A stretch of DNA of 64,000 nt from Squalus acanthias (taxonomy: Eukaryota), in assembly GCA_030390025.1 (NCBI GenBank), contig CM059432.1, forward strand, positions 8,680,001 to 8,744,000. The letters are read 5' to 3'. A program made the translations under genes and the position numbers. Below the pieces are notes generated by a model. The model made no database searches. It saw only the letters and a list, made by a program, of their open reading frames with translations, and was not told the DNA's origin. Positions 1-64,000 of this stretch are shown in pieces (positions within the stretch are counted from its first letter, which is position 1; each line of letters starts with the position of its first letter).

Positions 1-1665
1 CCCAGAAGTGACAATTATACCCAACTACAAACTAGTGTGGATACTGATGGAGATATAACGGTCACCGGCATATATGATGAGGCCACGGGACTGGGACGTT
101 GGTTATACTCCTGCTCGCCGCACGAGGGGCAGCGCGGAAAAACGATAGGTTTGGTCATCAGTACCGTCAACATTATAGCAGGGTGGACTAAATTACCCCC
201 ATTCATTTGGGAACCAGGACTTGAGGGACAATATTGCCAAGAATTGTGTAGCGATGTTCTTAAGCGGTTGGGATGTACTGATATAAGATGCTTTCATTTA
301 ACAACATGTGGATATCAAAAGCCGTCGCGGTGTCCCACCACGGTGCCACCTCCAACGGATGGCATGATCAGGGTCGGGGGCCCGAAGGCACTCTTACATG
401 ATGTAACTATGGTCACTTTAGAAGTAACCTATAACCTGAGCAGTATAGTGCCGGCGTTAGAGGCCAATTGTGGTGATCACCCAGCATCAATTACTTGGGC
501 AAAGCATAAATTGCAGCGATTACTCAGTGATTATAAGGACCGCATAGCCCCCGAAGTAGGGGCCTCCAAGGGGCGACAGGGACGGAGTATATTAGGGGAA
601 GTGGGGGGCTTGTTTGGAAGTGCCAACTCGGTCCTAAATTCATGGCAAGTCACGGGCCTGGATAGCTATGCCTCCAGGGTGGCGCAGGAAAGCGCCAAGG
701 GCCTGCGCTTCACAGCTCAGGGAACGGAGTATGCGCTTACGGCAGTAGAAGTGCTTGGAACCGGGTTACAGAGAGGTATAGAGGACCTAGGGAAAGTCGT
801 AATAAAGGCGACTGATTTGCAGTCCAAGGGCCGAGCATGTGTCATGCTGGCTCGGGACTTGATTGACAGTGTTGAATCAGACATTGAAGACATCAGGTTT
901 GGGACGGTGCCCCGTCATGCGCAGAAGGAAGTCAGCAGTCTCAATCTGATTAACTGGGAGGAAGATAGACAGGAGCTCTTGGTAACCCGCCCAGCAGGCG
1001 GGGGGACTGCGGATGCATTTAGATTTCTAATGATGATGCCACAGGGGCACAAGAATGGGACATATCAGGGGGGATGTAAAGTAGAGTCTCTGGGAGTGGT
1101 CAGAGGCGAATCGGCATACCGGGTGGGTACCCGTGGATACGTAGTACCTGGCAAGAATGGCATCCTCCTGATGACCACGGATGAGTGCTGTACTGAATCA
1201 GAGCACTACATCGTGTGTACCTGTAACACCCTGAAACCGATAGATGAGGGCTCAGCAGTGGTGGTGATGGTAGAGCCTCTGGAAGGAGTCTTTCGGGCGA
1301 TTCAGGCATCTCTGACTCAGTGGTGTTTTCTGACCGACGAGAAGAACTACCTCTACGGAGGATTGGTATGTGCAAATAATCATACGTTTTGCCTTCAAGT
1401 TTCAGACTCTCTCACCGTGGGAGATTTCCATCTCCCAGGCAGAACCCTCGCCGGCCTGGTCTTCAGCCCATGGTGGGATGACGAGTTGAGTGTGGATGAT
1501 ACACCAGGGAGGGCCGCTAGGGTGGCGGTGGAACAGGCCTTGAAAGCCACAATGGAATACATTACACGGAGTAAACAGGCCCTCACAAGAGGAAGAGTGG
1601 AGGTGGACTTGACCAAAAGAACGGCTAGAGGCTGGGAGCTAAAAGGCAGGGACCTTCAGCCATAG
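1..1665 (+). CDS. env: Envelope/fusion glycoprotein-like ORF of an LTR retroelement (class I fusion, F-like; lokiretrovirus-type by inference); 5'-truncated by the window
   Basis: Frame 1 is open from base 1 to TAG 1663-1665. It has a minimal furin-type site RQGR|S (574-588), a Gly-rich fusion-peptide-like SILGEVGGLFGSANSVLN, a long HR1-like helix, a Cys-rich region and an HR2-like helix near the end. N-glycosylation sequons NYT, NLS, NGT, NHT. A PPT and LTR follow downstream. Confidence 0.8.
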   Translation, partial: PRSDNYTQLQTSVDTDGDITVTGIYDEATGLGRWLYSCSPHEGQRGKTIGLVISTVNIIAGWTKLPPFIWEPGLEGQYCQELCSDVLKRLGCTDIRCFHLTTCGYQKPSRCPTTVPPPTDGMIRVGGPKALLHDVTMVTLEVTYNLSSIVPALEANCGDHPASITWAKHKLQRLLSDYKDRIAPEVGASKGRQGRSILGEVGGLFGSANSVLNSWQVTGLDSYASRVAQESAKGLRFTAQGTEYALTAVEVLGTGLQRGIEDLGKVVIKATDLQSKGRACVMLARDLIDSVESDIEDIRFGTVPRHAQKEVSSLNLINWEEDRQELLVTRPAGGGTADAFRFLMMMPQGHKNGTYQGGCKVESLGVVRGESAYRVGTRGYVVPGKNGILLMTTDECCTESEHYIVCTCNTLKPIDEGSAVVVMVEPLEGVFRAIQASLTQWCFLTDEKNYLYGGLVCANNHTFCLQVSDSLTVGDFHLPGRTLAGLVFSPWWDDELSVDDTPGRAARVAVEQALKATMEYITRSKQALTRGRVEVDLTKRTARGWELKGRDLQP

Positions 1666-1883
1666 GCTCAGGCCAAAGACAGCCTGACTGGTGGGACATA
1701 GGTAGAATGGCAGCCGCCATCGCCTCCATGCTCGTCCTTATTATCAGTATATGCATCTGTTGCTATCAAAAATGGATGATATCCCAAGTGGTGAAGATGT
1801 CAAATAGGGGAAACGCCCCGGTGTCAGAAGCCAAGGTGCCACTCTCAGAGACTGGGGAAAAGTGGGACGCGTATGCTCTATAA
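1629..1883 (+). CDS. C-terminal part of the env-like protein (membrane-proximal WW, transmembrane helix, cytoplasmic tail) in the -1 frame
   Basis: Frame open 1629-1883 reads ...QPDWWDIGRMAAAIASMLVLIISICICCYQKWMISQVVKMSNRG...WDAYAL*. The hydrophobic helix followed by a Cys cluster sits where a TM anchor is expected. Confidence 0.7.
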   Translation, partial: RLGAKRQGPSAIGSGQRQPDWWDIGRMAAAIASMLVLIISICICCYQKWMISQVVKMSNRGNAPVSEAKVPLSETGEKWDAYAL

Positions 1884-2070
1884 ATCTGGCCGACTGGGTC
1901 CCAAGCACAACCAATGTCACTAGGACATCGGTGAGGCTGGAAGAGGGCCATGTAATTTATGGATTTGACACTTGCGGGAGTCCAGTTGGATCCCTGGACA
2001 GTCCAGCAGGTAGAGAATTCAGGGAATTAGGTATGTCCTACCTGGATCAGACGAGATCTGACCAGGGGCC

Positions 2071-2081
2071 AACAGGAGGGA
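2071..2081 (+). promoter_or_regulatory. Polypurine tract
   Basis: AACAGGAGGGA lies just before the TG at 2083, downstream of env. Confidence 0.55.
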
Positions 2082-2082
2082 C

Positions 2083-4029
2083 TGATAGGGTAACCTGTAG
2101 GTTTGGATAACCTTTAAATGTGTATTATAGTTGCATTAGAAGCTATGCTATTAAAATGTAACTGTAACTGCAAGGTATGATGGGAAGCTTGACCAAAATC
2201 AGACCAAAGTGCAGTGTCGGCATTTAACAGTAGCAGTAGTTGTAATAAAGTTTCTCCACGAAACTTTGAATCAGGAACAATGAACAAAGATAATGGTAAC
2301 TGGATGAAGGGATAATTACTAGTCCTAGCTCTTTTCAGGCTACCCCAGATCAGGCGTATTCCCCAGACGTTCACCTTCAACTAAAGTTAGAGATAGCCGA
2401 ATCCTAGAGATGCTTAATTGGGTCTAAAGGTTCAGACTATCTCTCCCTAAAGGAAAGGAACGACTTGAAGATGTTACCATCCTCCAGATAGCACTTTTAA
2501 TAAGTTTAACTAGACTGTAATCTTCCGGATATTATGGGGGTCCGGAAAACCCCTCCAGAATTCTGCAACTCCTCACCAAAGAGTGTACAGAGATTGAGTT
2601 CGCGAGTTTGATACAGAAGTACTATGTGAGACAATTCTAAAAATATATAGATTTATTAAAGAACCGACATGCAGTTAACAGTTGGTGAGTCAATCGCAAC
2701 ATTAACAGTTCAAAATACAAATAGTTTACAATTCTTATTCTCAGAGATCCTTATTCTCAAATCTTAACTTCGTTACATTTTTACATTTCTTACTTAGTCT
2801 TAATCCAGAATATCCACCAAAATCAAATACCTTTGATTACCCGAGACTCAAAGAGTTGAAAACTTACAGAGCTTAGCCTCTGAAGTTGAGAATCGCTTGC
2901 CCCTTCCAGCAAATTCTGTTTTCCCATTTGAAAGTTCTATATCTATACTCTTTCTCAGTGGTATATCCTTTGAAGTTTTCTGCTGATGTAAGCCAATTAT
3001 CTCCAGTTATATTTCTGTTGACTTCTTTCTATTCTTACTTTCAATACAGCTGCTGCATGCAGAATTATGTCTGCTGTATAGGTGTTCAAAACTTATCATA
3101 AAAATAATGTAACAGCAGTGGTTCTATTTGATGCCATTTTTACGAAGGTCCTCTATTCAATTCTTAAATCACCTCAGCTGGTTATAAGCAGACGTCATGT
3201 CTCCTAACTGTTCCAAGTTCAATACAAACACGATTGCTTGGTGCATCTATTGATGTCATATTTACAAAGTCTTCTGTTTGTATCTTTTACAACATGTAAA
3301 TTAAAACCACTTCAACCGAGTACATGATTGTTTTCCTAACTACTTCAATTGGTTGTATTCAGACTCGTATCTCCATGTTTCATTTGATGTCATATTTATG
3401 AAGCAATATGGTTCTTTAATGTTCTGTGTTTCTGTTCGAAGTGTTAGTTTTATGACACCTTAAACTGGGTATAGCTATTGTGTTGGTTCCAAACTGCAGA
3501 CTTCTTGGAAGCTCCAACCTGCTAATTCAATGGGGCCATTGTCTCAGTGTCAACAACCAATTCCCATTTCAAAAGCTTGTATGGTGTTTACAGCTTTGTG
3601 TTAACAACTCATCTTATCTCAGAAGCCTATATTTATAGCTTTGTGTCGTTGAGGCTTTTAGATTTTTAAACCCAGTCTGTCATGTTTTAATAATCAAAAT
3701 TCTTTCATAGGATGGTGTATTTTTCTGAAATATGGCTATTCCTTTGCATGGAGACTGGATAAGATAAACAAAACTGCAGAAAGGCAGATGTAAGGACCTT
3801 GGGTCCGGGACAGTTGAGATAGCGGGAAGCATCTGCCAAAGCCGATGTAACCAGTAATTAACGGTTGAACAATTATCGGTAGCAGATTGATTCTGTATAA
3901 ATATACTGCGACAACCATTGTAAATTTGAGAGACTTCGGTGCGCTGAAGGCTCTCCCCTGCATGCTTGTAATAAAGTTTCTCTCATATCGCAGCCTACCC
4001 GTGACTCTGAGTGGTTTCCTTCCACAACA
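2083..4029 (+). mobile_element. 3' LTR of the env-bearing element, interrupted by an insertion at 2531-3709
   Basis: Starts TG after the PPT. TATAAAT at ~3896, AATAAA at 3970, ends ...TTCCACAACA at 4029, where an unrelated CR1 tail begins. Confidence 0.6.
2531..3709 (-). mobile_element. Probable antisense solo LTR nested in the env element LTR
   Basis: Flanked by GGAT (2527-2530 and 3710-3713). The minus strand begins TATGAAAGA and has AATAAA (TTTATT ~2653) near its 3' end. AT-rich and non-coding. Confidence 0.4.
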
Positions 4030-4030
4030 A

Positions 4031-4435
4031 AATCATAGAATGGCACAGCATGGAAGGAGGCCACTCGGCCCATCGAGTCCGCGGCGGCTCTTTCGAAGAA
4101 CAATCCAGTTAGTCCCACTCCCCCCCACCCCCCACCCCCGCTCTTTCCTCATATCCCTGCAATTTTTTCTCCTTCAATTAAATTATCCAATTCCCTTTTG
4201 AAGGCTACGATTGAATCTGTAGCCACCACCCTATCAGGCAGCGCATTCCAAATCCTAACCACGTGTCGCGTGAAAAAGGTTTTCCTCAGGTCACCTCTGG
4301 TTCTTTTGCCAATCACCTTAAATCTGTGCCCGTTGGATATCCACCCTTCAGCCATTGGAAACAGTTTCTCTTTATTTACTCTATCTAAACCATTCCTGAT
4401 TTTAAACACCTCTGTCAAATCTCCTCTTAGCCTTT
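4031..4435 (-). mobile_element. CR1 LINE 3' fragment
   Basis: Minus ORF RLRGDLTEVFKI...GHRFKV...FFTRHVVRIWNALP is the CR1 ORF2 C-terminus, followed by the 3' tail. Confidence 0.85.
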
Positions 4436-4459
4436 TTTGGATAGTACCATACACGACAC

Positions 4460-4748
4460 AGGTGGCCCTCTCAGGTGGACCTCAAAAATACCCAGGACAC
4501 TATTCGAAGACGAGCAGGGGCGTTCTCCCCAGTGTCCTGGCCAATATTTGCCCCTCAACCAACATCACTAAAAACAGATTATCTGGTCGTTGTCTCATTG
4601 CCGTTTGTGCGACCTTGCTGTGCGTAACATTGGCTGCCGCGTTACAACAGTGGCTACACTTCAAAAGTACTTCATCGGCTGTCAAGCGCTTTGGGACGTC
4701 CTGAGGTTGTGAAAGGTGCGAAATAAAAGCCAGTTCTTTCTTTCTTTC
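4460..4748 (+). mobile_element. Deu-domain SINE (SacSINE1-like), 3' portion
   Basis: Matches the body and tail of the fuller copies at 40465-40931 and 48525-48997. Confidence 0.75.
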
Positions 4749-4992
4749 TGTCCATGTTTGGGTGTGCATTTGAGGAAATCCTGTACATGTATAAAAATTC
4801 TACCCCCTTGCTATGTGTCGAGCCTCTCCTTTCATGGAAAATGAAGCACGACTCGAGCCTGCTATTTCTTGAATGAAACATTTTCTGCTTCAAAACAGCT
4901 GTGTTATGTCTTTGGAAAGGCCCTGTGGTAAATTCAAACTGCTTTCATTGTAACTTTAAATTCCATAGTGGTCAACAAGAACAGCGTGCAAA

Positions 4993-6105
4993 AGTATTGA
5001 GTAGAATGGGCCTATATTCTCTGGAGTTTAGAAGAATGAGAGGCGATCTCCTTCAAACATATAAGATTCTGAGGGGATTGACAGGGTAGATGCTGAGAGG
5101 TTGTTTCCCCCTGGCTGGAGAGTTTAGAACTAGGGGGCACAGTCTCAGGATAAGGGGTCCGCCAATTAAGACAGAGATGAGGAGGAATTTCTTCACTGAG
5201 AGAACATAAGAACATAAGAAATAGGAGCTGGAGTAGGCCATTTGGCCCTTCGAGCCTGCTCCGCCATTCAATAAGATCATGGCTGATCTTCGACCTCAAC
5301 TCCACCTTCCCGCACTATCTCCATATCCCTTAATTCCCTCAGTTCCCAAAAATTTACCGACCTCTGTCTTGAATATACTCAATGACTGAGCATCCACAGC
5401 TCTCTGGGGCAGAGAATTCCAATGATTCACAACCCTTTGAGTGAAGAATATTTTCCTCATGTCAGTCCTAAATGGCCGACCCCTTATTCTGAGACTGTGA
5501 CCCCGTGTTCTAGATTCCCCAGCCAGGGGAAACATTTTCTCAGCATTTACCCTGTCAAGCCTCTTAAGAATTTTATATGTGTCAACTAGATCACCTCTCA
5601 TTCTTCTAAACTCTAGGGAATATAGGCTTAGTCTACTCAATCTCTCCTCAGTGGGCAATCCCCTCATCCCAGGAACCAGTCTAGTGAACCTTTGTTGCAC
5701 TCCCTTTAAGGCAAGTATGTCTTTCCTTAGGTAAGGAATTAGCATTTAAAGAATTAATACATAATTTACAACAAATATACATTCCTTTAAGGCACAAAAA
5801 CCCCACAGGAAAAGTGGTCCAATCGTGGTTAACAGGAGAAGTTAAAGATAATATTAGATCAAAGGAAGAGGCTTATGATGTTGCCAAAATTGTAGTAAGC
5901 CTGAGGATTGGGAGGATTTTAGAATTCAGCAAAGAAATTGATAAAGAAAGGGAAAATAGAATATGAGGGTAAACTAGCAAGAGACATAAAAACAGACTGT
6001 AAAAAGGAAAAGATTAGCGAAAGTAAATGTGGGTCCCTTACAGGCTGAGACAGGAGAAATTATAATGGGGAATAAGGAAATGGCAGAGAAATTAAACAAA
6101 TACTT
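4993..6105. mobile_element. Cluster of CR1 fragments (+ 4993-5202, - 5203-5737, + ~5780-6105)
   Basis: YSLEFRRMRGDL motifs on both strands; AACATAAG tail repeat at 5203. Confidence 0.8.
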
Positions 6106-6971
6106 TGGCCGCGATTTTGCCGGCGCTCAGGGGGCGGGTTTGGAGGCGGGTCAAGTGGCAAAATAGCAAAAAAATGACAGTGGGTTCCAATCCCGCCATC
6201 AACCCACCTCTGCGCAACTTTGCCAAAGGCGGGCTCCCAGACGCTCTTTCGGTCCTGCCACCAAGTGGCGGGATAGGTACTTAAGGCAGTTAACTGCTTC
6301 TTAACTGCCTGTATAATGCCATTTTGACAGCCATTTAACATTTTACCACTTTTTCTGCGTGTTCCATGCCGTTCCCAAACCACGCCAGCTAATTGTGGCG
6401 GGTTCACAAGTGGCTGCCTTCTTGACAGCTGCAGCTCCAGCATAGAAACAGAGCTCTCAACAAGGCTCAGTTGCAGGTTGCAGAACTTTGTTTTTGCAAG
6501 TCTACTGATTTGGAATTGGTGAAGCTGAGAGCCATCTCCACTGTGACCTCCTGGGAAAACCCTCTCCCCACATTGACTGAGCGCGTCTTCAACGGAGATA
6601 TCTACCAGCATGGGAACCATTTATTTCCTTTCATACTGGTCCTCAGATTCAGAGGAAGAGCAGCTGTGGCAGCAGCAGAAGCAGGAACAACAGCAGGACC
6701 AACAGCAGGAGCACCAACCTGCTGCTCACCCACTTGATGGTGCACATCGCAGAGGGCATCAGCGCAGGGATGCACGGTCGCCGCCGGAGATTCCCCCAAA
6801 ACAGGGTTTACAGACAGAGGATGAGCTTCCTCAACATGACTGAGCAGCAGTGCCAAAGGAAGCTGAGACTTTCGTGAGAGGTAGTCGATGACATCTGCAC
6901 AATGCTGCACCAACACCTGGAGCCCAGAGGACCGGGTGGACACACATTACCAGTGGCTGTCAAAGTCATAG

Positions 6972-7863
6972 GGGGAAAAATTCAGTTGGTTGCGCCTCCC
7001 GTTAGCGCCTTAAGAGGGCGCTAATGGGGCGCAAAGCAGCTAGCGCCCGGGCGCGGCGAAGTTTGCGCCGCTCGCGAAATTAACTAGACATTTTGCGACA
7101 GCGCTAAACACTACCGCCACGATCTCCTGCGCCGGCAGATCGTGACGTCAGACGAGTGTGCAACGCCCCGGTATCGCCCCGGAGCGGATATTGAGTGGCG
7201 CCCCCTGCCTTACCGCCTGACGCTAGCAACGACAGGTTGATAGGAGCGTTCTTCTGTCATGAAGGGAAAGGGGGAGCGCTATTTAAAGGTGACCGCTTCC
7301 TGCCTTTTATTGTTGGTGCCATTTTTGAACTACGCATTCTGAGAGAGAGTGAGAGAGACTTCTGGAGAGATTCAACGTTGTGTGAAGGAGTTTTGGGTAC
7401 TGAGCAGCACTTTGCAGGTTCATTTTGATTTGCCATTCCTTGTATCGATTTAGAAGAGACTGTGGGGGCTGCACTCTGAGCTCTTTGCCTGGTACTCTCC
7501 ATTGTTCTTTCCAGCAGATTTGATGTGCAGGTCTCTCCAGGCCGAGATTCAAGGCTGCAATGAGCAGGATGTGGATGGAAAGCAAGATCAACCATCCCCT
7601 TTAAGAACTGGCCCGTGCCATTGTGTGTGTGTTCCATTGCTGACTGACATTACATGAGCTTCGCCAGCGCTCTGAGTTAGCGCCTCACTCCTCGGCCTTT
7701 GCGCCTTAAGACAGGTGTGCAGCGCCTGATTTAGCGCTCCAATCACCTCCCGGGGCGTTAAAAGTGAAGTTTCCAGTCAGTGGCGATAATTAGCGCCAGG
7801 CGCTAATCTTTGCGCCCGGATGATATTTGCGCCCCAAATGGGGCGCGACTGAATTTTTCCCCC
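6972..7863. mobile_element. GC-rich MITE (Harbinger-type)
   Basis: TIR GGGGAAAAATTC / GAATTTTTCCCC; TAG duplicated at 6969-6971 and 7864-7866. Confidence 0.75.
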
Positions 7864-7866
7864 TAG

Positions 7867-9203
7867 AGTTATACAGCACAGAAAGAAGCCCTTCGGCCCA
7901 TCGTGTCTGTGCCGGCCATCAAGCCCTATCTATTCTAATCCCATTTTCCAGCACTTGGTCCGTAGCCTTGTATGCTATGGTGTTTCAAGTGCTCATCTAA
8001 ATGCTTCTTGAATGTTGTGAGGGTTCCTGCCTCTACCACCCTTTCAGGCAGTGAGTTCCAGATTCCAACCACCCTCTGGGTGAAAAAGCTTTTCCTCAAA
8101 TCCCCTCTAAACCTCCTGCCCCTTACCTTGAAACTATGTCCCCGGGTTATTGACCCCTCTACTAAGGGGAAAAGTTGCTTTCTATCTACCCTATCTATGC
8201 CCCTCATAATTTTGTACACCTCAATCAGGTCCCCCCTCAGCCTTCTCTGCTCTAAGGAAAACAACCCTAGCCAGTCCAGTCTCTCTTCATAGCTGAAACG
8301 CTCCAGCCCAGGTAACATCCTGGTGAATCTCCTCTGCACCCTCTCCAATGCAATCACATCCTTCCTATAGTGTGGCGACCAGAACTGCACACAGTATTCC
8401 AGCTGTGGCCTAACTAGCGTTTTGCACAGCTCCATCATAACCTCCCTGCTCTTATATTCTTTGCCTCGGCTAATGAAGGCAAGTATCCCATATGCCTTTT
8501 TAACCACCTTATCTACCTGTCCTGCTGGCTTCAGGGATCTATGTACATGCACACCTCTGTCCTTCCTAGGATCCTACCATTCATTGTGCATTCCCTTGCC
8601 TTGTTAGTCCTCCCAAAATGCATCACCTCACACTTTTCAGGTTTAAATTCCATTTGCCACTGTACTGCCCATCTGACCAACCCGTCTATATCGTCCTGTA
8701 GCCTGAGGCTTCCCTCCTCGCTATTTACCACTCCACCAATTTTCGTGTCATCTGCAAACTTACTGATCATACCTCCTACATTCATATCTAAATCATTAAT
8801 GTACACTACAAACAGCAAAGGACCCAGCACCGATCCCTGTGGTACACCACAGGCTACCAGTCACAAAAACAACCTTCGACCATCACCCTCTGCCTCCTGC
8901 CACTAAGCCAATTTTGGATCCAATGTGCCAAATTGCCCTGGATACCATGGGCTCTTACCTTCTTGACCAGTCTCCCATGCGGGACTTTGTCAAAAGCCTT
9001 ACTGAAGTCCATGTAGACTACATTAACTGCACTACCCTTATCCACACACCTAGTCATCCCCTCGAAAAATTCAATCAAATTTGTTAGACATGATCTCCCC
9101 CTGACAAAGCCACGCTGACTATCCTTGATTAATCCTTGCCTCTCCAAGTGGAGACTAATTCTGTCCCTCAGAATTTTTTCCAATAATTTCCCTACCACTG
9201 ATG
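7867..9203 (-). mobile_element. CR1 LINE, 3' segment (RT domain to tail)
   Basis: TSVVGKLLE..., YMDFSKAFDKVPH, LGPLLFVVYINDL, KFADDTK, CR1 C-terminus; frameshifted. Confidence 0.9.
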
Positions 9204-11216
9204 TACGTGGCACTACGAGTGGCTCAGCTGCACAGGAGGGGAGGAAAAAGAGTGGGAGAGCAATAGTGATAGGGGATTCTATCGTAAGGGGAACAGATAA
9301 ACGTTTCTGTGGCTGCAGACGTGACTCCAGGATGGTATGTTGCCTCCCTGGTGCCAGGGTCAAGGATGTCACTGAACGGCTGCAGGGCATTCTGAAGGGG
9401 GAGGGCCGCCCTGAACAGTCAGAGGCCGTGGTCCACATTGGTACCAACGACATAGGTAGAAAAAGGGATGAGGTCCTGCAACAAGAATTAAGGGAGCTAG
9501 GTAGCAGATTAAAAAGCAGGACCTCAAAGGTTGTAATCTCTGGATTACTCCCGGTGTCACGTGCTAGGGAATATAGGAATAGGAGGATAGAGCAGATGAA
9601 TGCGTGGCTAAAGAGTTGGTGCAGGAGGGAGGGCTTTAGTTTCCTGGATCACTGGGTCTGCTTCTGCGGAAGGTGGGACCTGTACAAGTCGGACGGGTTG
9701 CACCTGAACCGGAACGGGACCAGCATCCTTGCGGGGAGGTTTGCTAGTACTTTTGTGGGTGGGGGGGGGGTTTAATCTAACTTGGCAGGGGGATGGGATA
9801 TGGAGTGGAGCGGTAGTAGTGGGTGATGCACAGTCAAATATAGAGGAAAAAACAAGTCAGCCTGGAAGGCAGAGCAAATATGTAACGGCACAAGGGAGCA
9901 TGGCAAGGCTGGATGGCATTTATTTTAACGCAAGGAGTCTTGCGAGTAAGGCAGATGAATTGAAGGTGTTGATGAACACATAGGAGTATGATATTGTTGC
10001 TATCACAGAGACATGGTTGAGGGAGGGGCAGGACTGGCAGCTCAATATTCCGGAGTATAGAATCTCAGGCGAGACAGGGTGGGGGTGTAAAAGAGGAGGG
10101 GGTGTCACAATATTAATCAAGGAGTCAATTACTGCTGTCAGGAGGGATGATATCTTAGCAGGTTCCTCTAATGAGGCCATATGGGTAGAACTTAAAAACA
10201 AAAAGGGGGCAAGCACTTTGCTGGGAGTGTACTATAGGCCCCCAAACAGTCAGGGGAGATAGAGGAACAGATATGTAGGCAAATCTCAGAGAAGTGTAGA
10301 AATAATAGGGTAATAATAGTAGGGTAATTCAACTTCCCCAATATTAACTGGGATAGTCAGAGTGTGAAAGGTTTAGAGGGTGCGGAATTCTTAAAGTGCA
10401 TCCAGGAGAGCTTTTTGAGCCAGCATGTAGAAAGTCCTACAAGAGAGGGGGCGGTACTGGACCTAATTCTAGGGAATGTAGTCGGGCAAGTGGTAGAAGT
10501 GTCAGTAGGAGAGCATTAGTGACCATAATTTGGTGAGATTTAAGGTAGTCATGGAAAAGGACAAAGATGGACCAGAAATAAAGGTTCGAAATTGGGGGAA
10601 GGCTAATTTTAATATGATAGGATCTGGCCAAAGTGGATTGGGATCAGCTACTTGTAGGAAAATCCACATCAGAGCAGTGGGAGTCTTTCAGAAAGGAAAT
10701 AGAGAGAGTACAACGCCAACAGGAGAGCGAAGAGGGGGCATGAAAAAACACTGGCGGGCAAAATAAAGGAAAATCCCAAGTTGTTTTATAAGTATATTAA
10801 GGGCAAGAGGATAACCAGGGAAAGAGTAGGGCCCATTAGGGACCAAAGTGGCAATCTGTGTATAGAACCGGAAGATGTGGGTGAGGGTAAATGAATATTT
10901 TGCATCTGTGTTCACTATGGAGAAGGACGATGTAGGCATAGAAATCAGGCAGGGGGTTTGTGATATACTTGAACAAATTAGTATTGAGAGGGAGGATGTA
11001 CTAACGGTTTTAGCGGGCTTAAAAGTGGATAAATCCCCAGGCCCAGATGAGATGTATCCCAGACTGCTGTGTGAGGCAAGTGAGGAAATTGCAGGGGCTC
11101 TGACACAAATTTTCAGAACCTCTCTGGCCACAGGGGAGGTGCCAGAGGACTGGAGGACAGCTAACGTAGTATCATTAATCAAGAAGGGTAGTAGGGATAA
11201 ACCAGGGAATTACAGG
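9204..11216 (+). mobile_element. CR1 LINE, inverted 5' segment (ORF1 SGNH/GDSL esterase plus ORF2 AP-endonuclease)
   Basis: VIGDSIVRG...HIGTND...DGLHLN (esterase); YFNARSL, ITETWL, GVYYRPP (APE endonuclease); ends at DKPGNYR. Confidence 0.9.
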
Positions 11217-11725
11217 CAAAGTCACCACCGGTCTCAATTTTTTTGCTTCAGGGTCCTTCCAGGGATCATCAGCAGACATCAGCTGCATCTCCCAGTCGGC
11301 CGCACATACTTGCAGGTAACCGATGCCCTCTTTGCCAAGGCGCACAATTATGTACACTTCTCGACGGATGAAGCAAGTGTAACCGCGCGTGCGGTTGGCT
11401 TTGCAAATATGGCAGGCTTGCCAAGGGTGCAGGGCGTCGTAGACTGCACACATTGGCCCTTAGGGCTCCCCATCACAACCCAGCTGTTTTTGTCAACCAC
11501 AAGGGCTTCCACTCCCTCAACATGCAGCTGGTGTGTAACCACAGGAAGGACATTTTGCATGTTTGCGCAAAGTACCCTGGCAGTTGTCATGACTCGTTCA
11601 TCCTGCGGCAGTCTAGTGTGCCTCCGCTATTCAATCCACCAAACCAACTTTCTGGGTGGCTACTTGGAGACAAGGGCTATCCCCTGAAGACGTGGCTGAT
11701 GACGCCATTGAGGTCTGTCAGCACT

Positions 11726-12665
11726 GAACAGACCCGACACCAAGTGGTGGGGGAGCAATTTAGTTGATTAAGAGCTTGTTAACAGCTGGTTAAAGAGAAT
11801 TTTGAGCTCACCCCGACATTTTACGAGGTCACCCACAAGGTCCACGCTGCTCGGGGATCACGTCAGGTAAGGAAGACGGGAGTTGTGCCACCAATTTACT
11901 TGACAGCTGCAAATGTGGTATAAAAGCTCCCATCTCACAGCTGTTCACTTTCCAAGCTCTGAAGCTGTTGCTTACTGCATTTGGAAGACAGATTGAGCTT
12001 TATGCAGGTTGCAAGTGTTTGGAGTAAACTCTCTATCCAGTGTCACCTCATTGGAACAACCTCTCTCACCATTGACAGATCGCTTCTGTCATCTCAACTT
12101 CACCTGCCATCTGATACATCAGCATCGATGCCCTTGAAACTATCTCACCTTGGTCCTCAGAATCCCACCACGATCAGCCCCAACACCAGCAGCACCAACA
12201 ACACCACCAACCTTCTCCGCAATCAACTAATGCTGCACAGGACACAGGGCATCAGCACCCGACCACATTGCTGCCCGGGTTGGCCTCACCATGGCCAGAT
12301 TTACTTCACTTGATGCTGTACTCCCTGGCTGCCACATGATGCACCAGGTTGGCACCACCCCACACCAACACCATAAAGCATCCCTACAATACCCAATCCA
12401 TTCCTTTCACACTCATCACCATTGCGGGGGGTGCCGTTATGTCTCACCATTCACTGCAACTCACTAAGCCACTTCCAAAGGTGCACATAAATCTGTCCAA
12501 GAACGCAAAGTGTTGAAAATAAAGATTTCAATTTTTGACAGCACATTAACAGAAACTTCACAAGAACATTGGCTAAAACACCCAAGTAGGTATGATTAGA
12601 CTAGGATGAGGGTGAGTGTGAGGGGTGGCTCGTGAGATGGGGAAGTGATAATGTAGATAGAGAGG
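11726..12665 (+). mobile_element. Probable fragment of a different, internally deleted Harbinger-like element
   Basis: CAG/CAC-rich stretch at 12180-12260 and surrounding layout resemble the Q/H-rich nuclease 5' region of the other Harbingers. No TIR seen. Confidence 0.35.
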
Positions 12666-12667
12666 GA

Positions 12668-13570
12668 TAAGAAAATAAGAAATAGAAGCAGGATTAGGCC
12701 ATTCGGCCCCTTGAGACTGCTCCACCATTCAATGAGATCTTCTACCTTATCTCCACTTTCCTGCACTATCCCCATATCCCTTGATGCCCTTACTAGTCAG
12801 AAATCTATCGACTTCTGTTTTGAATATACCCAATGACTGAGCCTCCACAGCCCTCTGGGGTAGAGAATTCCAAAGATTCACCACCCTCTGTGTGAAGAAA
12901 TTTCTTCTCATCTCAGTCTTGAATGGCCTACCCTTTATCTTGAGGCTGTGGCTCCTGGTTCTAGACTCCCCGAGCCAAGGGAAACATTCTCCCAGCATCC
13001 ATCCTATCAAGCCCTGTAATAATTTTGTATGCTTCAATGAGATCCCCTCTCATTCTTCTGAATTCAAGAGAATACAGGCCTAGTTTACTCAATCTCTTCT
13101 CATACGACAGTCCCGCCATCCCAGAAATCAATCTCGTGAACCTTGGTTGCACTCCCTCTATGGCAAGTATATCCTTCCTTAGGTAAGGAGACCAAAACTG
13201 TACAAATACTCCAGGTGTGGTCTCACCAGGGCCCTATATAATTGCAGTAAGACGTCTTTACTCTTATACTCAAATCCTCTTGTAATAAAGGCCAACATAC
13301 CATTTGCTTTCCTAATTTCTTGCTGTACCTGCATGTTAACTTTCAGTGATTCATGTACAAGGACACCCAGGTCCCTCTGAACACCAACATTTCCCAATCT
13401 CTCACCATTAAAAAATACCCTACTTTTCTATTTTTCCTACCAAAGTGAATAACTTCACATTTCTCCATATTATATTCCATTTGCCATGTTCTTGCCCATT
13501 CACTTAACCTGTCTATATCCCCTTGAAGCCTCTTTGCATCCTCCTCATAACTTACATTCCCACCTAGCTT
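12668..13570 (-). mobile_element. CR1 LINE 3' fragment
   Basis: QRDLGVLVH, LYRALVRPHLEY, YSLEFRRMRGDL, FFTQRVVNLWNSLP motifs. Confidence 0.9.
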
Positions 13571-14153
13571 AAATCAAGTGCACCACTTCCTTCCTGGAGT
13601 GCAGCAGGCAGCAGGCGGGGCGGTAGGTGAGCATCGCTGTCACGTTGGAAGGCTCCTTCCCTCCCTTGAAGGGAAGGGCCATCACTGCAGGCACTGCAAG
13701 GGCAAAACCTACCTGGTCCCGATGCACTGCAGCAGAGTGCCGGGCTGATCGAGCGCTGGCGAAGAAAACTGAAAAAAAAAACAGAAACATAATTTCATAT
13801 TTTTTATTACTTACCTCGGCCACCTCGCCTTTAAGTATCGCCCCCGAAGTGCCCGGCCTCCTGATGAACCAGATGGACCCGATGCAACTGCCGGTGTTTA
13901 CGCCCGGCGATGCTGCAGGGGGCGGAACCGAAGTTCGGGTCCGGGGTGCTACCGGGTCGATGCGCACGGCGATGACGTCACAATCTCTGGGCGAAGGAGA
14001 TCGAGGGGGCAATGCCAACCGCCGCCGCAAACCTCCCGCTGAATATCGCGGGAGTCGATCTTCTCGCCGCGCCCGGTCAGTAAGTGATTACCGGCCCATT
14101 ATTGCTCCCCGGCGGCGATAACGGGAGGCACAAAGGTGCCCAATTTCTCTCCC
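13571..14153. mobile_element. GC-rich MITE, one end only
   Basis: Ends AATTTCTCTCCC. Shares motifs (CTTTAA.TA.CGCC, GATGACGTC, AACCTCCCGCTGAAT) with 26814-27505. Confidence 0.55.
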
Positions 14154-15345
14154 ATAGAATCATAGAAACTTACAGCACAGAAGGAGGCCATTCGCCCCTT
14201 TGTGCCTGTGCTGGAAACGGTTAAGTCAGGAAGGTTTGTTTACGAGAAGTATCTTTGAAGTAAACAACTACAACTGTTTATGCAAATAGACTGTTTTCAA
14301 AGGATTCAGGAACAGAGACATCATGAGGTCTTATCCGTGACAGGTAGGCAAAATAAGGTGTATAAAGGAGCATAGTTTTCAACAGTTCTTCAGAGGGCTC
14401 AGAAGAGAGAACCAGAAACCGAAAGCCACTCTCTATGTACAGTGATCAATCACCTTTGCTGTATATTAATAAGGTCTGTTCCATATACTCCACATCAAGT
14501 GTCTCGTGCTTACTCGAATTGTGTCTTTGTGAACCATACAAGGAAGGAGGTTGACTAACATTTGAATGTTAGCATAGCCCTGTTGATTGTAAAACCTGCT
14601 TTGACTCATTCAGCATCATTCATTGAATAACTACCTCCTCCATTTTCTCTTCCAAAATATACAAACTTGCACTTATCTTAATTGAATTTAAACTGCTATA
14701 GCTCTTCCCACTTGTAAATTTAGTCTGGATCTTCCCACTCAAAAAGTAATTTCATAGTAGTATCATAGAAGCATAGAATCCTACAGAACAGAAGGAGGCC
14801 ATTCGGCCCATTGTGCCTGTGACGGCTTTTTCAACGAGCTATCCCATTAGTCCCACTCCCTTGCTCTTTCCCAAAACCCTGTATTTTTTTTTCCCTTCAA
14901 GTATTTATCCAATTCCCTTTTGAAAGTTACTATTGAATCTGCTTCCACCACCATTTCAGGTAGTGCAAAGAAAAATGTTTCCTAATGTCGCCTCTGGTTC
15001 TTTTGCCAATCACCTTAAATCTGCGTCCTCTGCTTACCAACCCTTCTGCTACTGGAGACAGTTTCTCCTTATTTACTCTATCAAAACCATTCATAATTTT
15101 GAACACCTCTATCAAATCTTAACCTTCTCTGCTCTAAGGAGAACAACCCCAGCTTCTCTAGTCTATCCAAGTAACTGAAGTCCCTCATCCCCGGTACCAT
15201 TCTAGTAAATCTCTTCTCTGCACCCTCTCCAAAGGCCTTGACATCCTTCCTAAAGTGCGGTGCCCAGAATTGGACACAATTATCCAGCTGAAGCCTAACC
15301 AGTGCTTTGTAAAGATTTAGTGTAACTCTGTGCCTATACTAATAA

Positions 15346-16128
15346 CGCGATGGACACCTACGGACGCTGAAAAACGCCCTCGTAAGAACGGGATATGACG
15401 CTCGACTCATCGATCGACAGTTCCGACGGGCCACAGCGAAAAATCGCATAGACCTCCTCAGAAGGCAAACACGGGACACAACCAACAGGGTACCCTACGT
15501 CGTCCAGTACTTCCCCGGAGCGGAGAAACTACGACATGTTCTTCGCAGCCTTCAACATGTCATCGATGACGACAAACACCTCGCTAAGGCCATCCCCACG
15601 CCTCCACTACTTGCCTTCAAACAGCCGCCTAACCTCAGAAGTACCATCGTTCGCAGCAAATTACCCAGCTTTCAGGATAACAGCGACCACGACACCACAC
15701 AACCCTGCCATGGCAAACTCTGCAAGACATGCCAGATCATCAACACAGATACCACCATCACACGTGAGGACACTACCCACCAGGTACATGGTACATACTC
15801 ATGTGACTCGGCCAACGTTGTCTACCTCATACGTTGCAGGAAAGAATGCACCGCGGCATGGTACATCGGCAAGACCATGCAGACACTGAGACAACGTATG
15901 AACGAGCACCGCGCAACAATCGCCAGGCAGGATTGTTACCTCCCAGTCGGGGAACACTTCAGCAGTCAAGGACATTCAGCCTCGGATCTGCGGGTAAGCG
16001 TTCTCCAAGGCAACCTTAGAAACACACGACAACGCAAAATCATCGAGCAGAAACTGATAGCCAAGTTCCGCACTCATGAAGACGGTCTCAATCGGGATCT
16101 TGGGTTTATGTCACGATACATGACGTGA
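15346..16128 (+). CDS. Penelope polyprotein C-terminus (thumb/linker, Cys motif, GIY-YIG endonuclease); no start codon
   Basis: Frame uninterrupted for 260 codons: FKQPPNLRSTIVRS, PCHGKLCKTC, NVVYLIRCRKEC..WYIGKT..LRQRMNEH, EQKLI..F.T..DGLN. Confidence 0.85.
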   Translation, partial: RDGHLRTLKNALVRTGYDARLIDRQFRRATAKNRIDLLRRQTRDTTNRVPYVVQYFPGAEKLRHVLRSLQHVIDDDKHLAKAIPTPPLLAFKQPPNLRSTIVRSKLPSFQDNSDHDTTQPCHGKLCKTCQIINTDTTITREDTTHQVHGTYSCDSANVVYLIRCRKECTAAWYIGKTMQTLRQRMNEHRATIARQDCYLPVGEHFSSQGHSASDLRVSVLQGNLRNTRQRKIIEQKLIAKFRTHEDGLNRDLGFMSRYMT

Positions 16129-16460
16129 TCCGGACTCGAGTCGTCGTTAGCTTGTTCACAGATGTGATTCCCAGTAAAAAAGTAAAAATTTTCCCAGTAA
16201 AAAAGTAATTTTTTTTTAAAGCTTTTCGTTTTACATACAGACGGCAGCTTTTGACACGTTAGAACCCCTGCGACTTCACCTCATTGTCTCAGTTGTATCT
16301 TGCTATGTCTTTTGATGTGGTACCTTCCTGGCTGACTTAATTAACTTTATCACACCTCGGCAGATAGTCAGGATGATTTAATTTATTGGTCTGCAATTGT
16401 AAAGTACACATGCTTTTTTTCCATCTATATATGCTCTGGCGATTCTGTATCCAATTTACT

Positions 16461-16498
16461 TCACCTGAGGAAGGAGCGATAGCTCCGAAAGCTTGTGA
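16461..16498 (+). ncRNA. Minimal type I hammerhead ribozyme motif
   Basis: TCAC-CTGAGGA-A-GGAGC-GATA-GCTCC-GAAA-GC-TT-GTGA: conserved core, helix I TCAC/GTGA, helix II GGAGC/GCTCC, palindromic AAGCTT in place of helix III. Confidence 0.8.
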
Positions 16499-17233
16499 TT
16501 TCAAATAAAACTGTTGGACTATAACCTGGTGTTGTGCGACCTCTCAATTTTATACTAATAAAGCCAAGGATCCCATTAGCTTTTTTAACAGCCTTCTCAA
16601 CCTGTCCTGCCACCTTCAAAGATTTGTGTACATACACCCCCCAGGTCTCTCTCTCTGTTCCCTGCACCTACTTTAAAATTGTACCATTTAGTTCATATTG
16701 CCTCTCCTCATTCTTCCTACCAAAACAGATGGCTTCACACTTCTCTACGTTAAATTTTATCTGCCGCGTGTCGGCCCATTTCACCAGTCTGCCTGTGTCC
16801 TCCTGAAGTCTGTTACTATCCTCCCCCCATTGTTTACTGCATTTCCGAGTTTCGTGTCATAGAATCATAGAATGATGCAGCACAGAAGGAGGTCGTTCGG
16901 CCCATCGTGCCAACTTTGAAATTATGCCATTTATACCAATGTCCAGTTCATTGAAAGAGCTGTGGTCCTAATACTGACCCCTGGGGAGTGCCACTGTAGA
17001 CTTCTCACCAGTCTGAAAACCAATCGGTCCCCACTACTCTCTGCTTTCTGTCCTTTAGCTAACTTTGTATCTACGCCGCCACTGTCCCTTTAATCCCATG
17101 GGCTTTAATTTTGCTAACAAGTCTATTAGGGGGGGTACTTTGTCAAATGCCTTTTTCAGAGTTTACCAGATTAGGCAGTGGAATGAAAGAAGTTAGAGAA
17201 GTTGAAGTTGGATGCCAAGGTGAGTGAACTGAT

Positions 17234-17515
17234 ATAACCCCTGCCCCCATTTTTCAGGCTGTTTATGATTCCGCCATCCCCATTTGCAACATTTAATCTC
17301 TCCTACCTCCTACCCAAGCACAGAACATTCCTTCATTTTCCTTCCTCCCCTCCCCTCCCCCTTTCCCTGCCTCTGCACCTGCTTAAAACCTGTTACATCT
17401 CTAGCCTTTTCCAGTTCTGATGAAGGGTCCCAGACCTGAAACGTTGACTCTGTTTCTCTCTCCATGGATGCTGCCTGGCCTGCGGAGTGTTTCCAGCATT
17501 TTCTGTTGTTATTTC
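17234..17515 (+). mobile_element. Penelope-derived short repeat (solo pLTR) with hammerhead motif at 17413-17449
   Basis: Near-identical to the 3' end of the Penelope at 22748-23030. Contains AGTT-CTGATGA-AGGGTC-CCA-GACCT-GAAA-CG-TT-GACT. Confidence 0.75.
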
Positions 17516-18324
17516 GATATGCCGGAGAGATGAATTTGATGGGCTGAATGTCCTTTCTCTTTTTAATTTCTTTTCAATTGACAGGCGCAAGGGCTTAGAT
17601 TCCTCTTCTTTCAATCGGGGTTCGAGTAGACAGGAGTGGGAAATGGGTTGGGGATCCTTATTTACAGGGGGTGCCTAACTTATGCTCAGAGGTAGACAAC
17701 GGGTGTGCAGGGAAACCCAGAAATAATTTAAACCAAGATTTTAAAGCTTTGCAGAACGCCTTACTTTTCCAGTGATCTTGAAAATGTATTTTTTGTTCTC
17801 CTGCCAGACAATTTACTGTCTGCCCTTTGCCGTGAAACTGCCTTTTCTTTCCCCGCTTCAGCCACGGCACAAAATGGGTTTCCCATTACAACGGAAACAA
17901 TTAGCACCTTATACAACGAGTGTTACATCGAGTGTGCGGCACAGAAACAGGCCAGTCGGCCCAACTGGTTTCTGTCGGCGTTTATGATCCGCACCATCCT
18001 TTAACGTAGAAAAAAACAACAACCTGGAGGCACTCGGCAGAAGCGTAATCAGACAGAAATTGGATGTCAAAGCCAGCGGGGAGCGCATCACCCAGCGCAC
18101 TCCCCTCTGGCCCACTCTCTGCCTCCCCTCAGGTGTACGCCATGTGTCATATTTTTGATTTGGCACCGATAGCTCTGGTCGCCAATTTTCCACTTCTCCA
18201 CTATAGCCCTCCTTGGGCTCTCCTTTTGCTAGCTCCGAGGAGGGCCTCCCTCCTGAACCCAATCTTCTGAAGAAACATTTCATTCTTATAATTCACAAAG
18301 CGGGGTGTCTTTGAGCATCCCAGC

Positions 18325-19660
18325 TGTAGGGGGTGGTGTGTGGGGTCAGCATTCACCTCTGGCTCAGTGAGCGGTTCGAATCACTTCCACGCCCCTGGTT
18401 CCTAGACTTTGGACTTATTTAGGGGTTGTGAACAAAGATGCAGCAGACAACAGGTTCTGATGAAAGAATTTTGACTTTATTAAAAGAAAAAGGTAACAAA
18501 CTTAAAATACACTTAATACTTAAACACAGGTTGGGAACACACGGTACAGGCGAGGGAGAGTGACAATATAGAAAAATACCCTTATCCCTCCCAAAAATCC
18601 CACTATCTAGCTAGGTTTTGGTTTCAGGAGATCAGGGATAATGCTCACCAAACGAATCCTTGACAGTTGAGAGTTAGGGTTTTGAGTCTTTTGAGTAAAA
18701 GGTTTCGTAAGGCCCTTGTTGCCGTGAGGTGTCCGATGGTCACGGAGGCAGTCACGCTGGTTTCTTCTTGTGTGTTGGTCTGTTTGTGAAGTTGTTGGCC
18801 TTCTTTCCTCCTCCTCCTCGTGGCTTGTGGTGTCTTTGCTGGAGCAGAGCTGAGAGAGAGCTGTGCGAGCGTTGAGAGCGTTGTCAGAGAGTCCAGAGAG
18901 AGAGCGAGTCTTGGGGGTTTAGGCCCCCAACTATACTGTTCAGTCCCTTTGTCCTTTTCGCGCCCAAAACCCCTTACTAAATCGCTTTACTTTAGATTTC
19001 AAATGAGCCCTGTTTATTCCATTGTCTTAGTTTTGGCGGGCTTGTTAGTTTTGATGGCTTTAACTTGGTGTTAAACATGTCCTGATGGCTTCCGATGTCT
19101 CCCATTTAGGCAAGGCCTTTATCTGCGTGCCAAATCTTGTCCCTATTGTCCTAGGTTTTTGGCGGGCTTGTAAATCTCTCCCTTTGGATACCTGGTTGAT
19201 TGGTTTTTGATGAAGTAATCGGGGTACTAAATGTTTTATTGATTTCAGGCTTCTGGTATCCTGTTTGGGCCTGGGAATTTCAAAAGAGGTCTTGGATTAT
19301 TCATATTTCGATGTGTGTGTGAGGCTTTGGGTTTGTCTCTTCCTCCTTGGTAGGAATGCAGTGTAAACAAATTCCCAGACAGCTTGATTGGACCCCAATA
19401 ACCCAAAGCTGTCCACTGCCTGGCCACACCCCTCCGCAGCCTGTCTGTGTCTGTGAAAGGTGTCTTTCCCAACATTAAGATTCAAAGGTCATTTTCCTCA
19501 GGGTTTTTTTCTTCCCTGATCTTTTAAAATGTCCAAAACTGAGGTTTTTACCTCAAATCACTTCACTTAGGTCCCATCATCCCAAGTTTGTATGAATGGT
19601 CCAAAAATCACTCCCTTTAGGGTTCTGTTCGAGTTTCTGGGCGATTTTGCGAAGCCTACA
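18325..19660 (-). mobile_element. Solo LTR, 1336 bp
   Basis: Termini TGTAGG...CCTACA; 4-bp TSD CAGC (18321-18324, 19661-19664); minus-strand AATAAA at ~18476-18481. Confidence 0.85.
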
Positions 19661-19716
19661 CAGCACTCCACTATGCAAAAATATTGTTTACGTGAAGAAA
19701 TGTCTTCGCTGCATGG

Positions 19717-19777
19717 AAGACTAAGTTCCATGTGATGGTCCCTTTAAGACTAAGTTCCATGTGATGGTCCCTTTAAG
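19717..19777. repeat. 29-bp tandem duplication
   Basis: AAGACTAAGTTCCATGTGATGGTCCCTTT x2. Confidence 0.9.
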
Positions 19778-20647
19778 CTTGCTGCAGGCCTTCAAGCCCT
19801 GCAATCTTTGGAGCCTGCCCACAATATTGAAATGAAGGTGATCCTCAGAAATACAGTCAATGCTCCAATGCATTGTCTGCATGCTCTTTCTGCAATGCTT
19901 CCCTCTATCACATTGCATTGCAACCATTTGAGCTCATCGTTCCAAGGACCTCAAAAACTTGGAGCTTGTTGACCTCCTTTTTGTCCCTTCCTTTTTACAA
20001 TCTTCAGGCATTTTTAAACCCAAGTTTAGCATTAATGAACTAATATCGCTTGATTTAGCTTTTCTCCTCTACTACCCTCTTCAACTTGGGTGACATCCTA
20101 TGCTGTGGGACTTGACCTTTAACCTAGGTTAATTTCCTCAATTTATGAAAAACAATATTGGTAGTAGTGCGAGCAGGAGGGGGAAATGTGTATTCAGGCT
20201 CTACTCATGTAGATTTTTTTGACAGATGTTTAATCGGAGCCTGATCCCAGGTGGGCTGTCGGTTTTGCAATTGAATATTCAGTTCTATTTTGCGAATAGC
20301 AAAATTCCCCAAAGGCAAATCCTCAGTTTAAGAAAAAGAAACTAGAATCTGTTATTTTTGGTCAGCTGGGAAATAATTCAACATCATTTTCTAATCCTAT
20401 CCATGCCACCTCTTCTGCACTGATTTAGCATTGTATTCGTATTCAACCGTGTCAGGCGTGGCTCAGTGGGTAGCACACTCGCCTCTGATTCAGAAGGTTG
20501 TGGGTCGAAGTCCCACTCCAGAGACTTGAGCACAAAAATCTAGGCTGACTCTCCAGTGCAGTTGTGAGGGGATGCTGCACTGTCAGAGGTGCCGTCTTTC
20601 AAATGAAATGTTTAACAAAGTCCCGGTCTGCTCTCTCAAGTGGATGT

Positions 20648-22747
20648 CATTACGGCACAGAAGGAGGCCATTCGGCCCATCATAGTCCATGCCGGCTCAC
20701 TGTAGAGCAATCCAGTCAGTCCCATTCCCGTAGCCCTGCAAGTTTATTTCCCTCAAGCGCCTATCCAATTTCCTTTTGAAATCATTGATCGTCTCTGCTT
20801 CCACCACCCTCGTCGGCAGCGAGTTCCAGGTCATTACCACTCGCTGCGTAAAAAAGTTCTTCCTCACCTCCCCCCCTGTATCTTTTGCCCAGAACACTAA
20901 ATCTGTGTCCCCTAGTCCTTGTACCATCAACTAATCGGAACAGCCTTTCTCTGTCTACCTTATCCAAACCCGTCATATCTTGACACCTCTATCAAATCTC
21001 CCATCAACCTCCTTTGCTCCAAGGAAAACAACCCCAGCTTCTCCAACCTAACCTTGTAGCTAAAATCCCTCATCCCTGGAACCATTCTGGTAAATCTCCT
21101 CTGCACCCTCTCAAGGACCTTCACATCCTTCTTAAAGTGTGGTGACCAGAACTGGATGCAATACTCTAGTTATGGCCTAACCAGCACTTTATAAAGGTTC
21201 AGCATAAGTTCCCTGCTTTTGTTCTCAATTATGAAGCCCAAGATCCCATGTGCTTTGTTAACCACTCTCTCAATATGTTCTGCCACCTTCAGGGACCTAT
21301 TCACATGAACCCCCAGGTCCCTCTGTCCCTGCACACTCTTTAGAACTGTGCCATTAAGTGTATATTGCCTCTTCCTATCCCTTCTGCCAAAATGCATCAT
21401 CTCACACTTCTCTGTATTAAGTTCCATCTGCCACTTGTCTGCCCATTCTGCTAGCCTTTCTATGTCCTGTTGCAGTCGATTGGCATCGTCCTCACTGTTT
21501 GCCACACCTCCAAGTTTGGTATCATCGGCAAATTTTGAAATTTTACTTTGTTTTCCAATATCCAAGTCATTTATATACATCAAAAAAAGCAGTGGCCCCA
21601 GCACTGACCCCTGGGGAATACCACTGTCTACCATCCCCCAGTCTGAAAAACAACCATTGACCACAACTCGCTGTTTTCCTATTCCATTAGCCTCAATTTT
21701 GTTAACCAGCCTTCTATGTGGTACTTTGTCAAAAGCTTTCTTAAAATCCATATAGACAACATCCATTGCATTCCCTTCCTCAACCTTCTCTGCTACTTCT
21801 TCAAAAAATTCGATTAGATTAGTCAAACACGATCTGCCTTTTACAAATCCCTGCTGGCTCTCCTTAATTAACTTAAACCTCTCCAAGTGCCTGTTAATTT
21901 TTTCCCTCATTATTGTTTCTAAAACCTTACCCACCACTGATGTTAAACTGACCGGCCTGTAGTTACCAGGATTGTCCTTACCCCTTCTTGAACAATGGTG
22001 TCACATTTGCCACTTTCCAATCCTCTGGCCCCTCCCCCGTATCTAGGGAAGATTGGAAGATTATGGCAAGCCCTTCCGCTATATCCTCCAACAATTCCCT
22101 TAGCAACCTGGGGTGCAAGCCATCCGGACCAGGCGACTTATCCAGCATAATCCAGCCTTTCCAGTACATCCTGCCTATCAATTTTCACCCCATCCATTAC
22201 CTCTACCATCTCCGCTTCTACCGATATTTTGTCAGCATCCTCTTCCTTAGTAAACCTTGCCCTGCGCCTCTAAGCATATATCACCTTCTTTGTCCCTAAT
22301 CGGCCCCACCCCGCCTCTTACTACCTGCTTACTATTTACATGCCGGTAGAAGATTTTTGGGTTTCCTTTTATGTTAATTGCCATTCTATTCTCATATTCT
22401 CTCTTTGCCAGTCTTATTTTCCTCTTCACTTCCCCTCTCAACTTATTGTATTTGGCCTGGTTCTCACATGAAGAATTCACCTGACATGCATCATACACCC
22501 GCTTTTTTTGTTTCATTTTATTCCCTATCTCCCTCGGCATCCAAGGATCCCTTGCTTTGGTTCCCTTACCCTTCCCTCTTGTTGGAATGTACCTAGCCTG
22601 TACCTGAAACATCTCCTCCTTAAAGATCACCCATTGTTCCGTTACAGTTTATCCTGTCAATCTTGGGTTGCATTTTACCCTGGCTAGATCCTTTCGCATT
22701 CCATTGAAGTTCGCCCTATTCCAGTTTAGAAGTTCTACTTTAGATTG
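20648..22747 (-). mobile_element. CR1 LINE (degraded RT)
   Basis: KSPGPDG, YMDFKKAFDKVPH, GIPQGSVLGP, KFADDTK. Confidence 0.9.
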
Positions 22748-23706
22748 AAATAACAACAGAAAATACTGGAAGCACTCAGCAGGCCAGGCAGCATCCGTGG
22801 AGAGAGAAACAGAGTTAACGTTTCAAATCTGGGACCCTTCATCGGAACTGGAAAAGGTTGGAGATGTAACAGATGTTAAGCAGGTGCAGAGGCAGGGAAA
22901 GGGGAGTGGGGGGGGAGGGGAGGAAGGAATTGAAGGAATATTCTGTTCTAGGGTAGGAGGCAGGAGAGATTAAATGTTGCAAATGGGGATGGCAGAATCA
23001 TAAACAGCCTGAAAAATGGGGGCATGGGTTATAGTCTGAAATTGTTGAACTCAATGTTGAGTCCAGAAGGCTGTAAAGTGCCTAATCGAAAGATGAGGTG
23101 CTGTTCCTCGAGCTTACGCTGAGCTTCATTGGAACAGTGTAAGAGGCCGAGGACAGAGAGGTCGGAGTGGGAGTGGAGCGGAGAATTAAAGTGACAAGCG
23201 ACCGGAAGCTCGGGGTCCCCCTTACGGACGGAATGGAGGTGTTCCGCAAAGCGGTTGCCCAATCTGCATTTGGTCTCTCCAATATAGAGGAGACCGCATC
23301 GTGAGCAGTGAGTACTGTATACTAAATTGCAAGAAGTACAAGTAAATCGCTGTTTCACCTGGAAGGGGTGTTTGGGGCCCTGGACAGTGGGAAGGGAGGA
23401 GGTAAAAGGGCAGGTGTTGCATCTCCTGCGCTTGCACGGGAAGGTGCCGGGTGAAGGGGAAGGGCTGGTAGGGGTGATTGAGGAGTGGACCAGGGTGGCG
23501 CGGAGGGAGCGGTCCCTTCGGAATGCTGAACCAGAACCTCCCAGAACCATGATAGGGTTCCCCTTGTCCTCACCTTTCACCCCGCCAGCCTTCACATTCA
23601 ACGGCTCATCTTCCGCCATTTCCGCCATTTCCGCCACCTCCACCGTGATCCCACCACCAAACGCATCTTCCCCTCCCCTCCCCTTTCAGCATTCCGAAGG
23701 GACCGA
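22748..23706 (-). mobile_element. Penelope-like element (second family): GIY-YIG plus pLTR, with an inverted 5' piece at 23531-23706
   Basis: PCKRRRCNTC, NLVYSTHCSRCGLLYIGETK.RL..RFAEH, EEQHLIFRLGTLQPSGLN; mutated hammerhead at 22813-22849. Confidence 0.85.
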
Positions 23707-24199
23707 TGGCACTATTTTGAAGAAGAGCATCACAAAAAACAGATTATCTGGCCATTATCACATTGCTGTTTGTGGGAGCTTGCTGTGTGCAAAATATCTG
23801 CCGCGTTTCCTACATTACAACAGTGACTGCACTCCAAAAGTACTCCATTGGCTGTAAAGTGCTTTGGGATGTTCTGAGATCTTGAAAGGCACGATATGAA
23901 TGCAAGTCTTTCTTTCTTTAACCCTGTCCTCGAAATCCATTCAGTTGGCCACACTGTCCGGGTCCTGTACGTGCTCATTTTACCCTGAACTCACCTCACC
24001 TGGCTGTGGTTTTCATTCATTCTTGGCTCCCCAATGTCATTCAAAATGACTATCTCGGCTCAGAGTTTTCACAGACCTATTTTTGTAAATATTTTGATGC
24101 TGGAAGATCCAAATTCGTTAGCAACTTAAAACAGAACACATACATTTCTCGCGTTTTAAAAACGTTCTTTCCAGAGGCTTCCAGAACCTTCATTGCTTT

Positions 24200-24755
24200 G
24201 CTCCGTTCAGTCCGCAGGCGTGACCCTGAGCTTTCGGTCACTTGCCACTTTCTCCATCCCACTCCCACTCTGACCTCCCTGTCCTCGGCCTCCTACACTG
24301 TTCTAATGAAGCTCGATGCAGGCTCGAGGAGCAGCACCTCATCTTTCCATTCGGCACTTTACAGCCTTGCGGCCTTAACATTGAGTTATAACCACCTCTT
24401 CCATTTTCTGGGACCGCAGGTGCTGGTAATGGTTCTGCTGTAACCATTTACACTCCTCTGGATCCATCTTTTGTTTCTTTACCTGTTCCATTATCACCCC
24501 CTTTCGCCTCACACCACCATCCCTTTTGTCTTTTAATCACTCGTGCCCTCCACCCTATCACAGTCCTTCCCTTTTGTTCTTTCCTCCCCCCTCCCCCAAC
24601 CCCCCACCTTTTCACTGGTTTATAGACTGTTAAATCTCTATCTTCTTCCAGTTCTTATGAAGGGTCATCGGCCTGAAACGCTAACTCTGTTTCTCTCCCC
24701 ACGGGAGCTCCCTGACCTGCTGAGTGTTTGCAGCATTTTCTGTTTTTATTTCATT
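24200..24755 (+). mobile_element. Degraded Penelope 3' end/pLTR
   Basis: Homologous to 22748-23230 (reverse strand); hammerhead core mutated. Confidence 0.75.
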
Positions 24756-25068
24756 ACTTGTCGGGCCGGTACGTAGCGTTTTTTTTTTCTCTAACAAGCT
24801 GTTTAAGAGGGAAAGAGTTCAAAGGTGAATTTTCCTAAATGTACCAGGCAGCAAATAAATTCAATGGTGGCTGTAAATCCTGTAGTACTGCAATTCTCTT
24901 TGGAACATTTGAATTTTCCTGTTGACAGCTCCAAGTCCACAGCACAGGACAACCTAGAATAATTGGCACTAAGATCAAATGTTTTGCTTGAAGACCACAA
25001 AACTCCAAGTTAAAAAAAGGAAGAACGTCTATTTTTATTTTAAGTATTTACTGAGCCAATAATGGAAC

Positions 25069-25170
25069 GTTTCTGACGAAATGTCATCGACCTGAAACGT
25101 TAACCCTGTTTCTCTCTCTCCACAGATGCTGCCTGACCTGCTGAGTGTTTCCAGCATTTTCTGTTTTTTG
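25069..25170 (+). mobile_element. Penelope pLTR fragment with hammerhead core
   Basis: CTGACGAAATGTCATCGACCTGAAACGTTAAC followed by the family tail. Confidence 0.65.
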
Positions 25171-25287
25171 AAATTGTGGAATTGTAGGAATGCATACTGT
25201 TGGGGCCGATGAAAGCTGCCTTTCTTCTGCATCAAACCATTCCTTTCCATAATATTTTTTAAAAGGTGAGAGACTAATAAATATTGG

Positions 25288-26330
25288 TATTCAGAGGGAT
25301 TTGGGGGTCCTTGTACACGAATCACAGAAAGTTAACATGCAGGAACAGCAGGCAATTAGGAAGGCAAATGGTATGTTAGCCTTTATTGCAAAGGGGGTAG
25401 AAGTACAAGAGTAAGGAAGTCTTGCTGTTATTATCTCAGGCTTTGGTGAGACCACACCTGGAGTACTGTGCACAGTTTTGGTCTCCGTACTTAAGGAAGG
25501 CTATACTTGCCTTGAACGGGATACAACAACGGTTCACGGAGTACAACAACGCAGCACCCCGCAAACCCGTGACCTCCACCACCTAGAAGGACAAGGGCAG
25601 CAGGCGCATGGGAACACCACCACCATCTCCAAGTTCCCCTCCAAGTCACACACCATCCTGACTTAGAAGTATATCGCCGATCCTTCATCGTCGCTGAGTC
25701 AAAATCCTGGAACTCCCTCCCTAACAGCACTGTGGGAGTACCTTCACCACACGGACTGCAGCGGTTCAAGAAGGCGGCTCATCACCACCTTCTCAAGGGC
25801 AATTAGGGGTGGGCAATAAATGCTGGCCTTGCCAGCGACGCCCATATCCCATAAACAAATATTAAAAAAAGATTGATTCCTGGGATGAGAGGGCTGTCCT
25901 ACAAGGAGAGATTGAGTAGAATGGGTCTATACTCTCTGGAGTTTAGAAGAATGAGAGGTGATCTCATTGAAATATACAAGATTCTGAGGGGGATTAACAG
26001 GGTAGATGCTGAGAGGCTGTTCACGCTAGCTGCAGAATCTAGAACTAGGGGGCATAGTCTCAGGATAAGGGGTCGGTCATTTAGGACTGAGATGATGTGA
26101 AATTTCTTCACTCAGAGGGTTGCGAATCTTTGCGCCAGAGTGATGTGGCTACTCAGTCTTTGAGTTTATTCAAGAGATCGATAGATTTTTGGGCAGTAAG
26201 GGAGTCAAGCGATATGGGGATAGGGTGGGAAAGTGGAGATGATGTAAAAGTTCAGCCATGATCTTATTGAATGGCGGAGCAGGCTCGAGGGATCGTATGG
26301 CCTACTCCTGCTCCTATTTCTTATGTTCTT
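25288..26330 (+). mobile_element. CR1 3' fragment interrupted by a LINE tail fragment (25541-25870)
   Basis: CR1 motifs on either side; the insert matches the 3' end of the LINE at 37429-39058. Confidence 0.75.
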
Positions 26331-26813
26331 TTCCTCTTTTAGATGAGCACAGAAAAAAACATTGTTAATAAATCACAAAAATAGGAGAAGTGTGAACGCA
26401 CTTTTACCCTGCAACACTCGGCAGAGTGAAGTGTGGAGGAGATAATTTTTGCAGATGTCTCATTGCATAAGAAAAACCCCGATCAGAAATGATATTCACA
26501 AATCCTATCAGGCTGATAGAGATTTTGGAAGGATTTTTTTTTGGTTACAAATCAGAAGAGTTGTGCAAAAGAATTTGTAAATGTCAAGGCCTGTCGAAAG
26601 CATGAAGGATGAACTGACAGCGGAAGCTGCGAATGAATTTGGGACTTGTAAAATGCAAATTCCATATGGTATGGAAGCTGAACAGAAGCTTCAGTGTCTT
26701 CCAAACTATTACAGAAGCAAAATACTGCAGATGCTGGAAATCTGAAATAACAGAGAATGCTGGAGAAACGCTCAGCAAGTCAGGCAGCATCTGTGGAGAG
26801 AGGAAGACAGTTA

Positions 26814-27505
26814 GGGGGAAAAATTCGGTGGCAGCCCCTTTGGGGCGCTAACTTTGCCGGAGCGCTACTTTTAGTGCCCCGCGCCATAAATTCAGTGGTA
26901 GTGCCACAAGCAGGAGGCGGGACGCTGCTGGAAGCGCTCCCCCTCCTTCCTGGGGCACTACCAGTGAATATCGCGGCGCTACGTGCAACAGCGCCACACG
27001 CGTCGGCATGTAGCACCGCGGTATTGCAGGCCTCCCTCCCCTGATCAAAGGGGAGGGGCCTAGCCCAGCGCGCGACGGGGTCCTGCTGGACCACCTGGGG
27101 AGCAAGGTGCCAGGAAAGCAGCCCAGCACTCAAGAGGAGCGCCGTGCTGAGCGATCGCAGCCGGCACCCCGAATAAAAGAGGGGAAGGGGTCAGGTGCTG
27201 GCAGGCGGCCAGAAGAAAAACTGGCCGCCCGACACCTGCCCCTTTAAATACCGCCGCCGCCGCTGCAAAAACGCCCCCGCTGACCCTGTCGGACATAACG
27301 TCTGCCGATAAGTCAGGGGGCGCAGCCGAAGTTTGCGGCTGGGGCGCGAGCGGGGCGCGCACGGTGATGATGTCGTCCCCGGAGGCGCAGCGCCGCGGGG
27401 CGCTACCGGCTACCGCCGCCGCTAACCTCCCGCTGAATTTCGCAGGAGGCGTTAGCGGCGCAGCGCCCGGGCGCTAGGGAACTTGCACCCCGTTAGCGCC
27501 CCCTG
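26814..27505. mobile_element. GC-rich MITE related to 6972-7863
   Basis: Left end GGGGGAAAAATTC after TTA; many (TA)GCGCC motifs; right TIR missing. Confidence 0.65.
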
Positions 27506-28247
27506 TCTTGCAAACTATTGTTTTTTCATTTATGGAGGGACGTTGGAATTTCTAAGGCAGGTACATTTTTGCTTTGCAACAAAATTTTAGTGGAACCACA
27601 TTTTATTTTTGTTTTGCAACAAAAGTTGGGGCTATCCCTGAGATTAGTTTCCAATCGGGACAAACAGCACTTTTGTTTTCGAGTGTATTCACACTGCAGC
27701 TCCACTGGAGGTGGGTCATGACTTGACTCCTGAGAGAAGCCGTGTGAGAGATGCCCTCGTGGATAATTAATTGTCTCACGCCACTTGGATTCGGCCAAAA
27801 ATAAAGCAGTCTGCACATAGAGGCTTGGGTTTCAACTCAAATTGCCACCCAATTTCTGCCAGATGTGGAGCAGTGAACAAAGTAAAATAGGTTCTTCGAG
27901 GTGTAGGTATACACAGACCCTTTAATTTTTAATTTTGGTATATATTAAAATGCTTTGCCAGGCCAAAAGGTTTTTTTTTCGAAGTGAAATAAAGTTGTAA
28001 CAGACTGTCTTTCACTGATAAGTCGACATGGAATGTGCTTTGATGTGCTTTACTAAATGGCAGCAAACACTGGGTGAGCAAATGTGCTTTCAAAAGAAAC
28101 TGTTGCATTTGCAAGCTGCTCTGTGATGGAACTATTTCAAGAGCTGTGTTTCAGATAAGCAGATACTGACAGAACAAATGGTTGTGACTGCAGGGGGTAG
28201 TCATAGACAACACTGATAAACAAACCCCCTTAGGTTTGCAGACTTCA

Positions 28248-28900
28248 GGCGCGATCTTGCCAGCCCTGGGGAGGCGGAACTGCCGGGAAAATGGCAGAAT
28301 TTGGGGGCGTGTGCCCAACCCGCCCTCAACCCGCCTCCGTGCCATCTTGCCAGGAGGCGGGTAGCCGACCCACGCCGGGTCCCGTCTCCTTGGAGCGGAA
28401 GGGGATTAGTGCCACTGATCTGATTATCCCCATTTTACCCACACAAGTGTGGGCTTCCCAAAGGCTGCGAACCGCGCCAGGGTCACCGAGGCGAGCAGTG
28501 GGTCTGCGGGGGTCGGAGGGGTGCAAAAGTGCGCTGTGAAGGTAAGTGATGGGTGCAAGAGTGGAGAGGTGAGTATCTGAGCTAAGTGGAAAGTGTTAGA
28601 AAAAGTTTACTTACCTTTGTTTCTTCCTGCAGGCTTCAATCGTTGGGTATGCGGAGAGTCTCGCATCTCCGCGGCAGAGATGACAGATGGCCGTTGCATT
28701 CTCCAATGCAGCAACCATCTAATTTCTGCTAAAGAAAGAGGTTTGATGAGTCTTGAATTCAAGAATTCATCAAACTACAGAGGATGTCAGTGTTTGACGG
28801 CTTCACAGAGCTGTCAAACGATGACAATTCATCTGTCAAAAATTTTTGAAAGATGAAACGTCATACACTGACGTTCTCTGTAACCGGTTTTCCCTTAATT
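28248..28900 (+). mobile_element. Non-autonomous Harbinger-type element (family of 46039-46741)
   Basis: Collinear with 46039-46580 and, reversed, with 57950-58903. Confidence 0.65.
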
Positions 28901-28919
28901 GGCCTGCTAAGCTCGCTTT

Positions 28920-29170
28920 TTCTTGAAAAAGGGTGTCACATTTGCCACTTTCCAATCCTTAGGCACCTCCCCCACATCTAGGGAAGATTGGAAAATTATG
29001 GCAAGCCCTTCCGCTATCAGCTCCCCCAATTCCCTTAGCAACCTGGGATGCAAGCCATCTGGACGAGGTGACTTGTCCACTCTAAGCATTCCCAGCCTTT
29101 CTCTTACATCCTGTCTATCAATTTTCACCCCTTCCATTGCTTCTACCTTTTCCACTTCATCTGCCATTAT
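28920..29170 (-). mobile_element. CR1 internal fragment
   Basis: DKSPRPDGLHPRLLREL...WKVANVTPFFKK. Confidence 0.8.
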
Positions 29171-29339
29171 CGCCAACAGTACCTTCTACCCTTAACTCTC
29201 AGTGGTCTGGCTATCCCTGATGGATGATGCCACTCACACCAAATGATTAATGATTATAATGCAGTTGCAGCCAGTTTATTGAAGAATAATTTGCTGTTGA
29301 TTGGAGGAATATTCCATTGCTGCTACATATTATGGGGGA

Positions 29340-29765
29340 GATTTAATTGGGTCCCGGTCGCACAATGCCTCGATTTTAAAATTCTCCTCCTTGATTTCAA
29401 ATCCCTCCATGGCCTCACCCCTCCCTATCTCTGTAACCTCCACCAGCCCTACAGCTCTCTGAGATCTCTGCGCTCCTCCAATTCTGGCCTCTTACGCATC
29501 CCCGATTTTCATCACTCCACCATTAGCGGCCGTGCCTTCAGCTGCCTGGGCCCTAAGCTCTGGAATTCCCTCCCTAAACCTCTCCGCCTCTCCACCTCTC
29601 TCTCCTCCTTTAAAACGCTCCTTCAAACCAACCTCTTTGACCAAGGCTTTGGTTGCTGCTCCTCATATCTCCTTAAGTGGCATAGTGTCAAATTTTGCTT
29701 TTGATAATGCCCTGGGACGTTTTACAATGCTAAAGGCGCTATATAAATGCAAATTGTTGTTGTTG
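29340..29765 (+). mobile_element. L2 LINE 3' end
   Basis: W.PV...FKILLL.FKSLHGL.PPYL...GRAFS..GPKLWNSLP; TGT-repeat tail. Confidence 0.85.
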
Positions 29766-30910
29766 AGCATTGCTGCAATGTTCCATCTCACCCTCAGTAA
29801 GCTCCCCGCTGGAGTGGAGCTAATCTACAGAACAAACGGGAAACTGTTCAACCTCCGTCGCCTCCAGTCCAGATCCAAGGTCGTCCCATCCTCTGTCATC
29901 GAATTACAGTATGCAGACGACGCTTGCGTCTGCGCTCACTCAGAGGTCGAACTCCAAACCATCGTCAACACCTTCACCGAAGCGTACGAGAGCATGGGCC
30001 TTACACTAAACATCGTAAGACAAAAGTCCTCTACCAACCTGCCCCCGCCACACAGTACTGCCCCCCGATTATCAAAATCCACGACAAGGCCTTGGACAAC
30101 GTGGACCACTTTCCATACCTCGGGAGCCTACTGTCAACAAGGGCAGACGTCGATGACGAAGTCCAACACTGCCTTCAGTGTGCCAGTGCAGCCTTCGGTC
30201 ACCTGAGGAAGAGAGTGTTTGAAGACCAGGACCTCAAACCCGGCACTAAGCTCATGGTCTACAGAGCAGCAGTGATACCCGCCCTGCTGTATGCCTCAGA
30301 GACATGGACCATGTACAGCAGGCACCTCAAAGCACTGGAGAGGTACCACCAAAGCTGCCTCCACAAGATCCTGCAAATCCATTAGCAGGATAGGCGCACC
30401 AACGTCAGTGTTCTCACTCAGGCCAATATCCCCAGCATCGAAGCTTTGACAACTTTTGATCAGCTCCGATGGACAGGTCACATTGTCCGCATGCCCGATA
30501 CGAGACTCCCAAAACAAGCGCTCTACTCGGAGCTCCGACACAGCAAGAGAGCCCCAGGTGGGCAGAGGAAACGCTTCAAGGACACCCTCAAAGCCTCCTT
30601 GAAAAGTGTAACATCCCCACCGACACCTGGGAATCCCTGGCCCAAGACCGCACAAAGTGGAGGAGAAGCATCCAGCAAGGCGCCGAACACCTGGAGTCTC
30701 TTCGCTGGGAGCAAGTGGAAGCCAAGCGCAGGCAGCGCAAGGAGCGCACGTCAACCCAAGCACCCCACCCACCTGCCCCTTTCAACCACCGTCTGCCCCA
30801 CTTGTGACAGAGACTGTAGGTCCCGCATTGGACTCATCAGTCACCTGCGAACTCATTTTTAATGTGGAAGCAAGTCATCCTCGGTTCCGAGGGACTGCCT
30901 AAGAAGAAGG
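29766..30910 (+). mobile_element. RTE-clade LINE, 5'-truncated
   Basis: YRTNGKLFNLRRL, LQYADD, YLGS, LLYASETW, LRWTGH..RM...RLPK, GGQRKRFKD, C2H2 motif CPTCDRDC..RIGLISHLRTH; AAG tail; 23-bp TSD (29743-29765, 30911-30933). Confidence 0.9.
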
Positions 30911-30998
30911 ATAAATGCAAATTGTTGTTGTTGTTGTTTTCTCTCAGACACAATCAACGGGCGCAGGGAATATCAGGAAATCGGGCATGTGCTTCAGT

Positions 30999-31446
30999 GG
31001 GCTGGATTTTGAATGACCCATGGAGTCGGGTTTGGAGGCGTGTGGGGGGTTAAATTTGCAGGGTCGGGGGTCCCGACCCCATCCCGACTCCATCCCGCCT
31101 CCACGCAATTTTGACAAAATCAGTCGCGGGGTTCCCGATTCCGTCCCGCCTCCAAGAGGCCATTAAAGCCCTTAACAAGCCCTAAATTGGCTCTGTAATG
31201 CCATTTTGAAATGTTTTAGCTAGTTTAACCCTTTTCCGACATGAAGTACACCTGATGTGAAACACTCCAGTGAAACCTGGCGGGAGTACAAGTGGACAGC
31301 TGACTATCAGCTGCAGGTCCACTATTACAACGAGATGTGATGAAGGTAGTCATAGTATTAGGTGTGAAAGTCACCTCTGATGCTGCTGCATTGCATGTCT
31401 TCAGAGACTGGATGGCCTTTGGGAGAGGACTTGGATGCAAAAAAAT

Positions 31447-31486
<40 letters not shown>

Positions 31487-31769
31487 CTCTCTCTCCTTTT
31501 GTATCCAGGATCCTCTCTCACCAACACCCAGACAGTCTCTGAGACCAGGCAGGCAGTCTCTGACCTGCAATGCAGCAGCAATGATGACATCATCAGAGGC
31601 GACTTTCAGACTGAAACTACTAATTAGTTCATTGGTTCCCACATGCTGGAACTCAATTGCCCAATTAAGTGAAAATTGCATCATTCATCCACATTAATCT
31701 GGAGTCGGGGGGGACACACGAAATGCTGATGACACGACCCCAACCCGACCCCTAGACAAAATCCAGCCC
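30999..31769 (+). mobile_element. Harbinger MITE with internal (CT)n
   Basis: TIR GGGCTGGATTTT / AAAATCCAGCCC; both ends homologous to the ends of 59043-62291. Confidence 0.85.
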
Positions 31770-32374
31770 TTGGTCTGTCCAATAGACCCAGCACTCAGGA
31801 GATCCAATGTGCCTGGGCGGGGACCCAGAAAAATCCCCCAGAGATACTTACTGCCTTCTACAAATTCATTCTGGTATATTTGAGAAGCATTAATACATTT
31901 ATTTCCAATGATATTTATTTAATTTAAGTCGTGATCCGTTAGTCGATTCATGCATTTATTTAATCCTTTTTAACATTCTTTTTCTTGATAAAATTGTATT
32001 TTCTAACGTTTGTGTATATTTCAAGTGACGTCTGTAGACTTCAACTTAATGCTGAGTCACTCAAGTGGTAATTTAGGAACATTGGAGACAACTCCTACAG
32101 CAAGTCTTTAAACAGCTGAATAGAAATATTTACTGTCTGAGCTAGGCAACATCAGGAGTGCCTTTGGGTTATCAACATCAATAAATAATAGAATAGTAAA
32201 AACCCAAAGACATTCCCAAGGAGAAAGACATTCAGTCCTACATCATCACTGAATCAATTGACTTAAGCGTGGCTTTCCTCCTGGGACTAATATAACCTAT
32301 ATTCTGCGGGATGCCAACTGATATGACATAGTGGGATATATAATTGGTGTTTGTTGCAGCGATTGTGCTACTTC

Positions 32375-33218
32375 TCCATGGCTCAGTTGGTAGCACTTCT
32401 CGCTTCTGAGCTAGAAAGTTGTGGGTTCATTGTCCCACTCCATGAGACTTGAGCACAGGTTCTCGACTGACACTCCCAGTGCAGTACTGAGGGAGTGCTG
32501 CACTTAATGAGAAATTAAGTCATGGCCCCGTCTGCCCTCTCAGGTGGATGTAAATGATCTTGTGGCACTATTTCGAAAAAGAGCAGGGGACCAACATTTA
32601 TTTCTTAACTTGTCCTATTACCATCTCCTTTTGCCTCGCACCATCATCCCTTTTGTCTCTTAATCTCTCCTGCCTTCCACCCTATCACAGACCTTCCCTT
32701 TTGTTCTTTACTCCCCTCCCCCTTTCCCTGCCCCTGCACTTGCTTAAAAACCTGTTCCATCTCCAGCTTTTTCCAGTTCTGACGAAGGGTCATCGACCTG
32801 AAACGCTAACTCTGTTTCTCTCTCCACAGATGCTGCCTGACCTGCTGAGTACTTCCAGCATTTTCTGTTTTTATCTCAGATTTCCAGCATCCGCAGTATT
32901 TTGCTTTTGTACCAACATTTATCACTCGACCAACACCTAAAAGCAGTTTATTATGGTCACTTAGGGCAATCTCAAGGGCAATTAGGGATGGGCAATTAAA
33001 TGCTGGCCTTGCCAGCGACGCCCACATCCCATGAACGAATAATTTTTTTAAAATTTCATTGCTGTTTGTGGGACCTTGCTGTGCGCAAATTGGCTGCCGC
33101 GTTTCCTACATTACAACAGTGACTACACGTCAAAAAGTACTTCATTGGCTGTAAAGCGCTTTGGAACATCCTGAGGTCATGAAAGGCGCAACAGAAATGC
33201 AAGACTTTCTTTCTTTCT
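32375..33218 (+). mobile_element. Deu-domain SINE interrupted by a Penelope pLTR (~32600-32910; hammerhead-like motif 32775-32811) and a LINE tail
   Basis: tRNA-like head; ACCAACATTTAT duplicated around the pLTR insert; SINE tail at 33057-33218. Confidence 0.7.
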
Positions 33219-33219
33219 A

Positions 33220-33790
33220 ATCACTGGTTGGGCCTCAGCTGGAGTGTTGTGTCCAATTCTGGGCACCGCACTTTAGGAAGGATGTCAAGGCCTTGGAGAG
33301 GGTGCAGAGGAGACTGACCAGAATGGTACCAGAGATGAGGGACATCAGTTATGTGGAGAAAATGGAAACGCTGGGATTGTTCTTCTTCGAGCAGAGAAGG
33401 TTAAGGGGAGATTGAATGGAGGTGCTCAAAATTATGAAGAGTTTTGATAGAATAAATGGGGAGAAACTGTTTCTACGAGCAGGAGGGTTAAAACCAGAGG
33501 ACACAGATTTAAGTTAATTGGCAAAAAAGCCAGGGGGAAGATGAGGAGTTTTTTTTTTTACTCAGCGAGTCGTTGTGATCTGGAATGTGCTGCCTGAAAG
33601 GGAGGAGGAAGCAACTTCAATAATAACTTTCAAAAGGGAAGTGGACAAATACTTTAAAAAAGAAACATTTCCTGGACCATGAGGAAAGAGCAGGTGAGCG
33701 GGTCCAATTGGAGAGCTCTCTCAAAGAGCCGGTACAGGCACGATGGGTCGAATGGCCTCCTTCTGTGTTGTATCATTCTCAGATTCTAAT
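33220..33790 (+). mobile_element. CR1 3' fragment
   Basis: Degenerate RPQLEYCVQFW..ALERVQRR..LRGDL motifs plus tail. Confidence 0.8.
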
Positions 33791-34836
33791 TGCCACAAAT
33801 TTATTTGCACGTTAATTGCGTCTGATTATATTCTGTTTAACGGGATGGTAAAAGTAGCTAAAATATTAACTATTAATCTTAAGTGCTCACCAGAGTTTGT
33901 TGTTACATGATATTCTATTTGTACAAACACAGTTTTACGTCCTGCATTGTCCTGGGCCAGTCAAAGGAATGGCAGCTCTCTGCCTAGGCGTGTGATCTCG
34001 CCAGTACCTGACTGCCTTTTTCCCCAAATGGGCCTAATTTAGTCTGCAGGGCGGGTTGAGAGCAGGAATCCCACTCCTGACTGGTTCTCCGCTGCTGGGC
34101 GGGAGGAACATCTGGTGCAGCTGCAGCACTTTAAAGGCTGCTGCAGCTTAAAGAGTCAGAAGCCCAGCATTTCAATTGGGAACGAGATAGAGAAACAAAA
34201 AAGAGAGGGAGGGAGAGAAAGAGATTTGTGTTGGCAAGCGTCCGGTCCGGGAGAAAATATTAGAGGTTTCACGGAATTGAAACCGAAAGTGCTGGAAATG
34301 CTCAGCAGGTCAGGCAGCTGCTGTGGGGGGAGAAACAGAGTTGACGGGCTGGATTTTGCCAGGCCCGAGGAGGCGAGTTTGGAGGCGTGTGAGGTGGGAA
34401 AGTTGCAAAAAATGGCGGCGGGCTCCAATCCCGCCTCCGAGAAATTTTCCCAGAATCGGGGTTTCAGAGGCGGGATGGGCCTTTAAGGCCCTTAACAACC
34501 AGTTAAGTGCCTCTATAATGCCATTTTGAGAGGCCTTTCTGAATTTAACACCTTTCTCCTGTGCTGCACATCTCCTCTGGAACACGCCAGTTAATCCTGG
34601 TGGCCTCACAAGTGGATGGCTTACTAACAGCTGCAGCTCCACCATTAAAAAAGAGTTTTCACCGAGGATCATTTGCAAGTGGCTGAACTTTGTTTTCTCA
34701 GGTCTGGGAGAGTTTTTAGCAGGTCTACTCATTGTGGAAGTTTTGAAGCTGAGATACATCTCCAGTGTGACCTCCTGGGAAACCCCTCTCCCCACCTTGA
34801 CTGAGCGCTTCCTCAACTGAGGTATATACCAGTAGC

Positions 34837-36086
34837 ATGGCAACCATTTATTTCCTTTTCTCCTGGACATCAGATTCAGACGAAGATCAGCCGCGGCAGC
34901 AGCAGAACCCGGAACAACAGCAGCACCAACAGCTGGAGCAACAACAGGAGCGCCAAGCTGCTGCTCACCCACCTGAAGCTGCACAGGCCAGAAAGCGCCA
35001 GCGCATGGAAGCACGTCGCCGCAGGCGATACCCCCAAAACAGGGTTTACAGACAGAGGATGAGCTACCTCAACATCACTGAGCAGCAGTGCCAAAGGAGG
35101 CTGAGACTTTCGCGAGAGGTAGTGGGTGACATCTGCACAATGCTGCAACAAGACCTGGAGCCCAGAGGAGCGGGTGAACACCCCTTACCATTGGCCGTCA
35201 AAGTCACCACCACACTCAGCTTTTTTGCTTCAGGCTCATTCCAGGGATCAGCAGCAAACATCAGCGGCATCTCCCAGTTGGCCGCACACACTTGCATCAT
35301 GCAGGTAACCGATGCCCTCTTTGCCAATGGGCACAATTACATCAACTTCTCCAAGGATCAGGCAAGTGTAACCACGCGTGCGGTTGGATTTGCTAATCTG
35401 GCAGACTTTCCAAGGGTGCAGGGCATCGTAGACTGCACACATGTGGCCCTTAAGGCACCCCATCACAATCCAGGTATTTTTGTCAACCGCAAGGGCTTCC
35501 ACTCCCTCAAAGTGCAGCTGGTGTGTGACCACAAGAAGGACATTTTGCATGTTTGCACCAAGTACTCTGGCAGTTGCCATGACTCCTTCATCCTGCACCA
35601 ATCTAGTGTGCCTCCGCTCTTCAATCCGCCAGACCAACTTTTCGGATGGCTCCTTGGAGACAAGGGCTATCCCCTGAAGACGTGGTTAATGACACCGTTG
35701 AGGAGCCCATCCAACGAAGCCGAGGAGCGCTACAACTCCAGCCACATTTCCACCAGATCCATCATCGAGCAAACCATCGGCTTGCTGAAGATGCAATTCA
35801 GATGCCTTGATAGATCAGGTGGAGCCCTGCATTACTCAGCAGCCAGGGTCTCCAGAATCGTCGTGGTCTGCTGCGCACTTCACAACATGGCTTGCAGCTG
35901 CCTGAGGTACAAGTGGCTCATCGCATAGCCTCCTCAGATGAGGATGAGGATGATGATGAGGAGGAGGAGGAGGAGGAGAGCGACAACGAGCAGCTTGCGG
36001 AGGCGCATCAACCAACGGCAGCAGCACACAAGCACATTGCTGTCCGGGATGCAAGGGACGCACTCAACTTGGCCAGATTTGCTTAG
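34837..36086 (+). pseudogene. Harbinger DDE transposase (HARBI1-like family), one late frameshift
   Basis: 363-aa ORF with [50 protein letters not shown]. The acidic tail and RDAL...F* lie in another frame (35892-36086). Confidence 0.9.
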
Positions 36087-36309
36087 CCTGGCCAGTCAAA
36101 CACATTTGCCTCACACCTTCTTACCAGACCATCGACAATGGACAAGAACCTGCAGCTTCCTATCACTCTGACCACCATACTGACAATTCCAAGTCGCCCT
36201 GAGCCCTCAATGTGGAAGTCCCATTTGCGAAATTGCCATCAAGTTTTTTTATCACATCAATTCACGGATGGCTTTTCAAAATTAAACACAACAGAACACC
36301 CAAGTGACT

Positions 36310-37098
36310 ACCCTTGTGATAACTTGTGCTTTATCTCCCTCTTACGCATGCTCCTACGCGGTGCTTCCCCTGTGGCTTCAGCAGATGTGGAGGCCCCTTG
36401 CTCACTTTCTTGCTGCTCCTGCCTTGACACCTTTGGTGGGCATCCTCTGGGGTTGCAAGCCTGTGAGGGCTTGCCAACAGTCTGCTGCTCCTACGGCTGT
36501 GCAGGGGCTGAGACGCCCATCTCAGTTGGGTGGGGATTCTGGTGGGGCTCTGACCGAGGGCTCTGCAGTGGCATGGTTGTGCGAGCGCTTGGAGAGGAGC
36601 CGCCACTTCCTTGTTCTCTGCCACCAACATCCCTCTCATGGGTCAGCCCCACTTCAGAGCTAGCAAGTGGCTTGACAGCACCTTTCTGCACTTCAGGGGG
36701 GCCATGAGGACCTGTTTCTGCACTGGAAGTCCTACTCCAGAGGACTTCCATGAAGGTCTGGTTTCTCTGCTCAATGGCTGACCATCGATCCTCAAGAGAT
36801 GTCAGTCTATTCTGAACAATGACCATGTTTTCAAGACCCTGGCAACTTAGCTCCTCCATGGACATAGCCATCCTCTCCTCTACCATAGCCATCCTCTCCT
36901 CTATGGTAGCCAGCCTTACAACGGAGGTAGCCATCCTTTTCACGGAGGTTGCCATCCTTTCCGTGGTGATGCATTCACGCGCTAATGCCTCCAAAAAGAT
37001 CTGCTCATGTTAGTGATGGACTCCTCCATTCGCTCCACACGCGCAGCGACCCTGGAGACAAAACCTGCCAGAGACTCCTGCACCTCTTCCTGGAGTTC
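36310..37098 (-). pseudogene. 3' part of the Harbinger Myb/SANT gene
   Basis: Coiled-coil ERMA repeats; homologous to 60052-60809. Confidence 0.75.
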
Positions 37099-39400
37099 TG
37101 AGATCTGGCTAAGCAGCGCAGATATCCTCGATTCCCTGAGAGTAAATGAATGATGCCGGCTACCCAGGTAGCTTGAACTGAGATGCCGAATGAGGTGCCT
37201 TGCATCACCCACTATCTGCACAATCAGTGAACAAAATCCAATCCTGTTGATGAAATTGATGGCGCTTTCAGACAATGGGGTAATCCAGCCATTCTAAAGA
37301 AGTTGATTGCTCTCCCACTCTCTCCCTCTCTCTCTCGCAGGGTCCATGGGGAAATTAATCAAATCAGTGGCATACCTGAACAGGGCATCAGTCACCTGTG
37401 TAATACACTGATGCACTGATGTGACTACTTTTTTTATTTGTTCATGGGATGTGGGCATTGCTGGCAAGGCCAGCATTTATTGCCCATCCCTAGCTGCCCT
37501 TGAGAAGGTGGTGGTGACCCAGCGACGATGAAGGAACGGCCGATATATTTCCAAGACAGCGTGGTGTGTGACTTGGAGGGGAACTTGGAGGTGGTGGTGT
37601 TCCCACGCGCCTGCTGCCCCAGTCCTTCTAGGTAGAAGAGGTCGCGGGTTTGGGAGGTGCTGCCGAAAAAGCCTTGGCGAGTTGCTGCAGTGCATCTTGT
37701 AGATGGTACACACTGCAGCCACGGTACGCCGGTGGTGGAGGGAATGAATGTTTAAGGTGGTGGATGGGGTGCCAATCAAGCGGGCTGCTTTGTCCTGGAT
37801 GGTGTCGAGCCTCTTGAGTGTTGTTGGAGCTGCACTCATCCAGGCAAGTGGAGAGTATTCCATTACACTCCTGACTTGTGCCTTCTAGATGGTGGAAAGG
37901 CTTTGGGGAGTCAGGAGGTGAGACACTCGCCGCAGAATACCCAGAATACCTGCTCTTGTTGCCACAGTATTTATGTGGCTGGTTCAGTTAACTTTCTGGG
38001 CAATGGTGACCCCCAGGATATTGATGGTGGGGGATTCAGCGATGGTAATGCTGTTGAATTCAAGGGGTGGTGGTTAGACTTTTGCTTGTTGAGATGGTCA
38101 TTGCCTGGCACTTGTGTGGTGCAAATGTTACCTGCCACTTATCAGCCCAAGCCTGAATGTTGTCCAGGTCTTGCTGTATGTGGGCATGGACTGCTTCATT
38201 ATCTGAGGAGTTGCAAATGGAACTGAACATTGTGCAATCATCAGCGAACATCCCCATTTCTGACCTTATGATGGAGGGAAGGTCATTGATGACGCAGCTG
38301 AAGATGGTTGGGCCTAGGACACTGCCCTGAGGAACTCCTGCAGCGATGTCCTGGAGCTGTGATGATTGACCTCCAACAACCACAACCATCTTCTTTTGTG
38401 CTAGGTATGACTCCCGCCAGTGGAGTGTTTTCCCCCCTATTCCCATTGACTTCAGTTTTACTAGGGCTCCTTGATGCCACACTCGGTCAAATGCTGCCTT
38501 GATGTCAAGAGCAGTCACTCTCACCTCACCTCTGGGACTCAGCTCTTTTGTCCATGTTTGGACCAAGGCTGTAATGAGGTCGGGAGCCGAGTGGTCCTGG
38601 TGGAACCCAAACTGAGCATCAGTGAGCAGGTTATTGGTGAGTAAGTGCCGCTTGATAGCACTGTCAATGACCCCTTACATCACTTTGCTGATGATTGAAT
38701 GTAGACTGATGGGGTGGTAATTGGCTGGATTGGATTTGTCCTGCTTTTTGTGGACAGGACATACCTGGGCAGTTTTCCACATTGTTGGATAGATGCCAGT
38801 GTTGTAGCTGTACTGGAACAGCTTAGCTAGAGGCACGGCTAGTTCTGGAGCACAAGTCTTCAGCACGATAGCCAGGATGTTGTTGGGGCCCACAGCTTTT
38901 GCTGTATCCAGTGCGCTCAGCCGTTTCTTGATATCACATGGAGTAAATCGAATTGGCTGAAGACTGGCTTCTGTGATGGTGGGGACCTCAGGAGGAGGCC
39001 GAGATGGATCATCCACTCGGCACTTCTGGCCGAAGATGGTTGCAAACGCTTCAGCCTTGTGAAGCATCATTAGATGCTGCTTGGACACAGTTGTCACCTT
39101 CCCAACCACTGACAAAGATATGCCTCTGGTGAAAGGAAGTTGCAGGTCAGATGATGCATCTCACTTACTGTATGCGGTGAGATAAATGTAATCTTCTCAG
39201 ATATCCTCATAGGACCTCCTTGGTCTCCAGATCCTGTGGCATGGGATGTCTGTGAGTCAAGTGTCGCCTGGCTGCATGAAGCCACACTCTCTCCTGGCTT
39301 CCATTGTCTCTTCCTTCATGTCCTCATCATCTTCCTCCTCAAAGCACAAGAACAAAGGAATCCCAAGAAAGAAATCCATTATTTCCCTGATAGGAATCTC
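37099..39400 (-). pseudogene. Older, highly degraded Harbinger transposase interrupted by a LINE
   Basis: Minus strand: RIWRPRRSYEDI...LSVVGKVT (39250-39090), VHQCITQVTDALFRYATDLINFP (37425-37345), FINRIGFCSLIVQIVGD...YLGSRHHSFTLRES (37260-37110). Confidence 0.75.
37429..39058 (-). mobile_element. CR1-group LINE (non-canonical subfamily), 5'-truncated
   Basis: LDIKAAFDRVWH, GVPQGSVLGP, MFADDCT, EYSPLAW, SLHHRRTVAA; tail GGGCAATAAATGCTGGCCTTGCCAGC..CCCACATCCCATGAAC plus poly-A. Confidence 0.85.
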
Positions 39401-39504
39401 TTTAAATTTCCTGCACAATTCAGCAAATATCTTTCAGTTTAGTTTTTAGCAAGCAGTTATGTATTGAAAGTCACTTCCAGCCAAAACGGTGAGGGTAATT
39501 TTAA

Positions 39505-39820
39505 TCTCTGCGTTCCTCCAATTCTGGCCTCTTGCGCATCCCCGATTTTCTTTGCTCCGCCATTGGCGGCCGTGCCTTCAGCCGTCTAGACCATAAGCTC
39601 TGGAATTCCCTCCCTAAACCTCTCCGCCTCTCTACCTCTCTCTCCTCCTTCAAGACGTTCCTTAAATCCTCCCTCTTTGACCAAGGTTTTGGTCACCTGC
39701 CGTAATATCTCCTTATGTGGCTCGGTGTCAAATTTTGTTTTTGTTAACGCTCCTGTGAAGCACCTTGGGACATTTTATGACGTTAAAGGCGCTATATAAA
39801 TGCAAGTTGTTGTTTTTTTG
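39505..39820 (+). mobile_element. L2 3' end
   Basis: Matches 29465-29765. Confidence 0.8.
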
Positions 39821-40464
39821 TTGGAGAAACCAAGATGTAGATCAACAATGTTCAAAGTGCGGACCGTGAGCCACATAAGGTCAAGGAGCCCTGGCACGCC
39901 AGCTTTTGAAGGCAGGGCAACTCAATACTATTTGCACTTGTCTTTCATATTTCCTATATGAATATCATGGGCTTTGAAATCTGAACTTGAAGATGTATTA
40001 GAGTGAGTCGCAGGAGATATACGCAAACATGGATTTCAACATTGAGACATTGGGCTCTTCAAGCTCATCACTTCCATAGAGTGTGTACAATCCACTTAAT
40101 AACGGACTCTACCCACATATTGTGCCTTTGCTATGCACAATTTTGGCTGTGCTTTTTCTTTGTCTCTATAACAAAAGGGTCTGAACTTCAAATGTAAAAG
40201 ATTGGTTGTAAAGCGCTTTGGGAGGATGTGATAAGATGTGACGGAAATGCAAATTATTTCTTCTGTCTGCAAAGGCACTATAAAAGATTACAAAAGTATC
40301 CAGCCGAAAGCTACTTAAGAGCTCCTGCGATCATGGGCCTGCATTTACTCCCATTGCACAAAAAAGAGAAAGCTCGACATAAAGACCATGATTGGTGCGA
40401 GGTGCGTGAGTCTAAATATTCTTGCATTGAATATGGTGCCTTTATGACCTCATGCAGGAAATAA

Positions 40465-40931
40465 AAGAAAGACTTGCATTTATATGGCGCCTTTCACAAC
40501 CACCGGACGTCTCAAAGCACTTTACAGCCAATTAAGTACTTTTTGAAATGTAGTCACTGTTGTAATGCAGGAAGTGCGACAGCTAATTTGCGCACAGCAA
40601 GCTCCCACAAACAACAATGTGATAACGACCAGATAATCTGTTTTAGTGATGTTGATTGAGGGATAAATATTGACCAGGACACCGGGGATAACTCCCCTAC
40701 TCTTCGAAATAGTGCCATGGGATCTTTTACGCCCACCTGCGAGGGCAGACAGGGGCCTCGGTTTAACGTCTCATCCGAAAGACGGCACCTCCAACAATGC
40801 AGCACTCCCTCAGCACTGCACTGGAGTGGAGTGTCAGCCTGGATTGTTGCCTTCAAGTTTCTGGAGTGGGACTTGAACCCACAACTTTCTGACTCAGAGG
40901 CGAGGGTGCTCCCCACTGAGACACAGCTGAC
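40465..40931 (-). mobile_element. Full-length tRNA-derived Deu-domain SINE (SacSINE1-like)
   Basis: Minus strand has a tRNA-like head with GGTTCAAGTCC B box, the Deu-type core GCCGTCTTTCGGATGAGACGTTAAACCGAGG, and an L2-like tail ATATAAATGCAAGT. Confidence 0.85.
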
Positions 40932-41456
40932 ACAATAACTGCAAACACTTCAACTCATTCAAAGCACGAGTGTGGAATTGTGCAGCTCAGGACCTCCTCT
41001 CCCAAGTCAGCGTTCCCTCTGCGCCAATTGTGCCCCGGATCTCCCAGCTCCCAACAGGACGGCAGAATTGGCCGCAATGAACACAAATCATCAAGCTCAT
41101 CTCTTCCGTCTTGACAATTCACTTATTCATGTATTCTACCTAACCCATTCATTCTAGTGCCTTGGCACATTTTACTACGTTAAAGGTGCTTTATAAATGC
41201 AAGTTAGAATCATAGAATCATACTGCACAGAAGGAGGCCATTCAGCCCATCTTGCCTGTGCTGGCACTCTGAAAGAGCGATCCAATTAGGCCCACTCCCC
41301 CTGCTCTTTTCCCATAGTCCTGCATTTTTTTTTGACGAAGTATTACAAAGTATTTACAGCACAGAAACAGGCCTTTCGGCCCAACCGGTCCACGTCGGAG
41401 TTTATGCTCCACACGAGCCTCCTCCCATCTTTCTTCATCTCACCCCATCAACATAT

Positions 41457-42199
41457 CGGCCCAGAAATTCGCCTCTCCGGCTTGCTGCGGGGGTAAGGAT
41501 CGCGCGCGCACTTACCTACCGCGTCTGCCGTTCTGCTTCTGGCCCACGAGGACTTCAGCTCCTGGGCCTGCTCCAAGTGCCGGCGCGCAGTGCTTGCGTG
41601 TCCCAGGGGCGCAGTTAGTGCGATGCGTCCCCTGGGATCACGTGGGCCATGGAGAGCCAATGGCAGCAGACCATCTTTCATTCATAGATTTGACAGGAAG
41701 ACCTGCCAAATCTATGAATTGAAATCGGCCCCAAAAGAACAGCTAAACTGCAAATAAATTTTTTAAAAACCATCATATTTTTAAAATAACTATAAGTTAA
41801 ATAAATTAACTACTTTAAACAAAATTTTAAATTTTTGAAAAAATTAAAATACTTTTTAATAGTGCTAAAAATAAACTTACCTTTCTTTAATGTATCTAAA
41901 AAAGATAAACCTGTTGAAAAAATTTTAAATTATAATTAATTAACCACTTACCTTGTTGAAAACGGGTCTTGCGCCTCCTTTTTAAAAGTGCAGCTTCTTC
42001 AATACTTACCTTCCCGGAGAAACCTGAAAAAAAAACGAAGTTTGCTGCGTGCGCGCAGCCTCTCCCGCGCACGCGGTTCACCTCTGAACCGCTCCCTTCA
42101 CCAGACCGGAAGTTCCGGTTTCCCGCGCATGCGCAGTGCATGCAGGAAACCGGCGGAAACAGCGCGTACTCACCCGACAAGGGCCGAATTTTTGGCCCC
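41457..42199. mobile_element. MITE with GC-rich arms and AT-rich centre, inserted in a CR1 tail
   Basis: Imperfect TIR GGCCCAGAAATTCG / CGAATTTTTGGCCC; CR1 sequence continues across it. Confidence 0.7.
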
Positions 42200-43364
42200 A
42201 TAGCTTTCTCCCTCATGTGCTTATCTAGCTTCCCCTTAAATGCATCTGTGTTGTTTGCCTCAACTACAACTGGATGCAATTCCAATTACTAGTGAATCTG
42301 CTTCCACCACCCTTTCAGGCAGCGCATTCCAGATCACAACAACTCGCTGTGTAAAAAAACAAATTCTCCTCATCCAACACCCCCCTCACCCCCCCACCCC
42401 CCGCCACCACCACCACCCTGGCTTTCTCGCTGTTGTTTTTGTTCTTAAGGCAATTGAGCTGATTTTCCCAAGTTGGAAGCATTGATGAGGTGGCACAGTG
42501 GGACAACACACTGGGATACTGTTGTATCCTCAGAGTGAGGGGACTAATGTTTACAGCAGCGATTCCTCATGCAGTGGATTCCTGTTTTCAGTCTTTCTAT
42601 TAAGGGAGAGTCAGTAAGTACTGGATGAGTCACTGAATGACATTTAACCAGCTCCGAGAGGGTGGTTGCAGATTAGCTAAATTGTGTCGGCACAGATTGC
42701 TCACCCACCCACTTGATTGAGATGCGGGGGGGCTGGGGAGGGAGTGAGCAGGGAGGTGGGGGGGGGGGGAGGGAGACAACATGACAGATCTAAAGAAAGA
42801 AATGGGAGAAAATACGAATGATTTATGCAAAACTAAAGATCGTAGAACAATTACTTGCAGCCACGGACACCATCTTGATGCAATGGTTTGAAGGAAGGCT
42901 GTAGTAATTTGCCTTGAAATAGCTGCAGGCAAAATTATGGTTTAAACATTTGATTTGATGTTGTGCAATTTGATCTTACAGCATTGATCTTAAGTCTGAC
43001 ATTTTATAGTGACGTGACTGGAAATGGTTTTATAAATGGAAAATGTTTAACATGAAACAGAATTTTGAACTTCCCGAAGCTGATGTAAAGCAATCTTTAC
43101 GCCACAGTAAACCCCACTTACATTATAAACAAACTCTCAGATTACCTCGATTATTATTGTACTGCTTGCCTTTGTTCTCTTGTTACATTTCCGTGTGACG
43201 TTCCCCACAACAAACAATAGCTTGCATTTATATAGCGCCTCATCTCGGGGTCAATTACGACACCGCAGTCGCCAACGGTCTGGCTCAGCCTCAGACAGCG
43301 GCCAGGGAGAGGGATGGGGTCGGCGGCATGGGGAACGGAGTTTGTGGCGGGGAGCGGAGACAAT

Positions 43365-44019
43365 GGGCTGGATTTTCATTGACCCGTGGAGGTGGGTTTG
43401 GAGGCGTGTGGGGGGTTAAAATTGCGAAAACTGGTGGGTGGGCACAAGTCTGCCTCCATGCAATTTTCATTAAATCGTGTCTGCTGGTCCCGACTCCGTC
43501 CCGTCTCTAAGAGGCGGGATAGGATGTTAAGGCCCTTAACAAGCACTAAATTGCCTCTATAATGCCATTTTGAAAGGCCTTTGTGATTTTAACCCTTGTT
43601 CTACGTGAAGCACCCCTGTTCTGAACCACGATTGTGAAACCTGGCGGGAGCACATTTGGATGGCTGGCTGGATGCATATGTGGGGATGCATATGTGGATG
43701 GATGTATATATGGATGGAGAGGAGACATATCTGGGCGTGGTGGTGTAAAAATATCTGGGAGCAGACTTAGGGCTGCTGCTGCTCATTTTGCAGGTCCTAT
43801 CACAGCAAAGGCCAGGCAGTCTCTGAAGACCTTCAATGCAGCAGCAATGATGACATCATCAGAGGCGACTTTCAGACTGAAAACACTAATTGGGTCATGG
43901 GTTCCCACATGCTGGAACTCAATTGCCCAATTAGGTGAAAATCGCATCAATCTCCCACATCCAATTGCAGTCGGGTGGAGGACACGACCCCAACCCACCC
44001 CAGTATCAAAATCCAGCCC
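43365..44019 (+). mobile_element. Harbinger MITE inserted in an L2 fragment
   Basis: Perfect 12-bp TIR; AAT TSD (43362-43364, 44020-44022); the flanks rejoin as L2 sequence. Confidence 0.9.
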
Positions 44020-44894
44020 AATGGCTTCGGTCTCCCCAATATTTACTTGGAGGCAATTTCTGCTCATCCAGAAACTTCGGACAAGCAATTCTGACAATTT
44101 AGAGACGGTGGAGCTTGTCGAGAGGTGGTGGCGAGGCAGAGCTGGGTGTCGTCAGCGTGCGTGAGGAACCTGACCACAACATTTAACTAACTACAACGTG
44201 AAATATTATTTTATCATGACTATGGTTGCAAAGCTTTTTAAGTACAGCATGTGTTCACAGAGGGACTAGCATCAAAATTAAACAGTATAGAAGAAAGTGA
44301 ACAGCTAGTTTCGTTCCTAGCCCATTGCAATTCTGGACAGGAGCATGGCAATCCAAAGTTAGGGCCCCAGCGCAAACTCAAATTGGGTTACACTGCGGTT
44401 ACCCCTTTAGAAAAAGAATTGTACCTGACGTTGCACATGGGTTTCCTGGGCCTGCTAATTCAAATTCCCATTGGTGCACACGTTGGCGTAAAATGTGACT
44501 GAACTGCCTGGAATCTCCTGTGTAGCCTTCAAAGAGACGGTTAAGCCGGTGATCTTCAGTAGCAGACTGGGGGACAAACAGAATCAGAGAGGTCAAATAA
44601 CCTCACTGCGTGCCTTAGCGATGCTTCGATTTTACTTGCACGCAACATGAGCACTCAAGGACCAACTGCGCCCAGAGGGCAGCAGGGCAAGACACCAAAC
44701 CAGAGAGGAAGAATCCACAACTTCAGTCATTCAGACCCCCAAGTCTTTCTTGGAGGGGGAGGGTGGGGCGGGGAGTGGGGGGGTGCTGCGGCAGTATTGA
44801 AGACAGCGCAAACAGACTCCGAGATGTGGGTGCCGCCAAGCCACCTAGAATTATCACTCACGCTACCTGGAGAGAGGTGGAATTGCCAACTCCC

Positions 44895-45665
44895 TCACCC
44901 ACAGACCTGCAGGGCCTGGCAACTGTCTGAGGCTGAACCAGACTGTTCGCAACCTTGTTGTCGTATTTTGACCCCCGAGATGAGCTTCCGAACACATATC
45001 CGCATCATCACAAAGACCGCCTATTTCCAACTCCGTCACATCGCCCGTCTCCATCCCAGCCTCAGCTCATCCGCTGCTGAAACCATCACCCATGACTTTG
45101 TTGCCTCTAGACTTGACTATTCCAGTGCACTCCTGGCCAGCCTCCCATTTCCAACCTCCATAAACTCGAGCACATCTAAAACTCTGCTGCCCGTGTCCTA
45201 ACTCGCACACCAAGTCCCGTTCACCCATCACCCCTGTGCTAGCTGACCTACATTGGCTCCTGGTTCAGCAACACCTCGATTTTAAAATTCTCATCCTTGT
45301 TTCCAGGGCTCTCCCCTCCCTATCCCTGTAACCTCCTCCAGCCCTACAATCCCCCGCGATCTCTGCGCTCCTCCAATTCTGGCCTCTTACGCATCCCCTA
45401 TTTTAACCGTTCCAGTTGGTGGCCGTGCTTCCTGTTGTCTAGGCCCTAAACTCTGGAATTCCCTCTCTAAACCTCTCTACCTCTCTATCTCTCTCTTCTC
45501 CTTTAGGACGTTTCTTAAAACCTACCTCTTTGACCAAGCTTTTGGCCATCTGTTCTATTATCTCCTTATGTGGCTCGGTGTCAAATTTTGTTTTGGTAAT
45601 CGCTCCTGTGAAGCACCTTGGGACGTCTTACTACATTAAAGGCTCTATGTAAATGCAAGTTGCTC
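44895..45665 (+). mobile_element. L2 LINE 3' fragment
   Basis: KTAYFQLRHIARL...HDFVASRLDYSSALL, followed by the L2 tail. Confidence 0.85.
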
Positions 45666-46038
45666 TTTGTTGCTGTGTTGCAAACGCAGGTGGTAGGGTG
45701 GGGTGGGTGGGGGAGGGATGGTGATGGCGGGTGTCCTGAGGGGATGCATTCAGGGAATGGGGAGAGAAGCCCAGGGCAGGGGAAGCCTTAAGTTTCCTTG
45801 TGGGGCCCAGAGCAGCACTGGACTACACAACAGAACCTGCCAGTCATGGTTATAGTGGTGCCAGAAAAAATAGCAGCGGTAATGGAAGATTGCAAAGAAC
45901 AATAGCAAAATCTGAACAAATCTGATAAATTAAAACCTTAAAAATGGAAAAGTACATTGCTCAAATTTATAGAGTGACTTCCAAGTCTTCACATAAACCC
46001 TCTTACACACTTGTCACTCTTATAGTTGTGGCAACTAT

Positions 46039-46741
46039 GGGGGGAATTTTCCCAGGACTGAGGAGGCGGCTTTGGAGGCGGGACTGCTGGGAAAATGGCA
46101 GAAACTGGGAGCGGGTACCGACCCCGGTCCCAACCCGCCTCCGTGCCATTCTCCTGAGTCGTGCAGGGACCCGTCTCCTCGAGGCGGGAAGGGGATTAGA
46201 GCCAATTGGCTGCCTGTTAACAGATAGTTAACAGGCAGTTTTGAGGCTTTTCCCCATTTTACGCCTGCAATTGCGGGCTTCCCGACGGCTGCGAACCTCG
46301 CCAGGGTCAGCGAGGCGAGCAGTGGGTCTGCGGGGGTGAGAGGGGTCGAAAAGTCAGCTGTAGAGGTGAGTGATGGGTGCAAGTGTGGACAGGTAAGTAT
46401 GAGAGGTGAGTGTAAAGTCTTGGAAAATGTTTCCTTACCTTTGCTTCTTTCTGCAGGCTTCAACCAGTGAGGATCCGGAGGTGCCTCATTTCAACGGCAG
46501 AGATGACAGAATGGCTGCTGCATTCTCAGATGCTGCAGCCATCTGCTTTCTGCTGAGCAGAGAGGTCTTGGTGAGCCTTTGTGCAAGGGCTCAAAGCTGT
46601 GAACGCTGACGCCGGTAAGCCCGCAACAAAGCCAATCAAGGGAAAATAGTGTTGGTTTGTCAGACGTCGCTGGGGGCGGGACTAGAACCCAGAAGGCAGC
46701 AGTCCCGCCCCCAACTCGTCTCAGCTGGCAAAATCCAGCCC
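46039..46741 (+). mobile_element. Non-autonomous Harbinger-type element
   Basis: Ends GGGGGGAATTTTCCCAG and CTGGCAAAATCCAGCCC. Confidence 0.7.
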
Positions 46742-47069
46742 AATAAATTTCCCCTTATAAATCTCATCCACTTGTAAATAAACATATACAAAGCTTCATA
46801 TTTGCAGATGATTCATTATGGCTTAGTCCCAATAAAACAAGAAGTGCCAAGAACATCTATAACAGGACTAACAGTCAAATGTTTCCCTCCTAATATCCAC
46901 GATGCATTATTTGTTTATTCATCTGCACTCTGCCTGAGGAACAGGATCTATCAACACTTGTCTCTGTTCTAAAAACTGAAAATGCTGGAAATACTCAGCA
47001 GATCAGGCAGCATATGTGCAGAGAGAAACAGAGTTAATGTTTCAGGTCTGTGACCTTTCGTCACAGACC

Positions 47070-48010
47070 TAAAATGATTTTTGGATATTAAGGGAATCAA
47101 GGAATATGGGAATCGTGCAGGAAAGTGGAGATGAGGTAGAAGATCAGCCATGATCTTATTGAATGGCGGAGCAGGCTCGAGGGGCCGAATGGCCGACTCC
47201 TGCTCCTATTTCTTATGTTCTTATGTTCTCATATCACAGTGGGGAGACTGGAGAAGCTGTGATTGTTCTCCTTAGAGCAGAAAAGGTTAAGGGGAGATTT
47301 AATAGAGGTGTTCAAAATATACAGGGTTTTGATAGGGTAAATAAGGAGAATCTGTTTCCACTGGCAGGAGGGTCGGTAACCAGGGGACACAGATTTAAGG
47401 TGATTGGCAAAAGAAATAGGGGGGAGATGAGAAGAATTTTTTTTCACAGAGCGTGTCTTTATGATCTGGAATGCACTGCTTGAAAGGGTGTTGGAAGCAG
47501 ATTCAATAGTAACTTTCCAAAGTGAAGTGGATATATACTTAAAAAGGAAAAAAATTGCAGGGCTATGGGGAAAGAGCGGGGGGAGTGGTACTAATTGGAG
47601 AGCTCTTTCAAAGAGCCGGCACCGGCACAAAGGGTCAAATGGCCTCCATCTGTGCCGTACGATTCTATATATCTCCCTTCTACGTACTGTACACCAAGTG
47701 CATTACGCTAGTACCTATGCTACAATTTAAAATAAGTGGCAAAAACAGCCAGGGGGTAAATGAGGAGAATTTCTTTTACACAGCGAGTTGTTGTGATCTG
47801 GAACGCGCTGCCTGAAAGGGCGGTGGAAGCAGATTCAATAGTAACATTCAAAAAGGAATTCGATACATACATACATACTTGAAAAGGAGAAATTTGCAAA
47901 GGCTATGGGGATAGAGCAGGCGAGTGGGACTAATTGGAGAGCTCTTTCAAAGAGCCGGCACAGGCACAATGGGCCGAATGGCCTCCTTCTGTGCTGTCTG
48001 ATTGTGTGAC
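47070..48010 (+). mobile_element. Tandem CR1 3' fragments
   Basis: Three CR1 tails/C-termini. Confidence 0.8.
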
Positions 48011-48524
48011 TATGATTCTGTGATCAGAACCATCACCACTTTCACCTTATCTCCGTTCTGCTCCACGCTACCTAGAGGTTAGAGAATTATTGCAGGCTTT
48101 TTTCACTTTTGTTTCATACTGTATTACATTTTTCACTCTGGTAATAAAAACATTGAAGCATGATTCAAAGAATTATAGGCCAGTCTAATCCAACAAGGTT
48201 GCTGGGGAAAATGCTCAAGGATACTTTATGAGGCGCAATCGATGTTCATCTAAAGAACGCAGACACCATAACATGGAAGCTCGCATTTTTTAAAAAGCAA
48301 TAGGCTTGCCTCCGAAATGAACTCAAAATCTTTGCGCAGGCAATTAAATTCACCCTAAGGATTAGAGTTTCTTTCTATATTCAGAAGAGGTTTGATAAGA
48401 TGGAGTAATATGCAGATAAAGCAAGATGGAGTAACATTCATAGAATTAAGGATAAATGAGATAGTGCGATTGAATTTTTTTTTAATAATTGAAAGCAGAA
48501 TGGGTTGATAAAGGAAAATAAAAA

Positions 48525-48997
48525 TAAAAAGAAACTTGCATTTCTATAGCACCTTTCACAACCTCAGGATGTCCCAAAGCGCTTTACAGCAATGAAGTAC
48601 TTTACAGCAATGAAGTGGAGTCACTGTTGTAAGGTGGGAAATGCAGCAGCCAATCTGCACACAGCAAGCTCCCACAAACAGCAATGTGACTATGACCGGA
48701 TAATCTGTTTTAGTGATGTTGATTGAGGGATATATATTGGCCCAGGACACCGGGGAGAACTCCTCTGCTCTTCTTCGAAATAGTGCCGTGGGATCTTTTA
48801 CATCCACCTGAGAGAGCAGACGGGGCCTCAGTTTAACATCTCATCCGAAAGACGGCATCTCCAACAGTGCAGCACTCCCTCAGCACTGCACTGGGAGCGT
48901 CAGCGTAGATTTTTGTGCTCAAGTCTCTGGAGTGGGACTTGAACCCACAACCTTCTGACTCAAAGGTGAGCATGCTACCCACTGAGCCACGGCTGAC
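48525..48997 (-). mobile_element. Full-length Deu-domain SINE
   Basis: Same structure as 40465-40931, with an intact A box TGGCTCAGTGG. Confidence 0.85.
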
Positions 48998-49827
48998 AAA
49001 GATGTTCCAGAGGGGGGAAGAATAATTAGCAAAGTCCAGCAGAGAGTTTGTTCTTGCCTGGGTCCTCTGCTGTTTACAGTACTCAATGTAAAAGCACCCC
49101 TTCCCACTCGACTCGTCAGGCTAAAAATGTAGAAAAGGATTATTAGCTGACTCTTTCAGTATTTCGATCAGCCCAGCACACTTGCATATGTTCAACTTAC
49201 ATGAAGATGATCCATACTATAACCACCGAACCATCACTGACAGGCCGATGTTTGAGCCCAATGATATTCACCCTGATTTCAGAACTCGCTCATAATCTGA
49301 ATTTAAATAATTTTTTTATTTATTCATTCATGGGACGTGGGCGTTGCTGGCAAGGCCGGCATTTATTGCCCGTCCCTAACTTGCTTACACCATTCGTCAT
49401 TTTATGAAAATAAATAGGCCTTGGCACCAAAGATTATCAAAACCCAAGTGTGAATTCAAATGAAACGAGGCTCAAAAACATATCTGGAGGTGAAAACTGC
49501 TTTCAGCTCCGCCAGGGCATAAACGGCCCAGGGTGACTGGTAACGCACGTAATAGTGAACAAAAGCAACCGGAGTAAAACAGCAAAGACTGTGAGGAGAA
49601 CCCGAAATGCTTTGGATGACAGAATTTACTGTTCTCATTCATGTCTGTTTGAATGGCCCGTGAACAGGTTGCTGGCGCAGTCCGCCAGCCAGTGTTCCCT
49701 CTGAGCTGCGCGCGTGTGTGTGTGCACGGCCGTTCAGTGTTCTGCAAGGTGTCGCCCAGGCCGCTCACAAGCTTTTACGCTGGAAATACCACGTGCGCGC
49801 AGAAATTTAAAGGGACCGCGTGCTGAA

Positions 49828-50185
49828 AGAAAGAAAGGAAGACTTACATTTCTATAGCGCCTTTCACAACCACCGGACATCTCAAAGCGTTTTACAGCCA
49901 ATTAAGTACTTTTTGAAGTGGAGTCACTGTTGTAATGTGGGAAACGCGTCAGCCAATTTGCGCACAGCAAGCTCCCACAAACAGCACTATGATAAGGACC
50001 AGATAATCTGTTTTTGTGATGTTGATTGAGGGATAAATATTGGCCCCAGGACACCGGGGATAACTCCTCCTGCTCTTCTTCGAAGTAGTGGCCGCGGGAT
50101 CTTTTACGTCCACCTGAGAGAGCAGACGGGGCCCTCGGTTTAACGTCTCATCAGGAAAGACGGCGCCTCCGACAGTGCAGCACTG
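49828..50185 (-). mobile_element. Deu-domain SINE, 5'-truncated
   Basis: Core and tail match the other copies. Confidence 0.8.
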
Positions 50186-50965
50186 GAACAGAATAAAGCG
50201 CAGCCTACAGGGAACATTGCTGCCAGCCCTGTGAACTGGCGGAACATTTTCCCAGCAGATTTCCCAATTTACAGGCCGTTGGGGCAGTCTGCCAGTCTGA
50301 GCTGGTGGCATATGCCCACCAGATTTCTCAATTAACAGGGTTGCACCTGTGCCCTGAACGTCACTTCATTCCCAACGAGCAGAAAGGCATGTAGAAGTTT
50401 TACGGAAACAGATCAATGATAGCGCCTGTGACTTGCCGTATACGAGCTCCCTTTTACAGTTTCTCTCTTTTTTTAAGAAAATGTGCATTTTAACCCCCTG
50501 GGGATAACCCGAGCTCCTCGTCTCCCCTCTGCTTCACAAGCTCAGCCAATTTACTTCCAGCTGTATCAGTCACAGCAAGCCTCTCTGACGTCCAAATCCC
50601 TCAGGCTCTGCTTCACAGGTACTCAGTCAACCCTCTCATAAGATTTAATGCAGAGGCAGTGATTTAACTAGCTGATTTTATTCAGTGAAAAGCAGTGCAG
50701 TCTAGCTATTCTTCCCCCTTCTGTTTTGATCATTATTCTGATATTCTCATATCTCGATCGCTTGCATTTCACTATTATTTGCTATTTGTGTTCTGCTTTT
50801 GTTATGTAAGCATAAATCAAAAATACGCTAATTAAGATGTGGGAAGCATTTAACCATTTCTATACTTTACTTGGCGTGTTCTTGGCTGTACGCATACACA
50901 CACACGAAGAACATTACATTTATATTACTTTCTGCTTCCCTTTGAGTCCTGTCATTTAGCGAGTG

Positions 50966-51450
50966 GGTACGGTAGCATCGTGGTTATGTTACTAGGCTCA
51001 TAATCCAGAGGCCCGGACTAGTAATCCGAGGGACCTGAGTTTATAATCCCACCCTGAGAGCTGGGGAATTTAAATTCAGGCAATTAAATAAATCTGGAAT
51101 TAAAAAGCTAGTGTCAGTAATGGTGACCATGAATACCACCAGATTGTGGTATAAAACACAACTGGTTCACTAATGTCCTTTAGGAAATCTGCTGTCCTTA
51201 CCCGGTCTGGCCTATATGTGACTCCAGACCCACATCAATGTGGTTGACTCTTAACTGCCCCTCTGAAATGGCCGAGCGAGACGCTCAGTTTGTATCAAAC
51301 CGCTACATAAAAGTCAGCCCTGTGGGAGCACCTTCACCACACGGACTGCAGCGGTTCACCACCACCTTCTCAAGGGCAATTAGGAATGGGCAATAAATGC
51401 CGGCCTTGCCAGCAATGGACGCCCACATCCCGTGAATGAATGAATTTTAA
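50966..51450 (+). mobile_element. Second tRNA-derived SINE family
   Basis: tRNA-like head GGTAGCATCGTGGTTATGTTAC. The last ~130 nt match the LINE tail at 25730-25860 and 37429-37510. Confidence 0.7.
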
Positions 51451-52143
51451 AAAACTCACTCAGGAAATCCTTGTCTGACAAAAAAACTGGCATAGGCACG
51501 ACGGGCCGAATGGCCTCCTTCTGTGCTGCACCATTCTACGACTCACCGTCTCTGACTGCTGTTCTCCTGCCATCTCTGCTGCTCTCTCTTTTATCCTTCC
51601 CTTCCATTTCTTCTGTCCCTCCCCTTTTTCTCCATACCGCTTCACCTTTCCATGTTTTTCCGCTGTTTTATACAATCATCCCTGCCTTGCCATTTCCTTC
51701 TCAGTAAATGTTCCTGCCCTTGTTTCTCCTGAATTATGTTTTGCTCGCTTAGCTGAGTATGCAATTACTGCCACTTCCATTCACTTGGAAAAAAAACAAC
51801 ATGATCCCTGCAAGCCCTTGTGATCAAATCCCTGCATGGCCTCGCCTCCCCCCCTATCTCAAAACTCACATTCTTGCCTTTAGACCCAAATGACAAGAGG
51901 TTCAGAAAATCCAGTTGCCGTAGTAACCCAACCTCTAAATCTGGGACAGAGCACCTGTGGGCCCTACCATTGAAATGAATATTGCGTTAACCGGCAAATT
52001 GTTTCAGGAGCAATCTTGGGTCAGAAGTTTTCCTTATTGTCCTCCCTCTTCCTGTCAATATATATATATATATATATATAAAAGAAAACCCATTGGCCAG
52101 TTCAGATAATTTAATCTAAACATTCTAATTTCCAGGAGAGAGT

Positions 52144-52920
52144 GGGCCGTATTTTGCGGCCCCTACGGGCGTGATTGAGGTGCACGCGCCCCCGTAAGGG
52201 CTGCGCAAGTTCCGGGTTCAATCCCTCGCTGCGCGAGCGCTAAAACCCGGAACTCGCGATCTGTCTTCTTGACAGATCCTCTGCAGCCCCAGGAGAAGGG
52301 CCTCCGCGGGCGGAGATTTGCGCTATTTGCCCAACTCTCCGCCCGGCCAATGCCCGTGAAATTCTTACTCCTGGTAAAAGCAGGCGTAGGGCTTGCTTTT
52401 TACCAGCGTAAGAGCTTTAAAAAACAGAAAAATAAAATGTTATCAATAATTTATACATTTAAAAAACTTGTTGAATAAGGTAAGTTTATTTTTAGCCCCT
52501 TTGAAACCTGTAAATTTATTTTTCAAAAAATGTTACAGTATTTTGGTTTTAGCTATTTAATTAAATGCCATTTTAATTAATTTTAAATTTGTAATGGTTT
52601 TTTAAAAAAAATGTATTTGAAGTATAGATGTAATTTTTTGGGGTATTCCCATTCATACTTATGGGGCTTCTGCACATATGGAATCTCCATAAGCATGAAT
52701 GGGGATTCCCTGCTGTCATTGGTTGGGCCGGCCCACATGATCCATGAGGCGCTTGCGAACCGCCTGCGCCCCTGGGATACGTGGGCCTCTATCCGCGGGT
52801 ACCCGGAGAGGCCCAGGAGCACGAGTCTCCGTACTTCCCGGACCCCCAGGTAGGCGCGGATTTAATTGGTGGATCGGAGACATTTCCCTGCGGGCAGCCT
52901 CCGACCGCAAATTAAGGCCC
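52144..52920. mobile_element. MITE with GC-rich arms and AT-rich centre
   Basis: Imperfect TIR GGGCCGTATTTTGCGG / CCGCAAATTAAGGCCC. Confidence 0.7.
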
Positions 52921-53502
52921 AATAATACCTCGACTCGCCACAATACATATCATTGAACCATCTCAATGAATGTAAATATCAGAAGCTTACAGCCTATTAC
53001 ATACACCACACCATTTACATATTAACTTCACCGGTTTGATCAACATGTCTACTTTGCTACTTCATCTTACCACTTCCAGATTGGGAATGAGGACAAAGCA
53101 ATGAGAAGGAATTCCTTCTGCTTTTTCTGCCAACTCTGATGTAGCATCCTCACAGAAAATAGGGGAAACCTCATCAGTCAAAGGACAGAACACGTGTGAA
53201 CTCCAGTCGTAAGGATCTATTACCTTTCATTGCAGTTAAAGGTGAAGAAGATTCTGCTGAACTGCTGCAAACTCCTAAATATTATAAAGGGAATTGGAAG
53301 ACTCCCTCGCTGGCTCGACAACTTTATCCAGTGAATAGGTGGACCATATGGACAGGGATAGACCCATTCTCCATCCCATTCCCACTCTGACCTCTCTGTC
53401 CTCAGTCTCCTGCACTGTTCCAATGATTCGGCACTTTACAGCCTTCGGGACTCCATGTTGAGTTCAACAATTTCAGATCACAACTACTGCTCCCATTGTC
53501 TT

Positions 53503-53714
53503 GACAAAAGTGAGAAGTCGCACAACACCAGGTTATAGTCCAACAGTTTTATTTGAAATCACAAGCTTTCGGAGCGCTGCTCCTTCATCACCTGACGAAG
53601 GAGCAGCGCTCCGAAAGCTTGTGATTTCAAATAAAACTGTTGGACTATAACCTGGTGTTGTGCGACTTCTCACTTTTGTCCACCCCAGTCCAACACCGGC
53701 ATCTCCGCATCATG
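53503..53714. mobile_element. Penelope pLTR mini-insertion forming an 88-bp-arm inverted repeat
   Basis: Arms 53503-53590 and 53593-53680 with one mismatch; TSD CCCATTGTCTT (53492-53502, 53715-53725); matches 16461-16550. Confidence 0.9.
53588..53624 (+). ncRNA. Minimal type I hammerhead ribozyme motif
   Basis: TCAC-CTGACGA-A-GGAGC-AGC-GCTCC-GAAA-GC-TT-GTGA. Confidence 0.75.
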
Positions 53715-54654
53715 CCCATTGTCTTGGACAGCAGGTGTTGGTAATGGTTCTGCTGTTGCCATTTACACCTCCTCTAGACCGTCTTTTGTTTCTTTACTTG
53801 TCCCATTGCCACCCTCTTTTACCTTACACCATCATCACTTTTGTCATTTAATCTCTCCTGCCTTCCACCCTAGCACAGACCTTCGCTTTTGTTCTTTCCT
53901 CCCCTCCCCACTTTCCCTGCCCCTGCACTTGCTTAAAACCTGTTAAATCTCCAACATCTTCCAGTTCTGACCTGAAACGTCTGTTTCTCTCTCCACAGAT
54001 GCTGCCTGGCCTGCAGAGTGTTTCCAGCATTTTCTGCTTATAGCACAGTCCCGTGCTTGACCTTCAGTCTGTTTTGAGTAAGCTGATCTTAGTGAAGGAT
54101 TTTGCACTTTGTGCTATGGACTTTTAATACCTGCTTTTAAAGAAGACTAAAAGAGTGATAATAGAGCACAACTTGGTTAAAAGTATAAACAGATAATGAA
54201 GGATGACTCATGTGCAGTCAATGAAATTGAGACAAAATTACAGGTGGACTAATTTGGGATCAGACGAGGAACTGATTCACTTCATTAAAACACCCCTGGA
54301 GCAAAGGACTATGTTAAACGGCCAAAATCAGAGTGCATGGTGGTCTTTGCTTACTGTCCAGGATTTGAAGAGAAAAGTACCACGGGCTTGTTGTTGCTCC
54401 AAGAGGCCTGAGAGAGGAGAACTGTGTATTTCCGAAGGACACGAGCTGCCAACAATAAGAGATTATAGAAAAAGCAAGTTTGGCGATGAGATAGCTGTCC
54501 GCTGAAACCGTGAGCAGGGGAAAAAACCACAAGCCCATTTATAGTTGTTCTGTCCGCTAACAGACTTGGGGGGGGTGGGGAATAAGAAGTAAAAACACAG
54601 GCTTACAGTGATTTCTAGGAGATCGCAAGAGCAGTCAAAAGAGAAAGTCATTGA

Positions 54655-55640
54655 CGTTGGATACTAAGGGAATCAATTATGGGGATAGGGCAGGGAAAGT
54701 GGAGTTGCAGTAGAAGATCAGCCATGATCTTATTGAATGGCGGAGCAGGCTCGAAGGGCTGAATGGCCTGCTTCAGCTTCTATTACATAGGATATACGGC
54801 ACAGAAACAGGCCATTCGGCCCAACCAGTCTATGCTGGCGTTTATGCTCCACTCGAGCCTCCTCCCGTCTTTCCTCATCTAAATCTATCAGCGTAACCCT
54901 CTATTCCCTTCTCCCTCATATGCTTATCCAGCCTCCCCTTAAATGTATCTATACTATTTGCTTCAACCACTCCCTGTGGTAGCGAGTTCCACATTCTCAC
55001 CACTCTTTGAGGTAAAGAAGTTTCTTCTGAATTCCCTATTGGATTTCTTGGTGACTATCTTATATTGATGGCCTCTAGTTATGCTCTTCCCCACAAGTGG
55101 AAACATTCTCTCTGTATCCACTCTATCAAATGTTTTCATAATTTTAAAGACCTCTATTAGGTCACCCCTCAGCCTTCTTTTTTCAAGAGAAAAGAGACCC
55201 AGCCTGTTCATCATTTCCTGATAGGTATACCCTCGCATTTCTGGTGTCTTCCTTATAAATCTTCTCTGCATCCTCTCCAGTGCCTCAATATCCTTTTTAC
55301 AATATGGCGATCAGAACTGTACGCAGTACTCTCAGTGTGGTCTAACCAAGGTTCAATACAGGTTAGTATAACTTCCCTACTTTCAATTCTATCCTCTAGA
55401 AATAAACCCTAGTGCTTGGTTTGCTTTTTTTATGGCCTTGCTAACCTGCTGTCTCAACTTTTAGTGATTTGTGTATTTGTACTCTGAGATCCTTTTGTTC
55501 CTCTACCCCACCTAGACTCACACCCTCCAAGTGATGTGACCTCCCTATTCTTCCTACCAATATGTAATACCTCACATTTATCTGTGTTGAACTTCATTTG
55601 CCAATTACATGCCCATTCTGCAAGTTTATTAATGTCCTCT
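54655..55640. mobile_element. CR1 fragments (+ tail 54655-54785; - 54786-55640)
   Basis: LFSLEKRRLRGDLIEVFKI motif and tails. Confidence 0.85.
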
Positions 55641-55787
55641 GTAACTTGTTGTTCTTATGTTACTTATGTTCATATGACGTGAAATTAATCCCTCATTTCC
55701 CAAAACAGAGGAGCTGATCACACTGAGTTTCGAGTTGCACTCCCCAGCATAAGGTGGTAGTGTGGTATCTTTTTCTAGAAAACTGGT

Positions 55788-56054
55788 GGGCTGGATTTTG
55801 ATACTGGGGCGGGTTGGGGTCGTGTCATCCGCATTTCGTGTTATCCACCCGCCTGCAATTGGATGTGGGAGATTGATGCAATTTTCACTTAATTGGGCAA
55901 TTGAGTTCCAGCATGTGGGAACCCATGAACCAATTAGTGGTTTCAGTCTGAAAGTCGCCTCTGATGATGTCATCATTGCAGGTCAGAGACTGCCTGGTCT
56001 CAGAGATTGCCTGGCCTTTGCTGTGAGAGGACCTGGATGCAAAATGAGCAGCAT

Positions 56055-56115
<61 letters not shown>

Positions 56116-56554
56116 TTTTTTGCAACCAAGTCCTCCCAGGCAGTCTCTGAAGATATTCAATGCAGCAGCATCAGAGGCATCTGACCTAATACTACTACCT
56201 TCATCACATCTCCGTTGTAATAGTGGACCTGCAGCTGATAGTCAGCTATCCACTTGTGCTCCCGCAGGTTTCACTGGTGTGTTTCACATCAGGCGTACTT
56301 CACGTCGGAAAAGGGTTAAACGAGCTAAAACGTTTCAAAATGGCATTACAGAGCCAATTTAGGGCTTGTTAAGGGCGTTAATGGCCTCTCCCACCTCTTG
56401 GAGGTGGGACGGAGTCGGGAACCCCGCGACCGATTTTGTCAAAATTGCGTGGAGGCGGGATGGGGTTGGGATGGGGTCGGGACCCCTGAATCTGTAACTT
56501 TAACCCCCCACACGCCTCCAAACCCGACTCCACGGGTCATTGAAAATCCAGCCC
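55788..56554 (-). mobile_element. Harbinger MITE, reverse copy of 30999-31769, with (GA)n
   Basis: 12-bp TIR and end-to-end similarity to 30999-31769. Confidence 0.85.
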
Positions 56555-56849
56555 ATTGTGTCTTAATGTCAATAAAATGCTTTAGAGTTAGTAAAATAAC
56601 GACAGTGTTCCAGTCTGGGTTGATTCTTACCTATCGTACCCTAAGGAGTTAAAAACTCTACATTCGGTTAGGCTGGCAGCAGACATGCTATACATGACCT
56701 CAGTACCTTGAGATCGAGAGGGACTGGCTCGGGTTCCCACCCCTGATGTCTATTCAGCAATCCCTGTTCGAAATCCTGTGTAGACATTGGGTGAGAATGG
56801 GTTGGCACTTGACTGTGAGGCCCCTTGGTCATGAGCAAGAATTTGCTCC

Positions 56850-57915
56850 AATTAAATATTGGGGAGACCTAAGTCATCGTCTTTAGTCCCCGCCACAAAC
56901 TCCGTTCCCCAGCCACCGACTCCATCCCTCTCCCCGGCCGCTGTCTGAGGCTGAACCAGACAGTTCGCAACCTCAGCGTCCGATTCGACCCTCAGCTGAG
57001 CTTCGGATCCCATATCCACTCCATCAGCAACTTCTTCCACCTCCGTAACATTCTTCGTACACCGCCCCTGCTTCAGCTCATCTGCTACTGAAACCCTCAT
57101 CCATGCCTTTGTTACCTCCAGACTCGAATTTTCCAACGCTCTCCTGGCCGACTTCCTGTACTCCACCCCCTGTAAATTTCAACTCGTCCAAAACTCTAAC
57201 TCGCACCAAGTTTCGTTCACTCTTGTGCTCGCTGACCTACATTGGCACCTGGTCCGGCAACGCCTCAAATTCTCATCCTTGTTCAAATCTCTCCATGGCC
57301 TTGCCCCCCTCCCTATCTCTGTAATATCCTCCATGGCCTCGCCCCCCTCCCTATCTCTGTAATATCCTCCATGGCCTCGCCCCCCTCCCTATCTCTGTAA
57401 TATCCTCCATGGCCTCACCCCACTCCCTATCTCTGTAATATCCTCCATGGCCTCGCCCCCCTCCCTATCTCTGTAATATCCTCCATGGCCTCGCCCCCCT
57501 CCCTATCTCTGTAATATCCTCCATGGCCTCGCCCCCCTCCCTATCTCTGTAATATCCTCCATGGCCTCGACCCCCTCCCTATCTCTGTAATATCCTCCAT
57601 GGCCTCGCCCCCCTCCCTATCTCTGTAATATCCTCCAGGCCTACAATCCGTTCCTCCAATTCTGGACTCTTGTGAATCCCTGATTTCCTTCATCCACCAT
57701 TGGTGGCCGTGCCTTCAGCTGCCAAGGCCCTAAGTTCGGGAATTCCCTTCCTAAACCTCGCTGCCTCTCTATCTTTTTCTTCCTTTAAGATGCTCCTTAA
57801 AACCTACATCTTTGACCAAGCTTTTTTCTCCTTATATGGCTCGGTGTCAAATTTTATCTGACAATGCCACTGTGAAGTGCCTTGAGGCTTTTTACTATGT
57901 TAAAGGTGCTATATC
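56850..57915 (+). mobile_element. L2 LINE 3' fragment
   Basis: Homologous to 44895-45665. Confidence 0.8.
57291..57637. repeat. 38-bp minisatellite, 9 copies
   Basis: Unit CCATGGCCTCGCCCCCCTCCCTATCTCTGTAATATCCT at 57293, 57331 ... 57597. Confidence 0.95.
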
Positions 57916-57949
57916 GATTCCTTTAGTATCTGTTCTAAGGTGAGCCCTT

Positions 57950-58903
57950 GTACTGAAGACTCACCACACCTCTTTCCTCAGCAGAAATCAGATGGCTGCT
58001 GCATCTGAGAATGCAGCAGCCATTCTGTCATCTCTGCCGTTGAGATGAGGCACCTCCGGATTCCCAAGGGTTGAAGCCTGCAGGAAGAAACAAAGGTAAG
58101 TAAACTTTTTCTAACACTTTACACTCACCTCCCATACCTACCTCTCCACACTTGCACCCATCGCACCGCCACAGCGGACTTTTCGATCCCTCTCACCCCC
58201 GCAGACCCACTGCTCGCCTCGCTGATCCTGGCGAGGTTCGCAGCCGTCGGGGAGACCACACTTGCAGGGGTAAAATGGGAATAAGCCTCTTAACTGCCTG
58301 TTAACTACCTGTAATCCCCTTCCCGCCTCGAGGAGATGGGTCCCTGCGCGAGTCGGGGACCCACCTCCAGAGAAGATGAGACGGAGGCGGGTTGGGAGCG
58401 GGTTCGGTACCTGCTCTAGTTTCTGCCATTTTCCTGGCAGTCCCGCCTCCATACTCATTGGAATTTAGAAGAATGAGAGGTGATCTTATTGAAACATATA
58501 AGACACTGAGGGGGCTCGACAAGGTAGATGCAGAGAGGATGTTTCCCGTCGTGGGGAAATCTAGAACTCGGGGGCACAGTCTGAGAATAAAGGGTCGCTC
58601 TTTTAGAGATGAGGAGGAATTTCTTCTCTCAGAGGGTCGTAAATCTGTGGAATTCTCTGCCCCAGAGAGCCGTGGAGGCTGGGTCATTGAATACATTTAA
58701 GGTGGAGATAGACAGATTTTTGCAAGATAAGGGAGTGAAGGGTTATGGGGAGCGGGCGGGGAAGTGGCTTTGAGCCCAAGATCAGCCATGATCTTATTGA
58801 ATGGTGGCGCAGGCTCGAGGGGCCAAGTGGCCTATTCCTGCTCCTATTTCTTATGCTCTTATGTTCTTATACCCGCCTCCCCAGGGCTGGCAAAATTCCC
58901 CCC
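57950..58903 (-). mobile_element. Non-autonomous Harbinger-type element with a CR1 inserted at 58451-58871
   Basis: Reverse copy of the 46039 family; the CR1 is flanked by a CCCGCCTCC duplication (58442-58450, 58872-58880). Confidence 0.75.
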
Positions 58904-59042
58904 TATGATTGTAATACAGGCTTGAGAAATGTCTCGGTGTGTTTAACTTGGAATCTGCAATCCTGAGGAGTCAATAAAAAAAAGATATGTCGCATCAAAA
59001 TGAGAGAAGTTGTGCGCCTACATTACCTGTGGTGCACATGAC

Positions 59043-62000
59043 GGGCTCGATTTTGCCAGGCCCGAGGAGGCGGGATTGGAGGCGTGTGACGTGGTAAAAT
59101 CGCAAAAAATGGCGGGCAGGGCCCGATCCCACCTCCATCCCACCTCCGAGAAATTTTCCCAAATGCGTGTTTTCTGACCCCATTTCCATCCCGCCTCCAA
59201 GATAGGCCCTTAAGGCCATTGACAACCAGTTAAGTGCCTCTATAATCCCATTTTGAGAGGCCTTTCTGATTTTAACACTTTTCCCACATGGTTCACGTCT
59301 CCTCTGGAACACGCCAGTGAATCCTGGCGGTCTCACAAGTGGACTGCTTACTAACAGCTGCAGCTCCACCATTAAAAAGGAGTTTTCAGCAATCATCATT
59401 TGCAGGTGGCAGAACTTTGTTGTCTCAGGTCTGGGGGAACTTTTAGCAGGCCTACCCATTGTTGTGGAAGTTTGGAGCCTGACACCCATCTCCAGTGTGA
59501 CCTCCTGGGAAACCCCTCTCGCCACCTTGACTGAGCGCTTCCTCAACTGAGGCATACACCAGAAGCATGGGAACCATTTATTTCCTTTCCTCCTGGACAT
59601 CAGATTCAGACGAAGACCAGCCGTGGCAGCAGCAGAACCATGAACAACAGCACCACCAACAGCAGCAGCAACAACAGGAGTGCCAAGCTGCTGCTCACCC
59701 ACCTGAAGCTGCACAGGCCAGAAGGTGCCAGCGCGCGACCACATTGCTGCCCGGGATGCAAGGGACGCACTCATCTTGGCCAGATTTGCTTAGCCTGCAC
59801 AATCAAACACTTTTGCCTCGCACCTTCTTGTCAGACCATCGACAATGGCCAAGAACCTGCGGATTCCTATCACTCTGACTACCATACTGACAATTGCAAG
59901 TCGCCCTAAGCCCTCAATGTGGAAGTCCCATTAGCGAAATGACACACGCCACAACTGCAACAGTTTGCCATCAGAATCTTTTATGACAATAAGCAACCGA
60001 TGGCTTTTCAAAATTAAACACAACAGTACACCCAAGTGACTGCCCTTGTGACTACTTGTACTTTATCTTCCTCTTACGCGTGCTCCTACGTGGTGCTTCC
60101 CCTGTGGCTTCAGCAGATGTGGAGGCCCCTTGCTCAGTTTCTTGCTGCTCCTGTCTCGACACCTTTGGCGGGCGTCCTCTGGGGTTGCGAACCTGTGAGG
60201 GCTCGGCAACAGTCTGCTGCTCCTGCGGCTGTGCAGGGGGTTGAGACGCCGATCTCAGTTGGGTGGGGACTCTGGTGGGGCTCTGACCGAGGGCTTTGCA
60301 GTGCCATGGTCGTGTGAGCGCTTGGAGAGGAGCCCCCACTTCCTTGTTGTATGCCACCAACATCCCTCTCATGGGTCAGCCCCACTTCAGAGCTAGCAAG
60401 TGGCTGGACAGCACCTTGCTGCACTTCAGGGGGCCATGAGGACCCGTTTCTGCACTGGAAGTCCTACTCCAGAGGACTTGCATGAAGGTCTGGTTTGTTT
60501 ACTCAATAGCTGACCATCGCTCCTCAAAAGATGTCAGTCTATTCTGAACAATAACCATGTTTTACATACCCGGGCAACTAAGCTCCTCCATGGACGCAGC
60601 CATCCTCTCCTCTACTGTAGCCATCCTCTCCTCTATGGTAGCCAGCCTTACCATGGAGGTAGCCATCCTTTCCGTGGTGATGCGTTCATGCGCCAACACC
60701 TCCACATAGGCTCTGCTCATGTTAGCGATGGACTCCTCCATTCGCTCTACACTTGCAGCGACCCTGGAGACAAAACCTGCCAGAGACGCCTGCACCTCTT
60801 CCTGGAGTTCCAGCACCGCTCTCCTTCTGGATGGACCCAGAGGTACAGGGTCGACATGCAGCGGAGCCGAGCTGGGAGCGTCCTCTCCACTGCGACGAGG
60901 ACTCTCCACTGCTGTCCCTGTCTCCACCATCTGCTGATGCTCACTTGTGAGCTGTGATACACCAGGTGACAACTCTACTCTATGTCCCGACGGTCCCATT
61001 GAGGTGTGAGTCTCTGCACTGGTGCTGGGTGCGCTTAATTCTGCTGACGGAGCGCCCTCAGAGGTTGCAGCTTCCTCTGAGGAGTCTGGAAGCTCTGGCT
61101 CTTCCTCCTGGACAGTAGGGACGGGGGCTCCCGATGGCCCTGTGGGGGAGTAAAGGAAAGAGTTAGAGATGTGAGGTAAAGGTTGCATGCACATTCAATT
61201 GTGCAGATGATCATAAGTCAGTCTGTTAGAGCATCATAATCATTATCAGTCACTCATGCAATGTCAATGAGAGAGATGCCAAACTATTCTGTCACCAGCT
61301 TGCTGTGATGCGCCCGCCTGTCCGTCCCCCACTTGGGAATCCTCCTCAATCCAGGCAATTTCCAGGGCCGCCTCCTCCCAGGCGGTGAGCTGGGCTACTG
61401 AGGGTGGCCCTCCTCCTGTCCTCGCTCTTTCCCTCTTATTGTGGGCTCTCTTTTCCTGCAATGAGGGACACAAGTGCAGTTTGAGTGAGAATGAAGGAGT
61501 GAGTGTATAGAATCCATAGCATAGATGCTTAGAAGGAGACAAAGGGCCCTCCCTGTGTGTTGTAAGTTGTTGTCATTGCGTCACAGTGATAGGGAGTGTG
61601 AGGGCTGCATGGTCGAATAGTTAAGTGAATGTGACCATAGAGAGAGAGGGAATGGGTAAGGGTGCAGGGATGTCAGTGTCAAGTGGGATGTGGAGGAAGA
61701 GGTTGCCAAAGCTGAGTGCTGGTGAGGAGAGGCGATGGGGATCAGATTGAGGGTGATTGGCAAGTCATACTCACTTTTCCTGTGTGGAGAAGGTCATGAA
61801 ACCTCTTCCTGCACTGCAGCCAGGTTCTGCGGCACATAGAGATGGCATTGACCTCCTGGGCCACTTGCAGCCACACAGCTTTAGTCTGTTGTGGTGGCTT
61901 TTTTCTCCCTGAGGAAGGGAAGAGCACCTCCTTATTAGATCTTGCTCCCTGCACCAGAGCTTGGAGGGAGGGCTCATCAAAGCGAGGTGCACACTTTTGC

Positions 62001-62291
62001 TTGCTGGTGGACATGGTCGGTAAATGAAGTCCTTCATACAATTTCCAAAGCGTTTCCAGTCTCCAGAAGAATCAAGGCTGCTTGCAGGCCTTAAATCCAA
62101 CAGCATTGACGTCATCGGCGGCGACTTTCTGTATGAAAAGACTCATTGGGCCAGTGGTTCCCACATGCAGGAAATCAATTGCCCAATTAGGGGAAAATCC
62201 CACTTTTTCAACACTTCACTTAGGAGTCGGGGTCCTGACACGATTTCCACCTGACACGCCCCAGCCCGCCCACACTGACAAAATCCAGCCC
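59043..62291 (+). mobile_element. PIF/Harbinger transposon with both ends; nuclease internally deleted
   Basis: TIR GGGCTCGATTTTG / CAAAATCCAGCCC; 3-bp TSD GAC (59040-59042, 62292-62294); about 1 kb of the nuclease is missing at ~59735 relative to 34837-36086. Confidence 0.92.
60052..62014 (-). pseudogene. Harbinger Myb/SANT (trihelix) DNA-binding protein gene, 3 exons: 62014-61775, 61455-61296, 61139-60052
   Basis: APRFDEPSLQALV...W.QVA.EVN...RTWLQCRKRFHDL | EKRAHNKRERARTGGG; GT-AG introns with compatible phases (0 and 1); stop at 60562 and later frameshifts; C-terminal basic RRSTRKRKIK. Confidence 0.85.
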
Positions 62292-62944
62292 GACGCCTCC
62301 AGCACTCAATGTGATATGAATGGAGAAGTGTCATCCCAGAAAGGGGCTCGATTGGGATTTGGCTTTCTTTAATGCGCTGCTGATTAAGCTGACCTTTAGA
62401 CTGTGTAATGATGTCCTGCTCTTAGCCTGAATATTAAACAGTACAATTCAATTTCACAGAGACTCCGCACTAACTTCAATAAAGAAAATAATTCAGTCTT
62501 GCGACGCTCACATGGGATTTTCCCAGCAATGTGCCAGCACACACGGAGTCGAAATAATTCACTTATTTAAAATACCCAAACTTAGTCAGGTTCTGTAATC
62601 AATGCAAATTATTTTGTCATGCAAAGGCGCATTTCCCTGACTTGTAGTTTTTAATGGAAGAATTGTTGCCATTCCAATTATAGTCTTCAATGGAGATATT
62701 TCAAGCAATTTCTAGTCAAGGCCTAAATCTTTGGTTTCCATTTCAAGTGCCAGAGCTTATCATTTTTATGAAGTACCTTAGATAATATGTCAGACGTGCA
62801 TGCTGGGGAGGCTGTATTCTAAGAACAAGTAGCTGGAAAAGCTGTCAGATGCTGTTGTTAATTCCTTACTGACTTTAGGTCATGATTGCTGAGACTATAC
62901 AACTGCCAGTTAAATGCTAAAATGTATTACGACGCCAGGTTAAT

Positions 62945-63061
62945 GTGGCAGATCTTGACTTTGGCCGAAAGCGTGATGGCGAGGCGGCAGCCCGTTTTTT
63001 GCATCTCTCCCGATTCGCTCTCCCCCGTTTTACACTAACGCACAAAGTCGAAATCTGCCCC
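62945..63061. mobile_element. Micro-MITE, 117 bp
   Basis: GGCAGATCTTGACTTTG / CAAAGTCGAAATCTGCC (15/17 match); AAT on both flanks. Confidence 0.6.
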
Positions 63062-63084
63062 AATCAATCTGAAGAAAGAATGAA

Positions 63085-63365
63085 CCAAAAGAAAGACTTG
63101 CATTTATATAGCGCCTTTCACGACCTCAGGACGTCCCAAAGCGCCTTATTTTTACTTTTTGAAGTGTAGTCACTGTTGTAATGTAGGAAACGGGACCGCC
63201 AATTTGCGCACAGCAAGATCCCACAAAAAAGCAATGTGATAATGACCAGATAATCTGTTTTTTAGTGATGTTGATTGAGGGATAAATATTGGCCCCAGGA
63301 CACCAGGGAGAGCTCCCCCCCTGCTCTTCTTCGAAATAGTGCCGTGGGATCTTTTACGTCCACTT
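63085..63365 (-). mobile_element. Deu-domain SINE 3' portion
   Basis: Matches the other copies. Confidence 0.8.
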
Positions 63366-63631
63366 GACAGAAATTCCACTTCACAACTGTCTGACTAGTT
63401 GGAACAGAGACATGAACTGTTTAAAGTGACTACAATTTGAGTTTGCTTTTGGAGCCTAATGAAAGAATTGGAGTTGGCTTTTGAAATATTAGTTGGATGT
63501 TCTGCATTCTACCTAGAGAATAGGATCCTTTTGAACTGTTACATTTTTCGTTAAGTTTATTTACTTCTTTATTTTATTTCCCTTCTCACAGAGAGATGTG
63601 CATAGCTTGCAGGTAATGTGAGGGGGCAGGA

Positions 63632-64000
63632 AGATGAGAAGGATTTATGTGATTGCACTGGAGAGGGTAGAGAGGAGATTTACGAGGATATTGCCTGGGC
63701 TGGGGAATTGTAGCTATGAGGAAAGATTGGATAGGCTGGGGTTGTTTTCTTTGGAACAGAGGAGGCTGAGGGGAGATTTAATTGAGGTGTATAAAATTAT
63801 GAGGGGCCCAGATAGGGTGGATAGGAAGGACCTATTTCCCTTAGCAGAGAGGTCAATAACCAGGGGGCATAGATTTAAAGTAATTGGTAGAAGGATTAGA
63901 GGGGAGTTGAGGAGAACTTTTTTTCACCCAGAGGGTGGTGGGGGGTCTGGAACTCACTGCCTGAAAGGGTGGTAGAGGCAGAAACCCTCATCGCATTTAA
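63632..64000 (+). mobile_element. CR1 3' fragment
   Basis: ALERVERRFTRILPGL...[19 protein letters not shown]. Confidence 0.9.

What the first reader, a model, noticed from the sequence alone, without database searches (positions are those of the whole stretch)
1..1883. Endogenous LTR element with an F-type (paramyxo/pneumovirus-like) envelope and >550 uninterrupted codons
Seen: the frame is open from base 1 to 1665, with GRQGR|SILGEVGGLFG, a helical HR1-like segment, roughly 200 aa of Cys-rich sequence, an HR2-like helix, then a TM segment, PPT and LTR. Known: classical retroviral TM subunits have a short ectodomain with a CX6CC or similar loop, which is absent here. A long Cys-rich insert between HR1 and HR2 is the architecture of Mononegavirales F and baculovirus F/errantivirus Env, and lokiretroviruses were described with F-like Env. 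Inference: this is a lokiretrovirus-like (or env-bearing Gypsy) element in a cartilaginous fish, either young or with an env kept open by selection. Most other ORFs in the window are broken.
Basis: partly seen in the sequence, partly recalled or inferred. Interest (0 to 1): 0.78.

Follow-up and report, generated by a model that had tools for sequence, protein, structure and literature searches.

The report
Dead shark provirus with F-type envelope
This is the broken tail end of an endogenous retrovirus, likely in a shark, whose envelope protein is predicted to fold like the fusion protein of measles-type and foamy viruses and is related to the envelope of snakehead retrovirus rather than to that of lokiretroviruses.

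Summary
But the env is frameshifted before its membrane anchor. The 3' LTR (2083-4029) is split by a 1444-bp solo LTR with a 4-bp target duplication. Differences from sister copies fall evenly over codon positions (10/7/10 of 27 shown), so there is no sign of selection.

An F-type fold is supported by a low-confidence model (foamy Env and paramyxovirus F rank first) and by language-model hits.

The lokiretrovirus or Gypsy reading is not supported. Relatives occur in sharks (44-49%), teleosts (about 30%) and turtles. A complete teleost-type carrier has a CCHC Gag and a Retroviridae-type Pol (PQG, not the Loki/Gypsy PFG). The Env is homologous to the Env of a genome identified as snakehead retrovirus (E 4e-9). 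The carrier Pol joins that virus in the best tree, without support (57/20). This copy's own gag and pol lie outside the window and are untested.

The scan noted similar F-type, non-Loki proviruses on other DNA of this genome. The copy is ordinary; the family adds a further retroviral lineage with F-type Env.

The parts
1..585 (+). 3' part of the Env surface subunit (5' end outside the window): a Cys-rich N-terminal extension, then from about nt 361 the predicted F2-like strand and HRC-like helices, ending in a minimal R-x-x-R cleavage motif
586..1626 (+). Env fusion-subunit ectodomain: glycine-rich putative fusion peptide, long central helix (aa 224-299), Cys-containing beta region, membrane-proximal helix; no CX6CC or ISD
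1627..1689 (+). interval holding the frameshift; frame +1 runs on to a stop at 1663-1665
1689..1883 (+). membrane anchor and short cytoplasmic tail in frame +3, stop at 1881-1883
2064..2082 (+). polypurine tract region, similar to the PPT-LTR junction of carrier provirus L001
2083..2304 (+). 3' LTR, first part (starts TG)
   Evidence: (a contig begins at 2083 and depth rises there)
2305..3748 (.). nested 1444-bp TG..CA insertion, likely a solo LTR of a very high-copy family, with a 4-bp target-site duplication
   Evidence: (joint skipping 1448 bases in 3 of 4 runs; depth up to 5e5)
3749..4029 (+). 3' LTR, second part (TATA box 3896, AATAAA 3970, ends CA); LTR about 500 bp without the insert; the right end is inferred from the CA and the repeat starting at 4031

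Best explanation
The stretch is the env, polypurine tract and 3' LTR of a frameshifted, LTR-interrupted copy of a likely many-copy endogenous retrovirus, likely of a shark, whose Env is predicted to be an F-type fusion protein and whose backbone is likely a deep, snakehead-retrovirus-related branch of ordinary retroviruses. Shown: the frameshift, the nested insertion, homology to shark, teleost and turtle Envs and to the Env of the SnRV-size genome L029, and the LTR-gag-pol-env-LTR layout of a teleost-type carrier. Inferred mechanism for the ancestral virus: a furin-like protease would cut Env; the glycine-rich peptide and the long central helix would spring out into a trimeric coiled coil, and the membrane-proximal helix would fold back to merge the membranes, as in paramyxovirus F and foamy Env. 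The surface subunit would stay built into the core through its F2-like strand, and the extra Cys-rich domain of about 230 residues at the N-terminus would likely bind the receptor. This copy would at most give an unanchored protein and most likely does nothing. Its long open frame is likely chance survival among many decaying copies.
For: Env family: 18 hits, E to 1e-75; 39 hits among 1.84 billion representatives; closest named hits Scyliorhinus torazame 44-49% and Carcharodon 46%. Fold: VIA top four of 48,161 chains are foamy Env 8rm0 (Z 8.1, rmsd 4.2, 146 aligned), NDV F (7.2, 12.3, 175), measles F (6.1, 3.4, 119) and hPIV3 F (6.0, 3.5, 113). Foldseek ranks 1-11 are all paramyxo/pneumovirus F. 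The match spans the F2 strand through the core sheet, not only the coil. An eel relative hits PF00523 clusters at 0.92 and 0.91. Carrier: L001 has LTR, coiled-coil plus CCHC gag, an in-frame stop, PR-RT-tether-RH-IN and env. SnRV link: pairwise E 4e-9, 25% over 225 aa. Among the long ORFs of 83 loci, L029 Env was the best non-family hit of all three profiles (E 5e-6 to 6e-5); no gamma or foamy Env passed. Decay: frameshift; nested solo LTR; differing sites 10/7/10 by codon position, p 0.69 against one third and p 0.013 against 60% third-position; the window departs at 7 of 47 columns conserved in relatives. Chance of no stop is 0.17 at 3% and 0.05 at 5% divergence.
Against: Both models are low confidence (pLDDT 36 and 45). 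No Foldseek PDB match reached E 0.001, and Z 7-8 is common for unmatched models. Sequence profiles found no significant PDB or Pfam hit. The window's own gag and pol were not seen; the backbone is taken from carriers whose Env is only about 30% identical. The Pol tree does not resolve the carriers: SnRV grouping 57/20, class I grouping not rejected (p-AU 0.42), foamy grouping p-AU 0.06; RT identities to SnRV, gamma and foamy are all 37-40%. The codon-position test uses 27 sites from the 40 rows shown of 316, from runs that may be other species. Envelope swapping is real in this clade.
Confidence: 0.62

Rival explanations
1. The same dead F-type env, but on another retroviral backbone (class I epsilon/gamma-like, or foamy-like) after an envelope swap.
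For: The SnRV-clade chimaera element CmiERV scaffold 2 carries a gamma-type Env (ISD and CX6CC, read by eye from its DNA), so Env and Pol are uncoupled in these viruses. The WDSV-size genome L035 Env scores weakly on one profile (E 0.002). Class I placement of the carriers is not rejected. An unchecked scan note reports an F-like env on a class I backbone in this genome (e1-9943543).
Against: The PPT-LTR junction resembles that of carrier L001. The foamy-type GGGTG junction described in PMC5210030 is absent. There is no room for foamy-type accessory genes between env and the LTR (200 bases).
Confidence: 0.24
2. A lokiretrovirus or env-bearing Gypsy element; it would extend Loki to cartilaginous fish.
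For: Loki Env is F-like (PMC7947760). By eye, the carrier RT resembles Loki RT in its N-terminal half. The Atlas gave Gypsy/Baculo_F clusters at 0.78-0.80 for the window protein, a lead only.
Against: Family motifs are absent from the Loki Env supplement as held (file cut). The Loki Envs displayed (8 of 23 places) mostly have only about 110-125 residues before the cleavage site, against 283-367 here. All 24 Loki RT rows have PFG; all 9 retrovirus rows shown and the carriers have PQG. PMC13524379 reports no vertebrate elements homologous to invertebrate errantiviruses.
Confidence: 0.06
3. An env kept by selection: either a co-opted secreted ectodomain (for example a receptor blocker), or an intact gene whose frameshift is an assembly error.
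For: 542 Env-frame codons without a stop; the chance of this is 0.05 or less if divergence is 5% or more. The break removes just the anchor. No run holds this exact locus, so the break is unverified (best share 0.36).
Against: Differing sites are spread evenly over codon positions. Seven conserved columns are lost and the cleavage motif is only minimal. The family appears to have many copies, so one long survivor is expected.
Confidence: 0.08

Closest known systems
Snakehead retrovirus (SnRV) and its ERV clade (PMC12193657; L029 identified by its 10,688-nt length and an RT motif matching the SnRV row)
   Same: Homologous Env segment from the F2-like strand through the cleavage site to the central helix. 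No CX6CC or ISD in either Env. Gag with coiled coil and CCHC, followed in frame by pol, as in carrier L001.
   Different: The SnRV Env frame is 1134 codons with a 136-residue tail and downstream accessory ORFs. This family has about 700-750 aa, a short tail and no room for a 3' ORF. Only 25% identity over 225 aa; Pol grouping unsupported.
Foamy virus Env (PDB 8rm0; PMC11468914)
   Same: Best structural match of the better model (Z 8.1); F-like nested core in a retroviral Env.
   Different: No PF03408 hit. The foamy RBD sits between HRC and the furin site, whereas here that linker is about 13 residues and the extra domain is N-terminal. Carrier Gag has a CCHC motif.
Lokiretrovirus Env (PMC7947760)
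   Same: F-like layout: basic cleavage site, fusion peptide, coiled coil, Cys-containing beta region, anchor.
   Different: No shared family motifs; Loki has no large N-terminal domain; Loki RT has PFG; none was reported in the chondrichthyan genomes screened.
Paramyxovirus/pneumovirus F (PF00523; 1ztm, 3maw, 9coh)
   Same: Predicted core fold: F2 strand, HRC, central helix, core sheet.
   Different: About 10% identity; encoded in a provirus; carries an extra N-terminal domain instead of relying on a separate attachment protein (F biology recalled).
CmiERV lineage I of the elephant shark (PMC4422223)
   Same: SnRV-clade ERV of a cartilaginous fish; Pol motifs close to the teleost carriers (for example 15 of 18 residues in one integrase motif, read by eye).
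   Different: It carries a gamma-type Env with ISD and CX6CC.

Membership tests
Endogenous retrovirus (LTR provirus) | env followed by PPT and a TG..CA LTR with TATA and polyA signals | tested here: met
Endogenous retrovirus (LTR provirus) | 5' LTR, PBS, gag and pol in this copy | not testable with these tools
   upstream of base 1; no genome is held
F-type (paramyxo/pneumo/foamy-like) class I fusogen | core beta sheet shared by surface and fusion subunits around a central helix | tested here: met
   low-confidence model; F proteins and foamy Env rank first in two aligners; Atlas hit for an eel relative
F-type (paramyxo/pneumo/foamy-like) class I fusogen | domains I and II and trimer formation | tested here: inconclusive
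   that part of the model is mostly below pLDDT 50; no trimer was modelled
Lokiretrovirus | Env homologous to Loki Env with a short pre-cleavage subunit | tested here: not met
   (motif search and reading by eye; supplement cut when stored)
Lokiretrovirus | RT in the Loki clade (PFG motif) | tested here: inconclusive
   not met for the teleost carriers; the window's own RT was not seen; no Loki rows were in the trees
SnRV clade | Pol groups with SnRV | tested here: inconclusive
   carriers only: best tree 57/20; fork open
SnRV clade | Env homologous to SnRV Env | tested here: met
   E 4e-9 pairwise; profiles E 5e-6 to 6e-5
Foamy viruses / fish foamy-like ERVs | GGGTG at the PPT-LTR border; accessory ORFs after env; Gag without CCHC | tested here: not met
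   the border reads otherwise; 200 bases between env stop and LTR; carrier Gag has CCHC; features from PMC5210030 passages
Gamma-type Env | ISD, CX6CC and CXXC motifs | tested here: not met
Errantivirus (env-bearing Ty3/Gypsy) | Gypsy-type Pol and PF12259/PF07253 Env | tested here: inconclusive
   no Pfam hit; Atlas 0.78-0.80 is a lead only; carriers have retroviral Pol with tether plus RNase H; own Pol unseen
Co-opted env gene | intact frame, purifying selection, orthology, expression | tested here: not met
   frameshift and even codon-position spread; orthology and expression could not be tested

The most novel reading that the evidence does not exclude
F-type Env is not a foamy or Loki oddity. 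It is also the envelope of a deep non-foamy retrovirus lineage spread over sharks, bony fish and turtles, and of exogenous SnRV and perhaps the epsilonretroviruses. That would make it the ancestral retroviral envelope, later replaced by gamma- and beta-type Env; in this family the attachment domain sits at the N-terminus of the F core.
Probability: 0.35. Interest if true: 0.7.

Novelty: new variant of a known kind. Interest (0 to 1): 0.42.

Why it matters
Wang and Han (PMC7947760) left open whether the F-like Env was ancestral to retroviruses or gained by Loki alone, and foamy Env was later shown to be F-like (PMC11468914). A further F-type Env family on Retroviridae-type Pol, homologous to SnRV Env, favours the ancestral scenario. 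It also makes the question testable, because naturally full-length Envs exist in teleost annotations. It shows too that F-like Env should not be used to call an element a lokiretrovirus. This copy itself is a decayed fragment with no likely function.

Tried and rejected
No genome is held, so upstream DNA, LTR-LTR age and copy number were out of reach.

Pfam and PDB sequence searches of the Env and its profiles gave nothing significant (measles F appeared only at E 0.54-1.3). No longer fused form of a teleost Env was found (weak evidence). Viral contigs held no close Env relative. In BFVD the single hit under E 0.001 is unnamed.

No RNA holder was listed. X13 is RNA only by guess and also holds the high-copy insert, so it says nothing on expression. 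X21 laid 5 reads. No tRNA genes were found, and no second copy of the env or LTR lies in the window. The Env tree has long branches; the window sits with the shark rows at 84/95 in an open fork. The N-terminal domain was not folded alone (both jobs used), so its fold is untested. Scan look-ups by sequence and by nearness were blank.

Literature: nine searches showed no paper describing an F-type Env in SnRV-related ERVs; subscription papers are not covered. The J Virol 2023 paper on cartilaginous-fish foamy viruses (PMC9972966) is not held, and the supplement of PMC5210030 could not be searched; either may bear on novelty. A zebrafish ERV supplement had no relevant motif hit among the places shown (cells cut).

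Full report
Observation. Frame +1 is stop-free for 554 codons, far beyond shuffles (maximum 302 in 2000). The cleavage motif, the glycine-rich peptide and the lack of CX6CC or ISD are as described. The membrane anchor is in frame +3, and tblastn with relatives switches frame between about nt 1627 and 1689, so the gene is frameshifted. Sister copies in 3 of the 4 runs laid show a length difference against this copy at that interval. The shift is therefore likely particular to this copy, or an assembly error, which I could not test.

Anatomy. The purine tract ends at 2082 and resembles the PPT-LTR junction of a complete carrier provirus. The LTR runs 2083-2304 and 3749-4029, with TATA at 3896 and AATAAA at 3970. 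Between the two parts lies a 1444-bp TG..CA insertion with a 4-bp duplication. Contigs in 3 of 4 runs skip exactly this stretch, and its depth reaches hundreds of thousands. Summed depth over env in run X1 is 410-1344, against 8-12 for single long contigs. The tool warns this is no copy number, but it suggests many copies. Twenty listed runs, under nine organism labels, hold 15-36% of the sampled words and none holds half. A share of 0.36 corresponds to about 3% divergence if uniform.

Selection. Of 316 differing sites the tool showed 40, of which 27 lie in the Env frame: 10 first, 7 second and 10 third positions. That fits neutral drift (p 0.69) and not a 60% third-position excess (p 0.013). 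The window agrees with 40 of 47 columns conserved among relatives. A frame this long escapes stops with probability 0.17 at 3% and 0.05 at 5% divergence, which is unremarkable in a many-copy family. The sample is small and filtered, and the runs may be other species.

Family. One search gave 18 homologs: 17 at 28-33% (named ones are teleost) and one catshark protein at 49%. One search gave 39 hits. I looked up 10 of them, which include Scyliorhinus, Carcharodon, Caretta, Chrysemys, Carassius, Danio, Denticeps and Coilia. Full-length relatives have 283-367 residues before the cleavage site and, in 8 of 9, a 357-363-residue ectodomain after it. The shark host is inferred from these nearest hits and the Env tree, not shown directly.

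Fold. A model of residues 121-542 from 53 sequences reached pLDDT 44.5, with 70-79 over the strand and helices before the cleavage site. Foldseek ranks 1-11 were paramyxo- and pneumovirus F, best E 3.2e-3. The wide VIA search ranked foamy Env first (Z 8.1, rmsd 4.2, 146 residues), then NDV, measles and hPIV3 F. The aligned range runs from the F2-like strand to its partner strand after the central helix, the nested arrangement described for F and foamy Env (PMC11468914; abstract and passages read). An eel relative scored 0.92 and 0.91 to PF00523 clusters in the Atlas. I put the F-type fold at about 0.85.

Backbone. A teleost gene model joining RNase H to this Env led to full Pol proteins. A metagenome contig, L001, holds LTR, coiled-coil/CCHC gag, an in-frame stop, pol with protease, RT, tether, RNase H and integrase, env, PPT and LTR. 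Six of 7 carrier Pols matched WERMPQG (one did not match the pattern) and all have YVDD. In the RT alignment of PMC7947760 (main text parts 1-3 of 4 and parts and passages of the supplement read), all 24 Loki rows have PFG and the 9 retrovirus rows shown have PQG. Loki Envs lack this family's motifs and its long N-terminal part. The three chondrichthyan species I looked up are unmarked in that paper's table.

With natural genomes from IMG/VR, the carriers form their own deep branch. The best whole-Pol tree joins them to the SnRV-size genome at 57/20; class I is not rejected (p-AU 0.42) and foamy nearly is (0.06). These trees lack Loki, ERV-L, fish foamy-like and alpha/beta/lenti rows. The group labels rest on genome length, motifs and Pfam; the WDSV name is recalled. 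The Env gives the clearer link: the window aligns to L029 Env at E 4e-9 across the F2-like strand, cleavage site and helix, and three profiles rank it first outside the family, the WDSV-size Env weakly (E 0.002) on one, and no gamma or foamy Env. Because an SnRV-clade chimaera element has a gamma-type Env (PMC4422223; part 1 of 2 of the text and part 1 of 3 of supplement 1 read), envelope swaps occur, and this copy's backbone remains an inference.

Other papers seen. Passages: PMC5210030, PMC10699275, PMC8672886 (supplement search 56), PMC12440569, bioRxiv 2024.03.25.586437 (29), PMC12583693, PMC11521997, bioRxiv 2024.03.17.585361 (86), PMC12193657, PMC13709493. Abstract and passages: PMC13524379. 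PMC9972966 was seen only as a reference entry. Nine searches showed no description of F-type Env in SnRV-related ERVs; paywalled papers and unseen supplements may hold one.

Verdict. A real but dead proviral tail. Earlier scan notes on other DNA of this genome reached similar readings. They are not independent support, but two of them prompted the SnRV comparison, which I then ran. The interest lies in the family, a further retroviral lineage with F-type Env: 0.42.

Noticed in passing
window 2305-3748: 1444-bp AT-rich TG..CA element with a 4-bp target duplication and extreme depth in related runs; likely a solo LTR of an abundant family, possibly in reverse orientation (polyA signal on the minus strand at 2652).
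   Followed up: partly
proteins P0003, P0009, P0010 and their clusters: Teleost Envs of this family come in large clusters (eel 16, loach 15, cyprinid 444 members), several full length and annotated only as uncharacterized, suggesting recent spread in fish.
   Followed up: partly
L001 107-9098: Broken but complete carrier provirus whose two LTRs are identical over the 80 bases that can be compared; no PBS was recognised by eye. Related Pols P0072, P0074 and P0075 begin with their own Met right after the gag stop position.
   Followed up: partly
L029 6131-9532 and L035 5962-9648: The Envs of the SnRV-size and WDSV-size genomes have no relevant Pfam hit; the SnRV-size Env lacks CX6CC and ISD; both score on this family's profile, so both may be F-type.
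   Followed up: partly
CmiERV scaffold 2 (PMC4422223 supplement): SnRV-clade Pol with a gamma-type Env: envelope exchange within the clade.
   Followed up: partly
window 34801-35928, 8854-9648, 21170-22000, 38060-38674, 9119-9775, 15346-16128: Transposon remains: Harbinger-type DDE transposase (375 codons open), three LINE RT pieces, a GDSL esterase ORF and a weak GIY-YIG hit.
   Followed up: no
window 57215-57713: Tandem array of a 38-bp unit, about 9 copies at 97% match.
   Followed up: no
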